DNA from: Sedimentisphaerales bacterium
GTDB lineage: Bacteria; Planctomycetota; Phycisphaerae; Sedimentisphaerales; Anaerobacaceae
Assembly (NCBI GenBank): GCA_036744855.1
Contig: DAIOHF010000014.1
Location: 45,287-109,286 of the forward strand
DNA length: 64,000 nucleotides
Direction of reading: 5' to 3'
Part shown: piece after piece, positions 1 to 64,000 of the stretch
Layout of the letters: every line of letters starts with the position of its first letter
How positions within the stretch are numbered: position 1 is the first letter of the stretch
The notes under the pieces: generated by a model
The model's input: only the letters and a program-made list of their open reading frames with translations
The model's database searches: none
Told to the model about the DNA's origin: nothing
Program-made: the position numbers and the translations under genes

Positions 1-30
1 GCTGGAGCCAAGTTCGACTGGATGAAGCAC

Positions 31-58
31 GGATTTCGAGTTTCGGATTTCGGATTTT
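31..58. repeat. Partial AT-rich TTTCGR-periodic repeat (window-edge copy of the 858-1008 family)
   Basis: GGATTTCGAGTTTCGGATTTCGGATTTT read directly. It has the same TTTCGA/TTTCGG periodic motif as the arms of the 858-1008 palindrome. Confidence 0.35.
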
Positions 59-93
59 CTTGAAGTGAGGATTCAGCCATTCAACCGGAACAC

Positions 94-846
94 TTGAGAC
101 AACTGTTGGAGCAGGTCAAGGGCGGCCATGTCGACGTCGATCAGGCCATGGAGCGTCTGCGCAGCCTGCCGTACGAGGACCTGGGATTTGCGAGGGTGGA
201 TCACCATCGGCAGCTCCGCAAGGGGTTCCCCGAGGTGATCTTCTGCCCCAGCAAGACCACCGAGCAGATCGTCCGCATCTTCGAATCGCTCGCCTCGCGA
301 GGCAACAACGTCCTGGCGACGCGAGCCCGGCCGGAGGCGTTCGAGGCCCTCGTCAAGGCCGGCACGTGCCCAGGCGTTGAATATGACGAGTCAGCCCGCA
401 CGATCACGCTCAGACAGAAGGAGCTCCCCTCGTCCAGGAGCGTGCTGCCGATCGTCACGGCCGGCACCGCGGATCTGCCGGTGGCGATGGAGGCCAAGGT
501 CACCGCCGAGATCATGGGCCAGCGGACGGAGCTCGTCTGCGACGTGGGCGTGGCCGGCCTGCACCGGCTCCTCGGATCGGTGTCCAGGCTCAATGAAGCC
601 AACGTGCTGATCGTCGTGGCCGGCATGGAAGGCGCGCTGGCCAGCGTGGTGGGCGGGCTGGTGAGCTGCCCGGTGATCGCGGTCCCGACGAGCGTCGGGT
701 ACGGAGCCAACTTCCAGGGCGTCTCGGCCCTCCTGACTATGCTCAATAGCTGCGCCTCAGGCGTCACTGTGGTCAACATCGACAATGGCTTCGGTGCCGC
801 GGTCACCGCCACGATGATCAACCGAAAGATCGATGGAGCCGCGTAG
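94..846 (+). CDS. larB: Nickel-pincer cofactor biosynthesis protein LarB (PurE/AIR-carboxylase-like)
   Basis: 250-aa ORF with a TTG start. N-terminal DHHRxxRxGFPEVIF motif. C-terminal PurE-like IVTAGTADLPVA...VVAGMEGALASVVGG...PVIAVPTSVGYG block, typical of the LarB family. Confidence 0.8.
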   Translation: MRQLLEQVKGGHVDVDQAMERLRSLPYEDLGFARVDHHRQLRKGFPEVIFCPSKTTEQIVRIFESLASRGNNVLATRARPEAFEALVKAGTCPGVEYDESARTITLRQKELPSSRSVLPIVTAGTADLPVAMEAKVTAEIMGQRTELVCDVGVAGLHRLLGSVSRLNEANVLIVVAGMEGALASVVGGLVSCPVIAVPTSVGYGANFQGVSALLTMLNSCASGVTVVNIDNGFGAAVTATMINRKIDGAA

Positions 847-857
847 TGCGACAAATG

Positions 858-1008
858 CGAAATCTGAAATACGAAATCCGAAACAAATGCAAATGACCAA
901 AGCTCAAAGTACCAAACGACTCATCCGGCGGGCAGCAGCAGTTTTCGTCATTTGAATTTGGTGCTTTGGATTTGTTTCGAGTTTCGTGCTTCGAATTTCG
1001 AGTTTCGG
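858..1008. repeat. About 150-bp imperfect AT-rich palindrome (CGAAAT/TTTCG periodic arms) in the larB-nnrD spacer
   Basis: The left arm CGAAATCTGAAATACGAAATCCGAAACAAATGC...ACCAAACGAC (858-920) is approximately the reverse complement of the right arm GTCATTTGAATTTGGTGCTTTGGATTTGTTTCGAGTTTCG...TTTCGG (947-1008). The base composition contrasts with the GC-rich flanks. Confidence 0.7.
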
Positions 1009-1017
1009 GAGTGGAGA

Positions 1018-1881
1018 ATGAATGCGATCACTGCGATTCCTGAGCTTCCGCCGCGACCTGTCGAGGGTCACAAGGGCACATTTGGCCGGGTCCTGGTGAT
1101 CGCCGGAAGCGTGGGAATGACCGGAGCCGCGGCCCTGGCGGGCCGGTCGGCGCTGCGGACGGGCTCGGGACTTGTCCGCGTGGCCACGTCTCGAAGCGCC
1201 CTGCCGATCGTCGCGGCCATCGAGCCCTGCTACACCACGATTCCTCTGGCGGAAGATGGCGAAGGACGCGTCTCTGCGAAGGCCCTCCACACGATCCTGG
1301 ACGCGATCCAGGACAATGACGTCGTCGCGATCGGACCGGGCATGGGCCAGAGCGACGGCCTGCGGTCGGTTGTCGAGACACTCGTGCAGCAGGAGGGATT
1401 GCGGCTGCTCATCGACGGCGACGGCCTGAACAACCTGAGCCGTCTGCGGGATTGGCCCAGGAAGTGCAGAGCGCAGATCGTCCTGACGCCGCACCCAGGC
1501 GAGATGAAGAGGCTCTGGACGGGGCTCTTCCGGAAAGAAATGCCCAAGGATCGCCAGGAAACCGCCGGACGAATGGCTCGGGAGACAGGGGCCGTCGTCG
1601 CCCTCAAAGGGGCAGGCACCGTCGTCACCGACGGCCGCCACGTCTACGTGAACCGCACAGGCAATCCCGGCATGGCCACCGCCGGATCGGGCGATGTCCT
1701 GACCGGCGTTGCCGCCGCCCTCTGGGGCCAGGGCCTGAGCCGGCTCGACGCGACCGTCCTCGGGGTCTACGTTCATGGTCTGGCCGGCGATATCGCGTCG
1801 AACCGCTTCGGCCCCATCAGTCTCATGGCCACCGACATCCTCGACGCCCTTCCCGAGGCGTTCAAGACAACCGTCTCTTAG
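1018..1881 (+). CDS. nnrD: ADP-dependent NAD(P)H-hydrate dehydratase (YjeF C-terminal / Nnr2 family)
   Basis: GHKGTFGRVLVIAGSxGMTGAAALAGRSALRTGSGLV and GNPGMATAGSGDVLTG motifs. I start at the ATG at 1018 because the ORF-track N-terminus (952-1017) is a translation of the palindromic repeat. Confidence 0.85.
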   Translation: MNAITAIPELPPRPVEGHKGTFGRVLVIAGSVGMTGAAALAGRSALRTGSGLVRVATSRSALPIVAAIEPCYTTIPLAEDGEGRVSAKALHTILDAIQDNDVVAIGPGMGQSDGLRSVVETLVQQEGLRLLIDGDGLNNLSRLRDWPRKCRAQIVLTPHPGEMKRLWTGLFRKEMPKDRQETAGRMARETGAVVALKGAGTVVTDGRHVYVNRTGNPGMATAGSGDVLTGVAAALWGQGLSRLDATVLGVYVHGLAGDIASNRFGPISLMATDILDALPEAFKTTVS

Positions 1882-2062
1882 CCTCCGCCTGGGCGGGATG
1901 TTCGGTCTCTTGGTCATGACTCGGCTGGACATCGAGTCAACGGTCTGGCTTGCTATCTCCTTGGCAAGACAAGGATTTAGTTGCAGCCCCACATGGACCC
2001 GATATAATGCCTCGCCGTGCATTACTCAACGTTTGGAGAGCCCTGCAAGGAAAGGATATGCT

Positions 2063-3970
2063 ATGTCGGCTCTTGACATCGTCGTATTCGTCGCATTTGT
2101 GGTCTCCGTGGTGACCATCGGCCTGGTCAAGAGCCGGAAGGAGAAGACCGGCGAAGACTACTTCCTCGCGGGTCGAGGCCTGTCCTGGTGGCTGATCGGT
2201 TTCTCCCTCATCGCCGCGAACATCTCGACCGAGCAGTTCGTCGGCATGAGCGGCCAGGCCGCCGACTGGCTGGGCATGGCCATCGCCAGCTATGAATGGA
2301 TGGCGGCCATCACGCTGATCGTCGTGGCCTTTCTATTCCTGCCGACCTTCCTCAAGAGCGGCATCTACACGATCCCCGAATTCCTGGAGTACCGATACAA
2401 CGCCTTCGCGCGGACGATCATGGCGATCTGCACTATGATCATCCTCGTCGGCGTCCCGACCGCCTCCGTCATCTATTCCGGCGCCAAGGTCGTCGGCGTG
2501 TACTTCCAGGGACAGACCATCCTGGGTCTGGACCTTGGCAACATCACCGTCGGCTGCTGGATCATCGGCGTCGCAGCCGCGGTCTACGTTTTCGCGGGCG
2601 GACTGAAGGCCTGCGCCTGGGCCGACCTGATCCAGGGTTCGGCCCTGGTCATCGGAGGCGCGATCGTCATGTTCCTTGCGATGCAGGCCCTGGGCAGCGC
2701 CGACCCGGCCACCCTGGTCTCGACCGCCGCGGATCCCCAGGTCACAGCCGACCAACTCACCAATACCGGCGCCTGGGGGCGGTTCATGGCGCTGAACAAG
2801 GCCCCTCTGCCGGAAGGGAAACTGCACATGGTCCGCCAGCTCTCCGACCCGGCCATCCCGTGGTCGGCGCTGGTCATCGGCCTGTGGATTCCGAATTTCT
2901 TTTATTGGGGCCTCAATCAGTACATCACGCAGCGCACGCTGGGCTCCAAGTCGCTGGCCCAGGGGCAGAAAGGCATCGTCTTTGCCGCGTTCCTGAAGCT
3001 CCTGATCCCGTTCGTGGTGGTCATCCCCGGCATCCTCGCCTTCAACCTGTTCCACAAAGACCTCCAGGCCGAAGCCGCCCGCAAGAACAGAGACACCTTG
3101 GCCGCCTTCGAACAGAAGCAGCAGATGGTCTTCGAGTTCACGCCCTCCTATGCCCAACTGAACGCGGACATCGCCACCGCCATGGCGGCGCACAACGCGA
3201 CCATGGTCCAGGCTCCGCTGGCCGCGCCCGAATCTCTGACCGCAGACGCTCTGGTCGCCAGGAACACCGAGTTCATCGCGGCCGCCAAGACCAAAGGCGT
3301 CAAGATCTCGCAGAAACTGGTCGGACACGATTTCGACGCGGCCTTCCCCACCCTGGTCCGCAACCTCGTATCCAAGCATCACGGCATCCTCGGCTTCGTT
3401 CTGGCGGCGCTGTTCGGCGCGGTGGTCAGCTCCATCGCGGCCATGCTCAACGCAGCCTCCACCATCTTCACCATGGACATCTTCCGCAAGGTGAAAAAGG
3501 ACGCCTCTCAAACCGCCCTGGTCACGTGTGGGCGGATCTGCATCGTGGTCTTCGTGCTCATCGCGATCTCCATCGCACCGAAGCTCGACAGTCCCAAGTT
3601 CGGCGGCATCTTCACCTTCATCCAGGAGTTCCAGGGGTTCATCTCGCCGGGCATTCTGGCCATCTTCCTGTTCGGCCTGTTGATCCACCGCGCCCCTCGT
3701 CACGCGGGAACCGTCGGTCTGATCCTGAACCCGATCCTCTACGGCACGCTGAAGTACGCCGCACCGCAGATCGCGTTCCTCAACCGCATGGCCATCTGCT
3801 TCGGCGTCATCCTGGCCGTCTTGACCGTCATGACGCTGGTCAAGCCGTTGCCCGAGCCGATCGTCCTGCCGATAAATCCCAAAATGGACATGACCACCTC
3901 TCGCGGCGCCAAGCTGGCCGGCGTGGGCGTCGTGATCCTGACGCTGGCGCTCTACGCGATCTTCTGGTGA
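2063..3970 (+). CDS. Sodium:solute symporter family (SGLT-like) transporter with a ~110-aa hydrophilic insert
   Basis: N-terminus DYFLAGRGLSWWLIGFSLIAANISTEQFVGMSGQ is the SSF signature. The protein is multi-pass hydrophobic. ATG at 2063 is preceded by AAGGAAAGGA. The upstream part of the track ORF overlaps nnrD. Confidence 0.85.
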   Translation: MSALDIVVFVAFVVSVVTIGLVKSRKEKTGEDYFLAGRGLSWWLIGFSLIAANISTEQFVGMSGQAADWLGMAIASYEWMAAITLIVVAFLFLPTFLKSGIYTIPEFLEYRYNAFARTIMAICTMIILVGVPTASVIYSGAKVVGVYFQGQTILGLDLGNITVGCWIIGVAAAVYVFAGGLKACAWADLIQGSALVIGGAIVMFLAMQALGSADPATLVSTAADPQVTADQLTNTGAWGRFMALNKAPLPEGKLHMVRQLSDPAIPWSALVIGLWIPNFFYWGLNQYITQRTLGSKSLAQGQKGIVFAAFLKLLIPFVVVIPGILAFNLFHKDLQAEAARKNRDTLAAFEQKQQMVFEFTPSYAQLNADIATAMAAHNATMVQAPLAAPESLTADALVARNTEFIAAAKTKGVKISQKLVGHDFDAAFPTLVRNLVSKHHGILGFVLAALFGAVVSSIAAMLNAASTIFTMDIFRKVKKDASQTALVTCGRICIVVFVLIAISIAPKLDSPKFGGIFTFIQEFQGFISPGILAIFLFGLLIHRAPRHAGTVGLILNPILYGTLKYAAPQIAFLNRMAICFGVILAVLTVMTLVKPLPEPIVLPINPKMDMTTSRGAKLAGVGVVILTLALYAIFW

Positions 3971-4033
3971 TCGCAGGAAAACATCACGTCGGATCGGTCC
4001 ATCGACCGAAGTAACAAGTGCCACTTCACCAAC

Positions 4034-4066
4034 GGCCCTTCAAGAACATCTGAAGGGCCATTTTTT
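4034..4066 (+). terminator. Intrinsic terminator after the symporter gene
   Basis: GGCCCTTCA-(8 nt loop)-TGAAGGGCC followed by A and TTTTTT, 64 nt after the stop codon. Confidence 0.7.
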
Positions 4067-4097
4067 CTTCAATGATCCATTCCAAGGCTAAGTTCGG

Positions 4098-4403
4098 CCA
4101 CAGAGGTCACAGAGGAACACCGAGCGGCCTTCGGCCCCAACCCAAAGAGCAGTAGCCGAAAAAAGCGAAAAAGGGACGAAAGAAGAGGGACCTGCAGAGT
4201 CGCCCGCCTCCTGGTCTTCTTTTTTCGCCTTCTTTCGTTTCTTTCGGCTCACTTCTCCTTCTCTCTTGCGGCTCTCCTTGCCCCGAAGACAAGATGTCGC
4301 GACTTTGCAGTACAGCGCAAGGCGAACGAGTATGATGTCTCACGCGTGAAGTTCGATCTCCAACCGTGCTTCACATTCTCTGTGACCTCTGTGACCTCTG
4401 TGG
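4098..4403. repeat. About 306-bp palindromic element bounded by a perfect 18-bp inverted repeat CCACAGAGGTCACAGAGG
   Basis: 4098-4115 is the exact reverse complement of 4386-4403. The inner purine-rich (GAAAAAAGCGAAAAAGGGACGAAAGAAGAGGGACC) and pyrimidine-rich (GGTCTTCTTTTTTCGCCTTCTTTCGTTTCTTTCGG) arms are also roughly complementary. Confidence 0.75.
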
Positions 4404-4421
4404 CTTCCCTTCTTGGCTTCT

Positions 4422-4593
4422 TATACGGATTCGGATTGATGCGTGCGCGGGTCTTGTCATCCTGAACGCAGCGCAGCGAAGTGAAGGATCTGGCTCGCGA
4501 ACGAGAGAGACCTCTCGTCGTGTGCCCAGGTCCTTCGGCTGTGCCTCAGGACGACAAATCCTCGCCGCGCACGAATCACTCCGAATCCGTATT
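4422..4593. repeat. About 170-bp nested palindromic element (outer arms TATACGGATTCGGATTGATGCGTGCG, inner GTCATCCTGAACG...CCTCAGGACGAC module)
   Basis: Outer arms 4422-4447 and 4568-4593 are near reverse complements. The inner module at 4456-4555 belongs to the same family as 24524-24632. The right arm overlaps the stop codon of the GH28-like gene. Confidence 0.7.
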
Positions 4594-6001
4594 AGTCGCG
4601 GCGGACTCGCGTGACATCCTTCAGCATCAGGGGATTCGCCACTCCCTCGTATCGGGGGAATCGGACGGTGTCGAGCGTCAGATCGTTCACGTCCTCGCAG
4701 ATCATCACCGGCCGCAGGTCGGGCTTCTTGCAGGTCAGGCGGACGTCCTCCAGCGTGAGCCGCTCGACGTTGCGGGCGTAGAAGCCCCAGGCGGGAAGCG
4801 GTCGAGCGTCCACGCCGGGAGACTTGACCTCGCGCGCGACCGCGTCGGCGGCCCCGCCGCCTTCGAACTCGATGTCCACGTCGCGAAAGACCACGTCCTT
4901 GAATGGAGTCTCCGCCCAGCTTTCGACCGAGCAGGCGGCGCGATAGACGCCGGTCGCTGAGGCCCGCGTGACGGTGATCCGCCCCGCGGTGTTGCCCGGC
5001 TTCATCATGAAGTGGAACGGCGTCGTCACGTTCGTCATTGCGACGTCGCTGATGAACACGTCGTCGAGTTCGCCCTTGGTCGCGTCCCACGCCCCCGGCT
5101 GGAGGTTGATGCCCGCCAGCATGTTGTAGCGGTTCGACGTGCGGTGCGGGTGGAGCCCTGGGCCGTAGAACAGGCAGTCGCGGATGATCAGGCGTTTGGC
5201 CGGACCGATCAGGCGGATGCCGTTGCAGGCGGAATTGATGATGCAATCGGAGATGACCGTGTCCTCCCAGTACCGGCCGGCGATGCAGTCGTCGCCCGTG
5301 TAGAACCGGCAGTTGGTGATGCTCACGTCCCGGCACGGACGCTCCGGGGCCCCGCGCCAGTGGACGCCGTCCCAGCCGCCGGTGAACTTGACGTTGCGAA
5401 TGTCTACGTGGTCGCTGATCTGAAAGAAGATCGCGTAGTTGGCGGAGTCCACGAACGACACGTCGCGGACCGTCACGTTCTTGCAGTTGACGAACACGAA
5501 CGTGTGCGGCCCGCGCATCCGCTCTTCGCCCCGAGGGTCGAAGACCTTGTTGCCGTCGATGACGCCCCCGCCGGCGATGCCGATATCCTCCAGCCCCTCG
5601 CCGAGGATCAAGGCCCGATGCCACCTGCCCCACCTCGCCTCCGGCATGAAGTCCGGCACCCTCGGCTGCTGGTACGAATTCGGGTCCGGCGCCCCGACCA
5701 GCACAGCCCCGGGCTCCAGCAGCAGCGTCACACGGCTCTTCAGATGCACGGTAGCCGAAAGATACCGCCCAGGCCCAAACCGCACCTGTCCGCCCCCGGC
5801 CTGGGCGCAAGCCTCCACCGCCTTGTTGATCGCGACAGTATCGAGCGTCTTGCCATCCCCCGCCGCCCCATACTCGCGAACATCGAACACCCCCGCCCCA
5901 GCCGCGATAGCGACACGCGACGCAATGAGCACCGTCGCCACAACGCCCAGCCAACCGCCCATCGAAGAATGCCTCTGGGTCTTCCCGTTTGCTCGAATCA
6001 T
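4592..6001 (-). CDS. Secreted right-handed beta-helix glycoside hydrolase (GH28 / pectate-lyase-fold family)
   Basis: Signal-like N-terminus. FDVREYGAAGDGKTLDTxAINKAVEAC...GGGQVxFPxGxYL start typical of this fold. Repeated beta-helix turns (NCKNVTVRDV, VDIRNVKF, VSITNCRF, VISDCII). Confidence 0.7.
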   Translation of the reverse strand: MIRANGKTQRHSSMGGWLGVVATVLIASRVAIAAGAGVFDVREYGAAGDGKTLDTVAINKAVEACAQAGGGQVRFGPGRYLSATVHLKSRVTLLLEPGAVLVGAPDPNSYQQPRVPDFMPEARWGRWHRALILGEGLEDIGIAGGGVIDGNKVFDPRGEERMRGPHTFVFVNCKNVTVRDVSFVDSANYAIFFQISDHVDIRNVKFTGGWDGVHWRGAPERPCRDVSITNCRFYTGDDCIAGRYWEDTVISDCIINSACNGIRLIGPAKRLIIRDCLFYGPGLHPHRTSNRYNMLAGINLQPGAWDATKGELDDVFISDVAMTNVTTPFHFMMKPGNTAGRITVTRASATGVYRAACSVESWAETPFKDVVFRDVDIEFEGGGAADAVAREVKSPGVDARPLPAWGFYARNVERLTLEDVRLTCKKPDLRPVMICEDVNDLTLDTVRFPRYEGVANPLMLKDVTRVRRD

Positions 6002-6092
6002 AAGATGATCTCCCAGGACAACAGCCCCACAAGCGGCTTAACCACGTTCGGTCTTCAGCAAGTCCGATTCGAACGGCTGGTCAACAAGTACT

Positions 6093-6503
6093 TCACACAC
6101 CCATTGATAGGAACAAGCACTCCAGGGTACAAAAGTTCACACAAGTACAAAGAGAGCCTATCAACATAACCCTGGACATACGCCCATGTCTTCTCCAGAA
6201 CAACAGGAGTGTTGTTGTAGCCATTGCTCCGGACAATGACCAAACAAGTGGCCGTTCAATCGTTCTCAGAGGCTGCGCAAGCACAGAATTCATCATCCAT
6301 CCAATGATTGGTGGAGAAGTAACAAGACCTAGCACCCAGTACACAGGGATAGCCAGCATGAGAGATGCGATTGAAGACACATTGCCAAATTGGTCTCGAG
6401 CATAGCTGTAACACACCGGAGAAAAACGAATGTATGTGACTCCCAGCAACAGGTTCATAAGAAACAATATTGCCGCAATAGCCAGCACTTTCCTCATTTG
6501 CAT
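6093..6503 (-). CDS. Hypothetical small membrane protein (low-GC islet)
   Basis: ORF with about 4 hydrophobic segments, starting MQMRKVLAIAAILFLMNLLLG. The region is clearly more AT-rich than its surroundings. I recognise no family. Confidence 0.3.
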   Translation of the reverse strand: MQMRKVLAIAAILFLMNLLLGVTYIRFSPVCYSYARDQFGNVSSIASLMLAIPVYWVLGLVTSPPIIGWMMNSVLAQPLRTIERPLVWSLSGAMATTTLLLFWRRHGRMSRVMLIGSLCTCVNFCTLECLFLSMGV

Positions 6504-6616
6504 CGCCAACGAAAGCCCACCATCGCCGCGGCAAGGCTCTTCACACCCTTGCCGTCCGGTTAAGGACATGGGTGTCGGTCCTTATGTTTCTTGACGCCCT
6601 TATGACCGAGAAGCTC

Positions 6617-6787
6617 CTAGACGGTACTGATATCATACCCGCTTTTCAGGATTTGTGTGGTGAAGAAATGCGGGAATCGAAAGGTCTTCCTCAAGCGACC
6701 CAAAAGCCGAAGGCTATTCGGAAACACCTCCTCGACTCGCCCGGAGTCTGTCACCGCCGCATTGCCTTGACTGCCTGCCGCCTGCAT
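6617..6787 (-). CDS. Possible 56-aa ORF using the repeat-borne RBS and ATG
   Basis: Its RBS (AAGGGGA) and start codon lie inside the 236-bp repeat and are identical to those of the GNAT gene at 8785. The downstream sequence is unrelated and unrecognised. Confidence 0.2.
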   Translation of the reverse strand: MQAAGSQGNAAVTDSGRVEEVFPNSLRLLGRLRKTFRFPHFFTTQILKSGYDISTV

Positions 6788-7016
6788 CGAGTTCCCCTTC
6801 ACACGTGACCGGGATTCTAGTCCATTCCTGCGGCAGGGTCAATACGAACGACGGAGAATCTCGCGGCGATTGCACGTGACCGCGGCTGCAAGGTGTCGAG
6901 GGCGTCCCGCCCTCGAATCGCGGGCAAGATGCCCGCGACACGGGAGTCGTCCAACGATTGGCGACGCCACACGCAATTGCCCTGCGAGGAATCTCGGGGG
7001 GGTGCCTGGGTGTCTG
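6781..7016. repeat. Copy A of a ~236-bp composite repeat (REP hairpins plus outward RBS/start codon)
   Basis: Near-identical to 8779-9016 by direct reading. Contains hairpins GAGGGCGTCCCGCCCTC (6898-6914) and GCGGGCAAGATGCCCGC (6920-6936). Confidence 0.85.
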
Positions 7017-7319
7017 TGCAGAGTCCCAGGCATGGGAAGTCCCGTGGACGGCACGCCCGAGACGGTCGTGCGAGGGACATTTTGCCGCTTTGCACCAATG
7101 GCATGAAACGATGATTCGTGGCCCGTGACTCGTGATCCGGGCCACCGGTCACGGGTCACCAGCCACGCGTGCGAAGCACGCCCATCATGCTGCTGGCCCA
7201 ATGCGGAGAATGACCGCCGCCCCGCCGCGAAACGCCGCTGCGCGTCACGGCGGCGGAATCCGGATCGGTCCGTCGCTTCCTTGAGCGGACCGTTATCGCG
7301 GACACGCGATTGGCAGGCA

Positions 7320-7928
7320 TCAGGGCTCCTTTGCCTGTTTGCTGACTCCCCGGCCCTCGCACCGCGCGAGGGCCTCGCTCATCGCGTGAACGAGCTTGTC
7401 GGACACAGCCGCCGAGTATCCAAGCGCGCGAGCCTTGCGAAAGGCTTCCTCAGCGGAGGCGACTTCCCCGCGCACCTGGAGAATCACGCCGAGATTGTGC
7501 CATGGGAGCGGAGCCTGCGCGTCGTGTTCCATCGCAGCCCGCAGGTGGTCCTCCGCGGCGTCGAGTTCCCCCAGGCGCATGCGAGCCGCACCGAGGTTCG
7601 TTTGCGTCATCACTGCGATGTCACGCGTGTAGATCCCCCAACTCAGCCAGATCAGCTTTTTCAGCCACGGCCTGGCCGCAAGTTGTTTAAGGAAGCGCGT
7701 GAAGCACGTGATCGATTCGGCTGCTCGATCTTCCGCAAGCAGCCGACGGCCCCGGAAGAAGTCGCGCCAGAAGTAGCCCTGAACCCGTCCGGGAACCAGG
7801 AAGACGCCGGCGGCAAGAACAAGCGTCATGGGATGAACATCGGTCGACAACACGACGATCGCCACTCCGGCACAGAGAGATGAGATCAAGGCTGCGTAGA
7901 AGACCTTGTATCGCGATGTTCTGTTCAT
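7320..7928 (-). CDS. Membrane-anchored TPR-like protein
   Basis: Two N-terminal hydrophobic helices, then TPR-like helical repeats (NLGAARMRLGELDAAEDHLRAAMEHD...WHNLGVILQVRGEVASAEEAFRKA). The ATG overlaps the upstream stop codon (ATGA at 7925-7928). Confidence 0.55.
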   Translation of the reverse strand: MNRTSRYKVFYAALISSLCAGVAIVVLSTDVHPMTLVLAAGVFLVPGRVQGYFWRDFFRGRRLLAEDRAAESITCFTRFLKQLAARPWLKKLIWLSWGIYTRDIAVMTQTNLGAARMRLGELDAAEDHLRAAMEHDAQAPLPWHNLGVILQVRGEVASAEEAFRKARALGYSAAVSDKLVHAMSEALARCEGRGVSKQAKEP

Positions 7929-8785
7929 TGTTCCGTCCCGATGTCTAACGTGAGGGATGAACCGCTCCGGCGAGAACGCCGTCCGCTACGGCCTTGCCGC
8001 AGTTGTGTTCGATCCGGTTGTTCTGCATTCTCACGCATGATGTTCATGAATCTCGTCGCGCTGACCGGACGGTCCGCGATCAGCTTTCCATTGCAGACGA
8101 TGCTGAACATGCCATAGGGCGTCGGAAGCTCCCTTGACGCCTCGGCGCTCGTGACGGGAACCACCTTCGGCTTCAACCCCAGGGCTCGGGCCGCCTGCGA
8201 AATCTCCTGGACCCACTTGGGAACCATCGGGCATTGATCGGCAGCCAGGATCGTCAGGCCCTTCTTGTACTTTCCCGGCAATCGCTCCCTTTGGACGATG
8301 AAACGAGGATCGGGGGCTGCTTTCTTCAGCTTCTTGACGAGCAGTTCATAAGGACCGATGCGGTCCACCGAGACGAAACCCGCTTTGAGGAAGAAGCCGC
8401 TGCCTGCCATGAAGCTGTCCTCGCTGGTCACGACCGCGACCCCTCGGCACTTGCTCTCCTTCGCGTCGCCCAGGCAACTATCCAGAAGGAGGACGCCGAG
8501 CCCTTTGCCCTTGTGCCTGCTGTTGACCATCAGGCAATGGATGACAAGATAACCCTCCGCCTCCACCGGTCTCCAGGCATGGTTGCCCAGGGCATACTCG
8601 ATCATCCCGATATCGCCGAATTCACGCGAGCGGAGCACCTTGAACCTCAAGCCTTCCGCGTAGCGTTCCTTGAGCCAACCAACCTTCCGGCGATGCCCCT
8701 CGCTTCTCCCGGCTTTGTAGCCACAGAAGCCGCAGTCGCTGATATTCCCGGCGTTCGTGTCGATGATCTCGTATTCGCCCTGCAT
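7925..8785 (-). CDS. GNAT-family N-acetyltransferase with YoaP-like C-terminal domain
   Basis: LVIHCLMVNSRHKGKGLGVLLLDSCL...GVAVVTS...GFFLKAGF resembles a GNAT acetyl-CoA site. The C-terminal half (QCPMVPKW...TPYGMFSIVCNGKLI) resembles the YoaP-like domain. I prefer the ATG at 8785 (MQGEYEII). Confidence 0.6.
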   Translation of the reverse strand: MQGEYEIIDTNAGNISDCGFCGYKAGRSEGHRRKVGWLKERYAEGLRFKVLRSREFGDIGMIEYALGNHAWRPVEAEGYLVIHCLMVNSRHKGKGLGVLLLDSCLGDAKESKCRGVAVVTSEDSFMAGSGFFLKAGFVSVDRIGPYELLVKKLKKAAPDPRFIVQRERLPGKYKKGLTILAADQCPMVPKWVQEISQAARALGLKPKVVPVTSAEASRELPTPYGMFSIVCNGKLIADRPVSATRFMNIMRENAEQPDRTQLRQGRSGRRSRRSGSSLTLDIGTEQ

Positions 8786-9016
8786 CGAATTCCCCTTCAC
8801 ACGTGACCGGGATTCTAATCCACTCCCGTTGGAGGGTCAATGCGGGCGACGGCGAATCTCGCGGCGATTGCACGTGACCGCGGCTGCAACGTGTCGAGGG
8901 CGTCCCGCCCTCGAATCGCGGGCAAGATGCCCGCGACACGGGAGTCGTCCAACGATTGGCGACGCCACACGCAATTGACCTGCGAGGAATCTGGGGGCGG
9001 GGGCCTGGGTGTCTTC
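8779..9016. repeat. Copy B of the ~236-bp composite repeat
   Basis: Near-identical to 6781-7016. Hairpins at 8896-8912 and 8918-8934. It ends at the start codon of the GNAT gene. Confidence 0.85.
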
Positions 9017-9274
9017 GCAGCGTGCGTTTGGCGCGTTGCGGATACCCGCGGGGAGAGAGGGAAAGGCCCGACACGAAACGCGGACCATCCACCAGTGAAG
9101 AGAGGCTCTTCTCGCAGCGCTTCACCTAATCCGTCTCACGCTTCACGAGACCCGCTTCACGCCTCTGCCCCTCTCCGCTGGTATCCCCAAAGCGATAAAC
9201 GCACCCCTCGAATCCGGCGGGACGCCCCGACTCCGAGGAAACCGCAAGAACGGCCGCACGCCTCGATTTGGGGC

Positions 9275-9303
9275 TTGATAGCCCGGCCAGCTTGGACTAT
9301 AGT
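9275..9303 (+). promoter_or_regulatory. Sigma-70-like promoter upstream of the galK-pyrK-pyrD unit
   Basis: TTGATA, 17-nt spacer, TATAGT, located 55 nt upstream of the ATG at 9358. Confidence 0.5.
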
Positions 9304-9357
9304 CAGCGCCGTTGTGACGGTGCGTGCGACGGATGAACCTTTTGTGCAGAGGTCGGG

Positions 9358-10674
9358 ATGGAGTTGGCAAGGGAAGACCAGGCAGCGGTGGAGAAGCTCC
9401 GCCAGTTGGCGAAGGAGAACCAGATCGACATTGCCGGCGGCAAGCTGCGGCGGACTTCGTCGCGGTTCTGCCTGGGCGTCGAGCACGGCGACTACAACGG
9501 CACCGAACTCTTCGGCGTCGGGACCGACCGCTTCATCTGGATGGCCTACAAGCCCAACGGCACCAAGAAAGTCCGGCTCTTCAGCGGCAACTTCCCCGCC
9601 GACGGCGTCGTCGAGTACACGATCGGCAACGTCCCTGCCCCCAAGTCCGCGGCCATCGCCGACACCTGGGGCCGATTCCCCTACGGCATCGACTACATCC
9701 TGAAGCGCGAGGGCTTCCAACTCAAACAAGGCATCGACGCGGTCCTCTTCGGCAACATCCCCGGCGGCGGCATGAGCCGCTCGGCCTCGCTGTGCATCAA
9801 TCTGATCCTCTCGCTCTTCGACGCCAATGGCGTGGAGGTTCCAAGTTTGAAGTGTCAAGTTTCAAGTGCGGAGGACGCAACCTCCAAGCTTCAAACTTCA
9901 AACTTCAAACTTCAAACTCCTATGCAGATCGTCGATCTCGCCCAGGCGGTCGAGAACGACTACATCGGCTCCCCCTGCGGCAAGCTGGATCAGACGATGG
10001 TCCTGTTCGCCAAGGAAGGCATGGGAACCTACTACAACCCCCAGGACCGCTCGATCGAGTACGTGCCGATCGGCAAAGGGGCCATCGATTTCCGCATCGT
10101 GGTCCTCGACACCGGCACCGACCGGCCGGGCCTGGAGAAGGCGACCTACGCCGTGCGGCGAAGGCAGTGCGAGGAACTGGTCGGCATCCTTCAGAAGGCC
10201 GGCTACAAGATCACCTGCCTGGCCGACGTCAAAGACGAGGCGATGTACAAGAAGATCCTGGACCAGTTCGGCCGCAGCCACGCGGACCTCTGCGACCGAC
10301 TCAATTACATCTACCATGCTCAGCAGCGGTTCTATCAGATGATGGACGCCTGGCGATCCGGCGACGTCGAAAAGGTCGGCGCGATCTTCCGCCAGGACGG
10401 ACTGGGTCTGCGCGACGACTACAAGATCTCCGGGCCGGAACTTGAAACGATGTGCGACGTCGTCCGCACGGTCCCCGGCGTCCTCGGCGAACGCATGCTC
10501 GGCGGCGGCGACAAAGGCGCCTCCGGCGCGCTGGTCCGGGCCGAGAGCGTCGAAGCGGTCAAGCAGGCGGTCGACGCCGCGTATCCGCGAAGCCGGCCCG
10601 CTTTCGCGAACAAATACGCCGCCCACGTCTGTAAAGTGGTGGATGGCGTTCGACTGTATGAGGGCGTCCTTTGA
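9358..10674 (+). CDS. galK: Galactokinase-like GHMP kinase carrying an in-frame palindromic insert
   Basis: GHMP motif GNIPGGGMSRSASLCINLIL and GalK-like AVENDYIGSPCGKLDQ. C-terminal GGGDKGASGALV. A ~25-codon low-complexity insert lies between the two motifs. Confidence 0.75.
   Translation: MELAREDQAAVEKLRQLAKENQIDIAGGKLRRTSSRFCLGVEHGDYNGTELFGVGTDRFIWMAYKPNGTKKVRLFSGNFPADGVVEYTIGNVPAPKSAAIADTWGRFPYGIDYILKREGFQLKQGIDAVLFGNIPGGGMSRSASLCINLILSLFDANGVEVPSLKCQVSSAEDATSKLQTSNFKLQTPMQIVDLAQAVENDYIGSPCGKLDQTMVLFAKEGMGTYYNPQDRSIEYVPIGKGAIDFRIVVLDTGTDRPGLEKATYAVRRRQCEELVGILQKAGYKITCLADVKDEAMYKKILDQFGRSHADLCDRLNYIYHAQQRFYQMMDAWRSGDVEKVGAIFRQDGLGLRDDYKISGPELETMCDVVRTVPGVLGERMLGGGDKGASGALVRAESVEAVKQAVDAAYPRSRPAFANKYAAHVCKVVDGVRLYEGVL
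9842..9918. repeat. About 77-bp imperfect palindrome (TTCAAACTT-periodic arms, GGAGG-ACGCAA-CCTCC centre) inside galK
   Basis: CAAGTTTGAAGTGTCAAGTTTCAAGTGCGGAGG / CCTCCAAGCTTCAAACTTCAAACTTCAAACT read directly. AT-rich relative to the gene. Translated as SLKCQVSSAEDATSKLQTSNFKLQT. Confidence 0.75.
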
Positions 10675-11618
10675 GCCACACGACGACACAAAAAGGAAAC
10701 TTCACCGCGACGGTCCTGTCCAACCGCAAGATCGGCGAATGCTTCTGGCGGATGGACCTGGAATTCACTGGCGACGGCGCCAGGGCCTTCGCGGGATTTC
10801 AGCCGGGACAGTTTCTCCAGATCGACGTATCCCAGGTCGGTCTGCCGCCGGAGGACCGAATCCCGGCGCACCTGCGCGACGCCTGCAAGCGCAACGTCAT
10901 CCTCCGACGGCCGTTCAGCTTCGCGGATGTGACCGCCGAGATCGGCAGAACGACGGCTGAGCTGCTCTACTGCGTGCTCGGACCGGCGTCTGTGCGATTG
11001 ACTACCCTTGCAGCCGGCGATTCCGCGAGCATCATCGGACCGCTGGGCAACGGCTTCTCCATGCCCAGGAACAAGAGACTGGCCCTGCTGGTCGCGGGCG
11101 GCATGGGAATCCCCCCGATTCGTTGCCTGGCCAAGTACCTGCCGACCGCGTATCCCGAGCTGAAGATCATCGCCTTCGTGGGGGCCAAGAGCATCGACGC
11201 ATTGCCGTTCGAGGGCGATCAGGGCGAGATCCCGTCCGAGGTCGGCCCCTTCCTCCCGGCCTTCGCCAAGTACGGCATTTCTTCGGCCGTGGCTACCGAC
11301 GACGGTTCTGCGGGTTACTGGGGCTTCGTCACCAACCGTCTGGCCAAGTGGCTCGACGAAGAGAAGGACTGGTCCCCCGCCGGCACGATCCTCTACGCCT
11401 GCGGCCCCGAGCCCATGCTGGCGGCGGTCGCCCGTCTGGCCGGGGAGCGGAACATCGATTGCCAGGTGAGCATGGAGCGACGGATGGCCTGCGGCATCGG
11501 CCTGTGCCAGAGCTGCGCCGTGGAGTGCAAAGTCGAGGGCTCGCAGGAGACGGTCTACAAACTCTGCTGCCAGGACGGCCCGGTCTTCGACGCAAGAGAG
11601 GTCGTGTTCGGCGAGTGA
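10671..11618 (+). CDS. pyrK: Dihydroorotate dehydrogenase electron-transfer subunit (PyrK)
   Basis: FAD/NAD-binding fold (RRPFSF, GPLGNGF, LVAGGMGIPP). C-terminal 2Fe-2S motif MACGIGLCQSCAV...CCQDGPVF. The TTG start overlaps the galK stop codon (TTGA). Confidence 0.85.
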   Translation: MSHTTTQKGNFTATVLSNRKIGECFWRMDLEFTGDGARAFAGFQPGQFLQIDVSQVGLPPEDRIPAHLRDACKRNVILRRPFSFADVTAEIGRTTAELLYCVLGPASVRLTTLAAGDSASIIGPLGNGFSMPRNKRLALLVAGGMGIPPIRCLAKYLPTAYPELKIIAFVGAKSIDALPFEGDQGEIPSEVGPFLPAFAKYGISSAVATDDGSAGYWGFVTNRLAKWLDEEKDWSPAGTILYACGPEPMLAAVARLAGERNIDCQVSMERRMACGIGLCQSCAVECKVEGSQETVYKLCCQDGPVFDAREVVFGE

Positions 11619-11622
11619 ATCG

Positions 11623-12561
11623 ATGACAAAGACAGGTACTGACATTTCGCTGGATTTTGCGGGGGTTCGGCTGAGGAACCCCGTGTTCACGGCCTCGGGC
11701 ACGTGCGGGTACGGCGATGAGTTGGGCGACTTCATGGACGTCAACGCGCTGGGCGGGTTCATCACCAAGAGCATCACGCTCAAGCCCCGCAAGGGCAACC
11801 GCACGCCGCGGATCGTCGAGACCGACGCCGGCATGCTCAACGCCATCGGTCTGGCGAACGTCGGACTCGACCGCTTCCTGGCCGAGAAACTGCCGATCAT
11901 CGCGGAGATGACCGTGCCGGTGTTCGTGAACGTCGCAGGCGAGCGGATCGAGGAGTATGTCGCGGTCACCGAGCGTCTGGCCCAGGAGAAGGCCATCGCA
12001 GGCTTCGAGCTGAACATCAGTTGCCCGAACGTGGCCAAAGGCGGCATCAGCTTCGGCCGGGACCCGTGCCAGGTCGCCGAGATCACCGCGGCGGTCCGCA
12101 GAGCCGCGGGCGAAAAGACGCTCATCGTGAAGCTCTCGCCGACGGTGACGGACATCAGCGCCACCGCCCGCGCCGCGGTCGAGGGCGGCGCGGACGCCCT
12201 GAGCCTGATCAACACCTTCACCGCGATGGTCATCGACATCGAGACGCGAAGACCCGTCCTGGCCAACCGCACGGGCGGCCTCTCCGGCCCGGCGGTCAAA
12301 CCCATGGCCGTCTACCTCGTGAGCAAGGTCTACAGCGAAGTGACCCGCAGCGCGGGCATTCCGATCCTCGGCCTGGGCGGCATCCGCACGGCCTCCGACG
12401 CCATCGAGTTCCTCATCGCCGGCGCCTCGGCGGTCGCGATCGGCACCGCCAGCTTCATAGAGCCCACGACGGCGATCCAGGTCATCGAAGGAATCCGCGC
12501 CTACTGCGCCAGGCACAACATCGCGAAGCTCACGGACCTGATCGGCTCGCTGTTCACATAG
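11623..12561 (+). CDS. pyrD: Dihydroorotate dehydrogenase catalytic subunit, class 1B (PyrD)
   Basis: NPVFTASGTCGYG, GFITKSIT, NAIGLANVG, ELNISCPNV and LSGPAVKP motifs. Confidence 0.9.
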   Translation: MTKTGTDISLDFAGVRLRNPVFTASGTCGYGDELGDFMDVNALGGFITKSITLKPRKGNRTPRIVETDAGMLNAIGLANVGLDRFLAEKLPIIAEMTVPVFVNVAGERIEEYVAVTERLAQEKAIAGFELNISCPNVAKGGISFGRDPCQVAEITAAVRRAAGEKTLIVKLSPTVTDISATARAAVEGGADALSLINTFTAMVIDIETRRPVLANRTGGLSGPAVKPMAVYLVSKVYSEVTRSAGIPILGLGGIRTASDAIEFLIAGASAVAIGTASFIEPTTAIQVIEGIRAYCARHNIAKLTDLIGSLFT

Positions 12562-12603
12562 TCAATCGCAAATTGTAGATAGTCCATTCAAAGGGTTTCA
12601 CGG

Positions 12604-14094
12604 ATGAGACGCCGCGACTTCCTCAAGACGGTCGGCTGCGGGACGGCGGCGATGCTGTCCGGCTGCGCGACCCAAACCAAATCGAAGAAGGCCCGCAAAG
12701 TCCTGCGCCGGCAGGATCGCCCCAACATCCTCTGGCTGATCTCGGAGGATACATCGCCCGACATCGCCTGCTACGGGACCACGCTGGTCAAGACGCCCAA
12801 CATCGACAAGCTCGCGGCCGAAGGGGCCCGGTTCACGAACGCCTTCGTCACGGCCCCTGTCTGTTCGGCGTCCCGCTCGTGCTTCATGACCGGGATGTAC
12901 CAGACCAGCATCGGCGCGCACCATCACCGCAGTCATCGCGACGACGGCTACAGGCTCCCGCCCCCGGCGACGGTCATCACCGACTACTTCCGCCGGCTCG
13001 GCTACTTCACCAGCAACTGCGCGGGCCTGAGCTACAAGAAGGCGGGCAAGACCGATTGGAACTTCACGCCGAGCGCGCCGCCCTTCGACGGCACCGACTG
13101 GTCCGAGCGAAAACCCCGGCAGCCCTTCTTCGCCCAGATCAACTTCGCCATGACGCACCGGGACTTCAGACGGGACAAGAACAATCCCATCGACCCCGCC
13201 AAAGTCGAACTGCCCCCCTACTATCCGGATCATCCGGTCACCCGGCGCGATTGGGCCAACTATCTGGAGTCGATGCAGGTCCTCGACGCGGAAATCGGCG
13301 TCGCCCTGCAATGGCTTCAGAAGGAAGGCGAGGCCGACAACACGATCGTCGTGTACTTCGGGGACAACGGCCGGCCGCACGTCCGCTGCAAGCAGTGGCT
13401 CTACGAAGGCGGGATTCGCGTGCCGATGATCGTCCGCTGGCCCGGCCGGATCGAGCCGGGGACGGTCGTGGACGATCTTGTCAGCACGGTGGACCTGGTC
13501 CCGACGCTCCTGGCGGCGCTCGGAGTCGAGCCTCCCGAGCACCTGCAAGGCTACAACATTCTGGGCGCCAAGAAGCGGACCCGCGAGTACGTCTTCGCGG
13601 CCCGGGACCGCTGCGACGGCACGGTCGACCGCATCCGCTGCGTCCGCTCCAAGCGATACAAGTACATCCGCAATTACCACCCGGACAAACCGTATGCGCA
13701 GTTCAACGCCTACAAGAAGCTCCAGTACCCGGCCCTGACGGTGATGCAGGTCCTGCACAAACAGGGCAAGCTCACGCCGGACCAGGCCAGATTCATGGCC
13801 CCGACTCGTCCTCGCGAAGAGTTCTACGACTTGCAGGAGGACCCGCACGAACTGCGGAACCTCGCCGATGACCCCAAGCACAAGAAGCTCGTGCAGACGC
13901 ACAGCCGCAAGCTCGACGAGTGGATCAAGGCCACCGGCGACCAGGGTGAAACGCCCGAGGACCCGAAGGTCGTCGAGCGGGAGCAGAACAACATGGCCAA
14001 GAACTTCGTCGAGTCGATGGAAAAGAGGGATCTCTCCCCCACCATCTCCGACGAAGGCTATCTCAAGTGGTGGGAGCAGAAGCTGCTCGGCTGA
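12604..14094 (+). CDS. Sulfatase (formylglycine-dependent arylsulfatase family), TAT/lipoprotein signal
   Basis: MRRRDFLK...LSGCA signal. NILWLISEDTS metal site. CSASRS (C-x-A-x-R) formylglycine motif. Confidence 0.9.
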   Translation: MRRRDFLKTVGCGTAAMLSGCATQTKSKKARKVLRRQDRPNILWLISEDTSPDIACYGTTLVKTPNIDKLAAEGARFTNAFVTAPVCSASRSCFMTGMYQTSIGAHHHRSHRDDGYRLPPPATVITDYFRRLGYFTSNCAGLSYKKAGKTDWNFTPSAPPFDGTDWSERKPRQPFFAQINFAMTHRDFRRDKNNPIDPAKVELPPYYPDHPVTRRDWANYLESMQVLDAEIGVALQWLQKEGEADNTIVVYFGDNGRPHVRCKQWLYEGGIRVPMIVRWPGRIEPGTVVDDLVSTVDLVPTLLAALGVEPPEHLQGYNILGAKKRTREYVFAARDRCDGTVDRIRCVRSKRYKYIRNYHPDKPYAQFNAYKKLQYPALTVMQVLHKQGKLTPDQARFMAPTRPREEFYDLQEDPHELRNLADDPKHKKLVQTHSRKLDEWIKATGDQGETPEDPKVVEREQNNMAKNFVESMEKRDLSPTISDEGYLKWWEQKLLG

Positions 14095-14315
14095 GAGCCG
14101 AACCGCAACTCAGCATGAGGGACGCCGAACAAGATCAAGCCTGCCTCCCCAGACCGGCAGGCACAGGCGATTCCTACCGATCTCCCGCCGGGCGGACTTG
14201 GGACCCGCCCAGAACCTGCCGCAGCTCTCATGTCGAACGACAAAGTTCACGCGGCGGGCGCGTTCGACATTGACTTCAAAACCGACGTAGCCGCCCGCTC
14301 GCGTGCAACGCCTGG

Positions 14316-14969
14316 TTATGCGATTTGTGTCACTTCGATTCCATTGTCACTGAGTATCTGCAACCAAGTCTGGAAAACACTTTCACAGAGACCAGCAGCG
14401 TTGCCCAGTGAGTTGCCATCTTTGTCGGTAATGGTACACGAAAACGTCCATGTAAAGTCGGTGAACTGGAATTTGAGTTCGCCCACCGAAGCGGATCCGA
14501 CGAATTCAAATTCCGGGATCGATTCGCCCCACATGATTAAGGTCGGTTTCAGGCGATGCGGAAAGCTGTGCATGACCCCGTGAACGTACGGTTTGCCGTA
14601 TCGAGGTTCGAGGTCGACGGCCCAACGCTGCGAATTATCGGTGCCCGCATGCTTGTATTCGTTTGCGAGATAGCTGACGACTTGGACGTCGCGGGATTGG
14701 GTGATGTAAGTATTGACAATCCGTCCCGGCTCAGTTTCGCCGTTTTCTTCCAGAATCTTTTTCACATAGTCGCGGCAGTGCCAAGTGTACTGCATCAACA
14801 CCTTGCAGCGCTGGGAGACTTTGTCGGCTGGCCTCAAAGGCCGAATTTGATATCCGCGCGAACCATCGTCGTGCTGAATGGGCTCGATCAACTGCGAGAA
14901 TTCAGCGAGGTCGGCGGCGGCGATCTTTCGGTCCGCGAGGAAGTTTGTGAAGGCTACGAGCTTCGACAT
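14316..14969 (-). CDS. Hypothetical protein (orphan, low-GC islet)
   Basis: Clean 217-aa ORF from the ATG at 14969 (GAAAGG lies 7 nt upstream). The composition is AT-richer than the flanks. I recognise no domain. Confidence 0.45.
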
Positions 14970-15311
14970 GCGAGACCTTTCATCGCATAACAATAATTAG
15001 ATGGACCCGCACAAGATGCGGGAATGTCCGTTTCGGTCCGCATAAGCAACCTTTGGATTTCTTGCCAAAAACGCCAGAAGATGTGCTCCTTCAAGGACTT
15101 GCTGTCGGTCCGCACTCTTATCCGGGAATGCTATACGGATCCGCATAGGAACCTCCAAATCAAAGCCCGTCCGGCGGCTGTAATGCCTGGACCGCAATGG
15201 CTCCCGCAACCGATCCCGGCGTGTAAGCACACCTGCTGGAGGGGTTTCAATGGCGGCTTGTGGGGCAACCGTCTGCACCGCCGGGGCTCCGCTCAGACCC
15301 GCCGAGGCGGC

Positions 15312-15521
15312 TCACTCACTGCTCTTGCCCGGCCCCAAGTAGTCGGCGATGCGCACTTCGTCATTGATGGCACATTTGGCCGGATCCCAGAGGATCATCG
15401 TACGACTCGGGTTAATTTCGAATTTTGCCCGCTCCTCCGGGCTGGCCCGTGTTTCATGAAGAGCATCGCAACTGTGAAACCAGAAGATCAGGCCACCTTC
15501 TTCAAGCACCTTCGGGCTCAT
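15312..15521 (-). CDS. Small protein, tentatively DUF4160-like
   Basis: 69-aa ORF. MSPKVLEEGGLIFWFHS...AKFEINP loosely resembles the DUF4160 pattern (MPTVLRxGxYRFFFYSNE...AKFWLxP), but the His motif is absent. Confidence 0.3.
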   Translation of the reverse strand: MSPKVLEEGGLIFWFHSCDALHETRASPEERAKFEINPSRTMILWDPAKCAINDEVRIADYLGPGKSSE

Positions 15522-15873
15522 GACGTATCAGCCCCGCCTTTCTCAAGGAAGCGCCCTAGCCGCCGAACTCGGCCATCTGTCTTTTGCACTCCCAACATCG
15601 GGTCGCCTTTACTTGTCGCAACGATTATACCGTGCCGGGCAGGGGAAGGCAAGACCGCCGGCGAAGAGGATCGCCTCTCCTGCGGCTGCGGTCACAATAC
15701 GGCGGCAGGACTTGTACAAATTTCGGCATATTTTCGGTTTTTGTGCAACACACAACCATCATCGAGCGTCTTAATGATGAGCGACTTGGAGGGACCGCCA
15801 GGGCCTTAGGGCCCGGTCGCAGGCTGGACCAGGGTTTCTGCGAACGCGTATGAGAAGCGCTCTTCGTCGTGTC

Positions 15874-15939
15874 GCGGGCGTCCCGCCCGCGCGTGACGAG
15901 GCCATCTTGGCCTCGCATTTCCGCGGACAAGATGTCCGC
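15874..15939. repeat. Cluster of three REP-type 7+3+7 hairpins
   Basis: GCGGGCG-TCC-CGCCCGC (15874-15890), GAGGCCA-TCT-TGGCCTC (15898-15914) and GCGGACA-AGA-TGTCCGC (15923-15939), followed by the GACACG tail. Confidence 0.8.
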
Positions 15940-16089
15940 GACACGTTCTGAATGGCAAAGGCACGATATCTTGTTTTCCGGCTTCTTGAGACAATGGACC
16001 GCGACAATCACACTGACACAGTAGGGATTCATGCTTTCATTCGCACCACCCAGGCTCTTCGTCGTTCACAAGCCGCCAAGCTCGCGAAA

Positions 16090-16293
16090 TTGGGTTTGTT
16101 TCGCACAGTTGGCCTCTGGGCCTGGGCCGGGCTTTGCGACATTGGCTTCGTTTCGCACAATCGGGCTTTGGCCACGGCGGGGCGACCGCGTCGGGGCACG
16201 ACTGTGCGAAACAAAGCCAATCTACGCTGGACCAAGTGGCACGCGGGCCGGCGAAGGGACTACGACCGGTCAAATTGTGCGAAACGAAGCCAA
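16090..16293. repeat. Nested inverted repeat made of four 18-nt units TTGGSTTYGTTTCGCACA (F,F,R,R)
   Basis: Units at 16090-16107 and 16142-16159 are forward. Units at 16203-16220 and 16276-16293 are reverse complement. All were read directly. Confidence 0.8.
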
Positions 16294-16593
16294 TTCCCGC
16301 TCTTGGGGCCAAGACGCCCCATCCTGTGTCCGCCACCGCAGGCCGGGTGCACCCTCTCCTGCTCTGCCCCGACGAAGGCGGGTCGGGCCGAGACCGAAAT
16401 TGATGTTTCACAGGCGATGGGGTATCCTGGGCCCGTTATGAGATCGCCAAGAGACAAGACAATTGAGAACCAGGCACCTACCAATCGTGGGACGGTCGGC
16501 CTCCCAAACCCGGCGTATCGCCTTTGGGGACCCCAAGCACAAATCCCAAGTCAATTCGGATTCCAGAATCCAAGACTCAAGACGGAGGATTCG

Positions 16594-17724
16594 ATGGGCA
16601 CGTTCTCGGTCGCGTTAATCCTATTGATCGCCATGTTGCCAAACGCGGCCGAGGCGGCCGCCGAGCGAATGACGTACACAGAGGCGAAGGGCAGGATTTC
16701 CCAGCGACGGTTGCCGGACTTCTGGGTCGGCGACCTCAACGGGCTGACCTCTCGCCTGGAGAGCCTCAATCGAGGCCGGGCAACGGCGATTGGCATCACG
16801 CCGGGCGGGCGTCCGATGCATCTGGTCTCGTATGGCGAGAAGGAGCCGGTCACGCATCTGGCGAACTACAACTCGGCCATCGGGGCCCGCGAGCCGTCCG
16901 CCTACATGGACAAGGCGGCCCGCAAGAAACCCGTGGTGTTCCTCGTCGGCCCGGTTCACGGCCACGAGGTCGAGGCCCTCACCGGACTGGTCAACCTGAT
17001 CCAGATCATGGAGACGGGCAAGGACCTGCGAGGCAAGGACCAGACCTCGTTGCGACAACTCGGCGACCGCTGCCGCCTCCTGATCATCCCGGCGGGCAAT
17101 CCGGACGGCGTCGCGCGCTTCGAGCCGCGGTCCTTGCAGGGAATGACGGGCGAAGACCTGCGATTCTGGGGCCAGGGGACGTGGAAGGACGACACGCTCT
17201 GCGGCTGGCCCGGCTGCAAGCGCCAACATCCGATGACCGGCGACAACGTCGGCTTCCTCGGCGGTTACTTCAACGACGCCGGCATCAATCCGATGCACGA
17301 CGAGTTCTTGGCGCCGATGGGGCCTGAGGCGCCGGCGATCCTGAAGGTCGCCATCGAGGAAGGACCCGACCTGGTCGTCTCGCTGCACAGCCATGAGCCG
17401 GCGCCTGCCCTGCTTCGTCCGGCGTATGTTCCCACCGAGGTCCAGCAGGACATCCGCTCGCTGGCTGCGGAATACTATGCCCTTCTGGACAAGCGAAATC
17501 TCCCTCATGACAGTCCTTTCGAGGCGCGTCCCGAGGGCGGCAAGAACCCCGAGTCCTTCAATCTGACCAGCGCTCTGCACCACGTCTGCGGGGCCGGCAG
17601 CTTCACGTTCGAATGTCCCCACGGCCTGTCCGACGGATGCCCGGTGACGTTCGAACAGATCCTCGACATCCAACTGACCCTCTATGAGGCCATGCTGCAA
17701 CATGAACTCGACAAGAAACATTGA
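16594..17724 (+). CDS. M14-family zinc carboxypeptidase-like secreted protein
   Basis: GGAGGA RBS 4 nt before the ATG at 16594, then a signal peptide. GPVHGHEVEA (HxxE), IIPAGNPDG and SLHSHE motifs. The upstream part of the track ORF is translated repeat DNA. Confidence 0.6.
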   Translation: MGTFSVALILLIAMLPNAAEAAAERMTYTEAKGRISQRRLPDFWVGDLNGLTSRLESLNRGRATAIGITPGGRPMHLVSYGEKEPVTHLANYNSAIGAREPSAYMDKAARKKPVVFLVGPVHGHEVEALTGLVNLIQIMETGKDLRGKDQTSLRQLGDRCRLLIIPAGNPDGVARFEPRSLQGMTGEDLRFWGQGTWKDDTLCGWPGCKRQHPMTGDNVGFLGGYFNDAGINPMHDEFLAPMGPEAPAILKVAIEEGPDLVVSLHSHEPAPALLRPAYVPTEVQQDIRSLAAEYYALLDKRNLPHDSPFEARPEGGKNPESFNLTSALHHVCGAGSFTFECPHGLSDGCPVTFEQILDIQLTLYEAMLQHELDKKH

Positions 17725-17827
17725 TTCGCTTGCCGGCCCGTCCCGATCTGTCCTCCCGAGCGAAACGAAGGACCTGGCCGGCGAACACGACGATACTATC
17801 GAGATTGACATTTCACACGAGGGTCAG

Positions 17828-20230
17828 ATGCTTCACTCCGTTCAGCATGACAAGATGAACAGCCGCTCGCAGGTCGCTGCTGGTGGTCCTCTGCAGATCG
17901 CTCTGGTTCTTTCCCTGGCCCTGCTTCACTCGGCGGATGCACAATCGCTGCAACTCGATCAGCGGCCGGCCGAGCCCGGCACGTGGGGCTATCGACCCGA
18001 GACGGGGGCAGTCTCGCAGACAGACCCGCCGAGCTTCAGTTGGCGGCCGCAGCAGCGCTTGACGTGGGAGATCGAGTGCGCCCGCGACGCCGATTTCGCG
18101 AGCGTCGTGTACAGGCGCGAGGGGATCGAGTTCAACGTCCACTGCCCGCCGAGGACTTTCGGTCCGGGAAGCTACTTCTGGCGATATCGCGGGAAAGACT
18201 CGCAGGGGCAGGTCACGGCGTGGAGCCGGACACGCAGCTTCACCATTGCGCGGAACGCCGTGTCGATGCCGCTGCCCGAGCGAAGCGAGTTGATGGCGAG
18301 AATCCCCAAGACGCACCCGCGGCTCTTCCTGCGACCTGAGAATCTCGACCGGCTGCGGGAACTGGCTCGCGGGGAGTTGAAGAGTCAGTACCAGGATCTC
18401 GTGAAGGAGTGCGATCGAATCCTGGCGAATCCGCCCTCGACGCAGGAGCCGCCAAAGTATCCGCCGGGGATGGAGACCAAGAGCGAGGAATGGCGGGAAA
18501 TCTGGTGGGGCAATCGGACGTACACGATCAAGGCCCTCGACAGCGCCGCGACGCTGGCCTTCACCCGCCTGCTCGGCGGCCAGGACAAGTACGGCCAGGA
18601 GGCCCGTCGAATCCTGCTCGAATGCGCCAAGTGGGACCCCAAGGGCAGCACCGGGTACCGCTACAACGATGAAGCGGGCATGCCCTACAATTACCTGTTC
18701 TCGCGAACCTACACGTTCGTCAATGACCTGCTGACGGACGACGAGAAGTCCCTCTGCCGCAAGGTGATGAAGATCCGCGGCGACGAGATGTACAACCACC
18801 TGTGCCCGCGGCACCTCTGGCAACCCTACGCCAGCCACTCGAACCGAGCCTGGCACAAACTCGGCGAGATCGGCATCGCCTTCCTGGGCGAGGTCGAAGG
18901 GGCGGAGGACTGGGTGTGGTTCGCGACGAACGTGTTCTTCAACGTCTATCCGGTCTGGAGCGACGAGGACGGCGGGTGGCACGAGGGCTCCTCGTACTGG
19001 GCCAGCTACCTCAGTCGCTTCACGTGGTGGGCGGACGTCATGCGGGAGGCGATGGGCATCGACGCCTACGACAAGCCCTTCTTCTCGAAGGTGGGCTATT
19101 ACGCGATGTACCTGATGCCGCCGGGCAAGGCGGACGGCGGCTTCGGCGACCTGGCCGCGAACAAGACCTCGAAGTCAAACGTCCCGCTGATGAGCATCCT
19201 CGCGGCCCAGGCGCAGAACCCCTACTGGAGATGGTACGTCGATCAGCACGGCGGCCCGGTCCCCACGGGCGGCTACGTCGGCTTCATCCGTGGCCAACTG
19301 CCCAAGGTTCAGCCCAAAGCCCCCACCGACCTGCCTGCGTCGCGACTCTTCGAGGGCACCGGCCAGGCCTATCTCAACACGAACCTCACGAACGCGGACG
19401 ACAGCGTGCAGGTGGTCTTCAAGTCGAGCCCGTTCGGCACGCAGTCGCACGGCTACGAATCGAACAACTCCTTCCTGCTCTGGGCTTTCGGCAAACGCAT
19501 GCTGATCGGCTCGGGGTACCGCGACATCTACGGCAGCGACCACCATCAGAACTGGATGTGGACCACCCGCTCGACCAACTGCATCACGATCAACGGCCAA
19601 GGCCAGAAGAAGCACACCGTCGGCGCCCAGGGCCGGATTACCGCATTCCTGACGACCCCGCAGGTGGACGCGGTCATCGGCGACGCGAGCGACTCCTACG
19701 GCCCGCCGGTCCAGCGATTTAAGCGGGCGATCCTGTTCGTCAAGCCCGACCTGATCGTGATCTACGACCGCTTGAAGGTCAGCGAACCCTCGACCTATGA
19801 ATACTGGCTCCACGCGGTCAACCAGTTCGAGATCCGCGATCAGCAGAACATCACAACCCAAAACGGCGACGTGACCTGCGACATCACCATCCTGACGCCC
19901 CAGAAGCTCACGTTCACCCAGACCAACGAATACGACCCGAATCCCCGCGAGCGCATCAAGCTCCGCGAATGGCACCTGACAGCCAAAACCGCGGACAAGC
20001 AGGACCACATGGAGTTCGTCACGCTCTACCGACCGCACAAGGTCGGAGGCAGATCCATGCTCCAGGCCGTCCTGGAATCGTCATCATCGGGCGATCATGT
20101 GCTGAAGATTGGTACACCGGGAGATGAATTGACTGTGCGCCTTCCACGGGACAGTGGCATACCCATCAAGCTCAGGCGTGAACACCCGGAAGGTTCCGTG
20201 CAGATCATCGAAGTCAACGAGCAGGATTGA
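17828..20230 (+). CDS. Heparinase II/III-like polysaccharide lyase (DUF4962 plus Hepar_II_III C-terminal domain)
   Basis: Signal peptide. SHSNRAWHKLGEIGIAFLG...GGWHEGSSYWASY and QSHGYESNNSFLLWAFGKRMLIGSGY...TRSTNCITINGQGQ blocks, typical of this family. Confidence 0.75.
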   Translation: MLHSVQHDKMNSRSQVAAGGPLQIALVLSLALLHSADAQSLQLDQRPAEPGTWGYRPETGAVSQTDPPSFSWRPQQRLTWEIECARDADFASVVYRREGIEFNVHCPPRTFGPGSYFWRYRGKDSQGQVTAWSRTRSFTIARNAVSMPLPERSELMARIPKTHPRLFLRPENLDRLRELARGELKSQYQDLVKECDRILANPPSTQEPPKYPPGMETKSEEWREIWWGNRTYTIKALDSAATLAFTRLLGGQDKYGQEARRILLECAKWDPKGSTGYRYNDEAGMPYNYLFSRTYTFVNDLLTDDEKSLCRKVMKIRGDEMYNHLCPRHLWQPYASHSNRAWHKLGEIGIAFLGEVEGAEDWVWFATNVFFNVYPVWSDEDGGWHEGSSYWASYLSRFTWWADVMREAMGIDAYDKPFFSKVGYYAMYLMPPGKADGGFGDLAANKTSKSNVPLMSILAAQAQNPYWRWYVDQHGGPVPTGGYVGFIRGQLPKVQPKAPTDLPASRLFEGTGQAYLNTNLTNADDSVQVVFKSSPFGTQSHGYESNNSFLLWAFGKRMLIGSGYRDIYGSDHHQNWMWTTRSTNCITINGQGQKKHTVGAQGRITAFLTTPQVDAVIGDASDSYGPPVQRFKRAILFVKPDLIVIYDRLKVSEPSTYEYWLHAVNQFEIRDQQNITTQNGDVTCDITILTPQKLTFTQTNEYDPNPRERIKLREWHLTAKTADKQDHMEFVTLYRPHKVGGRSMLQAVLESSSSGDHVLKIGTPGDELTVRLPRDSGIPIKLRREHPEGSVQIIEVNEQD

Positions 20231-20291
20231 AGCGAACATGCAGATCCACAGGGCCATGGAGCGAGTCCATCCTACACGTCGCATCTGCCCA

Positions 20292-20606
20292 TCAGGTCTT
20301 CGGCTCGTCCTTCATGCGCTGCCTGACTATGTGCAGGAGCATGCCAAACAGAAACCCAATCGCAGAATTCGCGATGAAGGTGCACACAACCGACCCTACG
20401 AGCCCTGATCCGTCCGAGAAAGGGGGCCGAAGAAGACTCCACAGCGCATGGCCTGGCAAGAAGATGGAGAAGGACAAAGGCATGATGACGCACCAACCAT
20501 ACGGACTCTCGCCCATATTAAGACCCGGAATCACAAGAAGCCACGATATCGCGGTGACTATGAATGCCAGGCCCACACACCGCCGGATAATACGGGATCC
20601 GCGCAT
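20292..20606 (-). CDS. Hypothetical small membrane protein (low-GC islet)
   Basis: 104-aa ORF with 3 hydrophobic segments in an AT-richer stretch. No recognised family. Confidence 0.25.
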   Translation of the reverse strand: MRGSRIIRRCVGLAFIVTAISWLLVIPGLNMGESPYGWCVIMPLSFSIFLPGHALWSLLRPPFSDGSGLVGSVVCTFIANSAIGFLFGMLLHIVRQRMKDEPKT

Positions 20607-20878
20607 ACCGACATGGGTATGTGTCGAAGAGACACTTGAAGGCGGCTTGTGCGGGTTCGGCTCCGTCTGGCTCTCTCCACTTCACTTCAGGCCGCAACGA
20701 GGCGGCTTCAAGTCGTCGGCAGCAACTACAGTCATCATACCGTGAATCGCAGGGCCTACAATAACTTGTCGTCACGATGAGCTCTGAGTGTCCAGCACAC
20801 ACTCATCATAGGAACATACATTAATCGGGCACACAGGATCCTCCTGTTTCCATCGGGGCCGGCACCAAAACAGCAGGA

Positions 20879-21286
20879 TCACCAAACTGTCACGCTCAGG
20901 TCTTCGATCTGCTGGAAATGGGTATCGCGTGTCACAAGCGACAGATCATGCTGGCGGGCAAGCGCGGCGATCCAGATGTCATTTTCAGGCAAGGGTCGTC
21001 CCTTCATACGCAATGCGTTCTTGATCTCACCGTATTCCCGCGCGGTTTCAAGATCGCACGCCAGCACGACGTTTGTGAGCACCAGTTGATCGATGCGTGC
21101 GAGATTCTGCTGCGGCCGACTCGACTTTCTTGCCCCATAGCACAGTTCACCGACCGCGACACCAGAAAGGAACACCTCGTCAGCCTCATCAAAGCCCTTC
21201 TTGACTCCTCCGTCACCAGCGAAGAACGCCACAATAACGTTGGTATCGAGCAGGTATCTACCATTCATTGGTGTCCACCTGTTCAC
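20879..21286 (-). CDS. vapC: PIN-domain toxin VapC
   Basis: YLLDTNVIV...GELxYG...NDIWIAALARQHDLSLVTRDTHF carries the PIN acidic residues. The likely start is at 21268 (MNGRYLLD), overlapping the antitoxin gene. Confidence 0.85.
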   Translation of the reverse strand: MNRWTPMNGRYLLDTNVIVAFFAGDGGVKKGFDEADEVFLSGVAVGELCYGARKSSRPQQNLARIDQLVLTNVVLACDLETAREYGEIKNALRMKGRPLPENDIWIAALARQHDLSLVTRDTHFQQIEDLSVTVW

Positions 21287-21506
21287 AGCCTCGCTCGATG
21301 GCTTCGCGCATCAACTCGGCGTCCTCTGGCGATATCGTACCCGCAAGGTGCAATGATTGTCGGCCCGGAACACCCCGAGGAGTGGACTGAGCCAGAGCCC
21401 GTGTGAACTCCAGCACCCGCCATTGCAGGTCCTGCGGCAGGTCCTTGAGTTCCTCGACCACCTTATCAACAATCGGCCTATCCATATGGCTCCCTTCAGT
21501 CATCAT
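21258..21506 (-). CDS. VapB-type antitoxin (small acidic helical protein)
   Basis: Short ORF overlapping the vapC start. GGGAGGA lies adjacent to the ATG pair at 21503/21506, and another ATG is at 21485, so the start is uncertain. Confidence 0.55.
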   Translation of the reverse strand: MMTEGSHMDRPIVDKVVEELKDLPQDLQWRVLEFTRALAQSTPRGVPGRQSLHLAGTISPEDAELMREAIERGCEQVDTNEW

Positions 21507-21733
21507 TCCTCCCGGCGACCAACGCGGACTCGGAACACGGCCCGTGTTGACCATTGTAGCACGACGATCGGGTCGGGGCAATTATTGACTGTTGATGTAC
21601 CGGCTAGGCCGCGGTATGCTGGGCCTGTCGTGCGGGCGGGTGGCCCAGTGGATTTGCGGTTTTCGCGGCCGACCTCGGCGGCCAAAAGCGCAAATCGTCA
21701 ATCGTAAATGGTACATGTCAAGGGGTTGATGCG

Positions 21734-23182
21734 ATGCCGCAGGATATGGAGCAGCTCTATCAGCAGCGATTGAACCGATACGTCACGGCCATGCGGAACG
21801 AGAAGCCGGACATGATCCCCATCCGTCCGTTCGTGGCCGAGTTCACGGCCAAGTACGCCGGCTTCACCTGCCAGGACGTGGCCCACGACTACGGCAAGGC
21901 GTTCGAGGCCGCGGTCAAAACGGCCAAAGACTTCCAGTGGGACGCGGTTGTCGCGAACATGGTCTACGTCTGGACCGGTCTGGCCCAGGCCGCGGGGCTG
22001 AGGTACTACGGCATCCCCGGCGTCGGCATCCCGCACACGGTCGGCTTCAACTACATCGAACCGCCCGAGGACAAGGCCTTCATGAAGGAGGACGAGTACG
22101 ACGAGCTGATCGACGATCCGACCGCCTTCCTCTACAACACCTGGCTGCCGCGGGTCTCGACCGAGGTCAGCACCATCGGCGAGGCGTCCACCTATCGCAA
22201 CAACCTGGCCCTGGTCAAAAGCGCGATGGCCATGCTACAGTACTTCTACGCCTTCGGACCCCAGTCGGCGCGGCTGCGCTCCGAGTGCGGGGTCGCCGGC
22301 GCGATCGCGGGCATCTTCAAGGCGCCCTTCGACATCCTCGCCGACAAGATGCGAGGCTACATCGGCCTGACCATGGACATGCAGACACAGCCCAAGAAGG
22401 TGCTCAAAGCCTGCGAGGCCCTCATGCCGCACCTGGTCAACGTGGGTCTGACCACCGCCGATGCGACCAACCACGTCCCGATCGGCTACTGGATGCACCG
22501 CGGCTGCGTGCCCTTCGTCAACCCCAAGCAGTTCGAGTCGCACTACTGGCCGACGCTAAAGCCCTGCATCGAGGAGTTCTGGAAGAACGGGCACCAGACC
22601 CTCTTCTACGCCGAGGGCCGCTGGAAGCACCACTTCGACGCCTTCCGCGAACTGCCCGACCGGAGCATCGTGTTCCACTGCGATCAGGACGACATCTTCG
22701 AGGTCCACAAGAGGCTCCACGACAAGTTCGCCATCAGCGGCGGCATCCCCAACATGCTCTTGAGCTACGGCTCGCCCGAAGAGGTGCGAGATTTCGTGAT
22801 GCGGGTGATCCAGGAAGTGGCCAAAGACGGCGGCTACATCCTGGACGCCGGCGCGATCATGCAGAACGACACGAGCGTCGAGAACATGAAGATGATGACG
22901 CAGGTCTGTCGCGAGCATGGCGTCTACTCCTCCGGCTCGTACAAGACGCCGACCGCGACGCCGCCGTGCGATCTGCCGTCGTCGGTCGAATCCCGCAAGA
23001 AGGTCAAAGGCATGGCCGGCAGGACGGCGCCGCGAGTCAAGCCCGGCGTCTGTTTCCCCTGGGAGGAGCGCGTCAAGGACCTCCCCGACATCACCGGCGA
23101 CAAGGCGATGATCCAGCGGATCTGGGAGAACATCGACGCGCTGGGCAACATGTACATCTGGCAGCTTCTGCTGTCGTTCTAG
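21734..23182 (+). CDS. Uroporphyrinogen-decarboxylase (URO-D)-fold family protein (MtaA/CmuA-like)
   Basis: 482-aa ORF. The C-terminal ISGGIPNMLLSYGSPEEVRDFVMRVIQEVAKDGGYILDAGAIMQNDTSVENMKMM block is typical of the URO-D fold. Function is unknown. Confidence 0.55.
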   Translation: MPQDMEQLYQQRLNRYVTAMRNEKPDMIPIRPFVAEFTAKYAGFTCQDVAHDYGKAFEAAVKTAKDFQWDAVVANMVYVWTGLAQAAGLRYYGIPGVGIPHTVGFNYIEPPEDKAFMKEDEYDELIDDPTAFLYNTWLPRVSTEVSTIGEASTYRNNLALVKSAMAMLQYFYAFGPQSARLRSECGVAGAIAGIFKAPFDILADKMRGYIGLTMDMQTQPKKVLKACEALMPHLVNVGLTTADATNHVPIGYWMHRGCVPFVNPKQFESHYWPTLKPCIEEFWKNGHQTLFYAEGRWKHHFDAFRELPDRSIVFHCDQDDIFEVHKRLHDKFAISGGIPNMLLSYGSPEEVRDFVMRVIQEVAKDGGYILDAGAIMQNDTSVENMKMMTQVCREHGVYSSGSYKTPTATPPCDLPSSVESRKKVKGMAGRTAPRVKPGVCFPWEERVKDLPDITGDKAMIQRIWENIDALGNMYIWQLLLSF

Positions 23183-23208
23183 CAGTTCGGGCATCTGTGG
23201 AGGACATA

Positions 23209-24504
23209 ATGAACCATCCAGTCGGGCGCAGGGTTTTCCTGAAAAGAACGACTGCCCTCGTCGGCGGCGTCGCCCTGCCGTACTTCGTGCGTCCCTCGGC
23301 GCTGGGCATGGCCGGAAGCGTCGCGGCCAGCGAGCGGATCACGCTGGGCATGATCGGCACAGGCGACCACGGCCGACAGGTGAACCTCAAGACCTTCCTC
23401 ACGCACTCCGACGCCCACGTCCTGGCGGTCTGCGACGTGGACAAGGCGCAGCGGGAGATCGCCCGCAAGATGGTCGACGACAAGTACGGCAACAAGGACT
23501 GCGCGGTCTGCAACGACTTTCGCGAGGTCCTCGCCCGCGCCGACATCGATGCGGTGATGATCTCGACGCCGGACCATTGGCACGTGCCGATTGCGATTGC
23601 CGCCGCCAAGGCGGGCAAAGACATCGAGTGCGAGAAGCCCACGCTGACAATCGAGGAGGGCCGCAGGCTCGTCGAGACGATGAAGCGGTACAACCGCGTC
23701 TTCCAGTGGTCCACCGAGGACCGCGCGGTGGACGTCTATCATCGCATGTGCGAACTCGTCCGCAACGGCAGGATCGGCAAGGTCCACACGATCCGCGTGG
23801 AGCTTCCCAGCGGGCCGGACACGCCGGGCAATCCCGAGCCGATGCCGGTGCCGGAGGGCTTCGACTATGACATGTGGCTGGGACCCGCGCCCTGGGCACC
23901 CTACACGAAGGACCGCTGCCACTGGAATTTCCGCTGGATCTTCGACTACTCCGGCGGCATGCTCACCGACTGGGGCGCCCACCTGCTCGACGGCGCCCAG
24001 TGGGGCAACGACACCGAGCGCACCGGCCCGGTCGAAGTCGAGGGCAAAGGCGTCTTCTGGAATGAGGGTCTGTTCAACACGGCCAGGGAGTTCCGCATCG
24101 AGTACACCTACGCCGACGGCGTGAAGCTGATCGTGACATCCGGCACGCCCAGCCTGAGATTCGAGGGCAGCGAAGGCTGGATCGGCAATCGCGGCTGGCG
24201 GGCCCCCCTGCAGGCGGAGCCCGCATCCATCCTGACCTCGGCCATCGGGCCCGATGGGGTCCGCCTGTTCACCTGCCCCCAGGGCGAGCAGCGGAACTTC
24301 CTCGACTGCGTCAAATCGAGACAGGAGTGCTACTTCCCGCCGGAGATCGGACAGCGATGTTTCACGATCGCGCACATCGGCAACATCGCCATGCTGCGAG
24401 GAAAGAAGCTCAAGTGGGACCCGCAGGCCGAGCGGTTCACGAACGACGACCAGGCCAACCGCATGCTCGGACGGAGCATGCGAAGCCCGTGGAATCTGCT
24501 GTGA
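23209..24504 (+). CDS. Gfo/Idh/MocA-family oxidoreductase with TAT signal
   Basis: GGAGGA RBS. MNHPVGRRVFLKRTTALVGG twin-arginine signal. ITLGMIGTGDHG Rossmann motif. VMISTPDHWH and ECEKP motifs. Confidence 0.85.
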   Translation: MNHPVGRRVFLKRTTALVGGVALPYFVRPSALGMAGSVAASERITLGMIGTGDHGRQVNLKTFLTHSDAHVLAVCDVDKAQREIARKMVDDKYGNKDCAVCNDFREVLARADIDAVMISTPDHWHVPIAIAAAKAGKDIECEKPTLTIEEGRRLVETMKRYNRVFQWSTEDRAVDVYHRMCELVRNGRIGKVHTIRVELPSGPDTPGNPEPMPVPEGFDYDMWLGPAPWAPYTKDRCHWNFRWIFDYSGGMLTDWGAHLLDGAQWGNDTERTGPVEVEGKGVFWNEGLFNTAREFRIEYTYADGVKLIVTSGTPSLRFEGSEGWIGNRGWRAPLQAEPASILTSAIGPDGVRLFTCPQGEQRNFLDCVKSRQECYFPPEIGQRCFTIAHIGNIAMLRGKKLKWDPQAERFTNDDQANRMLGRSMRSPWNLL

Positions 24505-24523
24505 AGATCATGGAATTGACTTT

Positions 24524-24632
24524 GTCATGCTGAACGAAGTGAAGCATCCGGCCTGCGAAGGGAGAAACACCCCTGGATTCGGGGCTTCCTTTCTCGCTCG
24601 ATGCCCGGATCCTTCGCTTTGCTCAGGGTGAC
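24524..24632. repeat. 109-bp palindromic element GTCATGCTGAACGAAGTGAAGCATCC...GGATCCTTCGCTTTGCTCAGGGTGAC
   Basis: The terminal arms are approximate reverse complements. Same family as 4456-4555. Lies in the spacer between the oxidoreductase gene and the DUF1080 fusion gene. Confidence 0.75.
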
Positions 24633-24656
24633 AGAGGAAGAAGGAGGACTCGCGTC

Positions 24657-26219
24657 ATGGCAAGATGTGCTTTGGCTATCTTCGCAATCGTGGCTTTCCT
24701 GGCCTCGCCCCTTACCGCAACAGCGAAGGATTGCAGCGAATGTCACAAGCTCCCGATCACAGGCGACGACCTCTCCCCCTGGCGGAGTCCGACGGGAGAC
24801 TGGACCGTCGTTGGGGACGCGACGCTCGCGCCCGGCAACGAGACGATGCTGACGGCCACGCCGGGAACCGGAGCCATCCTCAACGGCTCGACCGGCAGAA
24901 CCGTCAACCTCCTGAGCAAGCAGGAATTCGGCGACGTCCGCGCCCACGTCGAGTTCATGGCCTCGAAGGACTCCAACTCGGGCGTGTACTTCATGGGCCG
25001 CTACGAGGTCCAGGTATTCGACAGTTGGCAGAAGCCGTCGGCCTATCCCGGCATCGAGTGCGGCGGCATCTACGAACGATGGGATGAAAGCCGCGATCCC
25101 AAAGGCTACGAGGGCCATTCACCGCGTGTCAACGCGTCGAAGTCGCCCGGCCAGTGGCAGAGCTTCGACGTGGTCTTCCGGGCCCCTCGCTTCGACAAGA
25201 CCGGCCGCAAGATCGCCAACGCCCGTTTCGAGAAAGTGGTGCACAACGGGGTCCTTGTCCACAGCGATGTCGAACTGACCGGACCGACCCGCGCCAGCAC
25301 GTACGACGACGAAAAGCCGCTCGGCCCGCTCATGCTCCAGGGCGACCACGGACCGGTGGCCTATCGCAACCTCTGGTTCGCCCCTGCGGGCCCGAACCCC
25401 TTCTTCGCGATGGACACCGCGACCCAGGACGCGAACCACAAGACCGCCTCGCAACAGGCGCAAATGCTCAAGGATCTGGGCTACGCCGGCATCGGGCCGG
25501 GCTACACGGGAGTGGCTCCGCTGGCGGAGATGCTCAAGGAGCTCGATGCACGCGACTTGCAGCTCTTCGCGGTCTACGCCGGCATCAATATCGACGCCGG
25601 AACCCAGCCGTATGATCCATCATTGAAAGAGGCCATGAAGGTCCTGGAAGGCCGCAACGCGATTCTGTGGATCTTCGCGCAGAGCAAACAGTTCGGTCCC
25701 TCGAACGTCGAAGGCGATGCCCGAGCGGTCGAGCTCATCCGCGAACTGGCGGACGCGGCTGCTTCCCACAGGGTTCGCATCTCGCTGTATCCTCACAACG
25801 CCTTCTGGATGGAGACGATCGAGGACACCGTGCGAATCGCGGAGAAAGTGAAGCGCCCGAATGTGGGCGTCACGTTCAACCTGTGCCACTGGCTGCGAGT
25901 CAGCAAGAGCCGGGACGCCAGAGCGGCCATCGAGAAGGCGATGCCCTATCTGTCCGTGGTGAACATCAACGGCGCGGATTCCGACGGCAAAGACTGGAAC
26001 ACCTTGATTCAGACGCTCGATCGCGGTACCTTCGACATGCGTGGATTCCTGGAGATCCTTCGGGACGCCGGGTACACCGGCCCGATCGGGTTCCAGGGCT
26101 ACGGCATCGGCGGCGATGCCCATGAGAATCTCAAACGCACGATGGCCGCCTGGGAGAAGCACTGCCAGGTCCTTCGCGGCGATGTGAAACCATTCGGGGA
26201 GTTGAAAAAGGCACCCTGA
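24657..26219 (+). CDS. Secreted fusion: CXXCH motif plus DUF1080 (3-keto-disaccharide hydrolase-like) plus xylose-isomerase-like TIM barrel
   Basis: Signal peptide, then CSECH at 24732-24746. DUF1080 hallmarks (GDWTV..., SNSGVYFMGRYEVQVFDS, LQGDHGPVAYRNLWF). The C-terminal half resembles sugar-phosphate isomerase/epimerase TIM barrels. Confidence 0.7.
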   Translation: MARCALAIFAIVAFLASPLTATAKDCSECHKLPITGDDLSPWRSPTGDWTVVGDATLAPGNETMLTATPGTGAILNGSTGRTVNLLSKQEFGDVRAHVEFMASKDSNSGVYFMGRYEVQVFDSWQKPSAYPGIECGGIYERWDESRDPKGYEGHSPRVNASKSPGQWQSFDVVFRAPRFDKTGRKIANARFEKVVHNGVLVHSDVELTGPTRASTYDDEKPLGPLMLQGDHGPVAYRNLWFAPAGPNPFFAMDTATQDANHKTASQQAQMLKDLGYAGIGPGYTGVAPLAEMLKELDARDLQLFAVYAGINIDAGTQPYDPSLKEAMKVLEGRNAILWIFAQSKQFGPSNVEGDARAVELIRELADAAASHRVRISLYPHNAFWMETIEDTVRIAEKVKRPNVGVTFNLCHWLRVSKSRDARAAIEKAMPYLSVVNINGADSDGKDWNTLIQTLDRGTFDMRGFLEILRDAGYTGPIGFQGYGIGGDAHENLKRTMAAWEKHCQVLRGDVKPFGELKKAP

Positions 26220-26231
26220 CAGATGGAGTCC

Positions 26232-26297
26232 AATAGGTCCTATCGGTCTTATTCGTCCTATAGGACCGATGGGACCGATAGGACAAATAGGACGAAC
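26232..26297. repeat. 9-bp-periodic palindromic tract (TAGGTCCTA / TAGGACCGA units)
   Basis: AATAGGTCC TATCGGTCT TATTCGTCC TATAGGACC GATGGGACC GATAGGACA AATAGGACG read directly. The orientation flips at the centre. Confidence 0.75.
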
Positions 26298-26298
26298 G

Positions 26299-26601
26299 AT
26301 GGACACTCTCAAGCTCTTGCGCGACTACTTTCCGACCGCGGTCTACACGGGAAAATGCCTCGTGTTCATCAGCGAGGACTGGCGGGTCGAGCTGACCGAA
26401 CACAAGGACAGCGACTTCAGCAAAGTCGCGGCACACCCTTCGATCATCCGCGTGCGGATCTTCAAACGAGCGTTGAACGGGGAGTTCGCCGCCGGCTTCT
26501 ACGAGGATTTTCAGTTGCCCTCGCTGGGCGAACTGGCCGAGCAGATCGAGAAATACGTCCAGATGGCCATCGGCGCGAATCTCCGCGAGAACGTCGAGTG
26601 A
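26299..26601 (+). CDS. Hypothetical protein
   Basis: 100-aa ORF from the ATG at 26299, immediately after the periodic tract and 3 nt before the DUF167 gene. No recognised family. Confidence 0.45.
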   Translation: MDTLKLLRDYFPTAVYTGKCLVFISEDWRVELTEHKDSDFSKVAAHPSIIRVRIFKRALNGEFAAGFYEDFQLPSLGELAEQIEKYVQMAIGANLRENVE

Positions 26602-26604
26602 TCT

Positions 26605-26907
26605 ATGCCGAAACCCGCCATTCAGGAAGACGCCGGGGGCGTGGTCTTCACCGCCAAGATCGTACCGGGCAGCAGCCGAACGACCATCGCGGGCGTCCTG
26701 GACGACATGGTCAAGATCCGCGTGGCGGCCCCGCCGGAAAAGGGCAAGGCCAACCAGTGCCTGGTCGCCTATCTGGCCGGACAGCTCGGCGTCAAGAAGA
26801 GCCAGATCGACATCGTCGCGGGCCAAACGAACCCAATCAAACAGGTGCGAGTCGAGGGAATCTCCGCGGCGATGCTTCTTGAGAAGCTCGGCCTGAGCGA
26901 ACCATAG
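26605..26907 (+). CDS. DUF167 (YggU-family) protein
   Basis: KIVPGSSRTTIAG...VKIRVAAPPEKGKANQCLVAYLAGQLGVKKSQIDIVAGQTNPIK matches the YggU pattern. Confidence 0.8.
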   Translation: MPKPAIQEDAGGVVFTAKIVPGSSRTTIAGVLDDMVKIRVAAPPEKGKANQCLVAYLAGQLGVKKSQIDIVAGQTNPIKQVRVEGISAAMLLEKLGLSEP

Positions 26908-26928
26908 GTTGCTGGATAGCCCCCTTGT

Positions 26929-27759
26929 CTACTCCGACAGCTTCTTGAGACGGATGTCGCGAACCGCGCCGGTCGTGATCCAGGTAGCAATCCCCAGCGG
27001 CTGACAGAGATCGACCTCCGCACGAATCCCGATCTTGTGGTCGGTGGTGTCGAAGTTCACCAGCTCCTCGTCGTCGAGCCAGGCCAGAATGGTCTTGTCC
27101 TCCACGCGTAGTCGGACATGGTACCACTTGCCTCTCTCGAAACTCATGATGCGGGTGGTCTCGTTCTCGGAGGCGTCGAAGTAATCGATGGTCGAGAGGC
27201 CGCAGACGCTGCCGCCCCAGCCGCCGAGGACCAGAGTGCAGGGCTTGTCCCCAACTGGGAACGTCAGGCCGCAGAAGAAGTCATTGCCCTCGACCCGCAT
27301 CGCCTCCAGGCTGATCTCGTAATTCTCCCGAACGACCGGCCCGGTCCAGGTGATCCCGGTCATATAGCTGCCGATCTCCATATGGATCGCGCCGTCTTTG
27401 ACATGGACCTTCCCCTGTCCGCCAAAATCCGTCGGCTTCCAGAGCCCCAGATTCTCTCCGTCGAACAGGCTGATCTCTCGATTGGGGGCGACGGAAGACC
27501 CTGTCGCCGGCTTGGACTCCTGGACCGGTTCGGGCCGGACCGGCTCGACGGATTCGATTTTCGCACCCTGTTCACTCGAAGGCTGTGCAACAGGCCGAAC
27601 TTGGGCAGGCTCCTCGGCTGACGGTTGCGCCGTGGACCGGCACCCCCCCGCCAACACCCACCCCAACACGAGGAGAATGCTCAAGACCATCACGTTATGG
27701 GTCTGGCTGGACGATTTGACACATACCCCACGATTTTCCGCTGAACCGGCCGAACTCAT
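26929..27759 (-). CDS. Secreted DUF1080/LamG-like beta-sandwich protein
   Basis: GGAGGA RBS before the ATG at 27759. Hydrophobic anchor with Cys, a Pro/Glu-rich linker, then ISLFDGENLGLWKP...GAVRDIRLKKL, typical of DUF1080. The longer track ORF would overlap the divergent TPR gene. Confidence 0.65.
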   Translation of the reverse strand: MSSAGSAENRGVCVKSSSQTHNVMVLSILLVLGWVLAGGCRSTAQPSAEEPAQVRPVAQPSSEQGAKIESVEPVRPEPVQESKPATGSSVAPNREISLFDGENLGLWKPTDFGGQGKVHVKDGAIHMEIGSYMTGITWTGPVVRENYEISLEAMRVEGNDFFCGLTFPVGDKPCTLVLGGWGGSVCGLSTIDYFDASENETTRIMSFERGKWYHVRLRVEDKTILAWLDDEELVNFDTTDHKIGIRAEVDLCQPLGIATWITTGAVRDIRLKKLSE

Positions 27760-27936
27760 GGTGTCCTCCTGACAACTCGGGTTTTTGGTTGAATAAGGTA
27801 AACGCGCCGGTACAATTGCACAAGGGGAAACTGGAGGTCCCTTCCGCATGGCGGGCCATGACGTCTTCGCCTCAAGCAGGCTGAACCTCATGACGATAAC
27901 AGGCGTATAGCCAAGTACTTGTGATAAGAGGGCTAC

Positions 27937-29559
27937 ATGAAAAGAGTCCTTCTGAGCATAACGATTCTCCTGGTTCTCTCGCCTTTGACGGCTTCCGGGC
28001 AACGGGTCCGCCTGGCCAACGTCAGCAAGGCGGGTCTGAACGTCACCTCCCTGGAGCAGGTGCTCCGGCTCTCGGACGACCAGATCGATTTGGCCACCGC
28101 CACGCTGATCGCCTCGGAATACTGGAGCAAGGTGGTTGCCGGACGGCAGTATATCGAGCAGTTGGACGCCATGGCGACGGAGATCCTGGTCCGCCTGCGG
28201 CAGCAGCGGATACCGACGGACGTCCGGGCCATCCCGATCATCAATCAGTATCTCTTCGACGAACTGGGCTTCAAACCGGTCGCCCACGCGGACGATCCGA
28301 ACGATTTGTTCCTCCATTCCGTCCTGGACCGTCGGCAAGGCTACTGCCTGAGTCTTTCAGTGCTCTACCTCGCCGTCGCCGAGCGGGTGGGGGTGAGCCT
28401 CCACGGGGTCGTCGTCCCCGGCCATTTCTTCGTCCGCTACGACAACGGGCGAACCCGCTGCAACATCGAGACCACCAGCGGCGGGGCCAATCCTCCCGAC
28501 GACTACTACCGGACGAAATTCAACGTCCCCGAGAACAGCCGTGACACCATCTACATGAAGAACCTCAACAAGCGTCAGAGTCTCGGCTGCTTCTTCAACA
28601 ACCTCGGAAACGTCTACAACGAGATCGGAGACGTGGACACCGCCATGCTGGCCCTGGAGCGGGCCGTCACGATCAACCCGACTCTCTCGGAATCGCGGTC
28701 CAATCTGGGCAACATGTACCTGCAAAAGAACCGTCTCGGCGATGCGATCCAGCAGTATCGGTCCGCCCTGAACCTCAACCCCGGCGACTCCAAGACCCAC
28801 TACAATCTCGGCAACGCCTACATGGCCAGCGAAGAATTCAACGCCGCCGCGTCCTCCTATCGACAGGCCATCATGCTGGACCCGAACTGCGTCGACGCCT
28901 ACCGGAAGATCGCGGTGCTGCTGTGCAAGCAGGAACGATACAGTCAGGCCCTGGCGCAACTGAACGTGGCCCTGTCCCTGAACCGAGACAATCCGGATGT
29001 CTACGGCCAACTCGGCGACGTATACTACCGGATGCAGGATTACAGCAACGGGTTGGCGAGCTTTCGCAGAGCGGTGGATCTGAAGCCGGACTGGGCGGAA
29101 GCTCATTACGGCCTGGGCATCTGCCACGGCGCGCTGAACCAGACCGTCGATGAGATCCGCTCCTATCAGCAGGCGCTGGCGATCAATCCGACGCTGCTGG
29201 GGGCCCTCGTGGACCTGGGCGGCGCGTATTTCAACCAGGGGAATTACGACCTGGCGGTGCAGTACTATCGGCAGGCGGTGACGGCCAGTCCGGAAGACGC
29301 GAGAATCCTGTATAATCTGGGCTCGGCCTATCTGAAGAAGGATCAGTACGATCTGGCGGTCAAGGCCTACCTCCAGGTGGTCCGGATCGATCCCAAGACC
29401 CCCGACGCGCACCAGGGCCTGGCCTACGGATTCTACATGCTGGGCAAGTACCCCGAAGCTTTGCGACACGCCAACACCGCCAAGCGGCTTGGGGCCCAAG
29501 TCCCTGAGGATCTGGTCAAAGCGATCGAGAGCCGCCTCGCGCTGCCGGCCAGGGGCTAA
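27937..29559 (+). CDS. Transglutaminase-like (SirB1-type) N-domain fused to TPR repeats
   Basis: Signal peptide. RRQGYCLSLSVLYLAVAERVGVSLHGVVVPGHFFVRY block. More than 8 TPR units (YNLGNAY, AHYGLGICH and others). Confidence 0.75.
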   Translation: MKRVLLSITILLVLSPLTASGQRVRLANVSKAGLNVTSLEQVLRLSDDQIDLATATLIASEYWSKVVAGRQYIEQLDAMATEILVRLRQQRIPTDVRAIPIINQYLFDELGFKPVAHADDPNDLFLHSVLDRRQGYCLSLSVLYLAVAERVGVSLHGVVVPGHFFVRYDNGRTRCNIETTSGGANPPDDYYRTKFNVPENSRDTIYMKNLNKRQSLGCFFNNLGNVYNEIGDVDTAMLALERAVTINPTLSESRSNLGNMYLQKNRLGDAIQQYRSALNLNPGDSKTHYNLGNAYMASEEFNAAASSYRQAIMLDPNCVDAYRKIAVLLCKQERYSQALAQLNVALSLNRDNPDVYGQLGDVYYRMQDYSNGLASFRRAVDLKPDWAEAHYGLGICHGALNQTVDEIRSYQQALAINPTLLGALVDLGGAYFNQGNYDLAVQYYRQAVTASPEDARILYNLGSAYLKKDQYDLAVKAYLQVVRIDPKTPDAHQGLAYGFYMLGKYPEALRHANTAKRLGAQVPEDLVKAIESRLALPARG

Positions 29560-29579
29560 GAAGAAGTTCCGCCGGCCTC

Positions 29580-29608
29580 TTGACAGAATGGCGGCCCGCC
29601 GGTAGAAT
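29580..29608 (+). promoter_or_regulatory. Sigma-70-like promoter upstream of coaE
   Basis: TTGACA, 17-nt spacer, TAGAAT, located 39 nt upstream of the GTG at 29647. Confidence 0.55.
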
Positions 29609-29646
29609 AGCGGCAAAGTGGGAGTCGGCAGCAGAGCTGCCTGAAC

Positions 29647-30264
29647 GTGGGCAATTCCAGAAAAAAGCCAATTATCGGAATCCTCGGCGGCATTGGCTCA
29701 GGCAAAAGCACTGTGGCCGCGGAGTTCGAAAAACTGGGCTGCGCGGTCATCTGCGCCGACGCCATCGCTCACGATCTGTTGACAGAGGATTCCGTTCGCG
29801 ATCGGGTGTGTGAGCTCTTCGGACGAGAGACTCTGCAGCCTGACGGCCGGATCGACCGCGGAAAACTGGCGGCAGTGGTCTTCGCGGACTCGAAGAAGCT
29901 GGCCGCCTTGAATGAGGTGATCCATCCTCGCGTGTTCGAGCGAACCGAGAAATTGATCGTCCAGTATGAGCAATGCGCGCACGTCAAAGCGATCGTACTG
30001 GACATGCCCCTGCTGATGGAAGTGGGATGGGCGGATCGGTGCGATCGGTTGATCTTCGTCAAGTGCGATCGCAAACAGCGTGCCGACCGGGCGAAACACA
30101 GGGGTCTCATCGACGAACGCGAAATTGAAATTCGTGAAAATTTTCAGATTTCTCTGGACAAGAAGGCAGAGCTGGCCGATAATACCATAGACAACAATTC
30201 TGACTTCTTGACACTGGTCAGGCAAATCCAAGATATCTTCTCTGACATAGCTGAAAGCAGTTAG
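29647..30264 (+). CDS. coaE: Dephospho-CoA kinase
   Basis: IIGILGGIGSGKSTVA P-loop, ICADAIAHDLL, IHPRV and VLDMPLL motifs. Confidence 0.9.
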   Translation: MGNSRKKPIIGILGGIGSGKSTVAAEFEKLGCAVICADAIAHDLLTEDSVRDRVCELFGRETLQPDGRIDRGKLAAVVFADSKKLAALNEVIHPRVFERTEKLIVQYEQCAHVKAIVLDMPLLMEVGWADRCDRLIFVKCDRKQRADRAKHRGLIDEREIEIRENFQISLDKKAELADNTIDNNSDFLTLVRQIQDIFSDIAESS

Positions 30265-30481
30265 TGTGTTTCGTTCGGAAGCAGCGCCGCCGACCGCATC
30301 TTTGACAGGCCGTATTCGTCTTGGTTTTGCGTGAGGCGACACCCCCTCGGAACCACTCGAGAGAAGAGGGTTCACGTCGGCGACAGGCGTGTTGCCTGCA
30401 TCTGTTGCGGAGGCAGGTGCGTATCTGCACAAACCGGGGCAAGGGTGAGGTAGTGTTTCGTATCTTGCAAAAGGAGTAGTT

Positions 30482-31996
30482 ATGGCCAAGGCCAAGACAA
30501 CGAGAAGAAAAGGCGGGAAGAGGAAAGCTTCCGCGGAAGAAGTGGCGGAAGAACAGCGCGAGCAGCCTCGCGAGACGGAGCTGCAAGCCTCCCCCGTTGC
30601 CGCCCTGGATGAAGAAGCAGGCGAGAGTCGTTCGGCCGACGAGGAGTTTCAGACCGACGGTCTTGAAGTCACCGACGGCGTCGAGACCGGGGATGAGGAA
30701 TCGACGCACGCCAAGTACGAGCGAATCAAGAAGGGCAACCTGTACCTCACGGACCTGCAGCGGCTCACCGTCGGCGACCTGCACGAGATGGCCAAGAAGG
30801 AGGGCATCACCGAGTACAGCGCCCTGAAGAAGCAGGACCTGATCTTCCGCATCCTCAAGGAGCGCATCCGACAGAGCGGTCTGATGTACGGCGAGGGCGT
30901 CCTGGAGGTCCTCCCCGACGGCTACGGCTTCCTCCGAAATCCGACGTACAATTATTTGTCGTCCTCCGACGACATTTACGTGTCGCCGTCCCAGATCCGT
31001 CGTTTCGGCCTGCGGACCGGCAACATCGTTTCCGGACAAATCAGGCCCCCAAAGGATTCGGAAAAGTACTTCGCCCTGCTGCGCGTCGAGGCGATCAACT
31101 TCGAGAACCCCGACCTGCTGGCGGACAAGATCGTCTTCAGCGATCTGACTCCGCTGCATCCCGAGCAGCGGCTCATCCTCGAAACCGGTCATGACGAGCT
31201 GAACATGCGGATCATCGACCTGGTCACCCCGGTCGGCAAGGGCCAGCGAGGCCTGATCGTCGCTCCGCCGCGAACCGGCAAGACGATCCTGCTCCAGAAG
31301 ATGGCCAACGCCATCAGCACCAATCATCCGGAAGTGAAGCTGATCGTGCTGCTGATCGACGAGCGGCCCGAGGAAGTGACGGAAATGGAGCGCAAGACCG
31401 CCGATTCCGTCGAGGTCATCAGCTCGACGTTCGACGAGCCCGCCGCCCGTCACTGCCAGGTGGCCGAGATCGTCATCGAGAAGGCCAAACGCATGGTCGA
31501 ATACGGCCAGGACGTCGTCATCCTGCTGGACTCCATCACGCGTCTGGCGCGAGCCTACAACAACGAGACGCCCCACTCCGGCCGTATCCTCACCGGCGGC
31601 GTCGACGCCGGCGCGATGCAGATGCCCAAGAAGTTCTTCGGCGCCGCCCGAAAGGTCGAAGAAGGCGGCTCGCTGAGCATCTTCGCCACCGCCCTGATCG
31701 ACACCGGGTCCAAGATGGACGAAGTGATTTTCGAGGAGTTCAAGGCGACCGGCAACATGGAGCTGCACCTGGATCGTCGGCTCGTGGATCGGCGCGTCTG
31801 GCCGGCCATCGAGATCACCCGCAGCGGAACCCGACGCGAGGAACTGCTGCTGGATCCCAAGGAACTCGAACTGGTGTACCGCCTGCGGCGCGTGCTGAGC
31901 GACCTGAACCCGGTCGAGGCCGTCGAGCTGCTCAAGAGCCGTCTGGCCAAGACGCGAAGCAACGCCGAGTTCCTGATGACCATGAACCTCGACTGA
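30482..31996 (+). CDS. rho: Transcription termination factor Rho (with acidic/basic N-terminal extension)
   Basis: AAGGAG RBS. GYGFLR RNA-binding motif. [26 protein letters not shown] Walker [27 protein letters not shown]-type block. Confidence 0.95.
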
Positions 31997-32110
31997 GGTT
32001 CGCGGCCCGTCGCCGGCGAGATGACACAGGCGATCTGTGAAATGTCTCGACGCGGCGAGGCGATAAAATCGAGCCCTTTACAGGGCGTCCCTGTGGGATT
32101 AACATGACTT

Positions 32111-32142
32111 CCGGCAGACATCGTGTCTGCCGGAATTTTTTT
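32111..32142 (+). terminator. Intrinsic terminator / leader hairpin between rho and valS
   Basis: CCGGCAGACA-TCG-TGTCTGCCGG, then AA and TTTTTTT. It ends 27 nt before the valS ATG. Confidence 0.65.
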
Positions 32143-32168
32143 AGGCTGTCTTTACGTTTGGATGGGTC

Positions 32169-35100
32169 ATGGCTGAGTTGTCGAAGGTGTACGATCCGAA
32201 GGCCGTCGAGGAGCAGATCAACAAGCTCTGGCAGTCGGGGTCCTATTTCCATGCCGAGCCGTCGCGCGACGGGAACAAACGCCCCCCGTTCACGATCGTG
32301 ATCCCCCCGCCGAACGTCACCGCGGCCCTGCACCTGGGACATGCCCTCAACAACACGCTCCAGGACGTCCTGATCCGGTTCCGCAGGATGCAGCAGCGCG
32401 AGACGCTCTGGATGCCCGGCACGGACCACGCCGGCATCGCGACGCAGACGGTCGTCGAGAAGCGAATCCTTTCGGAGGAAGGCAAGCGGCGCACCGACTT
32501 CGCGCGGGAGGAGTTCGTCAAACGCATCCAGGCATGGAAGGACGAATACGAAGCGACGATCCTCGGCCAGCTCAAGGCGATGGGTTGCTCGTGCGACTGG
32601 CAGCGGACCCGCTTCACGATGGACGAGGTCTGCGCCAAGGCGGTCCGCGCAACGTTCTTCAAGCTCTTCCAGGACGGCCTGATCTATCGCGGCAAACGCC
32701 TCGTGAACTGGGACCCGGCCACCCAGACGGTCCTTGCCGACGACGAAGTCGAGCACGAGACGGTCCAAGGCCACTTTTGGTACCTGAAATACCCGCTCGT
32801 TGAGCCGGTCGAGGTGCCGCGTGATGCGGGCATCCTGCCCGCACGTGTCGCGGACGTCCCGTCCGCGAGTGCCGAGGGCGTCCCGCCCTCGGAAATTGGG
32901 CGAGAGCCAACCATCGAGAAGCGAATGGGCCGCTACCTGCCTCACTGGTCCAAGGATGATGCTGTGTACGCCGTCACTTTCCGTCTCGCGGACGCGGTCC
33001 CAGATGACATCTCCGAGGACTGGCGTCTTCAGCGACAGAATATCGTGCAACGTGCCCAGCAACAGGAACATCCACTCAGCTATGACGAACGGGTCGAGCT
33101 GCAAAGACTCCACTCGGCGAAGATCGAAGCCTTCCTCGATGCAGGGCATGGCGATTGTCTTCTCCGAGACCCGCAGGTCGCCCGAATTGTGCAGAATGCA
33201 GTGCGGCACTTCGACCATGAACGGTATGAGATCGTCGCCTGGGCGATCATGCCCAATCATGTGCATGTGGTCGTCAGACCCTTCGCCGGACAGGAGCTAT
33301 CCAAGATCGTTCAGTCCTGGAAGTCTTTTGCAGCCAAGGAAATCAACCGATTGCTCAACCGCCAGGGTTCCCTCTGGATGGATGAGTATTATGACCATCT
33401 GATTCGTGATGAAAAGGACCTCGGGAACCAGGTCAGCTACACGCTCGCAAACCCTGAGAAGGCCGGTTTGCAGAATTGGCCGTGGTATGGCACTATACAC
33501 GGTGAAGAACGAGGGCAGGATGCCCTCGACACGCAAGGGCGGGACGCCCTCGCCACGATGACCTACGTCACCGTCGCCACGACCCGGCCGGAGACGATGC
33601 TGGGCGATACCGCTGTCGCCATGAACCCGGCCGATCCGAGAGCGAAGTCCCTCGTCGGCAAAATGGTCCGCCTGCCCATCGTCGGGCGCGTCATCCCGAT
33701 CATCGCCGACGAGCACGTCGTGCTGCCGAACCCCGAGAGCGAGGACGAGAAGGCCAGGTTCTCCACGGGCTTCTTGAAGGTCACGCCCGCCCACGACCCG
33801 GACGACTGGGCCATCGGGCAAAGGCACAATCTGTCGGTGATCAACGTGATGGCGCCGGACGGCTCGATCAGCGACAAGCACGGCTGGCAGGACGCGACCG
33901 AGCCCGAAGCCCGCAACCTGCTCGGCATGGACCGCTTCGAAGCCCGCGAGGCCATCGTCGAATGGTTCCGCCAGGAAAACCTGCTGGAGGAGATTCGCGA
34001 CTACACCCACGAAGTCGGCCACAGCTACCGCAGCCACGTCCCGATCGAGCCCTACCTGTCCGATCAGTGGTACGTCGCGGTCAAGCAGCCGATCCCGCAC
34101 TTGGCTGAGAAATTCGGTAGCGGCACGATCGAAGGAACCGATGTCCCCGTAAACTCGCTCGCAGGTCTGGCGCTCAAGCCCCTACTCGACAGCCGCCTGC
34201 GGTTCATCCCCGAACGATACGCCAAGACCTATCAGACTTGGCTGGAGAACCTGCGGGACTGGCCGATCAGCCGCCAGCTCTGGTGGGGACACCGCATTCC
34301 GGTGTGGTCCAAGCCCGGCCAGCAGAATGGAACTGCCCTGCCCGCCGGCGTCCATTCCGTCCAAGCGGACACCGACGAAGGTCCGATCGTCTTCGCCTGC
34401 GTCGCTCCTGGTCACGAGGACGTGGAGAAGAAACTCGAATCGCAGGGATGGAAGCGCGACTCCGACGTTCTCGACACGTGGTTCTCGTCGGCCCTCTGGC
34501 CGTTCAGTACGCTGGGCTGGCCGCAGGAGTCACCGACGCTGGAGACCTTCTACCCGGGCGACGTGCTGTGCACCGCCCGCGAGATCATCACGCTGTGGGT
34601 CTCCCGCATGGTGATGATGGGCCAGTACTGCGCGGGCGACATCCCGTTCCGCGATGTGTACATTCACGCGATGATCCAGGACGGCGAAGGCCGTAAGATG
34701 TCCAAGAGTCTGGGCAACGGCATCGATCCGCTCGTCGTGATCGACAGCCACGGCGCCGACGCGATGCGGTTCACCCTGGCGACCATGACGACGGACACGC
34801 AGGACATCCGCATGCCGGTGGCGTCCATGACGCTGCCGGATGGGCGGACCGTGAACACCTCGCCCAAGTTCGACGTCGGCCGCAATTTCTGCAACAAGCT
34901 GTGGAACGCATCGCGGTTCGCGATGATGAATCTCGAAGGGACGGATCCCGCGGGCTTCGACGCGAGCCGACTGGATGTCACCGACCGCTGGATCCTGTCC
35001 CGCCTGGCGACGACCCGCCACGAGGTGACCGCGGCCGTCGAGTCGTTCAAGTTCAGCGAGCCGGTGAACCTCTTGTACCGCTTCTTCTGGAACGACCTGT

Positions 35101-35831
35101 GCGACTGGTATCTCGAATGGGCCAAGTACCGTGTGCGGGACGAGGCCGCCAAGGGAGTGGCCCAGAATGTCCTGGCCTTCGTGCTCGACCAGACCCTGCG
35201 TCTGCTGCACCCGTTCATTCCGTTCATCACCGAGGGCATCTACCAGAACCTCAAGGAACTGGCGCCCGTTCGGGAACTGCGTGGCGTCGCCTCCGGCGAC
35301 AACCCGGACGCTCTCGCTGTCGCGCCGTGGCCGCAGAGCCTGGAATCGCTGAAGGACGCCGTGGCCGAGGCGGAGATCCAGGTCGTCCAGGACGTCGTGC
35401 GGGCGATCCGCGACCTGCGAAGCAAATACAACATCCCGCCCAGCGCGAGACTCAAGGCTTCCGCCGCAGCGCCGCAAGTGATCTCCGACGTGCTCGAAAC
35501 CGGGGGCGATCTGGTCTGCCAACTGGCGGGACTCGAATCGTTCCAGGCCGCAGAGGGGCTCGCCAAGCCGAACAACGCCGCGACGGCCATAGTAGAAGAC
35601 ACGCACGTGTACGTGCATGACGTGATCGACCCCGAGGCCGAACGCGCTCGACTGACGAAACAGAAGCAGGAAATCGAACAGGCGAAAAAGGGCGTCGAAG
35701 GCAAGCTGGCCAACGAGAACTTCGTCGCCAGGGCCAAGCCCGAAGTGGTCGCCCAGGCCCGGGAGAAGCTCCAGCAGCTCCAGGACCAGTTGCAGGCGGT
35801 CGAGAAGCACCTGGCCGAACTTGGCGGATAG
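32169..35831 (+). CDS. valS: Valine--tRNA ligase interrupted in frame by a RAYT/REP module (1220 aa)
   Basis: PPPNVTAALHLGHA (HIGH), ATTRPETMLGDTAVA and KMSKSLGN motifs, plus a C-terminal coiled coil. About 240 extra residues lie between YPL and YVTVATTRPE. Confidence 0.9.
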   Translation: MAELSKVYDPKAVEEQINKLWQSGSYFHAEPSRDGNKRPPFTIVIPPPNVTAALHLGHALNNTLQDVLIRFRRMQQRETLWMPGTDHAGIATQTVVEKRILSEEGKRRTDFAREEFVKRIQAWKDEYEATILGQLKAMGCSCDWQRTRFTMDEVCAKAVRATFFKLFQDGLIYRGKRLVNWDPATQTVLADDEVEHETVQGHFWYLKYPLVEPVEVPRDAGILPARVADVPSASAEGVPPSEIGREPTIEKRMGRYLPHWSKDDAVYAVTFRLADAVPDDISEDWRLQRQNIVQRAQQQEHPLSYDERVELQRLHSAKIEAFLDAGHGDCLLRDPQVARIVQNAVRHFDHERYEIVAWAIMPNHVHVVVRPFAGQELSKIVQSWKSFAAKEINRLLNRQGSLWMDEYYDHLIRDEKDLGNQVSYTLANPEKAGLQNWPWYGTIHGEERGQDALDTQGRDALATMTYVTVATTRPETMLGDTAVAMNPADPRAKSLVGKMVRLPIVGRVIPIIADEHVVLPNPESEDEKARFSTGFLKVTPAHDPDDWAIGQRHNLSVINVMAPDGSISDKHGWQDATEPEARNLLGMDRFEAREAIVEWFRQENLLEEIRDYTHEVGHSYRSHVPIEPYLSDQWYVAVKQPIPHLAEKFGSGTIEGTDVPVNSLAGLALKPLLDSRLRFIPERYAKTYQTWLENLRDWPISRQLWWGHRIPVWSKPGQQNGTALPAGVHSVQADTDEGPIVFACVAPGHEDVEKKLESQGWKRDSDVLDTWFSSALWPFSTLGWPQESPTLETFYPGDVLCTAREIITLWVSRMVMMGQYCAGDIPFRDVYIHAMIQDGEGRKMSKSLGNGIDPLVVIDSHGADAMRFTLATMTTDTQDIRMPVASMTLPDGRTVNTSPKFDVGRNFCNKLWNASRFAMMNLEGTDPAGFDASRLDVTDRWILSRLATTRHEVTAAVESFKFSEPVNLLYRFFWNDLCDWYLEWAKYRVRDEAAKGVAQNVLAFVLDQTLRLLHPFIPFITEGIYQNLKELAPVRELRGVASGDNPDALAVAPWPQSLESLKDAVAEAEIQVVQDVVRAIRDLRSKYNIPPSARLKASAAAPQVISDVLETGGDLVCQLAGLESFQAAEGLAKPNNAATAIVEDTHVYVHDVIDPEAERARLTKQKQEIEQAKKGVEGKLANENFVARAKPEVVAQAREKLQQLQDQLQAVEKHLAELGG
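32826..33551 (+). mobile_element. REP-RAYT-REP module (REPtron-like, IS200/Y1 HUH transposase) in frame within valS
   Basis: Internal ATG at 32925 (MGRYLPHW). HUH motif MPNHVHVVV (33258-33266). Tyr motif SYTLANPEKAGL (33438). Three hairpins at 32826-32890 and two at 33511-33551, in opposed orientation. Confidence 0.7.
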
Positions 35832-35836
35832 AGGAT

Positions 35837-36010
35837 GGATTTCCGAAAAACGGCCATTCGACCTATATTCTTCAAGGAAATCTGTTTCACGATTTCCTTG
35901 GAGAATCGATTTAGAGTGTACTCTGGTATGGACGAATTTTCAGGAGGGAGGAATTGCAGGGCAAATTCTTCCCTCCTAAAGTAGGCCGAATAGCCGTTTT
36001 TCGGAGATCC
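35837..36010. repeat. 174-bp AT-rich element with 29-bp terminal inverted repeats (MITE or structured RNA candidate)
   Basis: GGATTTCCGAAAAACGGCCATTCGACCTA (35837-35865) versus TAGGCCGAATAGCCGTTTTTCGGAGATCC (35982-36010). Internal hairpins GGAAATC...GATTTCC and GGAGGGAGGAATT...AATTCTTCCCTCC. Confidence 0.7.
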
Positions 36011-36034
36011 CGTTAGCAGAGTCAGGGGGAACGA

Positions 36035-36430
36035 ATGGAAGTCGAAGTTGAACTGTCGCGGATCATCATCAATGAGACGTCCGACCAGCAGATCATCGTG
36101 CTGAAGGAGCGTCACGGCACGCGCGGCTTCCCCATCGTGATCGGGATCGTGGAGATCTTCGCGATCGACCGAAGGCTCAAGGGAATCAAGCCGCCCCGCC
36201 CGATGACGCACGACCTCCTGGCCAACGTGATCGACGGCCTCGGCGCCAAGGTCGAACGGATCGTGATCAGCGACCTCCGCAACCACACGTTCTACGCGAA
36301 GATCCACCTGAGCATCGACGGGCGCACCGTCCAGGTCGATTCCCGCCCCTCCGACGCCATCGCGCTGTGCGCGGCCCTGCAGGCCCCTATCTTTGTGGCC
36401 GAGCACATTTTCGATCTGACGAATCAGTGA
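36035..36430 (+). CDS. Bifunctional nuclease family protein (DUF151/BFN)
   Basis: PIVIGIVEIFAI...RPMTHDLL...FYAKI...DSRPSDAIALC...APIFV matches the BFN domain pattern. Confidence 0.8.
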   Translation: MEVEVELSRIIINETSDQQIIVLKERHGTRGFPIVIGIVEIFAIDRRLKGIKPPRPMTHDLLANVIDGLGAKVERIVISDLRNHTFYAKIHLSIDGRTVQVDSRPSDAIALCAALQAPIFVAEHIFDLTNQ

Positions 36431-36971
36431 CGAAGGTCGCCACGATCAGAAGCCCGACCGCGATGCACAACCAGGCGTCGGCCACGTTGAACGTGTGCCA
36501 GTGCCGGCCGGGCCAGTAGACCACGTCGATGAAGTCCCGAACCCGTCCGTCGTTGAAGATGCGGTCCCACAGGTTGCCGCTGACGCCCGCCGCGAAGAGC
36601 CCCAGCGCAACCTGAATGACGCGCTGCCTGGCGGTCCCGAAGAAGAACACGCCGAGAATGATGAGCATCGCCATCGCGGCCACCCCGATCAGGAACGGCC
36701 GCTGTCCGCCGGCGATTCCGAAGGCCGCCCCTTCGTTCAGCGCCAACTGAAACGACAGAAAACCGTCGATGATCGTGACCCTCTGACCGGGCTTGTCCCA
36801 CAGCCAGGCAAACACCGCGTGCTTGGACCACAGATCCGCAGCCAGACCGAGGAGCATCATGGGCCAGAAGATCAGGTGTCCCGTCGCGTCGGGCAGTTCG
36901 ATGCGTTGACGGAGATTCAGCGGACAGCTCGGTGCGATGGGTTCGATCCTCTCTTGGTTGCCGGTTTCCAT
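36387..36971 (-). CDS. lspA: Lipoprotein signal peptidase II
   Basis: NEGAAFGI, GNLWDR and FNVAD motifs with 4 TM segments. The 3' end overlaps the convergent BFN gene by 44 nt. Confidence 0.85.
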   Translation of the reverse strand: METGNQERIEPIAPSCPLNLRQRIELPDATGHLIFWPMMLLGLAADLWSKHAVFAWLWDKPGQRVTIIDGFLSFQLALNEGAAFGIAGGQRPFLIGVAAMAMLIILGVFFFGTARQRVIQVALGLFAAGVSGNLWDRIFNDGRVRDFIDVVYWPGRHWHTFNVADAWLCIAVGLLIVATFVTDSSDRKCARPQR

Positions 36972-37003
36972 GGTGTCGATAGCTCAGTCCCTGCCAAAAT
37001 TTT

Positions 37004-37975
37004 TCATCTGACGTTGTCGCGAATCAGCTTCTCCAGCGCCTGGCGTTTGGGCTGGTCCGGATTGATGACCAACGATCGACGCCAATGGGCGACGCCCTGT
37101 TGACGCCAGCGGTCGTCCCCGGTCTGGTCGGCCTTGAGCGTGCAGGCGACCCCCAGGCCGCGATACGCCTCCCAGTCGTTGCCGTCCAGCTCGATCGCTT
37201 TCTGATAGGCAAGCATCGCCTGACCCAGATCGCCCAGCTTGATGAGGCAATACGCCAGGTGGCGGAAAGCCGCACCGTCTCTGGGGCGCAACTGCGTCGC
37301 CGAGACCAGAGCCTGTCGGCCCTGCTCATACCGCTCGGCCTTGACACTGGCTACGCCCAGCGCGACCAGAACGTTCGGATCGGGCGATTCGGAGGACGAC
37401 ATTCTTTCATAGACCCCGATCGCGCGAACGTAGTCCTTCTGGCCTTCGTAGGCCTGCGCCAGCACGGGCAGCAATTCCCGCGATCGGTTCTCGCCCGCCT
37501 GCTCGCAGTAGGCTTGCGCCTTGGCGTACTGCCCGGCCTTCACGGAAGAACTCGCAGCCCCCGCCAGGGCCTCGAAACTGTTGGGGTCCAGCTCCACCGC
37601 CCGTCCGTACGCGTCGGCCGCCTGGGGATGCCTCTTCAGGTCCTCGTACGTCCGCGCCAGATTCAACTGGTGCTCGAACGACCAGGCGTCCAACTTGACC
37701 GCCTGTCTGAACGCGGCCAGGGCCTTTTCGTGTTCCCCCAGCTTCCGACAGGTCTTTCCCAGTTCCGCATACGCCAGGACGAACTTCGGATCGGCCTTGA
37801 TCACCTCGTTGAGCTTGTCGATCGCGAGGCGGTCCTGGCCCAATTCGCGAAGCGCCACCGCGTCCAGGTAGAGATTCACCACAGGTTGTCGCGGAACGCA
37901 CCCGAACAACAGGCACATCGCCACCCCCAACACGACGAACCCTGTCGAATCGATTCCGCTCTTGACCGCGTCCAC
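37004..37975 (-). CDS. TPR-repeat lipoprotein
   Basis: AAGGAAG RBS, then a GTG at 37975. LGVAMCLLFGC lipobox-like signal. About 7 TPR units. The start is uncertain. Confidence 0.65.
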   Translation of the reverse strand: MDAVKSGIDSTGFVVLGVAMCLLFGCVPRQPVVNLYLDAVALRELGQDRLAIDKLNEVIKADPKFVLAYAELGKTCRKLGEHEKALAAFRQAVKLDAWSFEHQLNLARTYEDLKRHPQAADAYGRAVELDPNSFEALAGAASSSVKAGQYAKAQAYCEQAGENRSRELLPVLAQAYEGQKDYVRAIGVYERMSSSESPDPNVLVALGVASVKAERYEQGRQALVSATQLRPRDGAAFRHLAYCLIKLGDLGQAMLAYQKAIELDGNDWEAYRGLGVACTLKADQTGDDRWRQQGVAHWRRSLVINPDQPKRQALEKLIRDNVR

Positions 37976-38117
37976 CAACAGGCTTCCTTTCCAGACGCCC
38001 GCACGCCAACCGTTCTGTACACCGCACCTTGCCGGAGGACGGATTATACCAGAACGCCTCCCCCAGTCAAAACCATTGGCCGGCCGGTCCCGAATCCGGG
38101 AAGCACCCTCCAAAGAT

Positions 38118-38146
38118 TTGACACGCTTCCCTGCCGGCTATATGAT
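38118..38146 (+). promoter_or_regulatory. Sigma-70-like promoter upstream of gpmI
   Basis: TTGACA, 17-nt spacer, TATGAT, located about 107 nt upstream of the ATG at 38253. Confidence 0.5.
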
Positions 38147-38252
38147 ACCAAGCCCGCAGACTTTCCGGCGGGTCGTTTCTGCGCTTCGAATCGGGCCCGA
38201 GACGCTATGCGTCCCAGGGGCCCCTTGGACTTGTTTGAAAGGCATGCTCTAG

Positions 38253-39827
38253 ATGACAAAAGAGAAAACCGCCCTGAAGAAGAGGCCGTGTGTGCTCATC
38301 ATCCGCGACGGCTGGGGCTACAACCCGGACCCGAGCGAAGACCCGTACAACGCGATCAAGCGGGCCAATACCCCGACCGACGACATGCTCATGGCGGAAT
38401 ATCCCCACTGCCTCGTGCACACCTACGGGGAGTGGGTCGGCCTGCCTGACGGGACCATGGGCAACAGCGAAGTGGGCCACCAGAACATCGGGGCCGGCCG
38501 GGTCGTGCCCCAGGAGTCGGTGCGTCTGACCTTCGCCATCCGCGACGGCTCGTTCTTCACGAACGAAGAATTCCTCAAGATGATCGAGTTCGTCAAGACC
38601 CGCAAAGGCAAAGTGCACTTCATGGGTCTGGCCAGCGACATCGGCGTACACTCGCTGCTCAACCATCTCTACGGCCTGCTGGAACTGGCCAAACGCAACG
38701 ACCTCAAGGACGTCTTCATCCATGCCTTCACGGACGGACGCGACTCGCCGCCCGACAGCGGCCTGGGCTACATCACCGCCATCGAGAAGAAGGCCGGCGA
38801 GATCGGCGTCGGCAAGATCGCCACGATCTCCGGACGGTTCTACGCGATGGACCGCGACAGCCGCTGGGACCGCGTGCAGAAGGCCTTCGAGTGCCTGCGG
38901 TTCGGCAAAGGCCAGAAGGCCCGCAGCGCGACCGAAGCGGTCAAGAGCAGCTATGAGAAAGGCGTGACGGACGAGTTCATCGAGCCGACCGCCATCGTCA
39001 GCGAGGAAGGCGAGCCGATCGCGACGATCGCCGACGGCGACGGCATCGTGTTCTTCAACTTCCGCGGGGATCGACCTCGCGAGCTGGCCCGCGCGTTCGT
39101 CGATCCGGACTTCAAGGAGTTCACCCGGACGCTCAAGCCGGACGTATACTTCGTCTGCATGACCGAGTACGACGCCTCCCTTCCGGCGCCGGTGGCCTTC
39201 CCCAAACCCGGCAAGATGAAAAACACGCTCGGCGCGTACTGGGGTTCGCTGGGGCTCAAGCAGTTCCGCTGCGCCGAGACCGAGAAGTACGCCCACGTGA
39301 CGTTCTTCTTCAACGACTACAACGAGAAGCCCTTCAAGGGCGAGGATCGGCAGATCGTGCCGTCCCCCAAGGTGCGAACGTACGACCTCAAGCCCGAGAT
39401 GAGCGCGTACGAGGTGGCCAACGTCGTGCTGGAGCGACTGGAGTCCGACAATTACGACGCGATGGTGATCAATTTCGCCAACCCCGACATGGTGGGCCAC
39501 ACGGGCGATTTGAACGCCGCGATCAAGGCCGCCGAGACGGTCGATCAGTGCGTCGGCAAGATCCTCGACAAGGTCAAGAGCATGGGCGGGGCCGCCATCG
39601 TCACCGCCGACCACGGGAACTTCGAAAAGATGATCGACGGTTCGCCGACCAGCCCGCACACGGCGCACACCGTGGGGGATGTGCCCTTGATCATCTTCGA
39701 CGACGAGTTCAAGGGCCGCAAGCTCCGCGAAGGCGGCACGCTGGCCGACATCGCGCCGACGATGCTGGAAGTGATGGGGTTGCCGCAACCCAAGGAGATG
39801 ACCGGCAAGAGCCTGCTGCAATCGTAA
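38253..39827 (+). CDS. gpmI: 2,3-bisphosphoglycerate-independent phosphoglycerate mutase
   Basis: LIIRDGWG, GNSEVGHQNIGAGRVV, FTDGRDSPP, NFANPDMVGHTG and TADHGN motifs. Confidence 0.95.
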   Translation: MTKEKTALKKRPCVLIIRDGWGYNPDPSEDPYNAIKRANTPTDDMLMAEYPHCLVHTYGEWVGLPDGTMGNSEVGHQNIGAGRVVPQESVRLTFAIRDGSFFTNEEFLKMIEFVKTRKGKVHFMGLASDIGVHSLLNHLYGLLELAKRNDLKDVFIHAFTDGRDSPPDSGLGYITAIEKKAGEIGVGKIATISGRFYAMDRDSRWDRVQKAFECLRFGKGQKARSATEAVKSSYEKGVTDEFIEPTAIVSEEGEPIATIADGDGIVFFNFRGDRPRELARAFVDPDFKEFTRTLKPDVYFVCMTEYDASLPAPVAFPKPGKMKNTLGAYWGSLGLKQFRCAETEKYAHVTFFFNDYNEKPFKGEDRQIVPSPKVRTYDLKPEMSAYEVANVVLERLESDNYDAMVINFANPDMVGHTGDLNAAIKAAETVDQCVGKILDKVKSMGGAAIVTADHGNFEKMIDGSPTSPHTAHTVGDVPLIIFDDEFKGRKLREGGTLADIAPTMLEVMGLPQPKEMTGKSLLQS

Positions 39828-39982
39828 TGCCGGACAGGAAATGTCGAATCGCACGGCCAGACTCCTCGCGTCTGGCCGTGTTTGCTTGGAGCGCAATGGA
39901 GTCTGACGCGCGTTCGTAGCCGTGGAGGCGCCGGGACCTCGAAGAGAACGCACCAGACGACCGTCGGGGCTGTATCACGCTT

Positions 39983-41803
39983 ATGAGTCGCATCATCGTC
40001 CTCGATCGCAACATGGTGAACCTGATCGCCGCCGGCGAGGTGGTCGAACGTCCGGCCAGCGTCGTCAAGGAACTGGTGGAGAACAGCATCGACGCCGGGG
40101 CCACGTCCATCACGGTGACGATCGAAGACGGCGGCCGCAAGCTCATCGCCATCAGCGACAACGGCAATGGCATGGACGCGAACGATCTGGAAACCGCCTT
40201 CGAGCCCCACGCGACGAGCAAGGTCAAGGAAGCCGACGACCTGAACCGGATCGCGACGCTCGGATTCCGCGGCGAGGCGCTGGCCAGCATCGCGTCGGTG
40301 TCGCAGGTCCGCGCGGTCAGCCGTACGCCGGACAGCGACCAGGCCCACTGCATCGAGATCGACTGCGGCGAAAAAAGCCCCGTCGCTCCGTGCAGCGGAG
40401 ACGTCGGCACGACGATCCAGGTCCGCGACCTGTTCTACAAGACCCCCGCCCGGCGAAAATTCCTGCGTACCGCCAACACCGAGCTGGGCCACATCACCGA
40501 GCAGTTCGCGAGGATCGCCCTGCCCCAGGGCAACCTGGACCTGGCGTTGATCCACAACGGACGGGAACTGTACCGCCTCTCGAAGACCGAGAGCCTCAAG
40601 CAGCGGGTCGGCCAACTCTTTCCGATGCTCGTCTCGGGGACCGGCGACGACCTGATCGAGACCGAGACCCACGAGAAAGGCATTCGCATCCGAGCCCTGC
40701 TCGGTCTGCCCGGCCTGTCGCGAACGAGCAACCAGTTCCAGTACGCGTTCGTCAACGGCCGCTTCATCCGCGACAAATTCATCTCGCACGCCATCAAGGA
40801 GGCCTATCGCGGCATGCTCGACGCCAACCGCTTCCCGGTGGTGTTCCTCTTCATCGAGATGCCGTTCAGCGAGTACGACGTGAACGTGCATCCCACGAAG
40901 ATCGAGGTTCGGTTCTACAACTCGAACCTGATCCATTCCCAGGTCCTCGGCGTCCTGCGCGAGCGTCTCTTGGGCACCAATCTCAACATCGCGGCCCAGT
41001 TGCCCGCCAGGGAGTCGCCGCCGGGGGACGAAGAAAGCGTCGGTCGGGACCTGCGAAGGCAGCAGATCGCCGACGCGATGGCCGAGTTCTTTCGCAAGCA
41101 GCGACCGGTCCATCAGCAGCAGCAATTCGATCTGCGTGCCGAAAGCGTTCCCGACCGCCGGGAGACGGAATACAGAAGAACGACGATCGACCGGCCCGCT
41201 CCGACTGCGATGTCGTTCCAGGTTCCGGCCCCGGACGTCAGGTATCTGCAGATCCACGACAGCTACATCATCGAGCAGACCGACGAGGGCTTCGTCATCA
41301 TCGATCAGCACGCCCTGCACGAGCGAATGCTCTACGAACTCATGCGGCGACGACTGGAACGAGAACACCTCGAATCCCAGAGACTTCTGCTACCCGAGAG
41401 CTTCGACGTCACCGAGGCGCAGGCCGGGGCGATCGAAAGCCACGCCGACATGCTGACGCAACTGGGCGTCGAGCTGACCGCGTTCGGCCCGCGGACGTAC
41501 GCGATCCAGACCTTTCCGACGATGCTGGCCTCCGTCTCTCCGCTGGAGTTCGTCCACGACCTGCTCGATCTGCTCGTCGAGCGCGGCGACGCGGTGGCCA
41601 GTCGCGACCTGTTCGACGACGTCCTGAACATGGCCGCCTGCAAAGCGGCGATCAAAGCCGGACAGAAACTCACGGACACGGAGATCCGGCAGTTGCTCGC
41701 GGACCGCGAACGGTTCGAATCGACGAGCCGGTGCCCCCACGGCCGGCCGACGACGATCCGATTCTCGATCAGCGAACTGGAGAAGCAATTCAAGAGAACC
41801 TGA
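39983..41803 (+). CDS. mutL: DNA mismatch repair protein MutL
   Basis: LIAAGEVVERPASVVKELVENSIDAGA, DNGNGM and GFRGEAL motifs. C-terminal endonuclease-type domain (QIHDSYII, CPHGRP). Confidence 0.95.
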   Translation: MSRIIVLDRNMVNLIAAGEVVERPASVVKELVENSIDAGATSITVTIEDGGRKLIAISDNGNGMDANDLETAFEPHATSKVKEADDLNRIATLGFRGEALASIASVSQVRAVSRTPDSDQAHCIEIDCGEKSPVAPCSGDVGTTIQVRDLFYKTPARRKFLRTANTELGHITEQFARIALPQGNLDLALIHNGRELYRLSKTESLKQRVGQLFPMLVSGTGDDLIETETHEKGIRIRALLGLPGLSRTSNQFQYAFVNGRFIRDKFISHAIKEAYRGMLDANRFPVVFLFIEMPFSEYDVNVHPTKIEVRFYNSNLIHSQVLGVLRERLLGTNLNIAAQLPARESPPGDEESVGRDLRRQQIADAMAEFFRKQRPVHQQQQFDLRAESVPDRRETEYRRTTIDRPAPTAMSFQVPAPDVRYLQIHDSYIIEQTDEGFVIIDQHALHERMLYELMRRRLEREHLESQRLLLPESFDVTEAQAGAIESHADMLTQLGVELTAFGPRTYAIQTFPTMLASVSPLEFVHDLLDLLVERGDAVASRDLFDDVLNMAACKAAIKAGQKLTDTEIRQLLADRERFESTSRCPHGRPTTIRFSISELEKQFKRT

Positions 41804-42759
41804 TGCGTAAATGGTGGCTTCTATCGGCGGCGACGGTGCTGTGGATGGCGTCCGGATACGCCCTCGTGCGATCCAGCGCCGGCCCCAAAAGGGGACATTC
41901 TACTCTTTCACACGAAGGCGGCCCCGCGGCTCAAGGGAACGAGGGAAAAGTAGAATGTCCCCTTTGTCCGCAAATCCCGGCACGGATCGTCTCGATGGCG
42001 CCGAACCTCACGGAGATCCTCTTTGCCATCGGTCTCGGTCCCAGCGTCGTCGGCGTGACGCAGGACAGCGACTACCCCCCTGCTGCGAAGGACAAGCCTC
42101 GGGTCGGCACGTTCTGGCAGCCGAACATCGAGGCGATCATCGCGACCCGCCCCGATCTGGTCGTAACCGAGACGTTCGAGCAGCACAGGGACCTGGCCAG
42201 GAGACTGCAACGCATGGGCTACGACAGCCTGATGGTCGACGTGGACACGATCCGCGGGTTGTACGAGGGCATCCTCGCGATCGGCCGGACCGCAGGCTCA
42301 ACTCGACAGGCCCAGACGCTGTGCGAAGACATGCAGACCCAGATCGACCGGCTCGTCGCCGCGACCGCCGGGCGGCCCCGCGTGAAAGTGCTCTGGGTCG
42401 TCCAGAGAGAACCGCTCCGAGTGGCGGGACGGGCGACGTTCGTCAACGAAATGATCGAGCTGGCCGGCGGGGAGAACGCCGTCGGCCCGACCCTGCACGT
42501 GTATCCCGCCATCGGGGCCGAGCAGGTGATCGCCGCAGCTCCCGAGGTCATTATCGAGCCGGCCATGCTGCCGGGCACGCTGGACGAGCAGCGGATTCAG
42601 GCGACATCGTATTGGAACCGATTCGCGAATGTCCCGGCCGTCCGAACCGGACGCATCTGCGTGATCGACGGCGACGTCGTTTCCCGGCTGGGCCCCCGGC
42701 TGCCCGAGGGCGTCGAGACGATTTCCCGGTGTCTTCACCCGGGCTTGTTCGGAGACTGA
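41803..42759 (+). CDS. ABC-transporter periplasmic binding protein, BtuF/FecB (PBP type 2) family, with an in-frame palindromic insert after the signal peptide
   Basis: ATG overlaps the mutL stop codon (TGATG). RIVSMAPNLTEILFAIGL...VVGVT...PDLVV pattern of the PF01497-type family. Confidence 0.8.
   Translation: MRKWWLLSAATVLWMASGYALVRSSAGPKRGHSTLSHEGGPAAQGNEGKVECPLCPQIPARIVSMAPNLTEILFAIGLGPSVVGVTQDSDYPPAAKDKPRVGTFWQPNIEAIIATRPDLVVTETFEQHRDLARRLQRMGYDSLMVDVDTIRGLYEGILAIGRTAGSTRQAQTLCEDMQTQIDRLVAATAGRPRVKVLWVVQREPLRVAGRATFVNEMIELAGGENAVGPTLHVYPAIGAEQVIAAAPEVIIEPAMLPGTLDEQRIQATSYWNRFANVPAVRTGRICVIDGDVVSRLGPRLPEGVETISRCLHPGLFGD
41888..41965. repeat. 78-bp palindromic element (perfect 16-bp arms AAAGGGGACATTCTAC / GTAGAATGTCCCCTTT) inside the binding-protein gene
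   Basis: The arms at 41888-41903 and 41950-41965 are exact reverse complements. Length is 26 codons. Translated as KRGHSTLSHEGGPAAQGNEGKVECPL. Confidence 0.85.
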
Positions 42760-42762
42760 CGA

Positions 42763-43794
42763 GTGCACCCATCCCTGACGCCCAGAATGCTGCTGTTGCG
42801 AACGAGCCTCGCGGCCATCCTGCTCGCGGCGGTTCTGCTGGCCTGCTCGCTGGTGGGCCCGCAGGAGATTTCGCTGAAGGCGGCGCTGCAAGGCGGTCAA
42901 GTCGCAGGGGTTCCCAATCCGGATTATGAAATCCTCGTGCAGGTTCGAATTCCGCGAGTGTTGCTGGCTGCGATGGTCGGAGCGGCGTTGGCTGCTTCCG
43001 GCGTGATCTTCCAGGCCTTGCTGCGGAATCCGCTGGCCGATCCCTACATCCTCGGCGTTTCCAGTGGAGCGGGTCTCGGCGCGATGCTCGCTGTGATCGG
43101 CGGCTTGGGCTGGACCCTCTGGGGACGGTCCCCCATCGCGGTCTTCGCGTTCCTCGGGGCCCTGGGCACCGTCTGGCTGGTCTGGGCCCTCGGGCGCATC
43201 ACCGGAAAGTACCAGGTCACCGGACTGCTGCTGGCCGGGGTGGTCGTCAACGCGTTCTTCTCGGCGATGATCATGTTTCTCATTTCGATCGCCAAGAGCC
43301 AGCATCTCTACGCGACCCTCTTCTGGCTGATGGGCAACATGACCGAGGAGGATTGGTTCGTCCTCTGGGTCGGCGGCGGCTGCATCCTGGCCGGCATCGT
43401 GGCGCTGTTCTTTCTCGGTCCGCAACTCAACATCATCAGCGTCGGACGCCAGGACGCGCGGAGCGTCGGCGTTCGCGTTGAACGGGTCGAACTGGTCGCT
43501 TTCGCCATCTCGGCGTTCATCACCGCTGTGGCGGTCAGTCTCAGCGGACTCATCGGGTTTGTCGGCCTGATCGTGCCCCACGCGGTGCGACTGGTCTTCG
43601 GACCCGACCATCGCCAGCTCGTGCCCTTGAGCAGCCTGGTCGGAGCGATGTTCCTCGTCGTGGCCGACACGTTGGCGAGAATGGTCGTGGCGCCCGCCCA
43701 GTTGCCGGTCGGGGTGGTCACCGCCATGATCGGCGGCCCGTTCTTCCTATTCCTGCTCGTTACGCACAGCAAGAAGGTATACTGGGCGACATGA
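42763..43794 (+). CDS. Iron-siderophore/cobalamin ABC transporter permease (FecCD/BtuC family)
   Basis: About 9-10 TM segments. RIPRVLLAAMVGAALAASGVIFQALLRNPLADPYILGVSSGA signature. Confidence 0.9.
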   Translation: MHPSLTPRMLLLRTSLAAILLAAVLLACSLVGPQEISLKAALQGGQVAGVPNPDYEILVQVRIPRVLLAAMVGAALAASGVIFQALLRNPLADPYILGVSSGAGLGAMLAVIGGLGWTLWGRSPIAVFAFLGALGTVWLVWALGRITGKYQVTGLLLAGVVVNAFFSAMIMFLISIAKSQHLYATLFWLMGNMTEEDWFVLWVGGGCILAGIVALFFLGPQLNIISVGRQDARSVGVRVERVELVAFAISAFITAVAVSLSGLIGFVGLIVPHAVRLVFGPDHRQLVPLSSLVGAMFLVVADTLARMVVAPAQLPVGVVTAMIGGPFFLFLLVTHSKKVYWAT

Positions 43795-44651
43795 CTCCCG
43801 CGATCGAGGTCAGACAGGTGAGCTTCGAATACGGCCCGCACAGGCCGGTCCTGACGGGCCTCGATCTCGGCGTGCGTTCCGGGACCTTCCTGGCAGTGGC
43901 CGGTCCGAACGGGGCCGGCAAGAGCACCCTCATCCATCTCATGGCCGGGATGCTCAGGCCCCAGTCCGGCGCCGTGTTTCTGGAGGGCAGGGACCTGCGT
44001 TCCTACAGCGCGCGAAACCTGGCCCGGAAGATCGCACTGGTCCGACAGGAGTTCGTTCCGGCCTTCGGGTTCTCGGTCTACGAAACCGTCCTGATGGCCA
44101 GGACCTCCTGCTACGGCCAGTGGGGTTTCGAGAGTCGCAGGGACCGCGAGACAGTCGCCAGGGCTCTCGAACGAACCGACACCGCGAGATTCGCCTCCCG
44201 ACCGCTGGGCAGCCTCAGCGCCGGCGAACGACAACGCGTCTTCATCGCCAGGGCCCTGGCCCAGGACACCCCGATCCTGCTCCTGGACGAGCCCACGTCC
44301 TTCCTCGACATCAGACACCAGGTCGGCATCTACGATCTTCTGAAATCCATCCAGCAGGAGAAGGCTTCCACAATCGTCGCGGTGACCCACGAGATCAACC
44401 TGGCCTCGCAGTACTGCGACGAAGCCCTGTTGCTCTATCCCGACCGGCGAGACGATCCTTCTTCAGCCGATCCGGCCTCTTCTGCGAACTACCGCATCGG
44501 CTCGACCCGCGAGGTTTTCGCGCCCGGAGAGATCCGGCGGGCATTCGGCGTCGGCATCTTCTCCGGCGTCCTGGGCTCGGAACGGTTCGTCCTGCCTCTG
44601 GGCGAAAGAGCCAAAGACGCCAACCTCCTGCGCCCTCCCAACGTAGTATAG
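43791..44651 (+). CDS. ABC transporter ATP-binding protein (FecE/BtuD-like)
   Basis: GPNGAGKST Walker A, LSAGERQRV signature and LLLDEPTS Walker B. Overlaps the permease stop codon by 4 nt. Confidence 0.9.
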   Translation: MTPAIEVRQVSFEYGPHRPVLTGLDLGVRSGTFLAVAGPNGAGKSTLIHLMAGMLRPQSGAVFLEGRDLRSYSARNLARKIALVRQEFVPAFGFSVYETVLMARTSCYGQWGFESRRDRETVARALERTDTARFASRPLGSLSAGERQRVFIARALAQDTPILLLDEPTSFLDIRHQVGIYDLLKSIQQEKASTIVAVTHEINLASQYCDEALLLYPDRRDDPSSADPASSANYRIGSTREVFAPGEIRRAFGVGIFSGVLGSERFVLPLGERAKDANLLRPPNVV

Positions 44652-44779
44652 GCAAGGTCTTCGCGAAGGCCTCGCCGTCGGCAGTCCGAGCCATTATGGG
44701 ACGCCTCGGAAAAGTCTTGCGGGCCTGTCGAGACCTGGCGTTTTTTCGTGAAATTGGGCTAGGAAGAAAGACGAACATA

Positions 44780-44788
44780 TGGTATAAT
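44780..44788 (+). promoter_or_regulatory. Extended -10 element (TGGTATAAT) upstream of the DksA-like gene
   Basis: TGn-TATAAT read directly 60 nt before the GTG at 44848. No good -35 element. Confidence 0.35.
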
Positions 44789-44847
44789 ACGGTGTTCTAT
44801 CGATGTGATCATACTTGGTTGTCAACAAGTGAGAGGTAGATACGGAC

Positions 44848-45303
44848 GTGGCTGAGAAACGAAAGAAAACATCCAAGAAGAACGTCGCAGCGGAGCAGAA
44901 TCCGAAATCGCCCCTCAGCGCAAAGGAAATTGCAGCGTTCAAGACGTTGCTCCTGCAAAGACGTCGCGAGATCCATAGGAACGTCCACGAGATCGAGGGC
45001 GAAACGCTCCGAAAATCGAGGCTGGACGCCAGCGGTGATTTGTCGAGCATGCCGATCCACATGGCGGATCTGGGAACCGACAACTTCCAGCAGGAATTCT
45101 CTCTGGGATTGATGGACAGCGAACGACAAATCATCACCGAGATCGACGACGCCTTGCACCGCATCGAGGCCGGAACGTATGGAATCTGCGAAGGCACAGG
45201 CAAGCCGATCGCCAAAGCCAGGCTCGAAGCGCAGCCCTGGGCCCGGTATTCCGTGGAGTACGCCCGAATGATGGAACAGGGGCACATCCGGCAGATGGAC
45301 TAG
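44848..45303 (+). CDS. DksA/TraR-family regulator lacking the C4 zinc finger
   Basis: Coiled-coil region plus C-terminal GTYGICEGTGKPIAKARLEAQPWARYSVEY. This aligns to CxxC-17-CxxC, but only one Cys is retained. Confidence 0.7.
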   Translation: MAEKRKKTSKKNVAAEQNPKSPLSAKEIAAFKTLLLQRRREIHRNVHEIEGETLRKSRLDASGDLSSMPIHMADLGTDNFQQEFSLGLMDSERQIITEIDDALHRIEAGTYGICEGTGKPIAKARLEAQPWARYSVEYARMMEQGHIRQMD

Positions 45304-45340
45304 GCGACAGAGGATCTCGACGCATGAGGAAGGGATTGGC

Positions 45341-45607
45341 ATGACGGACCGAGACCGAATGAGGAACGATCATTTGGAATCGACCCGGCAATTCGTGTGC
45401 CCGAAATGCAGCCGTCCGGTGGCGATGCGTCAGGAAGGCTTCGGAGGCCTTCCCCGCTTCTTCCCGTTCTGTTCCGAGCGGTGCAAGCTGATCGATCTGG
45501 GCGCGTGGTTCGACGCCGACTATCGCATTGCCTCCAAACCGGATGAAGATGGCGAAGAATCCGCCGGCGAGATCCCCTCCGTCGGCCGCGAGAACACCCC
45601 CGAATAG
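45341..45607 (+). CDS. yacG: DNA gyrase inhibitor YacG (zinc finger)
   Basis: CPKCSRPV...FPFCSERCKLIDLGAW matches the YacG CxxC...FCSxRCxxIDLGxW pattern. Confidence 0.8.
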   Translation: MTDRDRMRNDHLESTRQFVCPKCSRPVAMRQEGFGGLPRFFPFCSERCKLIDLGAWFDADYRIASKPDEDGEESAGEIPSVGRENTPE

Positions 45608-45715
45608 CGGCGTCTTCTTGTGGACACCGCGGCCCCCACGCAGTACCATACCCGCGATTCATTCGATCGTTCCGTATTGCCGCGATGCGGTGACTTGGTC
45701 TTGAAAGGAGGCATC

Positions 45716-47041
45716 ATGGCCAGCGCAGGAGAACCCCGGTCGCCCCTGACGAGCTTTCTCTTTCCCCACATCTTCCAGTCTTTCCGCATGGCGATTCAAC
45801 CCTCCCGTCTGACCCTGGCATTCGCCGCCCTGACCGTCATCTGCCTGACCGGATGGCTGATGGACCTGAACCGCACGGTGGTCGTCTCGGCCCAGAGCCA
45901 GGTGGCGCTCCCCGGAGGAATTTCGGGACGATGGCCTCAAGGCGGGATCTCCGAACTCCAAGCCTACCTGTGTTCCCCGGCGCAGTGCGAAAGCCTCATC
46001 GATTCCCCTTCCTCCTCGCACACCAAGACCGGCGTATTCAGCGCACTGGCCGGCTTCGCGGACGCGGAGCTCCAGACCGTGACGGCCGCCCTGCTGTCTC
46101 TGGACATCCGTCAGTTCGTCACCGGTCTCATCCACAGCATCCAGCGGTCCGCGAAGGCGGTGATCTGGGCTTTCACGTACCATACGCTCTACAGCCTGGT
46201 CTTCTTCGCGGTCGCTCTGGTCGTCCTGTCCGCGGCCGGAGGGGCGATCTGTCGACTCAGCGCCCTGCAATTCGCGCGCGGGACTCATCAAGGTCTCACG
46301 AAGGCGTGCCGCTTCAGCAGGCGAAAACTGGCGAGCCTCGTCGCCGCGCCGATCGGCCCGTTGGTCATTGCGTTTCTTCTGGGTCTGCCGATCATCCTGC
46401 TGGGCGTCGTCGGGAACATCCCCGTCGCAGGGGAGCTTCTCGCGGGCCTGCTTCTGCCCTTGGCATTCGTGCTGGCCCCTTTTATCGCGGTGGTCCTCAT
46501 CGGAGAGGCTGCCGGGCTGGGTCTGATGTTCCCTGCCGTCGCCTATGAAGACTCGGACTTCTTCGACGCGGTCGGCCGGTCGTTCAGCAGCGTCTACGCC
46601 AAACCCTGGAGGCTGGGTTTCTACACGCTCCTGGCCACGGTTTATGGGGCTCTCTGCCATCTGTTCGTCCGTCTCTTCGCCTGGGTCCTGCTCTGGGTCA
46701 CAAGGTGGTTCCTCCAGTTGGGCCTCAGCGACGCGAAATCCCTGACGCTCTGGCCGACGCAGGACGCCGCCGGCCTCGAAAGGATGGCCACGGCGCCGGA
46801 CACCTGGTCCCTGTGCATCGGAGCGTTTCTCGTGCGACTCTGGACCCTGGGGATCGCCGGACTGACCGTGGCGTTCCTCATCAGCTTCTATTTCACCGCC
46901 AATACGATCATCTACGCCCTCATGCGCCGCCACGTCGATGGGACCGAGCTCGAAGAGGTGTACGAGACCCGCGAAGAGGGCGCGGGCCATCCCAGTATGA
47001 CGGCCGCCGATCCCGAACCGACGGACACAACGTCCGAATAA
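45716..47041 (+). CDS. Hypothetical multi-pass membrane protein
   Basis: AAAGGAGG RBS before the ATG at 45716. About 8 hydrophobic segments. No recognised family. Confidence 0.5.
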   Translation: MASAGEPRSPLTSFLFPHIFQSFRMAIQPSRLTLAFAALTVICLTGWLMDLNRTVVVSAQSQVALPGGISGRWPQGGISELQAYLCSPAQCESLIDSPSSSHTKTGVFSALAGFADAELQTVTAALLSLDIRQFVTGLIHSIQRSAKAVIWAFTYHTLYSLVFFAVALVVLSAAGGAICRLSALQFARGTHQGLTKACRFSRRKLASLVAAPIGPLVIAFLLGLPIILLGVVGNIPVAGELLAGLLLPLAFVLAPFIAVVLIGEAAGLGLMFPAVAYEDSDFFDAVGRSFSSVYAKPWRLGFYTLLATVYGALCHLFVRLFAWVLLWVTRWFLQLGLSDAKSLTLWPTQDAAGLERMATAPDTWSLCIGAFLVRLWTLGIAGLTVAFLISFYFTANTIIYALMRRHVDGTELEEVYETREEGAGHPSMTAADPEPTDTTSE

Positions 47042-47159
47042 CCGCATCTCGTTCGGCTGCAAGTGAACTCCCCCTGAACCTGTGCCGATGATAGGGACGG
47101 ACCCGTGTGAGGGTCTGCTTTGCCATAGGACCCGAAACAGCCGTTGACGCGAAAAACAG

Positions 47160-49154
47160 GTGCGATGCCGGGGGAATATGCCTGATCCACATACCAACAC
47201 CGACGCCAGGCCCGGCGAAGGCGGGCGTCCGCGGTTGCCCGTCTCCCAGGCCGGCTTCCTGTTGACTTTCCGCAAACCGCTGATCGTCCTGGCCCACATC
47301 CTGGCATTCGCGGCTTCGCTGATGTTCTCGTTCCTGGTCGCCAACAACATGCAGTTCCGCCAGGAATGGTTCGTCAGGCAGTATCCGTTCCTCCTGCTGC
47401 TCGTGCTGATGATCAAACTCCCGGTCTTCGGGTTCTTCAAGCAGTATCGCGGGTGGTGGCGGTACGTGAGCATCGCGGATCTTCTGGGCATCCTGAGGGC
47501 CTCGCTGGTCAGCACGCTGATCCTTGTGACCCTGTGGTTCATCGTGATCCTCCAGATCTCCGCGATCCGGCGGGCCCTGCCCTCGGGGATCGCAGCGATC
47601 AGCCAGGGCGTGTTCATGGCCGACCTGTTCGGCACGATCCTCCTGCAGGCCGGACTGCGGATGATCACCCGCCTGTACCACGAGGAATTCCGCACGACGC
47701 AGACCCATCGGCTGACGCGTTTCCTGATCGTCGGCGCGGGCAACGCCGGAGAAGCCCTCCTTCGCGAGATCCACAGAATGCGGGTCGGTCGGTACGAAAC
47801 CATCGGCTTTATCGACGACGATCCCATCAAACAGGGCACCAGCATCCATGGAATCCCCGTCCTGGGACCCGTCGCGGAACTGCCCAGGATCTGCAAGGAA
47901 CACAACATCGAAGAGATCGCCATCGCCATCCCCTCGGCCACCCGCCAGCAGCTTCGCCGGGTCATCCAGGTCTGCGAAGGCACTCAGATCCGGTTCCGAA
48001 CCGTTCCCTCCATCACCGACATCGCCTCCGGCCGGCTTCGGGTTTCCGAGATCCGCGACGTGGACATCAACGACCTGCTCGGCCGGGAAGTCGTGCAGCT
48101 CGACCTCGATCGGATCGAAGCGTTCGCTCGGAATCGAGTGATTCTGGTCACCGGCGCCGGCGGCTCCATTGGCTCGGAGATGTGCCGGCAGATCTGCCGC
48201 TATGGTCCGCGGATGCTGCTGCTCGTTGAACACGCGGAAAACCCTCTGTTCTATGTGGAACGGGATCTGCGGCGACGATTTCCGGACGTACAGACGACGC
48301 CCCTGATCTGCGACATCACGGACCGGGCCCGAGTCGAGGCGGTCTTCGCGGAACACAAACCCCAGGTGGTCATCCACGCCGCGGCGCACAAACATGTGCC
48401 GCTGATGGAGCTCAATCCGAGCGAGGCCGTCAAGAACAACGTGCTGGGCACGCAGACCGTCGCCGACGCAGCCGACCGCCACCGAGCCACGCGTTTCGTC
48501 ATGATCAGCACGGACAAGGCGGTCAACCCAACCAGCATCATGGGCTCGTCCAAGCGGGTCGCGGAGATGTACATCCAGGACCTGGCCAAGACCAGCAGCA
48601 CGCAGTTCATCACCGTCCGGTTCGGAAACGTTCTGGGCTCCGAGGGCTCGGTCGTGCCGATCTTCAAGAGGCAGATCGCCGAGGGCGGACCCGTCACGGT
48701 GACGCATCCGGACATGAAACGCTACTTCATGACCATCCCGGAGGCCAGCCAACTCGTGCTCCAGGCGGCCGGCATGGGCCAGGGCGGCGAGATCTTCGTC
48801 CTGGACATGGGCGAGCCGGTAAAGATCGTGGATCTGGCCAAGGAACTCATCACCCTCAGCGGTTTCCGGCCCGGCGAGGACATCGAAATCGTGTTCACAG
48901 GCCCCCGTCCCGGCGAGAAACTCTTCGAAGAGCTCCGCATCGAGGGCGAAGACATGCAGCGGACCTGCCATCCCAAGATCAGCATCTGGAAGAACATCCC
49001 GATGGACCGTGCGGCTCTGCGGGCGGGGATCGAAGATCTCATTGAACTGGCCTACCTGCCCGACCGGGATCCCACTGCGATCGCCGCCAGAATCAAGGAC
49101 CTCGTACCTGAGTACACAACCGCGGCATCGGTCCCGTCTGCGGTCTCCCGCTAA
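47160..49154 (+). CDS. Polysaccharide biosynthesis protein CapD/WbpM/PglF-type NDP-sugar 4,6-dehydratase
   Basis: 4 N-terminal TM helices. Two Rossmann motifs (LIVGAGNAGE, LVTGAGGSIGSE). YGxSKR-like MGSSKRVAE. The alternative start is at 47178. Confidence 0.85.
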   Translation: MRCRGNMPDPHTNTDARPGEGGRPRLPVSQAGFLLTFRKPLIVLAHILAFAASLMFSFLVANNMQFRQEWFVRQYPFLLLLVLMIKLPVFGFFKQYRGWWRYVSIADLLGILRASLVSTLILVTLWFIVILQISAIRRALPSGIAAISQGVFMADLFGTILLQAGLRMITRLYHEEFRTTQTHRLTRFLIVGAGNAGEALLREIHRMRVGRYETIGFIDDDPIKQGTSIHGIPVLGPVAELPRICKEHNIEEIAIAIPSATRQQLRRVIQVCEGTQIRFRTVPSITDIASGRLRVSEIRDVDINDLLGREVVQLDLDRIEAFARNRVILVTGAGGSIGSEMCRQICRYGPRMLLLVEHAENPLFYVERDLRRRFPDVQTTPLICDITDRARVEAVFAEHKPQVVIHAAAHKHVPLMELNPSEAVKNNVLGTQTVADAADRHRATRFVMISTDKAVNPTSIMGSSKRVAEMYIQDLAKTSSTQFITVRFGNVLGSEGSVVPIFKRQIAEGGPVTVTHPDMKRYFMTIPEASQLVLQAAGMGQGGEIFVLDMGEPVKIVDLAKELITLSGFRPGEDIEIVFTGPRPGEKLFEELRIEGEDMQRTCHPKISIWKNIPMDRAALRAGIEDLIELAYLPDRDPTAIAARIKDLVPEYTTAASVPSAVSR

Positions 49155-49220
49155 TGTGAGAACGCTTCGCGCCGCTCGTCTGCACATTACTCCGCGAAGA
49201 CCCCCCAGAAAGAGATTTAT

Positions 49221-49417
49221 CCCGGAATTTCCGGGATCATCGCAACCGCCGGAGTGGCACGCCCGGAACGGTCGTGCAAGGGAAGTTTGTCGCGTTGAGG
49301 CCTCCGGCTTGGACGCGAACGAGGCGTTCGCTCGCGGGGCCGAACAGTGCGAAGGGGCGTGCAACGCCCCTCCATGCTGATGGCCCCAAGGCGACACACT
49401 CCCGACGCGAAGCGTCG
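49221..49417. repeat. Cluster of four short perfect hairpins in the convergent capD/xer spacer
   Basis: CCCGGAA-T-TTCCGGG (49221-49235), GCGAACG-AGG-CGTTCGC (49315-49331), GGGGCG-TGCAA-CGCCCC (49354-49370) and CGACGC-GAA-GCGTCG (49403-49417). Confidence 0.6.
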
Positions 49418-49458
49418 GAATCCGTGTCCGCTCGTCCCCCACAGTCCCGTGAAGTGCC

Positions 49459-49484
49459 AAAAAAAAGCCGCTCCTGGGAGCGGC
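49459..49484 (-). terminator. Intrinsic terminator of the recombinase gene
   Basis: On the minus strand: GCCGCTC-CCAG-GAGCGGC followed by TTTTTTTT, about 30 nt after the stop codon at 49513. Confidence 0.75.
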
Positions 49485-49512
49485 TTGAGAAGATCCGACC
49501 TTCGATCACGCC

Positions 49513-50595
49513 TCACGCATGACCGTTGTTTCCGATGGACGTTTCGGGGGCGTAGCTGTCCTGCGTCATGTTCTCGCGAGGATGGGCGTTGTCGTAGACT
49601 TCCTTGAGCTTCTTCGTCGTCAGGTGCGTGTACACCTGGGTCGTCGAGAGCGACTGGTGCCCGAGCAGTTCCTGCACGCTCCGCAGATCCGCGCCGTTGT
49701 TGAGCATATGAGTCGCGAAGCTGTGCCGCAGCGTGTGCGGGCTGATCGCAGGGTCCAGCCCCGCCGTCTTGAGGTACTTGTCCATCTTCCGGCGGACGCT
49801 TCGCGTGCTCAGACGCTGTCCGTGCTTGTTGACGAACAGGACCTTGGAATCGAAGTGGCTGTTGCTCTGTGACCGCCGATTCCGGTATTCCATGTAGTGC
49901 TGGATCGCCTGCAGGGCCGACGAGCTGATCGGCGTGATCCGCTCCTTCTTGCCCTTGCCGCGGATGTGAATGACTTCGCCCAGGAAGTCGATATCGTCCA
50001 TGTTCAGCCCGACCAACTCGCTGACGCGGATGCCAGTACTATAAAGGGTCTCGAGAATGGCCCGGTCCCTGGCGCCCAGCCAGGAGTCGGTCGAGGGGGT
50101 TTCGAGGAGCCGTTTGACCTCTTCGAACTCCAGGAAGCGAGGGAGCTTCTTCTCCTGCTTGGGAGTGCGGATCGCGGTGAGCGGGTTGGAGTCCCGGCGG
50201 CCCGTCTTGACCACGAACTTGTAGAAGCTCCGCAGCGTCGCCAGCTTGCGGGCGATCGTCGCCTTGGAGTAACCCTTCTCGTTCAGATAGGCCAGGTAAG
50301 TCCTCGCCTCGTCCACGTCCACGGCCAGCAGTCGCTGGTCCACTTCCTGCTCAGTCTGCGTGGCGACCGCGGTGGCGACGCCGCCCTCGTGGTGCCCCAG
50401 GGGAGCCAGATCCGAAGAGGAGCCATCCGATGGGGTGTTCAGCAGGAACTCGGAGAACTGCGACAGGTCGGCGCCGTAGCACTTTGCCGTGTGTTCCGAG
50501 AACCGCTTCTCGAACTTGAGATAATGCAGGAATTGTTCAACGATCGCGCTGCTTTCGTCCATAGTCCACCTGTTTATCTGATCCATCGGCATCAT
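49513..50595 (-). CDS. xerC: Tyrosine site-specific recombinase, XerC/XerD family
   Basis: ARDRAILETLYSTGIRVSELVGL, HTLRHSFATHML and LLGHQSLSTTQVYTHL motifs. I cannot distinguish XerC from XerD by eye. Confidence 0.85.
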   Translation of the reverse strand: MMPMDQINRWTMDESSAIVEQFLHYLKFEKRFSEHTAKCYGADLSQFSEFLLNTPSDGSSSDLAPLGHHEGGVATAVATQTEQEVDQRLLAVDVDEARTYLAYLNEKGYSKATIARKLATLRSFYKFVVKTGRRDSNPLTAIRTPKQEKKLPRFLEFEEVKRLLETPSTDSWLGARDRAILETLYSTGIRVSELVGLNMDDIDFLGEVIHIRGKGKKERITPISSSALQAIQHYMEYRNRRSQSNSHFDSKVLFVNKHGQRLSTRSVRRKMDKYLKTAGLDPAISPHTLRHSFATHMLNNGADLRSVQELLGHQSLSTTQVYTHLTTKKLKEVYDNAHPRENMTQDSYAPETSIGNNGHA

Positions 50596-50697
50596 CGACC
50601 ACCTTTATCCTTGACGACCTATGTTTCGTGCTTGACGGTTCGCGACCGACAACTCCGAGTCAACCGCACAGCGATCGCGAATCGCAAAGATCCCCTG

Positions 50698-50934
50698 TCA
50701 GGACGCCGCATGGACGTCCGAACCATCCTGAAGAAGTTGTTCGGCGCAGCCGATCAGGGACTGCGTCAGCTTGAAACTGAGCACAGCCGCATCGAACCAG
50801 TCGAAATCCGTTCGCTTGTCTTTCACTTGGTCGATCAAAGCGTCGAGAAGCTCGTCCTCCCGCCCTTGTTCGTAGCGGAAGATATACTTCTCCGACCCCT
50901 TGTTGAGCACAAGTTGTCTCTGCGGTCTTTTCAT
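50698..50934 (-). CDS. Hypothetical small protein
   Basis: 78-aa ORF from the ATG at 50934 (MKRPQRQLVLNKGSEKYIFRYEQG...). No recognised family. Confidence 0.35.
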   Translation of the reverse strand: MKRPQRQLVLNKGSEKYIFRYEQGREDELLDALIDQVKDKRTDFDWFDAAVLSFKLTQSLIGCAEQLLQDGSDVHAAS

Positions 50935-51177
50935 TGAGTACGCCTTACGAGTGACGTTCACCGCCGTTTGCCTCGCTGCCGAGGCCTTCGTGCGGCTCCT
51001 ATAACGTCGCAAGGCTTCGTCCATCCACATGCCGATTGGCCTCAGCGAAACGTTACAACGCTTTTATCGGCCAATGGAACGTCCGGCTTTACAAAAAGTG
51101 GACGTACACACAACCCATTTATGCGGTCCTGGAGAAGGAATTCTCGCGGAAGGCCTGAAAGGGCCGGACCGGGCGGA

Positions 51178-52131
51178 CTATCCGGCGTCCGGGCGAACGT
51201 GAAAATAGGCAACCTCTCCTCGCGACTCGGAAATGACGACTCCCGCCTCTTTCAGCCGGGCGATGTGCTTGACGGCCTCGTTTTGGGTGATCCCCAAACC
51301 CGCGCAGATATCCTCGATCGTGCAGGGCCTGCGTTTCAGGACCGAGACGATGTCCGCCTCAGCGCGGACCTCGTGACGGCCGCTCGGACCGGCCGGGGCT
51401 TCTCCGACCACCTCGCAGGTCCCTCCGATCTGCTGAGCAATTCGATCGAGGACCTCCCGCGGCACGGCCACGACGTCCGCCTCAGCCGGCGGGCGAACCG
51501 CGGTGTTCAGATGGACCTTGTCGGGACCGATCCGTTCGATCAGGCCCTTGATCAGATCGATCTGCCTGGCGTCCGTGTTCACCCCTGCGATCAGGAAGAC
51601 CTCGAGCCAGATCTGCCCGGAGTATTCCCTGCGAAACTGCTCCAGCCCCCAGACCAGCTTCTCGATGGTGATATCGCGATTCGGACGGTTCACAGCCTCG
51701 AACGTGGCCGCGTCCCCCGCGTCCAGGGACGGGGCCACCATGTCGGCCTTGGCGCATTCGCGCCGGACATCCTCCCGGTAGAACAACGTCCCGTTGGTCA
51801 GGACCGCCACCGGTATGTCCGTGAGACGGTGGATACCGTCGATCATGTCTCCGAGGCGAGAGTTCAAGGTAGGTTCGCCCGAACCACCCAATGTGATGAA
51901 GTCCGCCTTCAGGCCTGCGTCGAGTTTGCCTTGGATCTCCGCCAGGACCGCTTCGATATCGACGAAGTCCTCCCTCGCGACGCTGCTCCTGGTCGTGCGT
52001 CCGATCTGGCAGTAGACGCAATCGAGCGTGCAGATCTTCGGCGGGACGATGTCCACGCCCAGACTCATGCCCAGTCGGCGCGACGGCACGGGGCCGTAAG
52101 TGAACCAAGTCTGCTGTTTCTTCTCAACCAT
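51178..52131 (-). CDS. Radical SAM protein (COG0731-like) with C-terminal winged-helix domain
   Basis: YGPVPSRRLGMSLGVDIVP...CTLDCVYCQ (Cx3Cx2C) and GGSGEPTL motifs. C-terminal HTH-like TIEDICAGLGITQNEAVKHIARLKEAGVV. Confidence 0.8.
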   Translation of the reverse strand: MVEKKQQTWFTYGPVPSRRLGMSLGVDIVPPKICTLDCVYCQIGRTTRSSVAREDFVDIEAVLAEIQGKLDAGLKADFITLGGSGEPTLNSRLGDMIDGIHRLTDIPVAVLTNGTLFYREDVRRECAKADMVAPSLDAGDAATFEAVNRPNRDITIEKLVWGLEQFRREYSGQIWLEVFLIAGVNTDARQIDLIKGLIERIGPDKVHLNTAVRPPAEADVVAVPREVLDRIAQQIGGTCEVVGEAPAGPSGRHEVRAEADIVSVLKRRPCTIEDICAGLGITQNEAVKHIARLKEAGVVISESRGEVAYFHVRPDAG

Positions 52132-52996
52132 GGACGATCTCGAAAATGCCCCTGCAATCCTGCACCAACCCCTCCAGCCAATCCAGCGGCAACATGGTCG
52201 CAGCGTCGGAGAGCCCCTTCTCGGGCTCCGGATGAACCTCGAGGAACAGGCCGTTGACGCCCGCCGCGACCGCGGCCCTGGCCAATAGAGGCGCCATTTC
52301 CCGCTTGCCCCCGCTGGCGGAACCCAGCCCGCCGGGCTGCTGCGTGCTGTGCGTGGCGTCGAACACCACCGGGCACCCGAACCCCTGCATGATCGGGATG
52401 CCGGTCATGTCGTTGACCAGGCGGTTGTACCCGAAGAAGGTCCCCCGCTCGGTGAGAATCACCTTGTCGTTCTTGCAGGACCGGATCTTGTCGGCGACGT
52501 TGCCCATCTCGCCGGGGGAAACGAACTGCCCTTTCTTGACGCTGATCGGTTTTCCGGTCTCGGCGCAGGCGACGAGCAGATCGGTCTGGCGGCACAGGAA
52601 CGCCGGGATCTGGAGGCAATCGACGGTCGCGCCCGCCTCGGCCGCCTGGGCGGGTTCGTGAATATCCGTCATGACCGGCAACCCGGTCTCGGCTCGCACC
52701 CTGGCCAGGATCTTCATGCCCTCGGTCAGACCCGGTCCGCGAAAGCTCGAATAGCTGCTGCGGTTAGCCTTGTCGAAGCTGGCCTTGAAGATCATCGGAA
52801 CGCCCGTCCGCTCGGAGACCTGAACCAGCCGCCTGGCGATTTCGAGACACAGCTTCTCGCTCTCGATCACGCACGGCCCGGCCATCACGAACAGCGGAGC
52901 GTCGAGTCCCGCCACCACGTTGCCGATCTGGAAACTGGTCCCTGTCGTCACTCCTGCCCCTTCTTCGTCAAACTTCCGATCACAGATAGATCTCAC
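52124..52996 (-). CDS. kdsA: 3-deoxy-8-phosphooctulonate (KDO-8-P) synthase
   Basis: AGPCVIES, FKASFDKANRSS, TDIHE, LQIPAFLCRQTDL and VFDATHS motifs. The true start may be an internal GTG. Confidence 0.9.
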   Translation of the reverse strand: MRSICDRKFDEEGAGVTTGTSFQIGNVVAGLDAPLFVMAGPCVIESEKLCLEIARRLVQVSERTGVPMIFKASFDKANRSSYSSFRGPGLTEGMKILARVRAETGLPVMTDIHEPAQAAEAGATVDCLQIPAFLCRQTDLLVACAETGKPISVKKGQFVSPGEMGNVADKIRSCKNDKVILTERGTFFGYNRLVNDMTGIPIMQGFGCPVVFDATHSTQQPGGLGSASGGKREMAPLLARAAVAAGVNGLFLEVHPEPEKGLSDAATMLPLDWLEGLVQDCRGIFEIVHG

Positions 52997-53537
52997 GTTC
53001 CTTGATCGCCAATTGGGTCAGCCGCTCGCCGATCATGCAGGCGTAACTGGCCATGATGTGTTGCGAGCCCGACAGACCCAACGACGACTGCACCTCTGCT
53101 ATCGTGCCGGAGTCCGGCCCCTCGATCTCCACGAACACGCCGAGCAGCGGAAGCTCGTCGAGCGCCACTTCGCAGCCCTGCAACTGCCACAGACGTCGCC
53201 TCTTGTTGAACGCCAGAGCCTTGACGTACCCCAGCATCGCCAGGAGTTGCTCCATCGTCTCGGCGTCGCTCACCTCGGTCTCGAGTTCGACGCGCCGCTT
53301 ATAGTCGTCCTGCTCCTTCGGGCCCTTGTACGCCAGGATGAACCGCTCCCGGCCGCCTTTGCTGTCGGACCGCAGACGCAGCGCCTTGTCGGTTCGCGTC
53401 AGGTCCCGGCCGACGGTGTCGTAGTAGCGGTCCGTCTGGATCGTCTCGCGAAGAAACGTCGCCCCGCAACGGACGAGGCTCTGCTCGACCGCCTCCAGCG
53501 AATCCACCTTCAGCTTGGCTTCAATCTCAGAACGCAT
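52980..53537 (-). CDS. CYTH-domain protein (class IV adenylate cyclase / triphosphate tunnel metalloenzyme)
   Basis: MRSEIEAKLKV N-terminal ExExK motif. About 185 aa, with a TDRYYD...LRLR...YKGP...R.E.E pattern. Confidence 0.8.
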   Translation of the reverse strand: MRSEIEAKLKVDSLEAVEQSLVRCGATFLRETIQTDRYYDTVGRDLTRTDKALRLRSDSKGGRERFILAYKGPKEQDDYKRRVELETEVSDAETMEQLLAMLGYVKALAFNKRRRLWQLQGCEVALDELPLLGVFVEIEGPDSGTIAEVQSSLGLSGSQHIMASYACMIGERLTQLAIKEREIYL

Positions 53538-53543
53538 GAATCG

Positions 53544-56198
53544 TCACACCACGATGTTCACCAATCGGCCTTTGACCACGAGCACCTTCTTGGGCGTCTT
53601 GCCTCCCAAAGCGAAGACCACCTTCTCGCTGGCCAGCGCAACCGCCTTGACCGACTCGTCGTCCGCCTCGGCAGCCACGACGATGCGGTCCTTCACCTTG
53701 CCGTTGACCTGGACCGCCAGTTCGAGCTGCTTCTCGCGGGCCAGCTCTTCGTCATACTGCGGCCACGGCTCGTACGCCAGGCTGCGATCGTGTCCGAGAC
53801 GCGACCACAACTCCTCGGCCACGTGCGGCGCGAACGGCGCCAGAATCAGGATGAAAGACTCGACCACCGACTTGGGCCGGACTTCCTGGCGAGCCAGGTG
53901 GTTCACGAAGATCATCATCGCACTGATGGCGGTATTGAACCCGAACGTCTCGACGTCGCCGCCGACCTTGCGAATCGTCTGGTGCAGCAGCCGCAGCGTC
54001 TCTTCATCGGCCTGGGCCTCGCGGACCGCCGAGTCGAGTTCGTTCGTCTCCTCATTGACCACCATTCGCCAGGTCTTCTGGAGGAACCGGTACACGCCTT
54101 GGACGCCCTGCATGCTCCAGGGCTTCATCGCCTCCAGCGGGCCCATGAACATCTCGTACAGACGCATCGAGTCGCCGCCGAACTCAGCGATCACGTGGTC
54201 GGGGTTCACCACGTTGCCGCGGGACTTGCTCATCTTCTGGCCGTCCTCGCCGAGGATCATGCCCTGGTTGATCAGCCGCGTGAACGGCTCGGCTGTGCTG
54301 ACGTAACCTCGATCGAACAGAAACTTGTGCCAGAAGCGAGAGTAGAGCAGGTGCAGCACCGCGTGCTCGGCGCCGCCGATGTAGAGATCGACCGCCATCC
54401 AGTACCGTTCCTTGGCCGGGTCCCAGCCCTGCTGCGGATTCTTCGGGTCGATGTATCGCAGGTAGTACCAGCAACTTCCGGCCCATTGGGGCATCGTGTT
54501 GGTCTCCCGCCGGGCCGGCCCGCCGCAGCGGGGACATGTGGCGTTGAGCCAGTCGGTCGCTTTGGCCAAAGGCGGCTCGCCCGTCACCGGAGGCGTGTAG
54601 TCCGTCACCTCAGGCAACGTCAGCGGCAGCGCCGATTCTGGAAGCGGCACGACGCCGCACTTCTCGCAGTGAACGACCGGGATGGGCTCGCCCCAATACC
54701 GCTGCCGGCTGAACAACCAGTCCCGCAGTTTGAAGTTGATCGCCTTGCAGCCCAGCCCGTTCTCCGCAAGCCACGCCGTGATCTTGGTCTTGGCCTCGGC
54801 GGTCGGCAGCCCGGTGATGGAGACCTCCGGCCCAGTGGAGTTCACTGAGGTCCCATCGTCCACGAAGCCCTTCCAATCCGTCTTCGAGTCCGGCGGCTGA
54901 ACCACCTGGATCACAGGAAGGCAGAACTTCTGGGCAAACTCATAGTCGCGAGTGTCATGTGCAGGCACCGCCATGATCGCGCCGGTGCCGTAGGTGGCCA
55001 GCACGTAATCCGCGATCCAAATCGGGATCTTCTCCCGATTGACCGGATTGACCGCATAGTTGCCGGTGAAGACACCGGTCTTCTCTTTGTCGAGCGAGGT
55101 GCGCTCCAGTTCGCTCTTGCGGGCGGCCTCCGTGCGATAGGCCTGGATCGCCTCCCGTTGCTGGGCTGTCGTGATATTCTCGACCAGCGGATGCTCGGGC
55201 GACAGCACCATGTACGTGGCGCCGAAGAGCGTGTCGGGTCGGGTGGTGAACACGCGGAGCTTCTGCCCGGCCGCAGGGCCTTCAGCGATTTCGAAGTCCA
55301 CCTCCGCGCCTTCACTGCGGCCGATCCAGTTGCGCTGCATCTCTTTGATCGACTCAGACCATGTGACGAGCTTGAGGTCTTCGAGCAATCGGTCGGCGTA
55401 GGCTGTGATCCGAAGCAGCCACTGACGCATCGGCTTGCGCACCACGTTCTGATGCCCCTTGCGGTCGCACTTGCCGTCTTTCACCTCCTCGTTGGCCAGC
55501 ACCGCCTTGCAGCCTTCGCACCACCAGACAGGGACCCAGTTCTCGTAGGCCAGCCGCAGATCCGAAACGGTCTTGCGAAGGAACGCCTCCCTCTTGTGAG
55601 GATCGCCGCCTGCGGCCTGCGCCGCCTTGTGCCACGACGTCAGGAACGCGCTGGACTCCCATTCGGACCTGCGCCGGGGCTTCTGGGCCAGCGCATCTTC
55701 AAGCAGCGAGATGTCGGCCGCCTTGCCCCACGAGGGATCGTAGTAGCTGTTGAACAGCTTCAGGAAGATCCACTGGGTCCATTTGAAGTAGGCGGGGTCG
55801 GTGGTGTCCACCTCGCGGTCCCAGTCGTACGAGAAACCCAACATCTTGATCTGGCGGCGGAACGTGTTGATGTTCTTTCCCGTCGTGACCGACGGATGCG
55901 TGCCTGTGTCGATGGCGTACTGCTCGGCAGGCAGGCCGAAGGCGTCCCAGCCCATCGGGTGCAGGACGTTGAACCCCTTCATCCGCTTGTATCGCGCGAC
56001 GATGTCGCTGGCGGTGTAGCCCTCGGGATGCCCTACGTGCAGACCCTGGCCGCTCGGATAGGGGAACATGTCGAGAACATAGTACTTCGGCCGGGAGGCG
56101 TCGCAATCCCCGGCCCGGAAGGTCTTGTTCTCTTCCCAGTGCTTCTGCCACTTCGGCTCGATCGAACCGAAATCGTACGTGCCCTGCTTTTCGCTCAT
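53544..56198 (-). CDS. leuS: Leucine--tRNA ligase
   Basis: [18 protein letters not shown] (HIGH) and KMSKSRGN (KMSKS) motifs. 884 aa with typical LeuRS blocks. Confidence 0.95.
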
Positions 56199-56415
56199 CG
56201 CTGTAGGAAACCTCTTTCAAAACCCGCCGCACCGCGTCCATTTGCGAAACGGCCTGCGATCCCGTGGCCGGTTCGCCGGACCATCCGGGGCCATCCCATC
56301 CACGTTCGCCGAACCCGCTCAACAGCAGGGGTCCGCGACTGTACAAAGACCGTTACTATACTCGATCTACCGCCGCCGGTGTAGGGAAAGTTCACACCCT
56401 CGTCCAGGAAATGCC

Positions 56416-56458
56416 GATGGCGGCGTCGGGACCGAAACCGGGTCCTGACGCCGCCATC
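56416..56458 (-). terminator. Long GC hairpin after the LTD-protein gene (terminator-like, no clear U-tract)
   Basis: GATGGCGGCGTC / GACGCCGCCATC 12-bp perfect arms with an inner GGACC/GGTCC extension. Lies 32 nt downstream of the stop codon at 56490. Confidence 0.3.
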
Positions 56459-56489
56459 GCGGTATCTGATCGATTCGAGCGGGTCGCTG

Positions 56490-57545
56490 TCAGAGCGAGA
56501 AACCGAAGAAATCCACCATCGCCGAGGCCAAGGGGCTGCTGATGATCGTGAAGGCTGCGTCGCTCACGTCGAACACGCTCGGACGGGTCGTGCTCGACAC
56601 GCGGACAAGCGCCTTGGGGGCGTCCACGAGGGGAACGAGCCACTTGTAGCTGCCGGTGTTGCCGGTGTTTCGCGGGAAGACCTCGTTCCAGGAGTGGCCG
56701 TTGTCCAGAGAGAACTCCACGCAGACGGGCTCGCTCACGCTCGTGCTCTCCCACTTGATGTCCACGATGTCGCCCATGGCGAGGGCTTCGCCGCCGTTGG
56801 GCGCGAGCACCTTCAAAGAGGCGCCGGTGGCGGGCGTAACGACCTCGCGCAGCTTGCCGAGGCCCTGGCTTCCCCACCGGTTCGGCGAGCCGAACGTGCT
56901 GAAGTCGGCGCCGTCGTCATACTTGGTGGAATTCGCGGTGATGGTGGCGTCGGGATCGGCCTCCAGGCGGAAGATCTCGGTCCCGCTGACGCCGCTGGCC
57001 GGGCTGATGCCTTCGCCCGCCGGACCGAAGACGACCTGGCCGGCCTTGTCGCGAATTCGCAGTTGCCAGTTGTTCGAGCTGACCGGGAAATTCGACTTCT
57101 CGATGTACAGGCCGTCGCCGTTGTTGTTGGCCTGGACGTTGATCCACCAGTCGCCGGCGGCGGGATTGTAGCTGATGTCGCTGGGCACGTCCTCGGAGAT
57201 CGTGATGATCGTGCCGGCCCGAAGGTCCTGCCAGATCGGATGGGCGGTCAGGACGAGCGTCTCGTCGAGGATCTTGTTCTCGTAGATGTCGAGCTGCCAG
57301 CCGCGGATGTCCAGATGGTCCTTGATGACGACCAGTTCGAACCAGTCGCCGCCGTTGCCGCGGACTCGGCCGAAGTAGCTGTCGGAGGCACGGCCGCCGT
57401 CCTCGTCCGCCGAGGCGGTGCCGCCGCCGAGGAATTCGTTCGCGTCGACCGCGTTATACTCGTTGAGAATGATGTCCGCCGCCCACCCGTTCATCGACAA
57501 CAGGGTCAGCACGATAAGGATGCTCGTGATCCTTCTGATGTTCAT
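56490..57545 (-). CDS. Secreted lamin-tail-domain (LTD) protein
   Basis: Signal peptide. ILNEYNAV...GGDWFELVV LTD signature. C-terminal Ig-like module (KVLAPNGGE...DIKWEST...SYKWLVP). Confidence 0.65.
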   Translation of the reverse strand: MNIRRITSILIVLTLLSMNGWAADIILNEYNAVDANEFLGGGTASADEDGGRASDSYFGRVRGNGGDWFELVVIKDHLDIRGWQLDIYENKILDETLVLTAHPIWQDLRAGTIITISEDVPSDISYNPAAGDWWINVQANNNGDGLYIEKSNFPVSSNNWQLRIRDKAGQVVFGPAGEGISPASGVSGTEIFRLEADPDATITANSTKYDDGADFSTFGSPNRWGSQGLGKLREVVTPATGASLKVLAPNGGEALAMGDIVDIKWESTSVSEPVCVEFSLDNGHSWNEVFPRNTGNTGSYKWLVPLVDAPKALVRVSSTTRPSVFDVSDAAFTIISSPLASAMVDFFGFSL

Positions 57546-57638
57546 GGTCCACCCTTTCCTTCTCTAGAATCAAGAAACCAACGGGCCGTGTCCGCCGGAT
57601 CACGGCCATCCGTGTATCCACAATCATTATACCGCCTG

Positions 57639-59276
57639 CTACCTCCCGGGCCGCATCGTTTCTTCCGTCGAGGGCTTCCGAGCCAGCGGAATCGACGCGG
57701 CGCCGATCTCCCACATCCCGTCCGGGCGAACCTGCATCACATCCGTATCCCGGTAGAAATTCACCGTGGCGATCGCATAATCGGTCAGAGCGTCGGCCAG
57801 TTCGTTCTTCGCGTCGTGCAGATGCTGAAGGCCGTCGAGCACGCGCCGACTGCTGACTCGCCCATACTCCAGCAACAGGTAGTTCTTTTCGATGCGCTCC
57901 TGAGCCAGCTTCAGACCTTTGGTCAGGATCAGATAGCGTTCGGCGGTCTCCAGCAGCTTTCGATGGGCCTCGCGGACTTCCAGGCGGACGGTGTCCGCCA
58001 TCTGGTCATAATCCCGCTGACGCTGATTCAGAAGAATCAGGGCGTTGCGATAGGCGACCTGCTCCGGAACGCGGTCCAGAGGCAGATCCAGGACGGGTCC
58101 GGCGGTCACGGCCCCCTGGCCTCGCGAACTGACGTCCACGCTGCCGGCCACCGCCAGTCCGGTCCTCAAGGCGTCCGCCGCGACGTAGACTCCGCGTTGC
58201 GCGTCCAGGACTCTGTCGGCCTGATTGATCAGGTCCAGTCGCCGGGACAACCCGGTCTCAACCGCCTCGCTGACCGCGAAATCGGGCTGGGGGATGCCTC
58301 CGTTCTTGAGGGCTTCGAAAACGCCCTGGTCCAGCTCGAACTCGCTGGTTGGCGGCACGCCAAGCGTGATCTTGAACGCGTCGAGGAATCGATCATGTTC
58401 CCTCTGGGCCAGGACCCACCGGTCGCGTGCCCGAAGCAGTTCCTGCTTGATGCGATCAAGTTCCTCGGATTCCAGCCTCGCGGCGTTGACGAGCTTTTCG
58501 ACGCGGTCGTGCAGCGCCAGCAGGGAGTTGTAGTACTCCTCGGTGTTGGAGGCCAGAGTCCCCTGCTCCAGCACTTCGTAGTATTGCGTGATCACCGACA
58601 CGACGAACGTCTTGCGGAACCGGTTGAAGGACCGGATCTGATACAGCGTGTCGCGTTTGGCCTGGGTCAGAGGCTCCAGGACGACCATCCGGTCGCTGCC
58701 TCGCAGCAATGGCTGGGCCACCGTCGCACCGAACACCGACGCAAAGCCATGATTGCCCTGCCCGAGCAGGACATCGACCCATTGAATGCCGACTCGGGTG
58801 CTGATCAGAGCGCCTGAGGCCAGGAGGCGGTTGAAGCCGACATTGGCCTCCGCCTGCACCGCTTCGTCGGTACCGTCGTTGGAATACAGAAGGCTGCCTC
58901 CGCCGAACAGTTGCGTCTCGTAGCCATGACGCACGAGTCGTTGATTGAGAGCGGTCGTGTAGAGCAACTCCTTTTGGGTCTGGTACTCGCGATTGGCGGC
59001 CGTGGCGATGGCGACGGCGCGGGGCAGCGTCAGCACGCCGGGAATGGGCGCGTATCGATCAACCGCAAGATCGTTCGGGGACGAAGAGACATCGCTGACC
59101 CGGTAGTTGGCCTTGGAGCCGAAGGACGGGTCCCACTGGGCGTCGATAACGTCGTAGGCTTGTTTGTCCGCGTCGAGTTTGTAGTTGCGCTGCGGACAAC
59201 CGGCCGCCAGAGCCGCCAGAGCCAGAGACATCGCCAGCAGTGCAGTACGAACCATCGCGTTCATCACCCCAACCAT
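57639..59276 (-). CDS. TolC-family outer-membrane channel (OEP) lipoprotein
   Basis: LALAALAAGC lipobox. Two repeated halves rich in heptad-like helices (LLEYGRVSSRRVLDGLQHLHDAKNELADALTDYAIATVNFYRDTD). The start follows the HlyD stop codon by 11 nt. Confidence 0.7.
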   Translation of the reverse strand: MVGVMNAMVRTALLAMSLALAALAAGCPQRNYKLDADKQAYDVIDAQWDPSFGSKANYRVSDVSSSPNDLAVDRYAPIPGVLTLPRAVAIATAANREYQTQKELLYTTALNQRLVRHGYETQLFGGGSLLYSNDGTDEAVQAEANVGFNRLLASGALISTRVGIQWVDVLLGQGNHGFASVFGATVAQPLLRGSDRMVVLEPLTQAKRDTLYQIRSFNRFRKTFVVSVITQYYEVLEQGTLASNTEEYYNSLLALHDRVEKLVNAARLESEELDRIKQELLRARDRWVLAQREHDRFLDAFKITLGVPPTSEFELDQGVFEALKNGGIPQPDFAVSEAVETGLSRRLDLINQADRVLDAQRGVYVAADALRTGLAVAGSVDVSSRGQGAVTAGPVLDLPLDRVPEQVAYRNALILLNQRQRDYDQMADTVRLEVREAHRKLLETAERYLILTKGLKLAQERIEKNYLLLEYGRVSSRRVLDGLQHLHDAKNELADALTDYAIATVNFYRDTDVMQVRPDGMWEIGAASIPLARKPSTEETMRPGR

Positions 59277-59287
59277 GAATGGACCGG

Positions 59288-60526
59288 TCACAGCCCCCGA
59301 ATGCCGACGAGTTCGCCCGGAATGATGGCCAATCCCGCCGGAACCTCGATCACCACCGGCCTGCCCCACTGGGGGGCGGTCGGACTTCGCCAGAGCCGCT
59401 GCGGCATCAACTCGACCGTCGGCCCGATGGACAGGACGCGGGACTGCGCGATCTGGGCCGGATACCTCATCTTCACCAGCTCGACGTTCATATCCTCTTC
59501 CAGGAATCCGACCTGCTGTTCGCTGGCGTAGGCGATGATCTCGGTCGGCTCGGTCTGCGCCACGGCGAGAATGGGATCGCCCGCCGCGACGACTTCCCCC
59601 GCCCGTCGGATCGTCTCTTCGCCCTGTCGCTTGAGCAGCGTTTCGTTGGCTTTGCCGGAGATCGGGATGACGACGCCGTCGATCGGCGACTTCAGCTCGA
59701 CCGCTGTGCGGGTCTTGAAGGCGACGATCTGCCCCTGGAGACCTTTGATCAGCTCCTCCTGGACCCTCGCTTCTTTGCGGATGGCCTCCAGCGCGTCGTC
59801 GACGGACGTCCTCGGCAATTCCTGGCGGGCGAATTCGTCGCGCCTGCGTTCGGCTTCCGCTTGATCCGCCTGGGCCTGCTTGAGCGTTTCCTGATACTCG
59901 CGGATCTTCTTGGCGGCGCTCTCGTGGTCGATTCGGATCTTCTCCAGCTCGAACGACACGACGACTTTTTCCTGCACCAGTTTCTCGGTGCTCTGGAGTT
60001 GAATGGCCAGACTGTTCAGCAGGATCTCCGCATCGGCGATCTCCGTCTGCACCTTCAGCACATTGAGTCGGGCCGCCTCGACGTCCACAGCGAACCGTCT
60101 CTGGTTGTCCGCATGGCTGATCTGAAGATTCGCGGCGTTGGCCAGCAGTTCCTCCTGCGTGGGGATGAGCAAGGCCATCAGCCGCTCGATCTCCGCCGCA
60201 GCGGTGGCGATCTGGCTCTTGAGTTCCACTTCGGTCATCCACTCGTTGGCCGGAACGGTGTTGAGGATGGCGAGCGTCTGTCCGGCCTTGACGGGCTGGA
60301 ACAGCTCCACCGGAATGTCGGCAATGCGCGCGACGCAGTCCGACGCCACCTGTCGAACCTCGCTCTGCGCGATCCCGACCATCTGGAAAGTCTCCGAGCG
60401 CTGATAGAACAGCCATCCCACGACCGCCACCGCGCCCAGCCAAACGGTCATCGGCGCCACGTGACGCAGATAGGAGCGCTTGACCACGTAATCCTTCTTG
60501 GCTTGCTTCTCTTTCATCATGGCCAT
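59288..60526 (-). CDS. HlyD-family membrane-fusion (periplasmic adaptor) protein
   Basis: N-terminal TM anchor. Lipoyl-like VKAGQTLAIL. About 150-aa coiled-coil hairpin. Beta-barrel C-terminal half (IDGVVIPI...). Confidence 0.75.
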   Translation of the reverse strand: MAMMKEKQAKKDYVVKRSYLRHVAPMTVWLGAVAVVGWLFYQRSETFQMVGIAQSEVRQVASDCVARIADIPVELFQPVKAGQTLAILNTVPANEWMTEVELKSQIATAAAEIERLMALLIPTQEELLANAANLQISHADNQRRFAVDVEAARLNVLKVQTEIADAEILLNSLAIQLQSTEKLVQEKVVVSFELEKIRIDHESAAKKIREYQETLKQAQADQAEAERRRDEFARQELPRTSVDDALEAIRKEARVQEELIKGLQGQIVAFKTRTAVELKSPIDGVVIPISGKANETLLKRQGEETIRRAGEVVAAGDPILAVAQTEPTEIIAYASEQQVGFLEEDMNVELVKMRYPAQIAQSRVLSIGPTVELMPQRLWRSPTAPQWGRPVVIEVPAGLAIIPGELVGIRGL

Positions 60527-60531
60527 ATCGC

Positions 60532-61227
60532 TCAGACTTCGAGCAACTTCTCCTGCATCGTCAGATTGATGCTCTCCATCCCATCGACTTTCTCCAGCTC
60601 CGCGATGAACTCCTCATTCATGGCTGTGTTCCTGACCATGATCTGATAGGCATATTCGGCCGGCCCGCCGAACCCGCTGTCCTGCGCGGAGATCAGCGTG
60701 AAGTTCCCGCAGAACCGACGCAGGATGCCCGGCACCGGATGGTCGGTCCCGATCGGACCCCGCAGGCTGAACCGCAGGAATCCATTGTGCGGCTCATGGG
60801 AGCCGAAGTCCGTGAAATGCAGATAGATCGCAATCGCGCCGAGGATCACCGTGCCCAGGATCGCCGTCATGTAGCGATGCGAGCCGCACGCCATCCCGAT
60901 CACCAGCGACGAGAAAATGAACACGATGTCCCGCGTGTCCTTGAGCACGTTGCGGAACCGAACGATCGCCAGGGCGCCCATCAGCCCGACCGCGGTGATG
61001 ATGTTGTTGCCGATCACGGTCATCACCATCGCTATGACCACGGTGATCAGGATCAGGGACTGTACGTAGGAGCGGGAATAGGACAGCCCGCTGTGCGTCA
61101 TGTAGTACACCCAGGCAACGACCTGTCCGAGCACGAACGCCAGCAGCAGCGCCAACAGCACGTCCTGCGGGCCGAACGACGCGCCGCCCAGCGGCGTCTC
61201 CTCGATCAGTTGCCACCATCTATCCAT
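60532..61227 (-). CDS. DUF4956-family inner-membrane protein
   Basis: 4 TM segments with the conserved LMGALAIVRFRNVLKDTRDIVFIFSSLVIGMACG core, plus a soluble C-terminal domain. The start overlaps the VTC stop codon by 8 nt. Confidence 0.7.
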   Translation of the reverse strand: MDRWWQLIEETPLGGASFGPQDVLLALLLAFVLGQVVAWVYYMTHSGLSYSRSYVQSLILITVVIAMVMTVIGNNIITAVGLMGALAIVRFRNVLKDTRDIVFIFSSLVIGMACGSHRYMTAILGTVILGAIAIYLHFTDFGSHEPHNGFLRFSLRGPIGTDHPVPGILRRFCGNFTLISAQDSGFGGPAEYAYQIMVRNTAMNEEFIAELEKVDGMESINLTMQEKLLEV

Positions 61228-62155
61228 TCCACACGCTCCTCATGGCCGGACCGCAGAACCCCAGCCGGTTCGATTGCTCCATCGACGTAACGAATTTGGA
61301 GATCGAACGGGCCTCCAGATTGAACAGCCGCACCAGCCGGCTCAGCCATTCGGGGTACACGCCCGTGAACTTGATCTCCAAGATCGCATAGCCTGTCGTC
61401 AAATCGTTGTGTTGCCAGCCGGTGCCGCCCAGGCGAACGCAGGGTTCGCTGGTCACCTTGTAGTACAACTCCCGGTCGAACGTAATCCTCACGCGATTCT
61501 CCGACGTGCTCTCGAAGGCCTGCCTGAGGTATCGGATCAGGATCATCGGTCCGGCCTGGACCGACGCGACGTAGAGCTGAAACTGGCTCAACGCCTTCTC
61601 GTCGGTCGTATACCCCTGAGGCGGCAGCAATTTGCCCTGCAACAGGGTCGCGACGTCCTGATCCATGACCCGGGCCCGGCTCTTCAAGATCACGCGGTTG
61701 ATCCGGCGCTTGATCTCGAAGAACCGCGGATACTCCGGCTCGTCGGTATAACTTCGAATCCGCAGTTTGAACCGGTTCTTCTGGCCCTGCTGGCTCTCCC
61801 GGCACAACTGCAAATCCTGCGAATCCAGATACAAACTGACAATCGGGTAACTTCCCCCGCGTTGCAGCTTCGAATACTTGTCGTATTCCAGAAACGGACG
61901 AATGTAGCTGGTAATCCTGGCGGCCTCGATCTCCGTCACGAGGTATTTCATCTCGTAGCGACAGGCAAGCATGCCGTCGACGGAGATCTTTTTCACCGGC
62001 GCAGGACGCGGTTTCGGTCCGCCCTTCGGTTCCCCTCTCACCGCGACTGCCGGCACCGCCGGCGGCCTTAGAGGCACTGCCCCCTGCCGCACAGCGTTCG
62101 TCCGCGCGATAAGGTCCGATACGACCGGCCCTCTGTCAGTCCTGCTGCTGTCCAC
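61220..62155 (-). CDS. VTC-domain (polyphosphate polymerase / triphosphate-tunnel) protein
   Basis: RYEMKYLV tunnel-entry motif, YPIVSLYLDS, RFKLRIRSY, FFEIKRR and ILEIKF beta-strand motifs of bacterial VTC (PF09359-type) proteins. The alternative start is at 61972. Confidence 0.75.
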   Translation of the reverse strand: MDSSRTDRGPVVSDLIARTNAVRQGAVPLRPPAVPAVAVRGEPKGGPKPRPAPVKKISVDGMLACRYEMKYLVTEIEAARITSYIRPFLEYDKYSKLQRGGSYPIVSLYLDSQDLQLCRESQQGQKNRFKLRIRSYTDEPEYPRFFEIKRRINRVILKSRARVMDQDVATLLQGKLLPPQGYTTDEKALSQFQLYVASVQAGPMILIRYLRQAFESTSENRVRITFDRELYYKVTSEPCVRLGGTGWQHNDLTTGYAILEIKFTGVYPEWLSRLVRLFNLEARSISKFVTSMEQSNRLGFCGPAMRSVWNG

Positions 62156-62278
62156 CTTGCTTCATTTCCTTCTGCAAATCCCCAAGATGAGGCAATACCC
62201 CTCCTGAGGCAGGTGCTTCCGCAGACACCATTTTCCGCACTGGGGGCAGGGTCCTGCTGTAACCCAAATCCCTTGTCT

Positions 62279-62308
62279 ATTTTAACACAAACGCGGGTTC
62301 ACAGTCAA
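62279..62308 (-). promoter_or_regulatory. Sigma-70-like promoter for the VTC-DUF4956-HlyD-TolC operon
   Basis: Minus strand: TTGACT, 18-nt spacer, TAAAAT, in the spacer between CotH and VTC. An imperfect hairpin plus TTCTGTTT at 62333-62371 could terminate CotH. Confidence 0.5.
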
Positions 62309-62387
62309 GCAATCTGTTAGATCCGTGTTAGGCAAACAGAAGACGCGCGTCGTTCTGCGCAGAACCGCGTCACGACGCCGACGGCGC

Positions 62388-64000
62388 TCAGTTCCCCTCG
62401 ACCGCCAGCGGCCCGGCGTTCGCCCCAAGCGGCGTGGGGACCGACGACACCTGCATGACGCCGGTTCCGTCCGGATAACGGGCGCAGGACTGGTCGCCCG
62501 CGAGACGGCCGATCGTGACCGAATCCAGGAGAATATGCCCGTTCTCGATGGTGTCGAACAGCCAGATCGTCTCTCCCTGAGCTGAAAGCTTGAAGTTGGC
62601 GTGCAGGCCGGGCTCATCCTGGCCGTCCTCGTCCGCCCAGATCAGCAGGTACTGCCCCGGCTCCAGAACCCTCCCTTCGGGAAACCGCCACTTGAGCGGT
62701 TTGTCCGGACTGTCGCTCAGGTACATCCCAGCCAGGTTGATCGCCTGATCGCTGATGTTCTTCAGTTCAATCCAGTCGTCGTACTCGCCCTGGGGATCGG
62801 CGACCACAGCCACGTTCTTGCTCATGACCTCGTTGATGACGATTCCGGAATAGGCCGCGTGCGGATACGTCACAAGATGGCGGTATACATCGTGCTCGGC
62901 GCCCTCGGGGCTGTAGGCCACGGTGCCCGCGGAATCGGTCGCTGTCGCCTCGACGTAGTAGCGAAGCACCGTCCCGGCGGGGTAATCGCCCAACGCCAGG
63001 GAAAAGACGCGTTCCGACGCCCCCTCGGCAGTCTGCACGCCCTGATGGATCATGGACGTGGGCGCGAAGAGCGCAAACGGCCCCGGCGCGACGTACAACT
63101 GGACGCCTGAAACCGGAACCGCGGTGCCAAGCCGGGCGGTGACGAAGAGGCTCTGACCGGTCGGAGTCTCCGTGACTTCCTGCTCGACCGAATTGATGAC
63201 GGGGGACGCTCGATTGACCTCGCTATTGGCCAGCAGCGTCGTGCGACGGGTCTGGACGAAGTTCCTGAGGGTCGTGACGCCTGTCTGAAACGCCTGGGTG
63301 GTGTAGAGCTTCTTCGTGTCGGCCGCGACCTCCGCCTCGATCAAGGCGCGGTAGGCGTCGATCTTGGCGTTGAGCACGTCCGGCGTGAAGTGGCTGCTCA
63401 GGATCGTGCGGACATGGGCGAGATACCGCTGGCGGTACTTCGGAATCGACATGAGCCGATACATCACCGGCACCGACGAGTCGTCGGCCCGGTAGAAGAT
63501 GGACCAGTTGGCCGTGCTCATCGATTCGTTGCCGTCATACTGCATCAGGTGGATGCGTCCGGTCTCGGGTTCGTAGTAGAGGCCGTAGTCGCTGCCGCGT
63601 TTGTTGACGTAGCCGTCGTCGTCTTCGAAGATGATCTCGAAGGCGCACAGCCACAAGGCGCCGTCCACGTTGAGCACGGATTCGACGTTGTCGGGCAGTT
63701 GAGCCAGAGGCGTGTTGTTCAGGACGTCGCACGTATGAATCAGGCTCGCCCAGGGGTCCGCCTGGTGAGTGCTCTTGAGCTCGTAGGCCGACTGGTACGT
63801 CGCCACGTTGGCGCCCTGCCAGGTCAGAGCTGCAACGCCTGCGGTCACCCCGCCCTCGGCCACGCCGACGTCGCCGACGGATCGACGGATGGGCGTCACG
63901 CCGCCACCGCCCGGCGTGCCGCCACCCATGTTGCCTCCGCCTATGGCCCGCATGCCGTCGCCGCGCCATTGGGTGCCTTCGTTGCTCGGGAACCAGTCAT
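62388..64000 (-). CDS. CotH-family (atypical kinase fold) secreted protein with C-terminal lamin-tail domain; 5' end outside the window
   Basis: CotH core blocks (VNKRGSDYGLYYEPETGRIHLMQYDGNES, YRLMSIPKYRQRYLAH). C-terminal LTD (IVINEVMSKN...DDWIELKN...LSDS). The reading frame stays open to position 64000. Confidence 0.75.
   Translation of the reverse strand, partial: DWFPSNEGTQWRGDGMRAIGGGNMGGGTPGGGGVTPIRRSVGDVGVAEGGVTAGVAALTWQGANVATYQSAYELKSTHQADPWASLIHTCDVLNNTPLAQLPDNVESVLNVDGALWLCAFEIIFEDDDGYVNKRGSDYGLYYEPETGRIHLMQYDGNESMSTANWSIFYRADDSSVPVMYRLMSIPKYRQRYLAHVRTILSSHFTPDVLNAKIDAYRALIEAEVAADTKKLYTTQAFQTGVTTLRNFVQTRRTTLLANSEVNRASPVINSVEQEVTETPTGQSLFVTARLGTAVPVSGVQLYVAPGPFALFAPTSMIHQGVQTAEGASERVFSLALGDYPAGTVLRYYVEATATDSAGTVAYSPEGAEHDVYRHLVTYPHAAYSGIVINEVMSKNVAVVADPQGEYDDWIELKNISDQAINLAGMYLSDSPDKPLKWRFPEGRVLEPGQYLLIWADEDGQDEPGLHANFKLSAQGETIWLFDTIENGHILLDSVTIGRLAGDQSCARYPDGTGVMQVSSVPTPLGANAGPLAVEGN

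What the first reader, a model, noticed from the sequence alone, without database searches (positions are those of the whole stretch)
6781..9016. A ~236-bp composite repeat supplies an identical leader, RBS and start codon to two unrelated genes
Seen in the sequence:
- 6781-7016 and 8779-9016 are near-identical direct repeats.
- On the minus strand each ends in ...CACGTGTGAAGGGGAAYTCGATGCAG.
- The GNAT/YoaP gene (start 8785) and a small ORF (start 6787, leading into a low-GC membrane-protein gene) therefore share the SD-like AAGGGGA, the ATG and the first codons (MQ; MKGNSMQ if the upstream GTG is used). They diverge immediately afterwards.
- The repeat also contains two REP hairpins and two CACGTGAC boxes.

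Inference: this is either a mobile or recombinogenic leader cassette with outward-facing expression signals, or a common regulatory 5' UTR that couples two accessory operons.
Basis: partly seen in the sequence, partly recalled or inferred. Interest (0 to 1): 0.6.

Follow-up and report, generated by a model that had tools for sequence, protein, structure and literature searches.

The report
Duplicated promoter of a dead integron
The 236-bp repeat is the promoter, ribosome-binding site and start codon of a long-dead integron integrase gene, present twice inside a gene-cassette island. One copy has been joined by a deletion to an acetyltransferase cassette, so the shared "leader" comes from integron decay, although it probably still drives the neighbouring cassette genes.

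Summary
Windows 6781-7016 and 8779-9016 are direct repeats (93% identical, sharp ends), and they are the only two full copies in the 7.3-Mb genome.

The repeat has three layers:
- **Proximal part (about 85 nt, minus strand):** TTGACC-17-TAGAAT, GGTCACGTGTGA, the Shine-Dalgarno sequence GAAGGGGA and ATGCAGG. This is the native promoter, leader and start codon (Pint) of an integron integrase gene (intI). It sits at a syntenic, hypervariable galK-GH28 locus in one Sedimentisphaerales genus.
- **Middle part (120 nt):** a palindromic REP/MITE-like insertion. It supplies both hairpins and the second CACGTGAC box.
- **Outer part (about 35 nt):** older upstream DNA.

The "small ORF" after copy 1 is the intI pseudogene. 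The GNAT/YoaP gene is a genuine integron cassette: it has an attC site, and homology between genomes stops exactly at G|TT. In relatives its native start is M(N/R)EYE. In this genome and one other, a deletion joined it to the intI start codon.

The repeat is therefore not a dispersed mobile leader. It is a duplicated platform of a decayed chromosomal integron in which intI points towards the cassettes. The leader is 92% conserved where neutral sites are 65%, so it probably still acts as the cassette promoter.

I rate this moderately interesting and file it as a new member of a known kind.

The parts
8779..9016 (-). Repeat copy R2. It continues directly into the galK-proximal DNA, as in relatives. 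Its ATGCAGG is fused to codon 2 of the GNAT cassette gene.
6781..7016 (-). Repeat copy R1, which precedes the intI pseudogene. It carries the native junction ATGCAGGCGGCAG, as in relatives.
8812..8840 (-). Predicted Pint promoter of R2: -35 TTGACC (8835-8840), 17-nt spacer, -10 TAGAAT (8812-8817).
   Evidence: both hexamers conserved in 27 copies
6814..6842 (-). Predicted Pint promoter of R1: -35 TTGACC (6837-6842), 17-nt spacer, -10 TAGAAT (6814-6819).
8779..8808 (-). Leader of R2: box A GGTCACGTGTGA (8797-8808), SD GAAGGGGA (8791-8798), ATGCAGG (8779-8785).
   Evidence: nearly invariant in relatives
6781..6810 (-). Leader of R1: box A (6799-6810), SD (6793-6800), ATGCAGG (6781-6787).
6865..6984 (.). 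120-nt palindromic REP/MITE-like insertion in R1. Its ends are inverted-repeat-like (GCGATTGCACGTG ... CACACGCAATTGCC). It contains the REP hairpin doublet 6896-6938 and box B.
   Evidence: Absent from most relatives' leaders. Present at the same site in the opposite orientation in G021; L094's leader has the same GCAATTGCC junction there.
8863..8982 (.). The same 120-nt REP/MITE-like insertion in R2, 98.3% identical to the R1 copy.
7925..8785 (-). GNAT/YoaP acetyltransferase cassette gene. It is read from the borrowed intI start (MQGEYEII...), and its stop overlaps the TPR ATG (ATGA).
7943..8026 (-). attC of the GNAT cassette: R'' GCAGAAC 8020-8026, L'' 8007-8015, L' 7955-7962, R' G|TTAGAC 7943-7949.
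   Evidence: Homology among five genomes stops at G|TT. The consensus hairpin has an extrahelical base and 2 compensatory pairs.
7320..7928 (-). TPR membrane-protein gene, the next cassette. It starts 15 nt after G|TTAGAC.
7004..7320 (.). Spacer made of dispersed repeats, with 20-28 partial copies in this genome. The same family sits upstream of the leader in several relatives.
6500..6787 (-). intI pseudogene. The N-terminus MQAAGSQGNAAVTDSGRVE... is fused by an internal deletion to the C-terminal part ...HFFTTQILKSGYDISTV*ELLGHK..THVLNR.
   Evidence: tblastn E = 1e-5; 85.8% nt identity to L092
6093..6503 (-). Low-GC orphan membrane-protein gene, the last cassette of the array. No Pfam match.
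6068..6074 (-). GTTCGAA, the core site at the end of the array. Beyond it lies conserved chromosomal DNA leading to GH28.
14985..15260 (-). Second, separate integron platform remnant. It holds intI N-terminal codons, the intI stop, and an attI-like region with core ATCTAATTATTGTTATGC (14985-15001).

Best explanation
The window holds a decayed sedentary chromosomal integron of the "inverted" type, in which intI is transcribed towards its cassettes: Pint, then intI, then attI, then cassettes. It lies between galK and a GH28 gene in a genus of Sedimentisphaerales (Planctomycetota).

The repeat is the integrase promoter region. It comprises the -35 and -10 hexamers, a roughly 20-nt 5' UTR with a Shine-Dalgarno sequence, and the intI start codon. 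A REP/MITE-like element is inserted about 25 nt upstream of the -35 hexamer.

The platform is present twice in tandem. This state is also seen in several relatives.

- **Downstream copy (R1).** The integrase has been reduced to a pseudogene. The promoter now reads through about 280 nt of remnant into a low-GC membrane-protein cassette.
- **galK-proximal copy (R2).** A deletion removed the integrase remnant and the first codon of the GNAT/YoaP cassette. This joined ATGCAGG of intI in frame to GNAT codon 2. GNAT, and the translationally coupled TPR gene, now use Pint, its Shine-Dalgarno sequence and its ATG.

**Shown here:**
- the homology of the leader and the small ORF to intI
- the cassette nature of GNAT
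- the native GNAT start in relatives
- the composite make-up of the repeat.

**Inferred:**
- that the promoter is active
- that it serves as the cassette promoter
- the order of the duplication and deletion events.
For: **The leader belongs to intI.**
- In at least 9 other genomes of the genus and 13 metagenome contigs, the same leader precedes ORFs starting MQAAV. These are integron-integrase remnants.
- Contigs L092 and L094 keep the full N-terminus, M(R/Q)AAVSQGD...LLDRLREALRSRHYS.RTEETYCHWVKRF.
- An intact IntI of the genus scores 481 bits against TIGR02249, whose cut-off is 265.
- That protein matches window 6685-6590 (E = 1e-5).
- Intact paralogues have the same leader layout: -10 hexamer, 11-16 nt, G(T/C)GAAGGAGA, 5 nt, ATG.

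**The locus is syntenic and hypervariable.** It lies between GH28 and galK in every genome examined.

**Integron features are present.**
- An attI-like region lies downstream of intI, ending in GTCTAATTATTGTTAGGC.
- The GNAT attC is followed by TPR, an ankyrin gene or other DNA in different genomes. Homology stops at G|TT in each case.
- The cassette's own 5' end, G|TTCTGC, is the exact complement of R'' GCAGAAC.
- The end of the array is also a G|TT junction.

**GNAT acquired the leader secondarily.**
- The native start is ATGAGAGAGTAC or ATGAACGAGTAT with unrelated upstream DNA in G019, G021 and the close relative Ga0228535_1000042.
- The fused form ATGCAGG(G/A)CGAATAC occurs only in this genome and G012.

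**The promoter looks constrained.**
- The only sigma-70-like hits on the minus strand are the two copies.
- Across 11 distant genome pairs the 78-nt leader is 92% identical, while four-fold sites of the adjacent galK are 65% identical.
- intI is broken in every copy at this locus.

**Integron literature.**
- Integrons with intI co-directional with the cassettes are a described group (PMC4889954).
- Planctomycete chromosomal attC sites are known (PMC8352920).
Against:
- **No attI after R1's pseudogene.** TPR also has no recognisable attC, so part of the array is degenerate.
- **attC and attI calls were made by eye and by alignment.** IntegronFinder's covariance model was not available. The single-sequence fold of the attC was not better than shuffles (z = -1.5).
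- **The first 90 nt of the dead integrase are also 89% conserved,** and the substitutions do not look protein-constrained. Something other than a plain promoter, or recent exchange between species, may explain the conservation.
- **The history is not resolved.** The close relative (95-97% identical in the flanks) has the unfused state, while the more distant G012 shares the fusion. This implies recombination between lineages or parallel events.
Confidence: 0.75

Rival explanations
1. The 236-bp unit is a mobile or recombinogenic leader cassette, of the MITE or IS-end type with an outward-facing promoter, that inserts in front of genes.
For: - It contains REP hairpins of a dispersed family.
- It contains a 120-nt sub-element with inverted-repeat-like ends. 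That sub-element occupies the same site in both orientations in different genomes.
- Junctions with foreign DNA recur within a few bases of the ATG: the GNAT fusion, the toxin-like pair in G021 flanked by a 26-bp duplication, and an unrelated ORF in L095.
Against: - Only two full copies exist in the genome, both in one island.
- The exact 26-nt core is found only at this locus: in 8 genomes of this one lineage among 185,579 species, and in 13 metagenome contigs.
- The promoter part is native to intI.
- The 236-bp unit as a whole has no terminal inverted repeats or target duplication.
Confidence: 0.05
2. The repeats are inert scars of rearrangement. The promoter is dead or irrelevant, and the shared start codon is a neutral accident of a deletion.
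For: - The locus is a rearrangement hot spot, with different deletions in every genome.
- The integrase is dead everywhere at this locus.
- There are no expression data.
Against: - The leader is 92% identical where neutral sites are 65% identical.
- The -35 and -10 hexamers, the Shine-Dalgarno sequence and the ATG are intact in 27 copies.
- The GNAT fusion is in frame. It costs one residue change and one added residue, and leaves an intact 286-aa ORF that is kept in two species.
Confidence: 0.15
3. The chief present-day role of the two copies is as homologous-recombination substrates. They would let the 2-kb GNAT-TPR module loop out of, or re-enter, the chromosome.
For: - The copies are direct repeats of about 240 bp with a 120-nt core that is 98% identical.
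- Metagenome contig L095 has a single repeat. Its outer part is of the R2 type and its promoter part of the R1 type, joined to galK with no GNAT-TPR. That is the product expected from an R2 x R1 crossover.
Against: - L095 differs downstream of the ATG, and is only 86-95% identical, so it is not a simple deletion derivative.
- The mosaic can equally be the ancestral single copy before duplication.
- No excised or empty form was seen in the three assemblies of this population.
Confidence: 0.2
4. The shared leader is an SOS (LexA)-controlled integrase promoter, as in classical integrons. GNAT-TPR and the membrane gene would then be damage-inducible.
For: - LexA boxes overlapping Pint are widespread in integrons (PMC8876359).
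- Box A (GGTCACGTGTGA) is a near-palindrome between the -10 hexamer and the Shine-Dalgarno sequence. It is nearly invariant across copies.
Against: - The candidate LexA box in lexA promoters of this genus is TGGTC-N4-(G/C)ACCA, located in the promoter spacer. Box A shares only the GGTCA half.
- GGTCACGTGTGA occurs nowhere else in the genome.
- It is not found upstream of recA or the three lexA paralogues.
Confidence: 0.1

Closest known systems
Sedentary chromosomal integrons of the "inverted integron-integrase" group (Treponema type; Cury et al. 2016, PMC4889954)
   Same: - intI is transcribed in the same direction as the cassettes.
- The attI-like site lies downstream of intI.
- Cassettes are bounded by attC sites with G|TT junctions.
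- Cargo is typical: a GNAT acetyltransferase, toxin-antitoxin-like pairs and orphan proteins.
   Different: - The integrase is a pseudogene in every genome at this locus.
- The platform is duplicated in tandem within the array.
- One cassette ORF is fused to the intI start codon.
CALIN elements and degenerate integrons with intI pseudogenes (Cury et al. 2016)
   Same: - A cassette array without a working integrase.
- Recognisable intI remnants nearby.
   Different: - The promoter, leader and first roughly 30 codons of intI are kept at about 90% identity across species, rather than decaying.
- The array here is very short (2-3 cassettes).
Class 1 integron attI1 short ORFs (ORF-11/ORF-17) and platform-borne translation signals used by cassettes (reviewed in PMC8876359)
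   Same: A ribosome-binding site and start codon belonging to the platform are used to express a cassette gene that lacks its own signals.
   Different: - Here the borrowed start is that of the integrase gene itself.
- The link arose by deletion, not by attI x attC insertion.
- There is no experimental evidence for it here.
REP/BIME elements and their RAYT transposases
   Same: The middle 50 nt of the repeat is a doublet of GC-rich 7-bp-stem hairpins, with about 29 further copies in the genome and many more across the genus.
   Different: The hairpins are a passenger inserted upstream of the promoter. They are not part of the leader, and they do not account for the 236-bp duplication.

Membership tests
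Integron (platform plus cassettes) | An intact integron integrase (tyrosine recombinase with the IntI-specific extra domain) | tested here: not met
   - The window holds only remnants, at 6500-6787 and 15168-15257.
- The best TIGR02249 hit in the whole genome is 86 bits against a cut-off of 265.
- Intact IntI exists elsewhere in the genus: G007, 481 bits.
Integron (platform plus cassettes) | Remnant demonstrably homologous to intI | tested here: met
   - tblastn of the genus IntI gives E = 1e-5 at 6685-6590.
- The N-terminus is 85.8% identical in nucleotides to L092, whose ORF continues into ...RSRHDSHRTEETYCHWVKRF.
Integron (platform plus cassettes) | attC-bounded cassettes with the crossover at G|TT | tested here: met
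   - The GNAT attC lies at 7943-8026. Homology among five genomes ends at G|TT and is followed by different genes.
- R'' GCAGAAC is the exact complement of the cassette's own 5' G|TTCTGC.
- The consensus hairpin has an extrahelical base.
- The end of the array is also a G|TT junction.
- This was not confirmed with the IntegronFinder model.
Integron (platform plus cassettes) | attI site next to intI | tested here: inconclusive
   - A conserved region with CTTATRCGG repeats and the core GTCTAAT-N4-GTTAGGC follows intI in relatives, and in the window's second platform at 14985-15001.
- It is absent after R1's pseudogene.
- Its function is untested.
Mobile element with outward promoter (MITE or IS end) | Several dispersed copies at unrelated loci | tested here: not met
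   There are two copies, 2 kb apart. Elsewhere the unit is found only at the orthologous locus.
Mobile element with outward promoter (MITE or IS end) | Terminal inverted repeats and a target duplication at the ends of the 236-bp unit | tested here: not met
   None are present at 6781/7016 or 8779/9016. Only the inner 120-nt element has inverted-repeat-like ends.
REP/BIME | Short GC-rich palindromes in many intergenic copies | tested here: met
   About 29 further copies of the doublet occur in this genome, and hundreds across the genus.
Structured RNA leader or riboswitch | Match to a known RNA family, or a conserved transcribed structure | tested here: not met
   - No Rfam match at E <= 1.
- The predicted 5' UTR is about 20 nt.
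- The hairpins lie upstream of the promoter.
LexA-repressed integrase promoter | LexA box overlapping Pint | tested here: inconclusive
   The candidate genus LexA box, TGGTC-N4-SACCA, comes from five lexA promoters. The leader shares only GGTCA with it.

The most novel reading that the evidence does not exclude
The dead integron's 5' block (Pint, Shine-Dalgarno sequence, ATG and about 30 codons) has been domesticated as a dedicated expression module, equivalent to the cassette promoter Pc, for integrons whose integrase points towards the cassettes. This would explain three things:
- It stays about 90% conserved across species although every integrase at this locus is broken.
- It has been duplicated inside the array.
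- Foreign genes are repeatedly found joined within a few bases of its start codon (GNAT, a DUF4258 toxin-like pair, an unrelated ORF).
Probability: 0.35. Interest if true: 0.55.

Novelty: new member of a known kind. Interest (0 to 1): 0.4.

Why it matters
- **It removes an apparent oddity.** Two unrelated genes sharing an identical leader is explained by known biology: integron decay, a REP insertion and a deletion fusion.
- **It documents integrons in a new group.** These are chromosomal integrons in Sedimentisphaerales with intI oriented towards the cassettes. The searchable library holds no paper focused on integrons in this group; four papers mention both terms only in passing.
- **It gives a concrete, testable handle on an open point.** It is not known how cassettes are transcribed when intI points towards the cassettes. 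Here the integrase promoter outlives the integrase and is fused directly to a cassette, which suggests that Pint doubles as the cassette promoter.

Tried and rejected
- **LexA control.** No GGTCACGTG lies upstream of recA or the three lexA paralogues. Footprinting of lexA promoters in the genus gave TGGTC-N4-SACCA, which the leader does not contain.
- **Known RNA families.** None match.
- **Single-sequence folding.** The putative attC, the spacer and the end of the array gave z-scores of -0.8 to -2.7, which are not decisive. The comparative junction analysis was what worked.
- **Core-site pattern searches in the window.** These found only the second platform.
- **An early idea, dropped.** I first thought the leader replaced the first 40 codons of intI. 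Metagenome copies showed that MQAAV is the true integrase start.
- **The ORF after the leader in L095.** By eye it looked like a RAYT, but it has no Pfam match, so I make no claim.
- **Fetching more of contig Ga0228535_1000042.** A handle search failed. It was obtained through an exact-protein look-up instead.
- **An attC for the TPR cassette.** None is recognisable. Its 3' side is occupied by dispersed repeats.
- **Two fuzzy-regex scripts** timed out and were replaced by BLAST.
Full report
**1. Observation**

Windows 6781-7016 and 8779-9016 are direct repeats 1998 bp apart and 93% identical. Weaker similarity runs on to 7024/9023.

On the minus strand both copies end in GGTCACGTGTGAAGGGGAA(C/T)TCGATGCAGG, and the sequences diverge immediately afterwards. 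The hairpins (6896-6916 and 6918-6938, with their twins in copy 2) and two CACGTGAC boxes are present.

The genome is a 7.28-Mb assembly in 231 contigs, 98.5% complete. It contains only these two full copies. The other 46 matches cover only the 50-nt hairpin doublet. Three independent ENA assemblies reproduce the locus with both repeats at 99.96-100% identity (two over the full 6.5 kb, one over 4.8 kb), and a shorter Logan contig matches at 100% over copy 2, GNAT and TPR only, so the arrangement is not an assembly artefact.

**2. The repeat is a composite of three layers**

Identity between the two copies is uneven:
- 86.9% in the 84 nt next to the ATG
- 98.3% in the middle 120 nt
- 85.4% in the outer 41 nt
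- Fisher p = 0.002 for proximal against middle.

The middle 120 nt (6865-6984 and 8863-8982) is a palindromic element with inverted-repeat-like ends. It carries the REP doublet and the second CACGTGAC box.

Most relatives lack this element in the orthologous leader. It sits at the same site, in the opposite orientation, in genome G021, and L094's leader shows the same junction there. The doublet alone has about 29 further copies in this genome and many more across the genus. The hairpins and box B are therefore passengers, not parts of a leader.

**3. The promoter-proximal layer is the 5' end of an integron integrase gene**

The proximal layer reads TTGACC-17 nt-TAGAAT, then box A GGTCACGTGTGA, the Shine-Dalgarno sequence GAAGGGGA, 5 nt, and ATG. 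These are the only sigma-70-like matches (10 of 12 positions) on the minus strand of 6000-9400.

The same 85 nt is found at 80-90% identity in at least nine other genomes of the genus. It is also found in 13 metagenome contigs. In every case where flanking DNA is available, it lies between the same two genes as here: a GH28 gene (4592-6001) and a galK-like gene (9358-10674).

Record titles place these genomes in Phycisphaerae/Sedimentisphaerales, phylum Planctomycetota.

Downstream of the ATG, the relatives have short ORFs beginning MQAAV... These are integron-integrase remnants carrying different internal deletions. One example is [54 protein letters not shown].

Two metagenome copies keep the full N-terminus, M(R/Q)AAVSQGD..DSGRVE..LLDRLREALRSRHYS.RTEETYCHWVKRF. 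This shows that ATGCAGGCGGCAGT is the true integrase start.

An intact integrase of the genus scores 481 bits against TIGR02249, whose cut-off is 265. Intact paralogues have the same leader layout.

The window's "small ORF" (6787 to 6617) is this integrase. Its N-terminus MQAAGSQGNAAVTDSGRVE.. is fused to ..HFFTTQILKSGYDISTV*ELLGHK..THVLNR. The evidence is tblastn E = 1e-5 and 85.8% nucleotide identity to L092.

This genome has no intact integron integrase.

**4. The surroundings are a cassette array with intI pointing towards the cassettes**

- In relatives, the integrase stop codon is followed by a conserved region with CTTATRCGG repeats. It ends in GTCTAATTATTGTTAGGC, an attI-like simple site.
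- The GNAT/YoaP gene (Pfam) ends in an attC-like element: R'' GCAGAAC, L'' GGATCGAAC, L' GTTCATCC and R' GTTAGAC.
- Five genomes were compared at this element: this one, the close relative, G019, G016 and G014. Homology stops exactly at G|TT. Beyond that point lie TPR, an ankyrin gene or other DNA.
- The consensus fold of the element is a long imperfect hairpin with an extrahelical base and two compensatory pairs.
- Where the cassette's own 5' end is preserved, it is G|TTCTGC, the perfect complement of R''.
- The array ends at another G|TT junction in front of conserved DNA that leads to GH28. Different genomes have different last cassettes there. In the window this junction is GTTCGAA at 6068-6074.

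Integrons with intI co-directional with the cassettes are a described group (PMC4889954). Planctomycete chromosomal attC sites are known (PMC8352920).

**5. How GNAT came to share the leader**

In G019 and G021, GNAT starts ATGAGAGAGTAC (MREYE). In the close relative Ga0228535_1000042, whose flanks are 95-97% identical to the window, it starts ATGAACGAGTAT (MNEYE). In all three the upstream DNA is unrelated to the leader.

The close relative has the following order: galK, dispersed repeat, leader, tiny integrase remnant, |TTCTGC-GNAT, TPR, dispersed repeat, second leader, integrase remnant, attI, two more genes, GH28.

The two-platform state is therefore older than this genome. G012, G015 and G021 also have two copies.

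In this genome and G012, the stretch from just after ATGCAGG to GNAT codon 2 is missing. The result is ATGCAGG(G/A)CGAATAC, read as MQ(G/D)EYE.

I infer a deletion that was retained because it places GNAT behind the integrase promoter, Shine-Dalgarno sequence and start codon. The TPR gene is coupled to GNAT by an ATGA overlap. The order of events is an inference.

The distribution does not follow the relatedness of the flanks: the fusion is present in G012 and absent in the closer relative. Recombination between lineages is therefore likely.

**6. Function**

Across 11 distant genome pairs, four-fold degenerate sites of the adjacent galK are 65% identical, the 78-nt leader is 92% identical, and the first 90 nt of the broken integrase are 89% identical.

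The hexamers, box A, the Shine-Dalgarno sequence and the ATG are intact in 27 copies.

The simplest reading is that the promoter survives because it drives the co-directional cassettes.

Why the first 90 nt of the pseudogene are also conserved is unexplained. The substitutions do not look protein-constrained.

Box A is unique to the two copies in this genome. It does not match the candidate LexA box of the genus. No Rfam family matches.

**7.

- The "common regulatory 5' region coupling two units" reading is plausible in a weaker form, namely the same promoter and operator-like box in front of both units.
- One of the two "unrelated genes" is simply the leader's own dead gene.
- A possible side role of the repeats as recombination substrates is suggested by contig L095. 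Its single repeat combines an R2-type outer part with an R1-type promoter part. This is not decisive.

**8. Novelty**

This is a new member of a known kind: a decayed chromosomal integron with intI oriented towards the cassettes, in a group where the searchable library holds no paper focused on integrons (four incidental mentions only). Two rearrangement features are worth noting:
- tandem duplication of the platform
- a cassette ORF fused to the intI start codon.

The scan's earlier notes on this window had flagged the REP family and the two low-GC islets. Here those islets are read as cassettes of two integron remnants.

Noticed in passing
window 14900-15260 (minus strand), with ORF 14316-14969: A second, separate decayed integron platform. 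It holds integrase N-terminal codons (..RLREPLRSRHYSRRT) fused to the integrase stop, followed by an attI-like region ending in ATCTAATTATTGTTATGC (14985-15001). An orphan 217-aa ORF with no Pfam match follows, in the position of a first cassette. This platform has no copy of the 236-bp repeat.
   Followed up: partly
window 9840-9922, inside the galK-like ORF 9358-10674: An in-frame insertion in the GHMP-kinase gene, net 72 nt, made of a palindromic repeat (FKLQTSNFKLQT..). Most relatives have 11 nt at this position. Copies of the repeat occur elsewhere in relatives' genomes.
   Followed up: partly
window 7004-7320: The spacer between TPR and repeat copy 1 is a mosaic of dispersed repeats, with 20-28 partial copies in this genome. 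The same family sits immediately upstream of the integrase leader in several relatives (Ga0228535_1000042, L088, L090, L091).
   Followed up: partly
L050 (G021:C42) 6287-6980: A DUF4258 toxin-like gene and a small partner gene are inserted right after the leader's ATGC. They are flanked by a 26-bp direct duplication of the leader (GTCACGTGTGAAGGGGAATTCGATGC).
   Followed up: partly
L095 (Ga0067045_1055039): This contig carries a single copy of the full repeat, including the REP insertion, next to galK. Its outer part is of the R2 type and its promoter part of the R1 type. After ATGCAGGTGGCAATC comes an unrelated ORF with no Pfam match, and there is no GNAT-TPR.
   Followed up: partly
lexA promoters: G000:C36 and loci L104, L106, L109, L111: A conserved imperfect palindrome, TGGTC-N4-(G/C)ACCA, lies in the spacer between the -35 and -10 hexamers of lexA in five genomes of the genus. 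It is a candidate LexA box for this lineage.
   Followed up: no
window 49612-50310 (minus strand): An XerC/XerD-like tyrosine recombinase gene. It matches the genus integron integrase at 29% identity over 268 residues and is not part of the integron.
   Followed up: no

Follow-up and report, generated by a model that had tools for sequence, protein, structure and literature searches.

How did a galactokinase-like sugar kinase gene come to carry an 81-nt hairpin inside its reading frame, and does the gene gain anything from it? The locus lies in the window, as we call the whole stretch of DNA that was analysed (64,000 nt), and the features needed to follow the question are these:

9358-10674, + strand: host gene, a GHMP-family galactokinase-like sugar kinase of 438 aa including the insert (from the ORF and Pfam)
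9841-9921, + strand: in-frame insert of 81 nt, 27 codons (P162-P188), with the peptide PSLKCQVSSAEDATSKLQTSNFKLQTP
9838-9874, + strand: left palindrome arm, degenerate heptamers AAGTTTG/AAGTGTC/AAGTTTC with GGAGG at the end
9875-9880, + strand: loop ACGCAA, 6 nt
9881-9917, + strand: right palindrome arm, CCTCC and then near-perfect CAAACTT x 4.9, read as QTSNFKL
9925-9939, + strand: native palindrome of the gene, 15 nt, CAGATCGTCGATCTG in most orthologues, codons QIVDL (from the flank alignment)

A preliminary description of this DNA had reported an imperfect palindrome of ~77 bp with a GGAGG-ACGCAA-CCTCC centre at 9842-9918, coordinates that proved accurate to 1-3 nt. The repeat search resolved it into two arms of 37 nt each, 78% complementary and 6 nt apart, with GGAGG at 9870-9874 and CCTCC at 9881-9885 enclosing the loop. 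The arms had also been called periodic, and Tandem Repeats Finder indeed detected 7-nt units in both of them, as a CAAACTT x 4.9 array with 96% matches at 9885-9918 on the right and as a degenerate array of period 7/14 at 9842-9868 on the left; with at least three tandem 7-nt units, the insert counts as a heptanucleotide SSR. Translation across the site reads ...GVEV-PSLKCQVSSAEDATSKLQTSNFKLQTP-MQIVDLAQAVENDYIGSPCGKLDQ, in which SLKCQVSSAEDATSK and LQTSNFK are peptides of the insert, and the ORF runs on uninterrupted, as previously described. The AT-richness noted earlier within a GC-rich gene corresponds to a GC content of 0.42-0.47 over 9840-9939 vs ~0.60-0.70 in the gene flanks. Hairpin potential, which had been named as a test of the idea, was evident both for RNA (-43.4 kcal/mol, z -6.9) and for DNA (-22.4 kcal/mol, z -5.0) when the insert was folded alone, and no fold among 200 dinucleotide shuffles was as good. 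An assembly artefact is ruled out, as independent assemblies from several sources carry the same insert. In our view the element is probably hairpin DNA of a selfish or neutral kind, with heptanucleotide arms, lodged in an insertion-tolerant loop of a galactokinase-like GHMP kinase.

The identity of the host gene is supported by a match of its protein to Pfam GHMP_kinases_N and by matches of PDB galactokinases at 1e-31 to 1e-21, while the best score against the NCBIfam galactokinase models (1.8e-50) falls below the model cut-offs. The dN/dS of the kinase against its orthologues is 0.05-0.13, with or without the insert, values that point to purifying selection and to a kinase gene that is still functional. 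The insert would then be transcribed and translated into a 27-residue Ser/Thr/Lys/Gln-rich low-complexity loop with the enzyme still working, and purifying selection on the kinase would hold it at a multiple of three and free of stops. This loop runs from the helix that follows the phosphate-binding motif II to the one preceding the catalytic GxxDQ motif. The preliminary description had given E. coli GalK a short loop at this position, in agreement with alignments to solved galactokinases (1PIE, 6TEP), where query residues ~165-187 are unmatched, and with the distance between motif II and GxxDQ, for which 67 of 82 diverse family representatives have 39-40 residues and the window 64. In a minority of these 82 proteins this spot is lengthened by +1 to +34 residues; the loop is therefore permissive, and the insert most likely occupies a putative surface loop, the one insertion-tolerant loop of the kinase. 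An AlphaFold2 model of the window protein (62-sequence alignment) had a mean pLDDT of 59, and less than 50 over residues 157-241, too poor for mapping the loop.

Life inside a reading frame leaves its mark on the arms. If a palindrome of (AAGTTTG)n/(CAAACTT)n or (AAGTTTC)n/(GAAACTT)n were perfect, TGA would invariably fall in one of its arms, and a mismatch is therefore forced at least once in about three units. The arms are thus imperfect because a perfect palindrome would bring a stop codon, and the degeneracy of the left arm is forced by stop-codon avoidance. When the left arm is copied onto the right, a stop appears in six of six alleles of type A, the type represented by the window's own heptamer element, and when the right arm is copied onto the left it appears in five of the six. 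Stop avoidance is in this sense a simple coding rule which predicts where translated palindromes must be imperfect.

Alignment with orthologues, a check proposed in the preliminary description, revealed that the in-frame insert is lineage-restricted and missing from most of them. A 3-codon linker (EKQ, KQK or ENK), in whose place the insert stands, is found at the site in ~70 of 80 metagenomic orthologue loci and in 84 of the 109 typable ones among the closest database proteins, out of 120 homologues in all. At the DNA level, comparison with the empty allele L083 shows an exchange of 9 nt (EKQ-type linker) for 81 nt. The majority of orthologues having the 3-codon linker, the insert is the derived state, confined to a lineage. 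Empty alleles, for their part, retain lineage-typical linkers and are therefore not excision products. DNA comparison with empty alleles gave no consistent target-site duplication at the junctions, which are not those of a clean insertion, and the alleles suggest GGAGTTTGAAG...CTTCAAACTCC as the inverted termini of type A.

The same codon-level site holds at least six different hairpins within the clade whose members share at least 76% identity with the window protein. Besides the heptamer type A, these are B, a single REP unit; C and D, GTAG-headed REPIN-like doublets; and two more. For the alleles F (P0100) and long-B (P0042), the hairpin is a putative one, read from the peptides alone. All six type A alleles that were folded fold well (z -2.5 to -7.1), as do C (-56.9 kcal/mol, z -9.0) and D (z -6.6), and type B shows next to no structure (z -0.1 to -0.7). 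Alleles C and D have GTAG...CTAC ends and self-palindromic units (GGTAGGGTG...CACCCTAC) in two inverted copies, and thus the REPIN architecture (Bertels and Rainey 2011, PMC3116915). Allele B, which only approximates the GTAG head (GTGGCG...), consists of one GTGG-headed REP, and the window contains more copies of it:

6893-6941, + strand: REP doublet GTGTCGAGGGCGTCCCGCCCTCGAATCGCGGGCAAGATGCCCGCGACAC, same REP family as the type B insert
8891-8939, 15868-15945, 32826-32890 and 33512-33556: further copies of the GTGTCGAGGGCGTCCCGCCCTCGAATCGCGGGCAAGATGCCCGCGACAC REP family

The core of B recurs at 6893, 8891, 32869 and 33535 of the window and at 2438 of L005, and C recurs in L082 (2441-2510), L007 and L008. 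Type A differs from REPs and REPINs in lacking the GTAG/CGTC tag (it starts with CCAAGTTTG), in being AT-rich, longer (81 nt) and built of heptamers, and in its single copy in 685 kb sampled, whereas REPs are high-copy and mostly extragenic. The RPE-like behaviour suspected for this lineage is clearly present in it: sister lineages have REP/REPIN-type palindromes (B, C, D) in frame at this same site. The site would accordingly be a hot spot, where other lineages hold a REP unit or GTAG-headed REPIN-like doublets. Remnants of the heptamer element flank C and D on both sides, a sign that a hairpin already in place may draw in other palindromes. The native palindrome CAGATCGTCGATCTG, whose last base is C in the window, lies 3 nt downstream of the insert and its local hairpin is visible in the folds; it might be a cause of the hot spot. 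One site with an empty state and at least six hairpins among close relatives amounts to a natural experiment, in which gain, loss, replacement and recombinational spread are measurable from metagenomes.

The peptides encoded at the site bear on whether the 27 residues were kept as an adaptive loop through which the protein gained something new, be it an interaction, regulation or a localisation. Type A alleles conserve the arm-encoded peptides PSLKCQVSS and LQTSNFKLQTP, as would suit such a role, but these stretches fall on the DNA arms, so that their conservation is explained at the nucleotide level. Moreover, the middle of the peptide is hypervariable, both in sequence and in length, the peptides of other lineages at the site are unrelated and mutually unlike (SRAGRPRH, GRVGLAPPQ...), and close relatives manage without the loop. 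We regard an adaptive loop as extremely improbable.

The finding of at least six unrelated hairpins at exactly one site may also be read as selection for the structure itself, any hairpin being retained if it helps the host as a pause between kinase domains, as an RNase or stability site of the kinase-pyrK-pyrD transcript in which the kinase lies, or by binding a protein. Hairpin potential is kept while the sequence drifts, and some arm changes are complementary, such as AAGTTTC with GAAACTT in L001. However, most orthologues, some of them 95-97% identical, are hairpin-free yet equally constrained, and type B, as stated, has hardly any structure. Covariation is also weak: among the 23 pairs that RNAalifold found over six type A alleles, 1 had a double compensatory change, too little to establish that selection or arm-to-arm conversion maintains the hairpin. 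In every comparison the antisense strand folded slightly more stably than the sense strand, in which G-U pairs are few and not enriched, so there is no sign of selection on the sense RNA. Rfam returned for the insert only sub-threshold miRNA-precursor-like matches, as with any long hairpin, and no promoter-like or terminator-like sites were found at the insert. Taken with the evidence on its side, a selected structure is very improbable, and the insert, as selfish or neutral hairpin DNA, would be without host function.

How the insert is distributed among relatives suggests how it may have travelled. Type A occurs in at least eight places on the NJ tree, and four alleles (P0005, P0007, P0020 and P0028) are 93.6-96.6% identical to the nearest empty allele vs 87.5-92.2% to the nearest one of type A. 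Presence and absence are thus patchy on the gene tree, and they coincide with a recombination tract: the window and L083 are 94.5% identical over the gene and 84.6% identical in 195 nt around the site, and the gene has more mosaic patches besides this tract. Homologous recombination of alleles explains this patchy distribution better than repeated transposition does. No donor was identified for the recombination tract. Co-imported flanks were considered and rejected, type A flanks being no closer to each other than to empty alleles; the 120 nt downstream of the site are conserved in all alleles, with only L083 aberrant. The left arm is identical at 27 of 27 positions in the window, L001 and L081 and at 26 of 27 in L087, with a dS of 0.5-0.64 in the flanks between the window and L081/L087, and the element is therefore younger or more constrained than its flanks. 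After its arrival, the insert would have passed between related Phycisphaerae/Sedimentisphaerales-like populations and been lost from some of them, with homologous recombination through the highly conserved flanks as the presumable vehicle of spread. Seven viral contigs have AAGTTTG-type arrays, all apparently intergenic, and they offer no evidence for a phage vector.

An array inside an ORF, 96% perfect and with a unit length indivisible by 3, could also serve phase variation: if (CAAACTT)4.9 slipped by one 7-nt unit, the resulting frameshift would turn the kinase reversibly off. Such switching is known from neuO of E. coli K1, where (5'-AAGACTC-3')n repeats of 3-53 units in the coding region, at the 5' end of the gene, cause ON/OFF changes by slippage (PMC13001214). 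The two cases share a heptanucleotide repeat within a coding sequence, read in all three phases as a 7-residue periodic peptide, with the frame kept only at suitable unit numbers. In contrast to neuO, the array described here has fewer than five units, an inverted partner and an internal position, and the five closest alleles (the window and P0001-P0004, 95-98% identical) have no length change, only point substitutions. The arrays are degenerate in most other type A alleles, the arms of more distant ones having 4-5 units and differing loops, and a cytoplasmic sugar kinase is untypical as a contingency gene. Phase variation of the kinase seems to us highly improbable.

The element would have come ready-made rather than grown in place, and type A itself would be mobile. 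Its likeness to a spacer palindrome, given in the preliminary description at 858-1008 and placed here at 853-1005, holds in that both have 7-nt periodic arms:

853-1005: intergenic palindrome with 7-nt periodic arms AAATCCG / GTTTCGA, DNA fold z -3.5

A partial copy of this palindrome lies at 30-57, relatives of it occur in L082 (3675-3900), L083 (4052-4079), L085 (1162-1296) and L005 (2501-2534), and L083 and L082 lack the palindrome at the corresponding gene junction; it is an insertion relative to those two loci and a member of a dispersed family. Bacterial MITEs (Correia/NEMIS, Nezha, ERIC) are short, hairpin-forming and dispersed, have terminal inverted repeats and are occasionally co-translated. 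The 853-1005 family resembles them as short, non-coding, hairpin-forming, dispersed DNA, whereas type A has no target-site duplication at its junctions and its terminal repeats are internally periodic (7 nt). We know of no parent IS or transposase for type A. Further copies of the periodic palindrome, which the preliminary description proposed to look for, did not turn up for type A: neither the 64-kb window nor ~620 kb of related loci (685 kb sampled) contains a second one, and a multi-copy family in its own genome is unproven.

This single copy in 685 kb is what an origin in place would predict, with a heptanucleotide microsatellite arising by slippage, its inverted copy by intrastrand template switching, and the product spreading by recombination. 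Bacteria have an excess of heptameric SSRs, a proposed outcome of slippage (PMC4692102). In our survey of other genomes the pattern AAGTNTS x 3 occurs in more than 118 stretches in many phyla vs roughly 0.5 expected by a back-of-envelope estimate, each locus with a unit sequence of its own, and 36 of 126 heptamer arrays have an inverted partner within 200 nt vs 15 in the control. The right arm of the window is also more homogeneous than in the close relatives L001 and P0001, which fits ongoing homogenisation of units. Growth in place has nonetheless to start from the ancestral 9-nt linker GAGAAACAG, which offers no plausible seed beyond GAAAC, and it sits poorly with arms that are near-identical among alleles whose flanks have a dS of 0.5-1.0. 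The architecturally similar 853-1005 element clearly belongs to a dispersed family, and very similar hairpins with common GAGTTTSAAG...CTTSAAACTC ends are present in unrelated Verrucomicrobiota genes. We hold an origin in place to be rather unlikely, and the arrival of a ready-made hairpin is the reading retained here.

Published tandem heptamers, including those of cyanobacteria and the GGGAATC-type repeats of Xanthomonas and Nostoc (Rehm et al. 2015, PMC4692102), resemble the arrays of type A in having 7-nt units that vary between close relatives, are at times paired as inverted stem-loops and are over-represented. They differ in being intergenic, G-rich and discussed as quadruplex or regulatory sequences (PMC4692102), while the arrays described here are AT-rich, paired with their complement and translated in a conserved enzyme. 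Elsewhere, 12 of the 126 heptamer arrays lie in long ORFs, and Pfam places arrays in LeuRS, AroC, ArgRS, TopA, MurD and UvrA domains of other phyla as well as in the linker between both domains of a PSCyt protein. In Akkermansiaceae, a UvrA-like ORF contains three in-frame hairpins (PSSKCQVSS...LETSHLKLET) with 31 of 36 nt identical to the left arm of the window, a likeness that is partly by construction, the verrucomicrobial hairpins having been found with the heptamer pattern. A wider proposal, speculative and put forward with little confidence, is that heptanucleotide-repeat hairpins may form a distinct class of small mobile palindromes in Planctomycetota, Verrucomicrobiota, Acidobacteriota, Desulfobacterota and others. 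Such palindromes would have GAGTTTSAAG...CTTSAAACTC termini and would stay in frame under stop avoidance, with a forced mismatch about every 21 nt; lodged copies would act as landing pads that capture REPs and REPINs, and the pads would be moved between species by recombination in a homing-like manner.

The nearest behavioural parallel is found in Rickettsia. Ogata and co-workers reportedly described RPEs in 2000 as translated palindromic inserts in working genes. RPEs are palindromic in-frame selfish DNA in protein-coding genes (PMC3733652), and the insert resembles them as a hairpin-capable stretch of tens of nt that is translated into 20-30 extra residues, is missing from orthologues and leaves the gene functional. 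The differences lie in the host (Planctomycetota vs Alphaproteobacteria), in the arms, which here are 7-nt tandem repeats, in a multi-copy family, unproven for type A, and in a distribution shaped by recombination among free-living relatives, whereas that of RPEs is shaped by vertical descent in an intracellular lineage. With heptamer arms and so distant a host, homology to Rickettsia RPEs is very unlikely, and the likeness is one of behaviour. In-frame intragenic REPs have been documented as well and are most abundant in Opitutus terrae (PVC) and Rickettsia conorii (Di Nocera et al. 2013, PMC3733652); the peptides SRAGRPRH and GRVGLAPP found here resemble HGRHARAT and VGPALAAG of O. terrae (PMC3733652). 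In-frame palindromic DNA has so far been best known from Rickettsia and from that GTAG/CGTC REP survey, and arms made of a 7-nt microsatellite represent a different building plan, one that ties the bacterial heptamer excess to palindromic selfish DNA, both of them poorly explained. In practice, inserts of such a type lengthen proteins and split HMM alignments, and they may mislead the annotation and alignment of MAG proteins.

The ORF at 9358-10674 (plus strand) encodes a GHMP kinase of 438 aa that matches the Pfam family GHMP_kinases_N. Solved galactokinases match it at 1e-31 to 1e-21 and NCBIfam galactokinase models at 1.8e-50 at best, yet well under the equivalog cut-offs, and we therefore name it galactokinase-like and not GalK. 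Codons 162-188 (nt 9841-9921) form an in-frame insert encoding PSLKCQVSSAEDATSKLQTSNFKLQTP. The DNA is an imperfect palindrome whose 37-nt arms (9838-9874 and 9881-9917) are 78% complementary around the loop ACGCAA; the right arm consists of 4.9 copies of CAAACTT with 96% matches, and the left arm also has a 7-nt period, in degenerate form. Folding energies are -43.4 kcal/mol for the RNA (z -6.9) and -22.4 kcal/mol for the DNA (z -5.0), values that no shuffle equalled, and the GC content of the insert is 0.42-0.47 vs 0.60-0.70 for the gene. The palindrome, periodic arms, continuing frame and deviating composition recorded in the preliminary description were thus all confirmed.

The 27-residue insert is a derived state. 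Of the best 120 database homologues (75-98% identical, modal length 414 aa), the site was typable in 109, of which 84 carry a three-residue linker (EKQ, KQK, ENK and similar) vs 27 residues in the window; the site is also short in about 70 of 80 orthologous metagenome loci (68-97% identical), which bears out the proposal that the insert is lineage-specific, most orthologues lacking it. Across the wider family, motif II and GxxDQ lie 39-40 residues apart in 67 of 82 full-length representatives, vs 64 in the window, and HMMER alignments to distant homologues almost all split exactly at the insert. A minority of the representatives has 1 to 34 extra residues at this position, which indicates that it is the family's length-tolerant loop. 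The analogy drawn earlier with Rickettsia palindromic elements (RPEs) is apt for behaviour, that of a derived in-frame hairpin insert, but the insert very probably does not belong to the RPE families, and it is no member of the GTAG/CGTC-tagged REP families.

In the clade of proteins with ≥76% identity to that of the window, this codon-level position is occupied by six or more kinds of insert. Insert DNA was fetched for most kinds and each was folded (L-numbers denote DNA loci of relatives or other genomes, P-numbers homologous proteins).

Inserts at the kinase site
Type A (window, L001, L081, L087, L082, L088): heptamer arms that start CCAAGTTTGAAG and end CTTCAAACTCC
Type B (L002, L005, L010): one minus-strand REP unit, GTGG-CG-AGGGCG-TCC-CGCCCT, encoding ...SRAGRPRH...
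Type C (L085): GGTAGGGTGGGGCTTGCCCCACC ... GGTGGGGCAAGCCCCACCCTAC, with a GTAG head and a self-palindromic unit, in two inverted copies
Type D (L084): head GTAGGGTG as in type C, palindrome different
Type E (L086): further variant
Type F (P0100): further variant, known from the protein alone

Type A alleles, with loops of 6 to ~40 nt, fold with z of -2.5 to -7.1, type C reaches -56.9 kcal/mol (z -9.0), and type B folds barely. Type D is flanked on both sides by type A remnants (CCAAGC ... CAACTGCAAACTCC), and the type A 3' remnant AAACTCC is also retained in type C. Both type B and type C are true dispersed repeats: copies of the type B core are present at window positions 6893, 8891, 32869 and 33535 and at L005 2438, often as inverted doublets, and type C recurs at L082 2441-2510 and in L007 and L008. 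In architecture and encoded peptides both match the GTAG REPs reported inside genes of Opitutus terrae and others (PMC3733652). The window and ~620 kb of related loci yielded no second copy of type A, apart from an intergenic stretch of weak similarity at L061 7100-7137.

On a neighbour-joining tree of 106 orthologue cores, built with the insert taken out, type A appears at no fewer than eight places and type B at no fewer than four, each adjoining sisters with an empty site (the short linker). For P0005, P0007, P0020 and P0028 the nearest empty allele is 93.6-96.6% identical vs 87.5-92.2% for the nearest type A allele. Excision was considered as the source of the empty alleles and rejected, since these keep the linker typical of their own clade. 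At the site, the window reads GTT-CC[A...ACT CC]T-ATG and its closest empty relative, L083, GTC-GAGAAACAG-ATG; 9 nt are swapped for 81 nt, and this junction has no target duplication. Identity between the two is 94.5% for the whole gene and drops to 84.6% within 195 nt surrounding the site, a divergence as large as that between unrelated lineages, and more mosaic patches lie nearby. We read this pattern as probable allele exchange by homologous recombination via the very conserved flanks, which would explain the patchiness of type A with no need for numerous separate insertions at the one site. In the type A left arm, 27/27 positions are identical in the window, L001 and L081 and 26/27 in L087, with a flank dS of 0.5-0.64 between the window and L081 or L087; the element thus postdates the host-gene divergence, or is under constraint at all codon positions. 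In our judgement the insert is fairly probably hairpin DNA of a selfish or neutral kind, tolerated in a permissive loop of a functional kinase, kept open by selection and moved between relatives by recombination, at a site that repeatedly gathers palindromes.

The likeness noted earlier between the insert and a spacer palindrome (then placed at 858-1008, here at 853-1005) holds, both being of 7-nt periodic architecture. The spacer palindrome occupies the AIRC-like to Carb_kinase junction, which measures just 3-4 nt in L083 and L082, and its family, with 7-nt periodic arms (CGAAATCCGAAAC...GTTTCGGATTTCG), is one of dispersed, MITE-like palindromes.

Relatives of the 853-1005 palindrome
window 30-57
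L082 3675-3900
L083 4052-4079
L085 1162-1296
L005 2501-2534

This spread, together with the filling of the junction, indicates that heptamer-armed palindromes are dispersed, insertion-like elements in the lineage, which adds plausibility to type A having arrived ready-made; that the insert arose in place, by slippage and template switching, is possible but unlikely. The L082 copy has a second palindrome nested within it (TGTCATTGCGAGCGCAGCGAAGCAATC...).

Flank dN/dS is 0.05-0.13 in filled and empty alleles alike, indicating that the kinase gene works with the insert. Translation takes the 7-nt unit through all three phases. TGA occurs in (AAGTTTG)n and (GAAACTT)n, so that a perfect palindrome is impossible for a translated hairpin; it is missing from (CAAACTT)n, which is translated as QTSNFKL, and from (AAGTTTC)n, which gives KFQVSSF. 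When the right arm is rebuilt from the left, a stop codon appears in 6/6 type A alleles, and in 5/6 when the left is rebuilt from the right; the degeneracy of the left arm and the incomplete (78%) complementarity are thus explained by stop avoidance. A nucleic-acid structure under selection is improbable, as RNA-level selection of the hairpin finds no support: in 11/11 inserts the antisense strand folds slightly more stably than the sense strand, sense-strand G-U pairs are rare, covariation is weak (double compensatory change in only 1/23 stem pairs), and no terminator, promoter or Rfam family was found for the insert. Phase variation has a precedent in neuO, where a heptanucleotide repeat within the ORF can serve as a switch (PMC13001214), but is very doubtful here, since unit number is constant among close alleles. 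We give hardly any credence to an adaptive protein loop.

Heptameric SSRs are known to be in excess and occasionally form inverted pairs, with little detailed study so far (PMC4692102). A degenerate pattern, AAGTNTS x 3 + AAGT, searched in one-genome-per-species contigs (chance expectation ~0.5 by our own estimate), gave >118 stretches among the matches listed, mostly intergenic period-7 arrays, in Nostoc, Flavobacterium, Acidobacteriota, Planctomycetota, Verrucomicrobiota, Desulfobacterales and others. An inverted partner lay ≤200 nt away in 36/126 arrays vs 15 in the control, and 12 of the 126 were located in long ORFs. Pfam-confirmed hosts are a LeuRS editing domain, chorismate synthase, an ArgRS DALR domain, topoisomerase I, MurD, a PSCyt1/PSCyt2 protein and a UvrA-like giant ORF, the last with three mutually similar in-frame hairpins (PSSKCQVSS...LETSHLKLET).

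Hairpins of the UvrA-like ORF (L192, minus strand, Akkermansiaceae MAG JAXGLL010000001.1)
672-785
1617-1742
3501-3614

These match the window left arm at 31/36 nt, including GTTCCAAGTT beyond the searched pattern, a similarity partly by construction, so that homology of the hairpins would be a lead and not a result. The uvrA genes of Opitutus terrae are REP-interrupted (Di Nocera et al., PMC3733652), and PVC repair genes seem to be recurrent hosts of such palindromes. The MurD gene (L107 2150-3583, minus strand, Desulfobacterales MAG) has a long in-frame heptamer tract, FETGNWKLETGNWKFETGNLKFETGN...KFQVSSFKFQ, with complementary arrays as halves, an insert that adds >50 residues to the middle domain of the Mur ligase. 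In the phage-like IMG/VR contigs L208 and L210, a short AAGTTTG array right after a stop codon precedes a strong GC-rich terminator hairpin; heptamer arrays thus occur in viral DNA too.

Relatives have a GH28/pectate-lyase-fold gene on the 5' side of the kinase gene, and pyrK-like and pyrD genes on its 3' side. The 5' gene differs: L083 (8260-9669) and L082 (8366-9808) have the GH28/pectate-lyase-fold gene, and the window (7925-9350) a different minus-strand ORF (7925-8800) followed by ~550 nt of palindrome-rich DNA (e.g. 9014-9055 pairs with 9171-9212). Downstream, a second mosaic patch in the pyrK-like gene (window 10862-11160; 67-80% to L083 vs 93-98% in the rest of the gene) indicates frequent homologous recombination in the population. 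Four relatives have a RelB-like antitoxin/ParE-toxin pair between pyrK-like and pyrD.

RelB-like/ParE pairs
L081 5474-5946
L082 12461-12933
L083 12278-12750
L085 5462-5934

In the window the two genes are just 4 nt apart (11618-11623) and the cassette is therefore absent, a presence/absence polymorphism among the window and its relatives.

A REP doublet, GTGTCGAGGGCGTCCCGCCCTCGAATCGCGGGCAAGATGCCCGCGACAC, stands at window 6893-6941 and 8891-8939 with 30-nt upstream flanks identical at 29/30 positions, which suggests that a small segment 5' of the kinase gene was duplicated.

Related REP units, single or tandem
window 15868-15945
window 32826-32890
window 33512-33556

A perfect-centre palindrome at window 26228-26293, with arms of 9-nt tandem units (GTCCTATAG-type, ~6 copies), is a periodic-arm hairpin of another period. 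Inverted-repeat pairs at 4420-4595, 35837-36010 and 16088-16295 (arms of 21-31 nt, 87-100% complementary, ~112-162 nt apart) may be MITE-like elements bounded by terminal inverted repeats.

Follow-up and report, generated by a model that had tools for sequence, protein, structure and literature searches.

How can the reading frame of valS stay open over its full length when two motifs of its product, FWYLKYPL (residues 203-210) and VTVATTRPET (residues 467-476), are separated by 256 residues? Across 47 related species, 16 residues lie between matches to the two motif patterns used. The widened spacing had been pointed out in the initial annotation of this DNA, which also suggested that a REPtron occupies, in frame, a surface loop leading into the editing domain of ValRS and gives rise to a chimeric product. 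Family models, fold, repeat structure and the alignment to a solved ValRS all support this suggestion. Moreover, alignment of ValRS orthologues revealed relatives that are free of the insert and have the 16-residue gap, so that the segment is not a constant part of related ValRS.

The RAYT cassette in the valS reading frame

The locus consists of the following features, numbered within the window, that is the whole 64-kb stretch of DNA that was analysed:

32169..35831, + strand: valS open reading frame encoding the ValRS-RAYT chimera; a single ORF matching the NCBIfam valS equivalog
32169..32819, + strand: N-terminal host segment of ValRS, residues 1-217, ending ...FWYLKYPLVEPVEVP; aligns to 1GAX up to strand LYTLRYEV and is collinear with empty-site orthologues
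32820..32891, + strand: left REP array of three 24-nt units (tag (C)GTGN, 8-bp stem, 3-nt loop), translated as RDAGILPA/RVADVPSA/SAEGVPPS
32907..33506, + strand: RAYT (TnpAREP-like HUH/Y1 nuclease) domain, ValRS residues 247-446, by Pfam Y1_Tnp, NCBIfam REP_Tyr_transpos and 4ER8
33258..33266, + strand: HUH motif H364-V365-H366 within MPNHVH (residues 361-366), aligning to LPEHMH of 4ER8
33438..33455, + strand: catalytic tyrosine motif Y424-TLANP, aligning to YIYINP of 4ER8
33510..33557, - strand: right REP array of two 24-nt units, inverted; translated on the + strand as RGQDALDT/QGRDALAT
33558..35831, + strand: C-terminal host segment of ValRS, residues 464-1220, with the rest of the editing domain, catalytic core, anticodon-binding domain and C-terminal arm, by profile matches and 1GAX alignment

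ORF analysis found the valS frame unbroken over 1220 aa, as had been annotated. The protein scores 1059 bits with the NCBIfam valS equivalog NF004349 (cut-off 704), the match being split into two stretches with the insert between them, and tRNA-synt_1, Anticodon_1 and Val_tRNA-synt_C are all detected in the chimera, which identifies it as a valine--tRNA ligase, a class Ia aminoacyl-tRNA synthetase. Among 120 ValRS homologues the motifs HLGH (HIGH type), KMSKS and TTRPET, the last being the threonine-rich editing motif, are invariant or nearly so. A second valS, intact or otherwise, was not found within the 64-kb window. Rfam and tRNA scans of the window gave no matches, indicating neither an intron-like RNA nor a tRNA target.

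Where does the insert sit? Alignment to the solved ValRS places it in the first beta-hairpin turn of the editing domain; in Thermus thermophilus ValRS (1GAX) a short turn, VEGGG, joins the two strands that flank this position. The cassette comprises 738 nt (32820-33557, 246 codons) that are read through in frame and contain, in this order, three REP hairpins, the RAYT domain with intact HUH and tyrosine motifs, and two inverted REPs. The insert starts at P217/R218 and its final REP-encoded residues are A-T, followed by Met.

The HUH motif at 33258-33266 and the tyrosine motif at 33438, which had first drawn attention to the insert, were recovered at exactly these coordinates, and the profile search that had been proposed for Y1_Tnp returned a significant match (PF01797, 35.8 bits with a curated cut-off of 23). 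The insert also scores 85.7 bits with NCBIfam NF047646 REP_Tyr_transpos (curated cut-off 80). The closest PDB sequence match of the RAYT domain is 4ER8 (E 8e-7), and its AF2 model (pLDDT 83.6, core >90) finds 4er8_A as top Foldseek PDB match (E 1.2e-7, target-normalised TM 0.64). M361, P362, N363, H364, V365 and H366 are nearly invariant among the 120 ValRS homologues. In a 121-sequence RAYT alignment M, P and H154 of the HUH region and the Tyr and Asn of the catalytic motif (Y-x3-NP) are invariant. About 60 further positions of the RAYT core are invariant or nearly so. The HUH motif is kept in 30/30 orthologous inserts, and no valS copy has lost HUH or the tyrosine.

Three plus two opposed hairpins had been described around the insert, and this arrangement was borne out, with units measured as 24 nt at 32820-32891 and 33510-33557. 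The left and right arms pair over 48 nt with 79% complementarity, and the REP tags point outward on both sides of the RAYT (left on the + strand, right on the - strand). As single-stranded DNA each unit folds with an 8-bp stem closed by a 3-nt loop, plus a 5-nt tail, the folding energies lying between -6.8 and -10.5 kcal/mol and the z values between -2.7 and -5.8. The tags in the window are GTGA, GTGT, GTGC or GTGG and agree with GTAG in 2-3 of four positions; related nested cassettes carry the canonical GTAG (loci L001, L089, L091, L109 and L149) or GTGG. At the protein level, the linker region including the left REP-encoded peptides has a pLDDT <55 (AlphaFold) and the right REP peptides <50, so that the RAYT domain is predicted to fold on its own, with the 8-residue repeats as disordered linkers on either side. 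The full-length AF2 model (residues 1-1200, 120 close homologues; mean pLDDT 65.5, pTM 0.50) is too poor to judge the packing of the RAYT against the editing domain and was used only for the low-confidence linkers.

The same REP family is found elsewhere in the 64 kb, with seven further units in three intergenic clusters, and counts of the hairpin motif over the whole window reach 9-14, compared with 0.5-0.9 expected from shuffles. The clusters, listed with no strand assigned, are:

6892..6942: inverted REP doublet, intergenic, same REP family as the cassette
8890..8940: second inverted REP doublet, within a 222-nt direct repeat of the first doublet
15868..15945: three-unit REP cluster, intergenic, same REP family as the cassette

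Distribution, selection and probable mobility

Is this valS gene a single curiosity? The nesting itself proved real, but the uniqueness that the initial annotation had implied did not hold, as in-frame RAYTs are widespread in Phycisphaerae valS and occur in other hosts as well. The cassette is present at the same valS codon in 30 of 79 related Phycisphaerae species (GTDB), in frame every time, and in 111 of 117 database ValRS clusters, the loci having been ranked with an insert-containing query, which enriches occupied alleles. Each parsed copy in the 30 GTDB loci and the 111 clusters is one open frame, free of the stop codons or frameshifts that would have spoken for a defective gene. One carrier is the cultured isolate Anaerobaca lacustris (GCA_030012215.1), in which the synteny coaE-rho-valS-BFN-lspA is the same. 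All occupied valS alleles have one junction in common, at which the four turn codons DGKR are replaced. Such a shared junction is more readily explained if recombination spread a single ancestral allele than if the cassette transposed there repeatedly. In one relative (L030) only a solo-REP scar is left at the valS site.

The RAYT clade of the valS insert is also nested in frame in AlaRS, LeuRS, CarB, UvrA, DinG, MurC, NadE, MetH, IspG, Sua5 and others, and one cassette type was found in valS, alaS and nadE. Among the best 150 cluster representatives 56 are at least 400 aa long, and in all but three of 40 long representatives scanned with Pfam the RAYT is flanked on both sides by host domains or host sequence. 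Of 68 metagenome loci about 27 are nested copies, with ValRS, AlaRS, DinG, CarB, NadE, MetH, IspG, HsdM or GH38 as host. The nested copies that were inspected keep the HUH and tyrosine motifs and have REP-encoded repeats on both sides. In the databases these proteins are currently labelled plainly as 'valine--tRNA ligase' or wrongly as 'RayT' or 'isochorismate synthase'.

The RAYT core and ValRS are under equally strong purifying selection (dN/dS 0.06-0.19 for the RAYT core, 0.05-0.18 for the host part). Do guest and host share their history? In neighbour-joining trees of MAG-derived sequences occupied and empty alleles are intermingled across the ValRS tree, with sister pairs at 97-100% bootstrap and a Fitch minimum of 18 occupied/empty changes. 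RAYT and host distances are uncorrelated (Spearman 0.09), and one host clade with 100% support carries three RAYT types. Synonymous divergence of the RAYT is well under that of the host in several pairs and over it in one, and the GC3 of RAYT and host differs (0.66 vs 0.87 in the window, 0.32 vs 0.82 in L011). RAYTs from alaS and nadE group together as a clade within the valS-nested RAYTs (bootstrap 99-100), and the DNA similarity of the valS, alaS and nadE cassettes begins at (A)GTAG and stops at CTAC. Sliding DNA identity and synonymous third-position divergence at the junction gave no clear conversion tract of co-transferred host flanks, a weak dip in divergence 0-40 codons downstream of the junction being not significant. 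A census of GC-rich hairpins in the 3-kb flanks of occupied and empty loci was uninformative, as terminators confound it. Taken together, tree discordance, the mismatch in dS and GC3, the interleaved alleles and the occurrence of the cassette in other genes favour a horizontally mobile element over a one-time domestication.

Alternative explanations and a possible mechanism

Could the RAYT have been domesticated once as a module of ValRS, e.g. as a nucleic-acid-binding or regulatory appendage that is now inherited vertically and no longer moves? Such an exapted domain would be consistent with purifying selection on the RAYT core that matches ValRS, with the single junction of all occupied alleles and with the persistence of the insert across deep Phycisphaerae lineages. 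It is nevertheless unlikely, since sister species differ in presence and absence of the insert with at least 18 changes, RAYT and host are discordant in their trees and mismatched in dS and GC3, the flanking REPs are still foldable hairpins of a family dispersed in the window, and the same RAYT clade resides in unrelated hosts, with one cassette type in valS, alaS and nadE. A related idea is that the element landed once in a permissive loop and was retained only because imprecise deletion kills ValRS, the RAYT itself being dead or enzymatically irrelevant. It is true that residence in an essential gene keeps the reading frame under constraint, and that TnpAREP of E. coli shows auto-inhibition and poor activity (PMC3479197). 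Yet a constraint on the frame alone leaves amino acids free to change, in conflict with the low dN/dS of the RAYT core and the conservation of HUH, tyrosine and about 60 other positions; moreover, the scar in L030 indicates that in-frame deletion is possible and retention thus not forced, which makes a passive passenger highly improbable.

It could also be imagined that the RAYT acts as a protein of its own and not as an internal domain of ValRS, being released by proteolysis, for which the predicted disorder of the REP-encoded linkers could provide access, or initiated at the in-frame ATG at 32925. The initial annotation had assigned this ATG to the insert; the codon is present and precedes the conserved GRYLPHW, but as a conserved start it failed, with Met in only 3/30 orthologous inserts and H, Q, K, R, T, N or C in the other 27. 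Judged from this alignment, ATG 32925 is unlikely to be a conserved start, and because it is not conserved separate expression of the RAYT is very unlikely. In addition, no stop codon follows the RAYT in any valS copy, so that an internal start would still give RAYT plus the C-terminal 770 residues of ValRS, and Pfam detects no Hint/intein domain. Without a stop after the domain and with the upstream Met not conserved, the valS RAYT does not qualify as a stand-alone gene; stand-alone RAYT relatives have their stop codon 1-47 aa past the W-x-W motif. Finally, the chimera might be an assembly artefact or a decaying valS backed by an intact paralogue. The sequences come mostly from MAGs, and valS is in pieces on the related contig L082. 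This contig is error-prone, and as its rho is split too, sequencing errors are indicated. More than 100 independent assemblies and one isolate genome show the architecture as a single ORF, the dN/dS of the host part is typical for an essential gene and the window holds no other valS, leaving an artefact or pseudogene with hardly any probability.

The valS insert is thus quite probably a REPtron that has no start and stop codon of its own, resides as an in-frame guest domain in an essential protein and is mobile. How could such an element persist and spread? The cassette would be the mobile unit, with its limits set by the outer GTAG-like tags, and would move either catalysed by the RAYT or by recombination. 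Related species would acquire it, lose it and swap it at one and the same valS codon, and occasionally it would jump into other genes such as alaS or nadE. ValRS would stay active with the RAYT tethered to it, and the RAYT would act in trans on the REPs of the genome. An active ValRS with a tethered guest is plausible because TnpAREP works as a monomer (PMC3479197). From sequence conservation we infer that the chimera would be made, would aminoacylate tRNA and would cleave REPs. Nesting would presumably provide constitutive expression of the RAYT from an essential gene and may protect the element, as frameshifts, nonsense mutations and imprecise deletions would destroy ValRS.

More generally, we lean slightly towards regarding nested REPtrons as an unrecognised class of mobile elements, namely [REP array]-RAYT-[REP array] units lacking start and stop codon and bounded by GTAG and CTAC, which reside as translated guest domains in permissive loops of essential proteins and are passed from one species to another at an identical codon as well as from gene to gene. 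RAYTs are generally regarded as single-copy, stand-alone, vertically inherited domesticated transposases, and we know of no demonstration of REP/RAYT spread in vivo. Here a large RAYT clade seems to have given up its own start and stop, to be translated inside essential enzymes and exchanged among species, and to have copied itself with its REP arrays into different genes with sharp GTAG...CTAC ends, leaving a natural and phylogenetically rich record of REPtron mobility and boundaries. If true, this would be the first natural evidence for mobility of whole REPtrons, RAYT included. Abundant housekeeping proteins such as ValRS would carry a tethered predicted ssDNA nuclease, which might affect genome stability and the function of the enzyme. 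Anaerobaca lacustris, as a cultured organism with a nested cassette, allows testing. Annotation is affected as well, nested-RAYT proteins being mislabelled or labelled by their host part only.

Comparison with known systems

REPtrons are RAYT/TnpAREP genes flanked by REP/BIME sequences, with E. coli TnpAREP (PDB 4ER8) and the group 3 elements of Stenotrophomonas and Marinomonas as examples (PMC3479197, PMC8266576, PMC6006769). The valS cassette shares with them the HUH/Y1 nuclease, closest to 4ER8 in motifs and fold, and the inverted REP hairpins that bracket the RAYT and, in the 64-kb window, are scattered in intergenic DNA as well. With their 5' tetranucleotide tag, perfect 8-bp stem and 3-nt loop the REPs resemble the 23-nt S. 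maltophilia REPs. Unlike in REPtrons, the cassette has neither start nor stop and lies in frame in an essential host gene, its REPs are translated as linker peptides, and the tag in the window is GTGN and not GTAG. In contrast to RAYTs as usually described (single-copy, vertical), the phylogeny of nested RAYTs is discordant with that of the hosts, and the whole cassette including REP arrays is found in different genes.

Elements of the IS200/IS605 family (TnpA of IS608, ISDra2) resemble the cassette in the Y1 HUH fold and in having guide tetranucleotides together with subterminal hairpins. An assignment to this family was rejected, as the insert scores 25.9 with the IS200 model NF033573 (cut-off 55), its flanking hairpins are inverted whereas those of IS200/IS605 have the same orientation, and no tnpB is adjacent. 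The TnpA of IS200/IS605 is an obligate dimer.

Repeats in frame within genes are known from the Rickettsia RPEs and from GTAG/CGTC REPs inside uvrA, recB, a tRNA synthetase and other genes (Di Nocera et al. 2013, PMC3733652). As in these cases, palindromic repeats are tolerated in frame in functional proteins, and the hosts overlap (aminoacyl-tRNA synthetases, UvrA, helicases), but there the insertions are short repeats only, while here the transposase itself, a domain of about 200 residues, lies inside the host protein. Humisphaera borealis has a DinG-like helicase in which a TnpA(4ER8)-like domain was noted incidentally, as an addition to this single protein (PMC11981726, 2025). This is likewise a RAYT-like domain in a Phycisphaerae housekeeping protein, and DinG is a recurrent host in the present census; in contrast to the ValRS analysis, REP flanks, mobility, other hosts and ValRS are not mentioned. 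A literature search for nested or in-frame RAYTs returned only the intragenic REPs (PMC3733652), this passing mention of DinG (PMC11981726) and a remark on 'fusion' proteins in PMC6006769, where long 'fusion' proteins were discarded. Persistence of a mobile element by such nesting seems not to have been described before.

The closest parallel in behaviour is offered by inteins with homing endonucleases, which also place a selfish enzyme domain in frame in conserved essential proteins, are patchily distributed at a fixed site among close relatives, have a phylogeny discordant with that of the host and are lethal to lose imprecisely. The insert was rejected as an intein, since Pfam finds no Hint/intein family and splice-junction residues are missing at its ends, and unlike an intein the guest domain is presumably retained in the mature protein. 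Furthermore, its enzyme is a predicted HUH ssDNA nuclease and not a LAGLIDADG/HNH endonuclease. If the reading as a mobile guest is true, nested REPtrons would behave in populations like inteins and homing endonucleases without protein splicing, the essentiality of the host preventing their loss, and persistence by embedding would need no splicing at all.

A complete REPtron within the valS frame

The valS ORF is uninterrupted, as claimed in the initial annotation, and its motifs FWYLKYPL (203-210) and VTVATTRPET (467-476) are indeed widely spaced, with 256 residues between them. Against the valS equivalog the protein as a whole scores 1059 bits (cut-off 704), in two stretches with the insert between, and the insert itself scores 35.8 bits against Pfam Y1_Tnp (curated threshold 23) and 85.7 bits against the NCBIfam equivalog REP_Tyr_transpos (cut-off 80), identifying a REP-associated tyrosine transposase (RAYT). 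Its HUH and Tyr motifs lie where they had been placed and align with the catalytic motifs of E. coli TnpAREP (PDB 4ER8). An AlphaFold model of the insert, for which 120 diverse RAYT homologues were aligned, reaches pLDDT >90 in its core and has a TnpAREP-like fold; in the PDB it matches 4er8_A best (E 1.2e-7), with the transposases of IS608 and ISDra2 next; a model of the full-length chimera was unreliable.

Features of the window
32169..35831 (+): valS ORF, 1220 aa (ORF scan, valS equivalog score)
32820-32891 (+): left REP array, three 24-nt units (repeat analysis)
33258-33266 (+): HUH motif, H364/H366 (alignment to 4ER8)
from 33438 (+): Tyr motif, Y424TLANP (alignment to 4ER8)
33510-33557 (-): right REP array, two 24-nt units (repeat analysis)
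6892-6942: intergenic REP cluster, within first copy of a 222-nt direct repeat
8890-8940: intergenic REP cluster, within second copy of the 222-nt direct repeat
15868-15945: intergenic REP cluster of the cassette's REP family

The three and two opposed hairpins described as flanking the RAYT are recovered as REP arrays that form a 48-nt inverted repeat around it. Each unit has a tail of 5 nt, (C)GTGN, and a G+C-rich 8-bp stem with a 3-nt loop; as single-stranded DNA it folds with -6.8 to -10.5 kcal/mol. Group 3 REPs, for example the 23-nt REP of S. maltophilia (PMC8266576), are built in the same way. Since the unit is 24 nt long and G+C-rich, the REPs are translated as 8-residue peptide repeats (left xxG(V/I)(P/L)Pxx, right xG(Q/R)DAxxT), with pLDDT below about 55 in both AlphaFold runs. 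As the RAYT and the arrays on both its flanks are read through in frame, the module 32820-33557 (738 nt, 246 codons) is a complete REPtron without a start or stop codon of its own.

Counting REPs across the 64-kb window adds to the 5 flanking units 7 of the same family in three intergenic clusters, two of which are inverted doublets; the hairpin motif occurs 9-14 times versus 0.5-0.9 expected by chance. The 222-nt direct repeat (6781-7002 and 8779-9000, 93% identical, 1998 nt apart) carries one inverted doublet per copy, duplicated along with the surrounding sequence and not separately inserted. A second RAYT was not found within the window, and all genome-level statements on this organism refer to these 64 kb.

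Alignment to T. thermophilus ValRS (1GAX) and the isolated editing domain (1WK9) maps the insert to the turn VEGGG, which connects the strand LYTLRYEV to the strand FIEIATVRPET in the first hairpin of the CP1 editing domain, a few residues ahead of the Thr-rich editing motif, in agreement with the claimed insertion at the entry of this domain. HIGH-type, KMSKS and editing motifs are invariant or nearly so among 120 homologues. Altogether, the original observation is confirmed, and the reading as a REPtron in valS is supported, by family scores, fold, REPs and the 1GAX alignment, and extended.

Recurrence, exchange and maintenance at valS

How widespread is the occupied allele? A GTDB scan with the window protein as query and one genome per species yielded 80 loci, all from Planctomycetota, mostly Sedimentisphaerales and other Phycisphaerae. 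Alignment of the 79 parsable orthologues, the check proposed for delimiting the insert, places it at a common position: 30 carry an insert of 234-316 residues in a single open frame, all 30 with MPNH(V/I)H and the Tyr motif, and in 47 the site is empty and the two motif regexes are 16 residues apart (typically L-VEPVEIDGKRIEH-V). Of the top 120 matches in a collection of 5.8 billion proteins, 117 clusters could be parsed, and 111 of them combine ValRS with Y1_Tnp at lengths of roughly 1150-1370 aa; locus sets were ranked using insert-containing queries. The window protein (P0121) is among them, and so is P0133, the ValRS of Anaerobaca lacustris, a cultured isolate whose chimeric valS lies in the order coaE-rho-valS-BFN-lspA; rho-valS-BFN domain protein-lspA is common to the window (30482-36971) and A. 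lacustris (L083:7563-14609), with coaE ahead of rho in the latter. By this shared gene order the window falls within Sedimentisphaerales (Phycisphaerae). An assembly artefact or a pseudogene is therefore ruled out, as the same insert recurs across many loci, clusters and a cultured isolate, and the case is not unique to this genome.

In one related locus (L082:2736-8230), with synteny otherwise as in the window, the gene calls divide rho in two and valS in five; because rho is also fragmented, sequencing error in an indel-rich, probably long-read assembly is likely, rather than pseudogenes. A second valS was not found within the window. An 884-aa ORF (53544-56198, -) with weak similarity (24-26%) to ValRS segments is presumably another class I aminoacyl-tRNA synthetase and contains neither a RAYT nor a tagged REP. 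In one further valS (L073) the turn is occupied by 25 unrelated residues, SDLRLPIANCKSKID, without REP or RAYT similarity; the turn seems generally permissive to insertions.

On a neighbour-joining ValRS tree, computed with the insert removed and from mostly MAG-derived sequences, occupied and empty alleles interleave. Sister pairs differing in state have 97-100% bootstrap (the window's valS, WIN, with L021; L001/L025, L004/L032, L020/L067, L010/L060), and parsimony demands at least 18 changes. RAYT-core and host trees disagree (Spearman 0.09), and the host clade of WIN, L021, L001, L025 and L002 (100% support) contains three RAYT types. The window RAYT shares 56% identity with the RAYTs of its nearest occupied hosts but 72-73% with those of more distant ones. 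In several pairs dS is much lower for the RAYT than for the host (L019/L006, 0.46 vs 1.88), and in WIN/L005 it is higher. GC3 of RAYT and host is often mismatched (window 0.66 vs 0.87, L011 0.32 vs 0.82, L015 0.31 vs 0.69). In L011 the right flank of the insert holds six to seven 33-nt tandem repeats that derive from REPs and encode RGQDACDTKxD; its GC3 mismatch is the strongest seen, suggesting a recent foreign origin.

Loss also occurs. L030, inside an occupied clade and sister to occupied L008 and L003, has a 23-residue gap and keeps just the first REP (PRGEGVPPLPS, ~3600-3720), an in-frame solo-REP scar after RAYT loss; deletion, as this locus shows, does not bring back the ancestral DGKR turn. 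In all occupied alleles these four turn codons are replaced, and this common junction suggests one founding valS insertion, with allele or cassette spreading afterwards. Because long co-transferred host flanks around the junction were looked for and not found, exchange would have to proceed through very short tracts, recombination mediated by REPs or the activity of the RAYT.

Pairwise Nei-Gojobori dN/dS is 0.06-0.19 for the RAYT core and 0.05-0.18 for the ValRS host part. This low ratio and ~60 invariant or nearly invariant RAYT positions in the ValRS alignment show that selection maintains the RAYT protein itself and not just its open frame. Is it also expressed separately? Chimera and co-expression had both been put forward, the latter from an internal ATG at 32925. 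This codon exists in frame but is not a conserved start (Met in 3 of 30 orthologous inserts), and no valS copy examined has a stop after the RAYT, making separate expression unlikely; a chimeric ValRS of about 135 kDa would be the simplest product. Since TnpAREP is a monomer, unlike IS200/IS605 transposases (PMC3479197), activity as a tethered internal domain is conceivable. We infer that cells make the chimera and that both its functions are active, that the RAYT acts on the genome's REPs and that embedding in valS protects the element.

Nesting in other genes

A full HMMER search with the RAYT core against 1.84 billion cluster representatives gave 741 matches at E <1e-30, and 56 of the best 150 are proteins of at least 400 aa, in most of which the RAYT is internal. 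Pfam scanning of 40 long representatives found host domains on both sides of the RAYT in most. Hosts are aminoacyl-tRNA synthetases (ValRS, LeuRS, AlaRS), UvrA and DinG/XPD helicases, CarB, MurC-Ddl, IspG, chorismate-binding (MenF-like) enzymes, Zn-ADH, ETF, TPP enzymes, GH38 mannosidases, Sua5, and restriction-modification proteins of Type ISP/MmeI and other types. Nested in frame, the window's RAYT clade occurs in 15 or more further protein families (P0241-P0389; L084-L163). HUH and Tyr motifs and REP-encoded repeats on both sides are kept in all 22 long proteins with parsable RAYT boundaries, and several hosts have recurrent insertion sites (DinG after TSATL, AlaRS before ELCGGTH).

In a metagenome scan seeded with the RAYT alignment (80 loci, 68 parsable), ~27 RAYTs are nested, the frame running on without a stop into the rest of the host protein, and ~40 stand alone, with a stop 1-47 residues past the W-x-W motif; NadE, MetH and HsdM are additional hosts. 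In source annotations, some stand-alone RAYTs bear the wrong label 'menaquinone-specific isochorismate synthase', probably transferred from a MenF-RAYT chimera.

RAYTs nested in alaS (L089, L107) and nadE (L091) form one clade (99% bootstrap), sister to the valS-nested RAYT of L001 (100%) and inside a valS-nested group (95%), with identities of 76-85%. All four represent one cassette type, with the REP variant order MGVPPM / TAVPAV / TGILPV, spread over three essential genes. Their DNA similarity, REP arrays included, extends from the outer (A)GTAG tag to the outer CTAC tag; host sequences outside the tags are unrelated to one another, with no evident target duplication. As similarity ends at the tags, this comparison offers direct evidence, at the level of sequence, for movement of the whole tag-bounded REPtron between genes.

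Relation to known systems

No paper describing in-frame nested RAYTs as a phenomenon was found, which with incomplete literature coverage is absence of evidence only. The initial annotation knew of no described case of a RAYT nested in frame in an aminoacyl-tRNA synthetase. A single published sighting turned up: a 2025 review of DinG-like helicases notes a 4ER8-like domain inserted in one Humisphaera DinG and calls it incidental (PMC11981726). Di Nocera et al. (PMC3733652) catalogued REPs lying in frame within genes, tRNA synthetases, uvrA and helicases among them, but not the transposase, which here is nested itself. By enzyme, fold, repeat type and organisation the valS cassette is a REPtron. 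It departs from the family description in lacking a gene of its own, in a tag that reads GTGN in the window rather than GTAG (either GTAG or GTGG is seen in relatives), and in an inheritance that is not purely vertical. With no Hint domain and no splice residues the insert is not an intein; its likeness to inteins with homing endonucleases is one of lifestyle.
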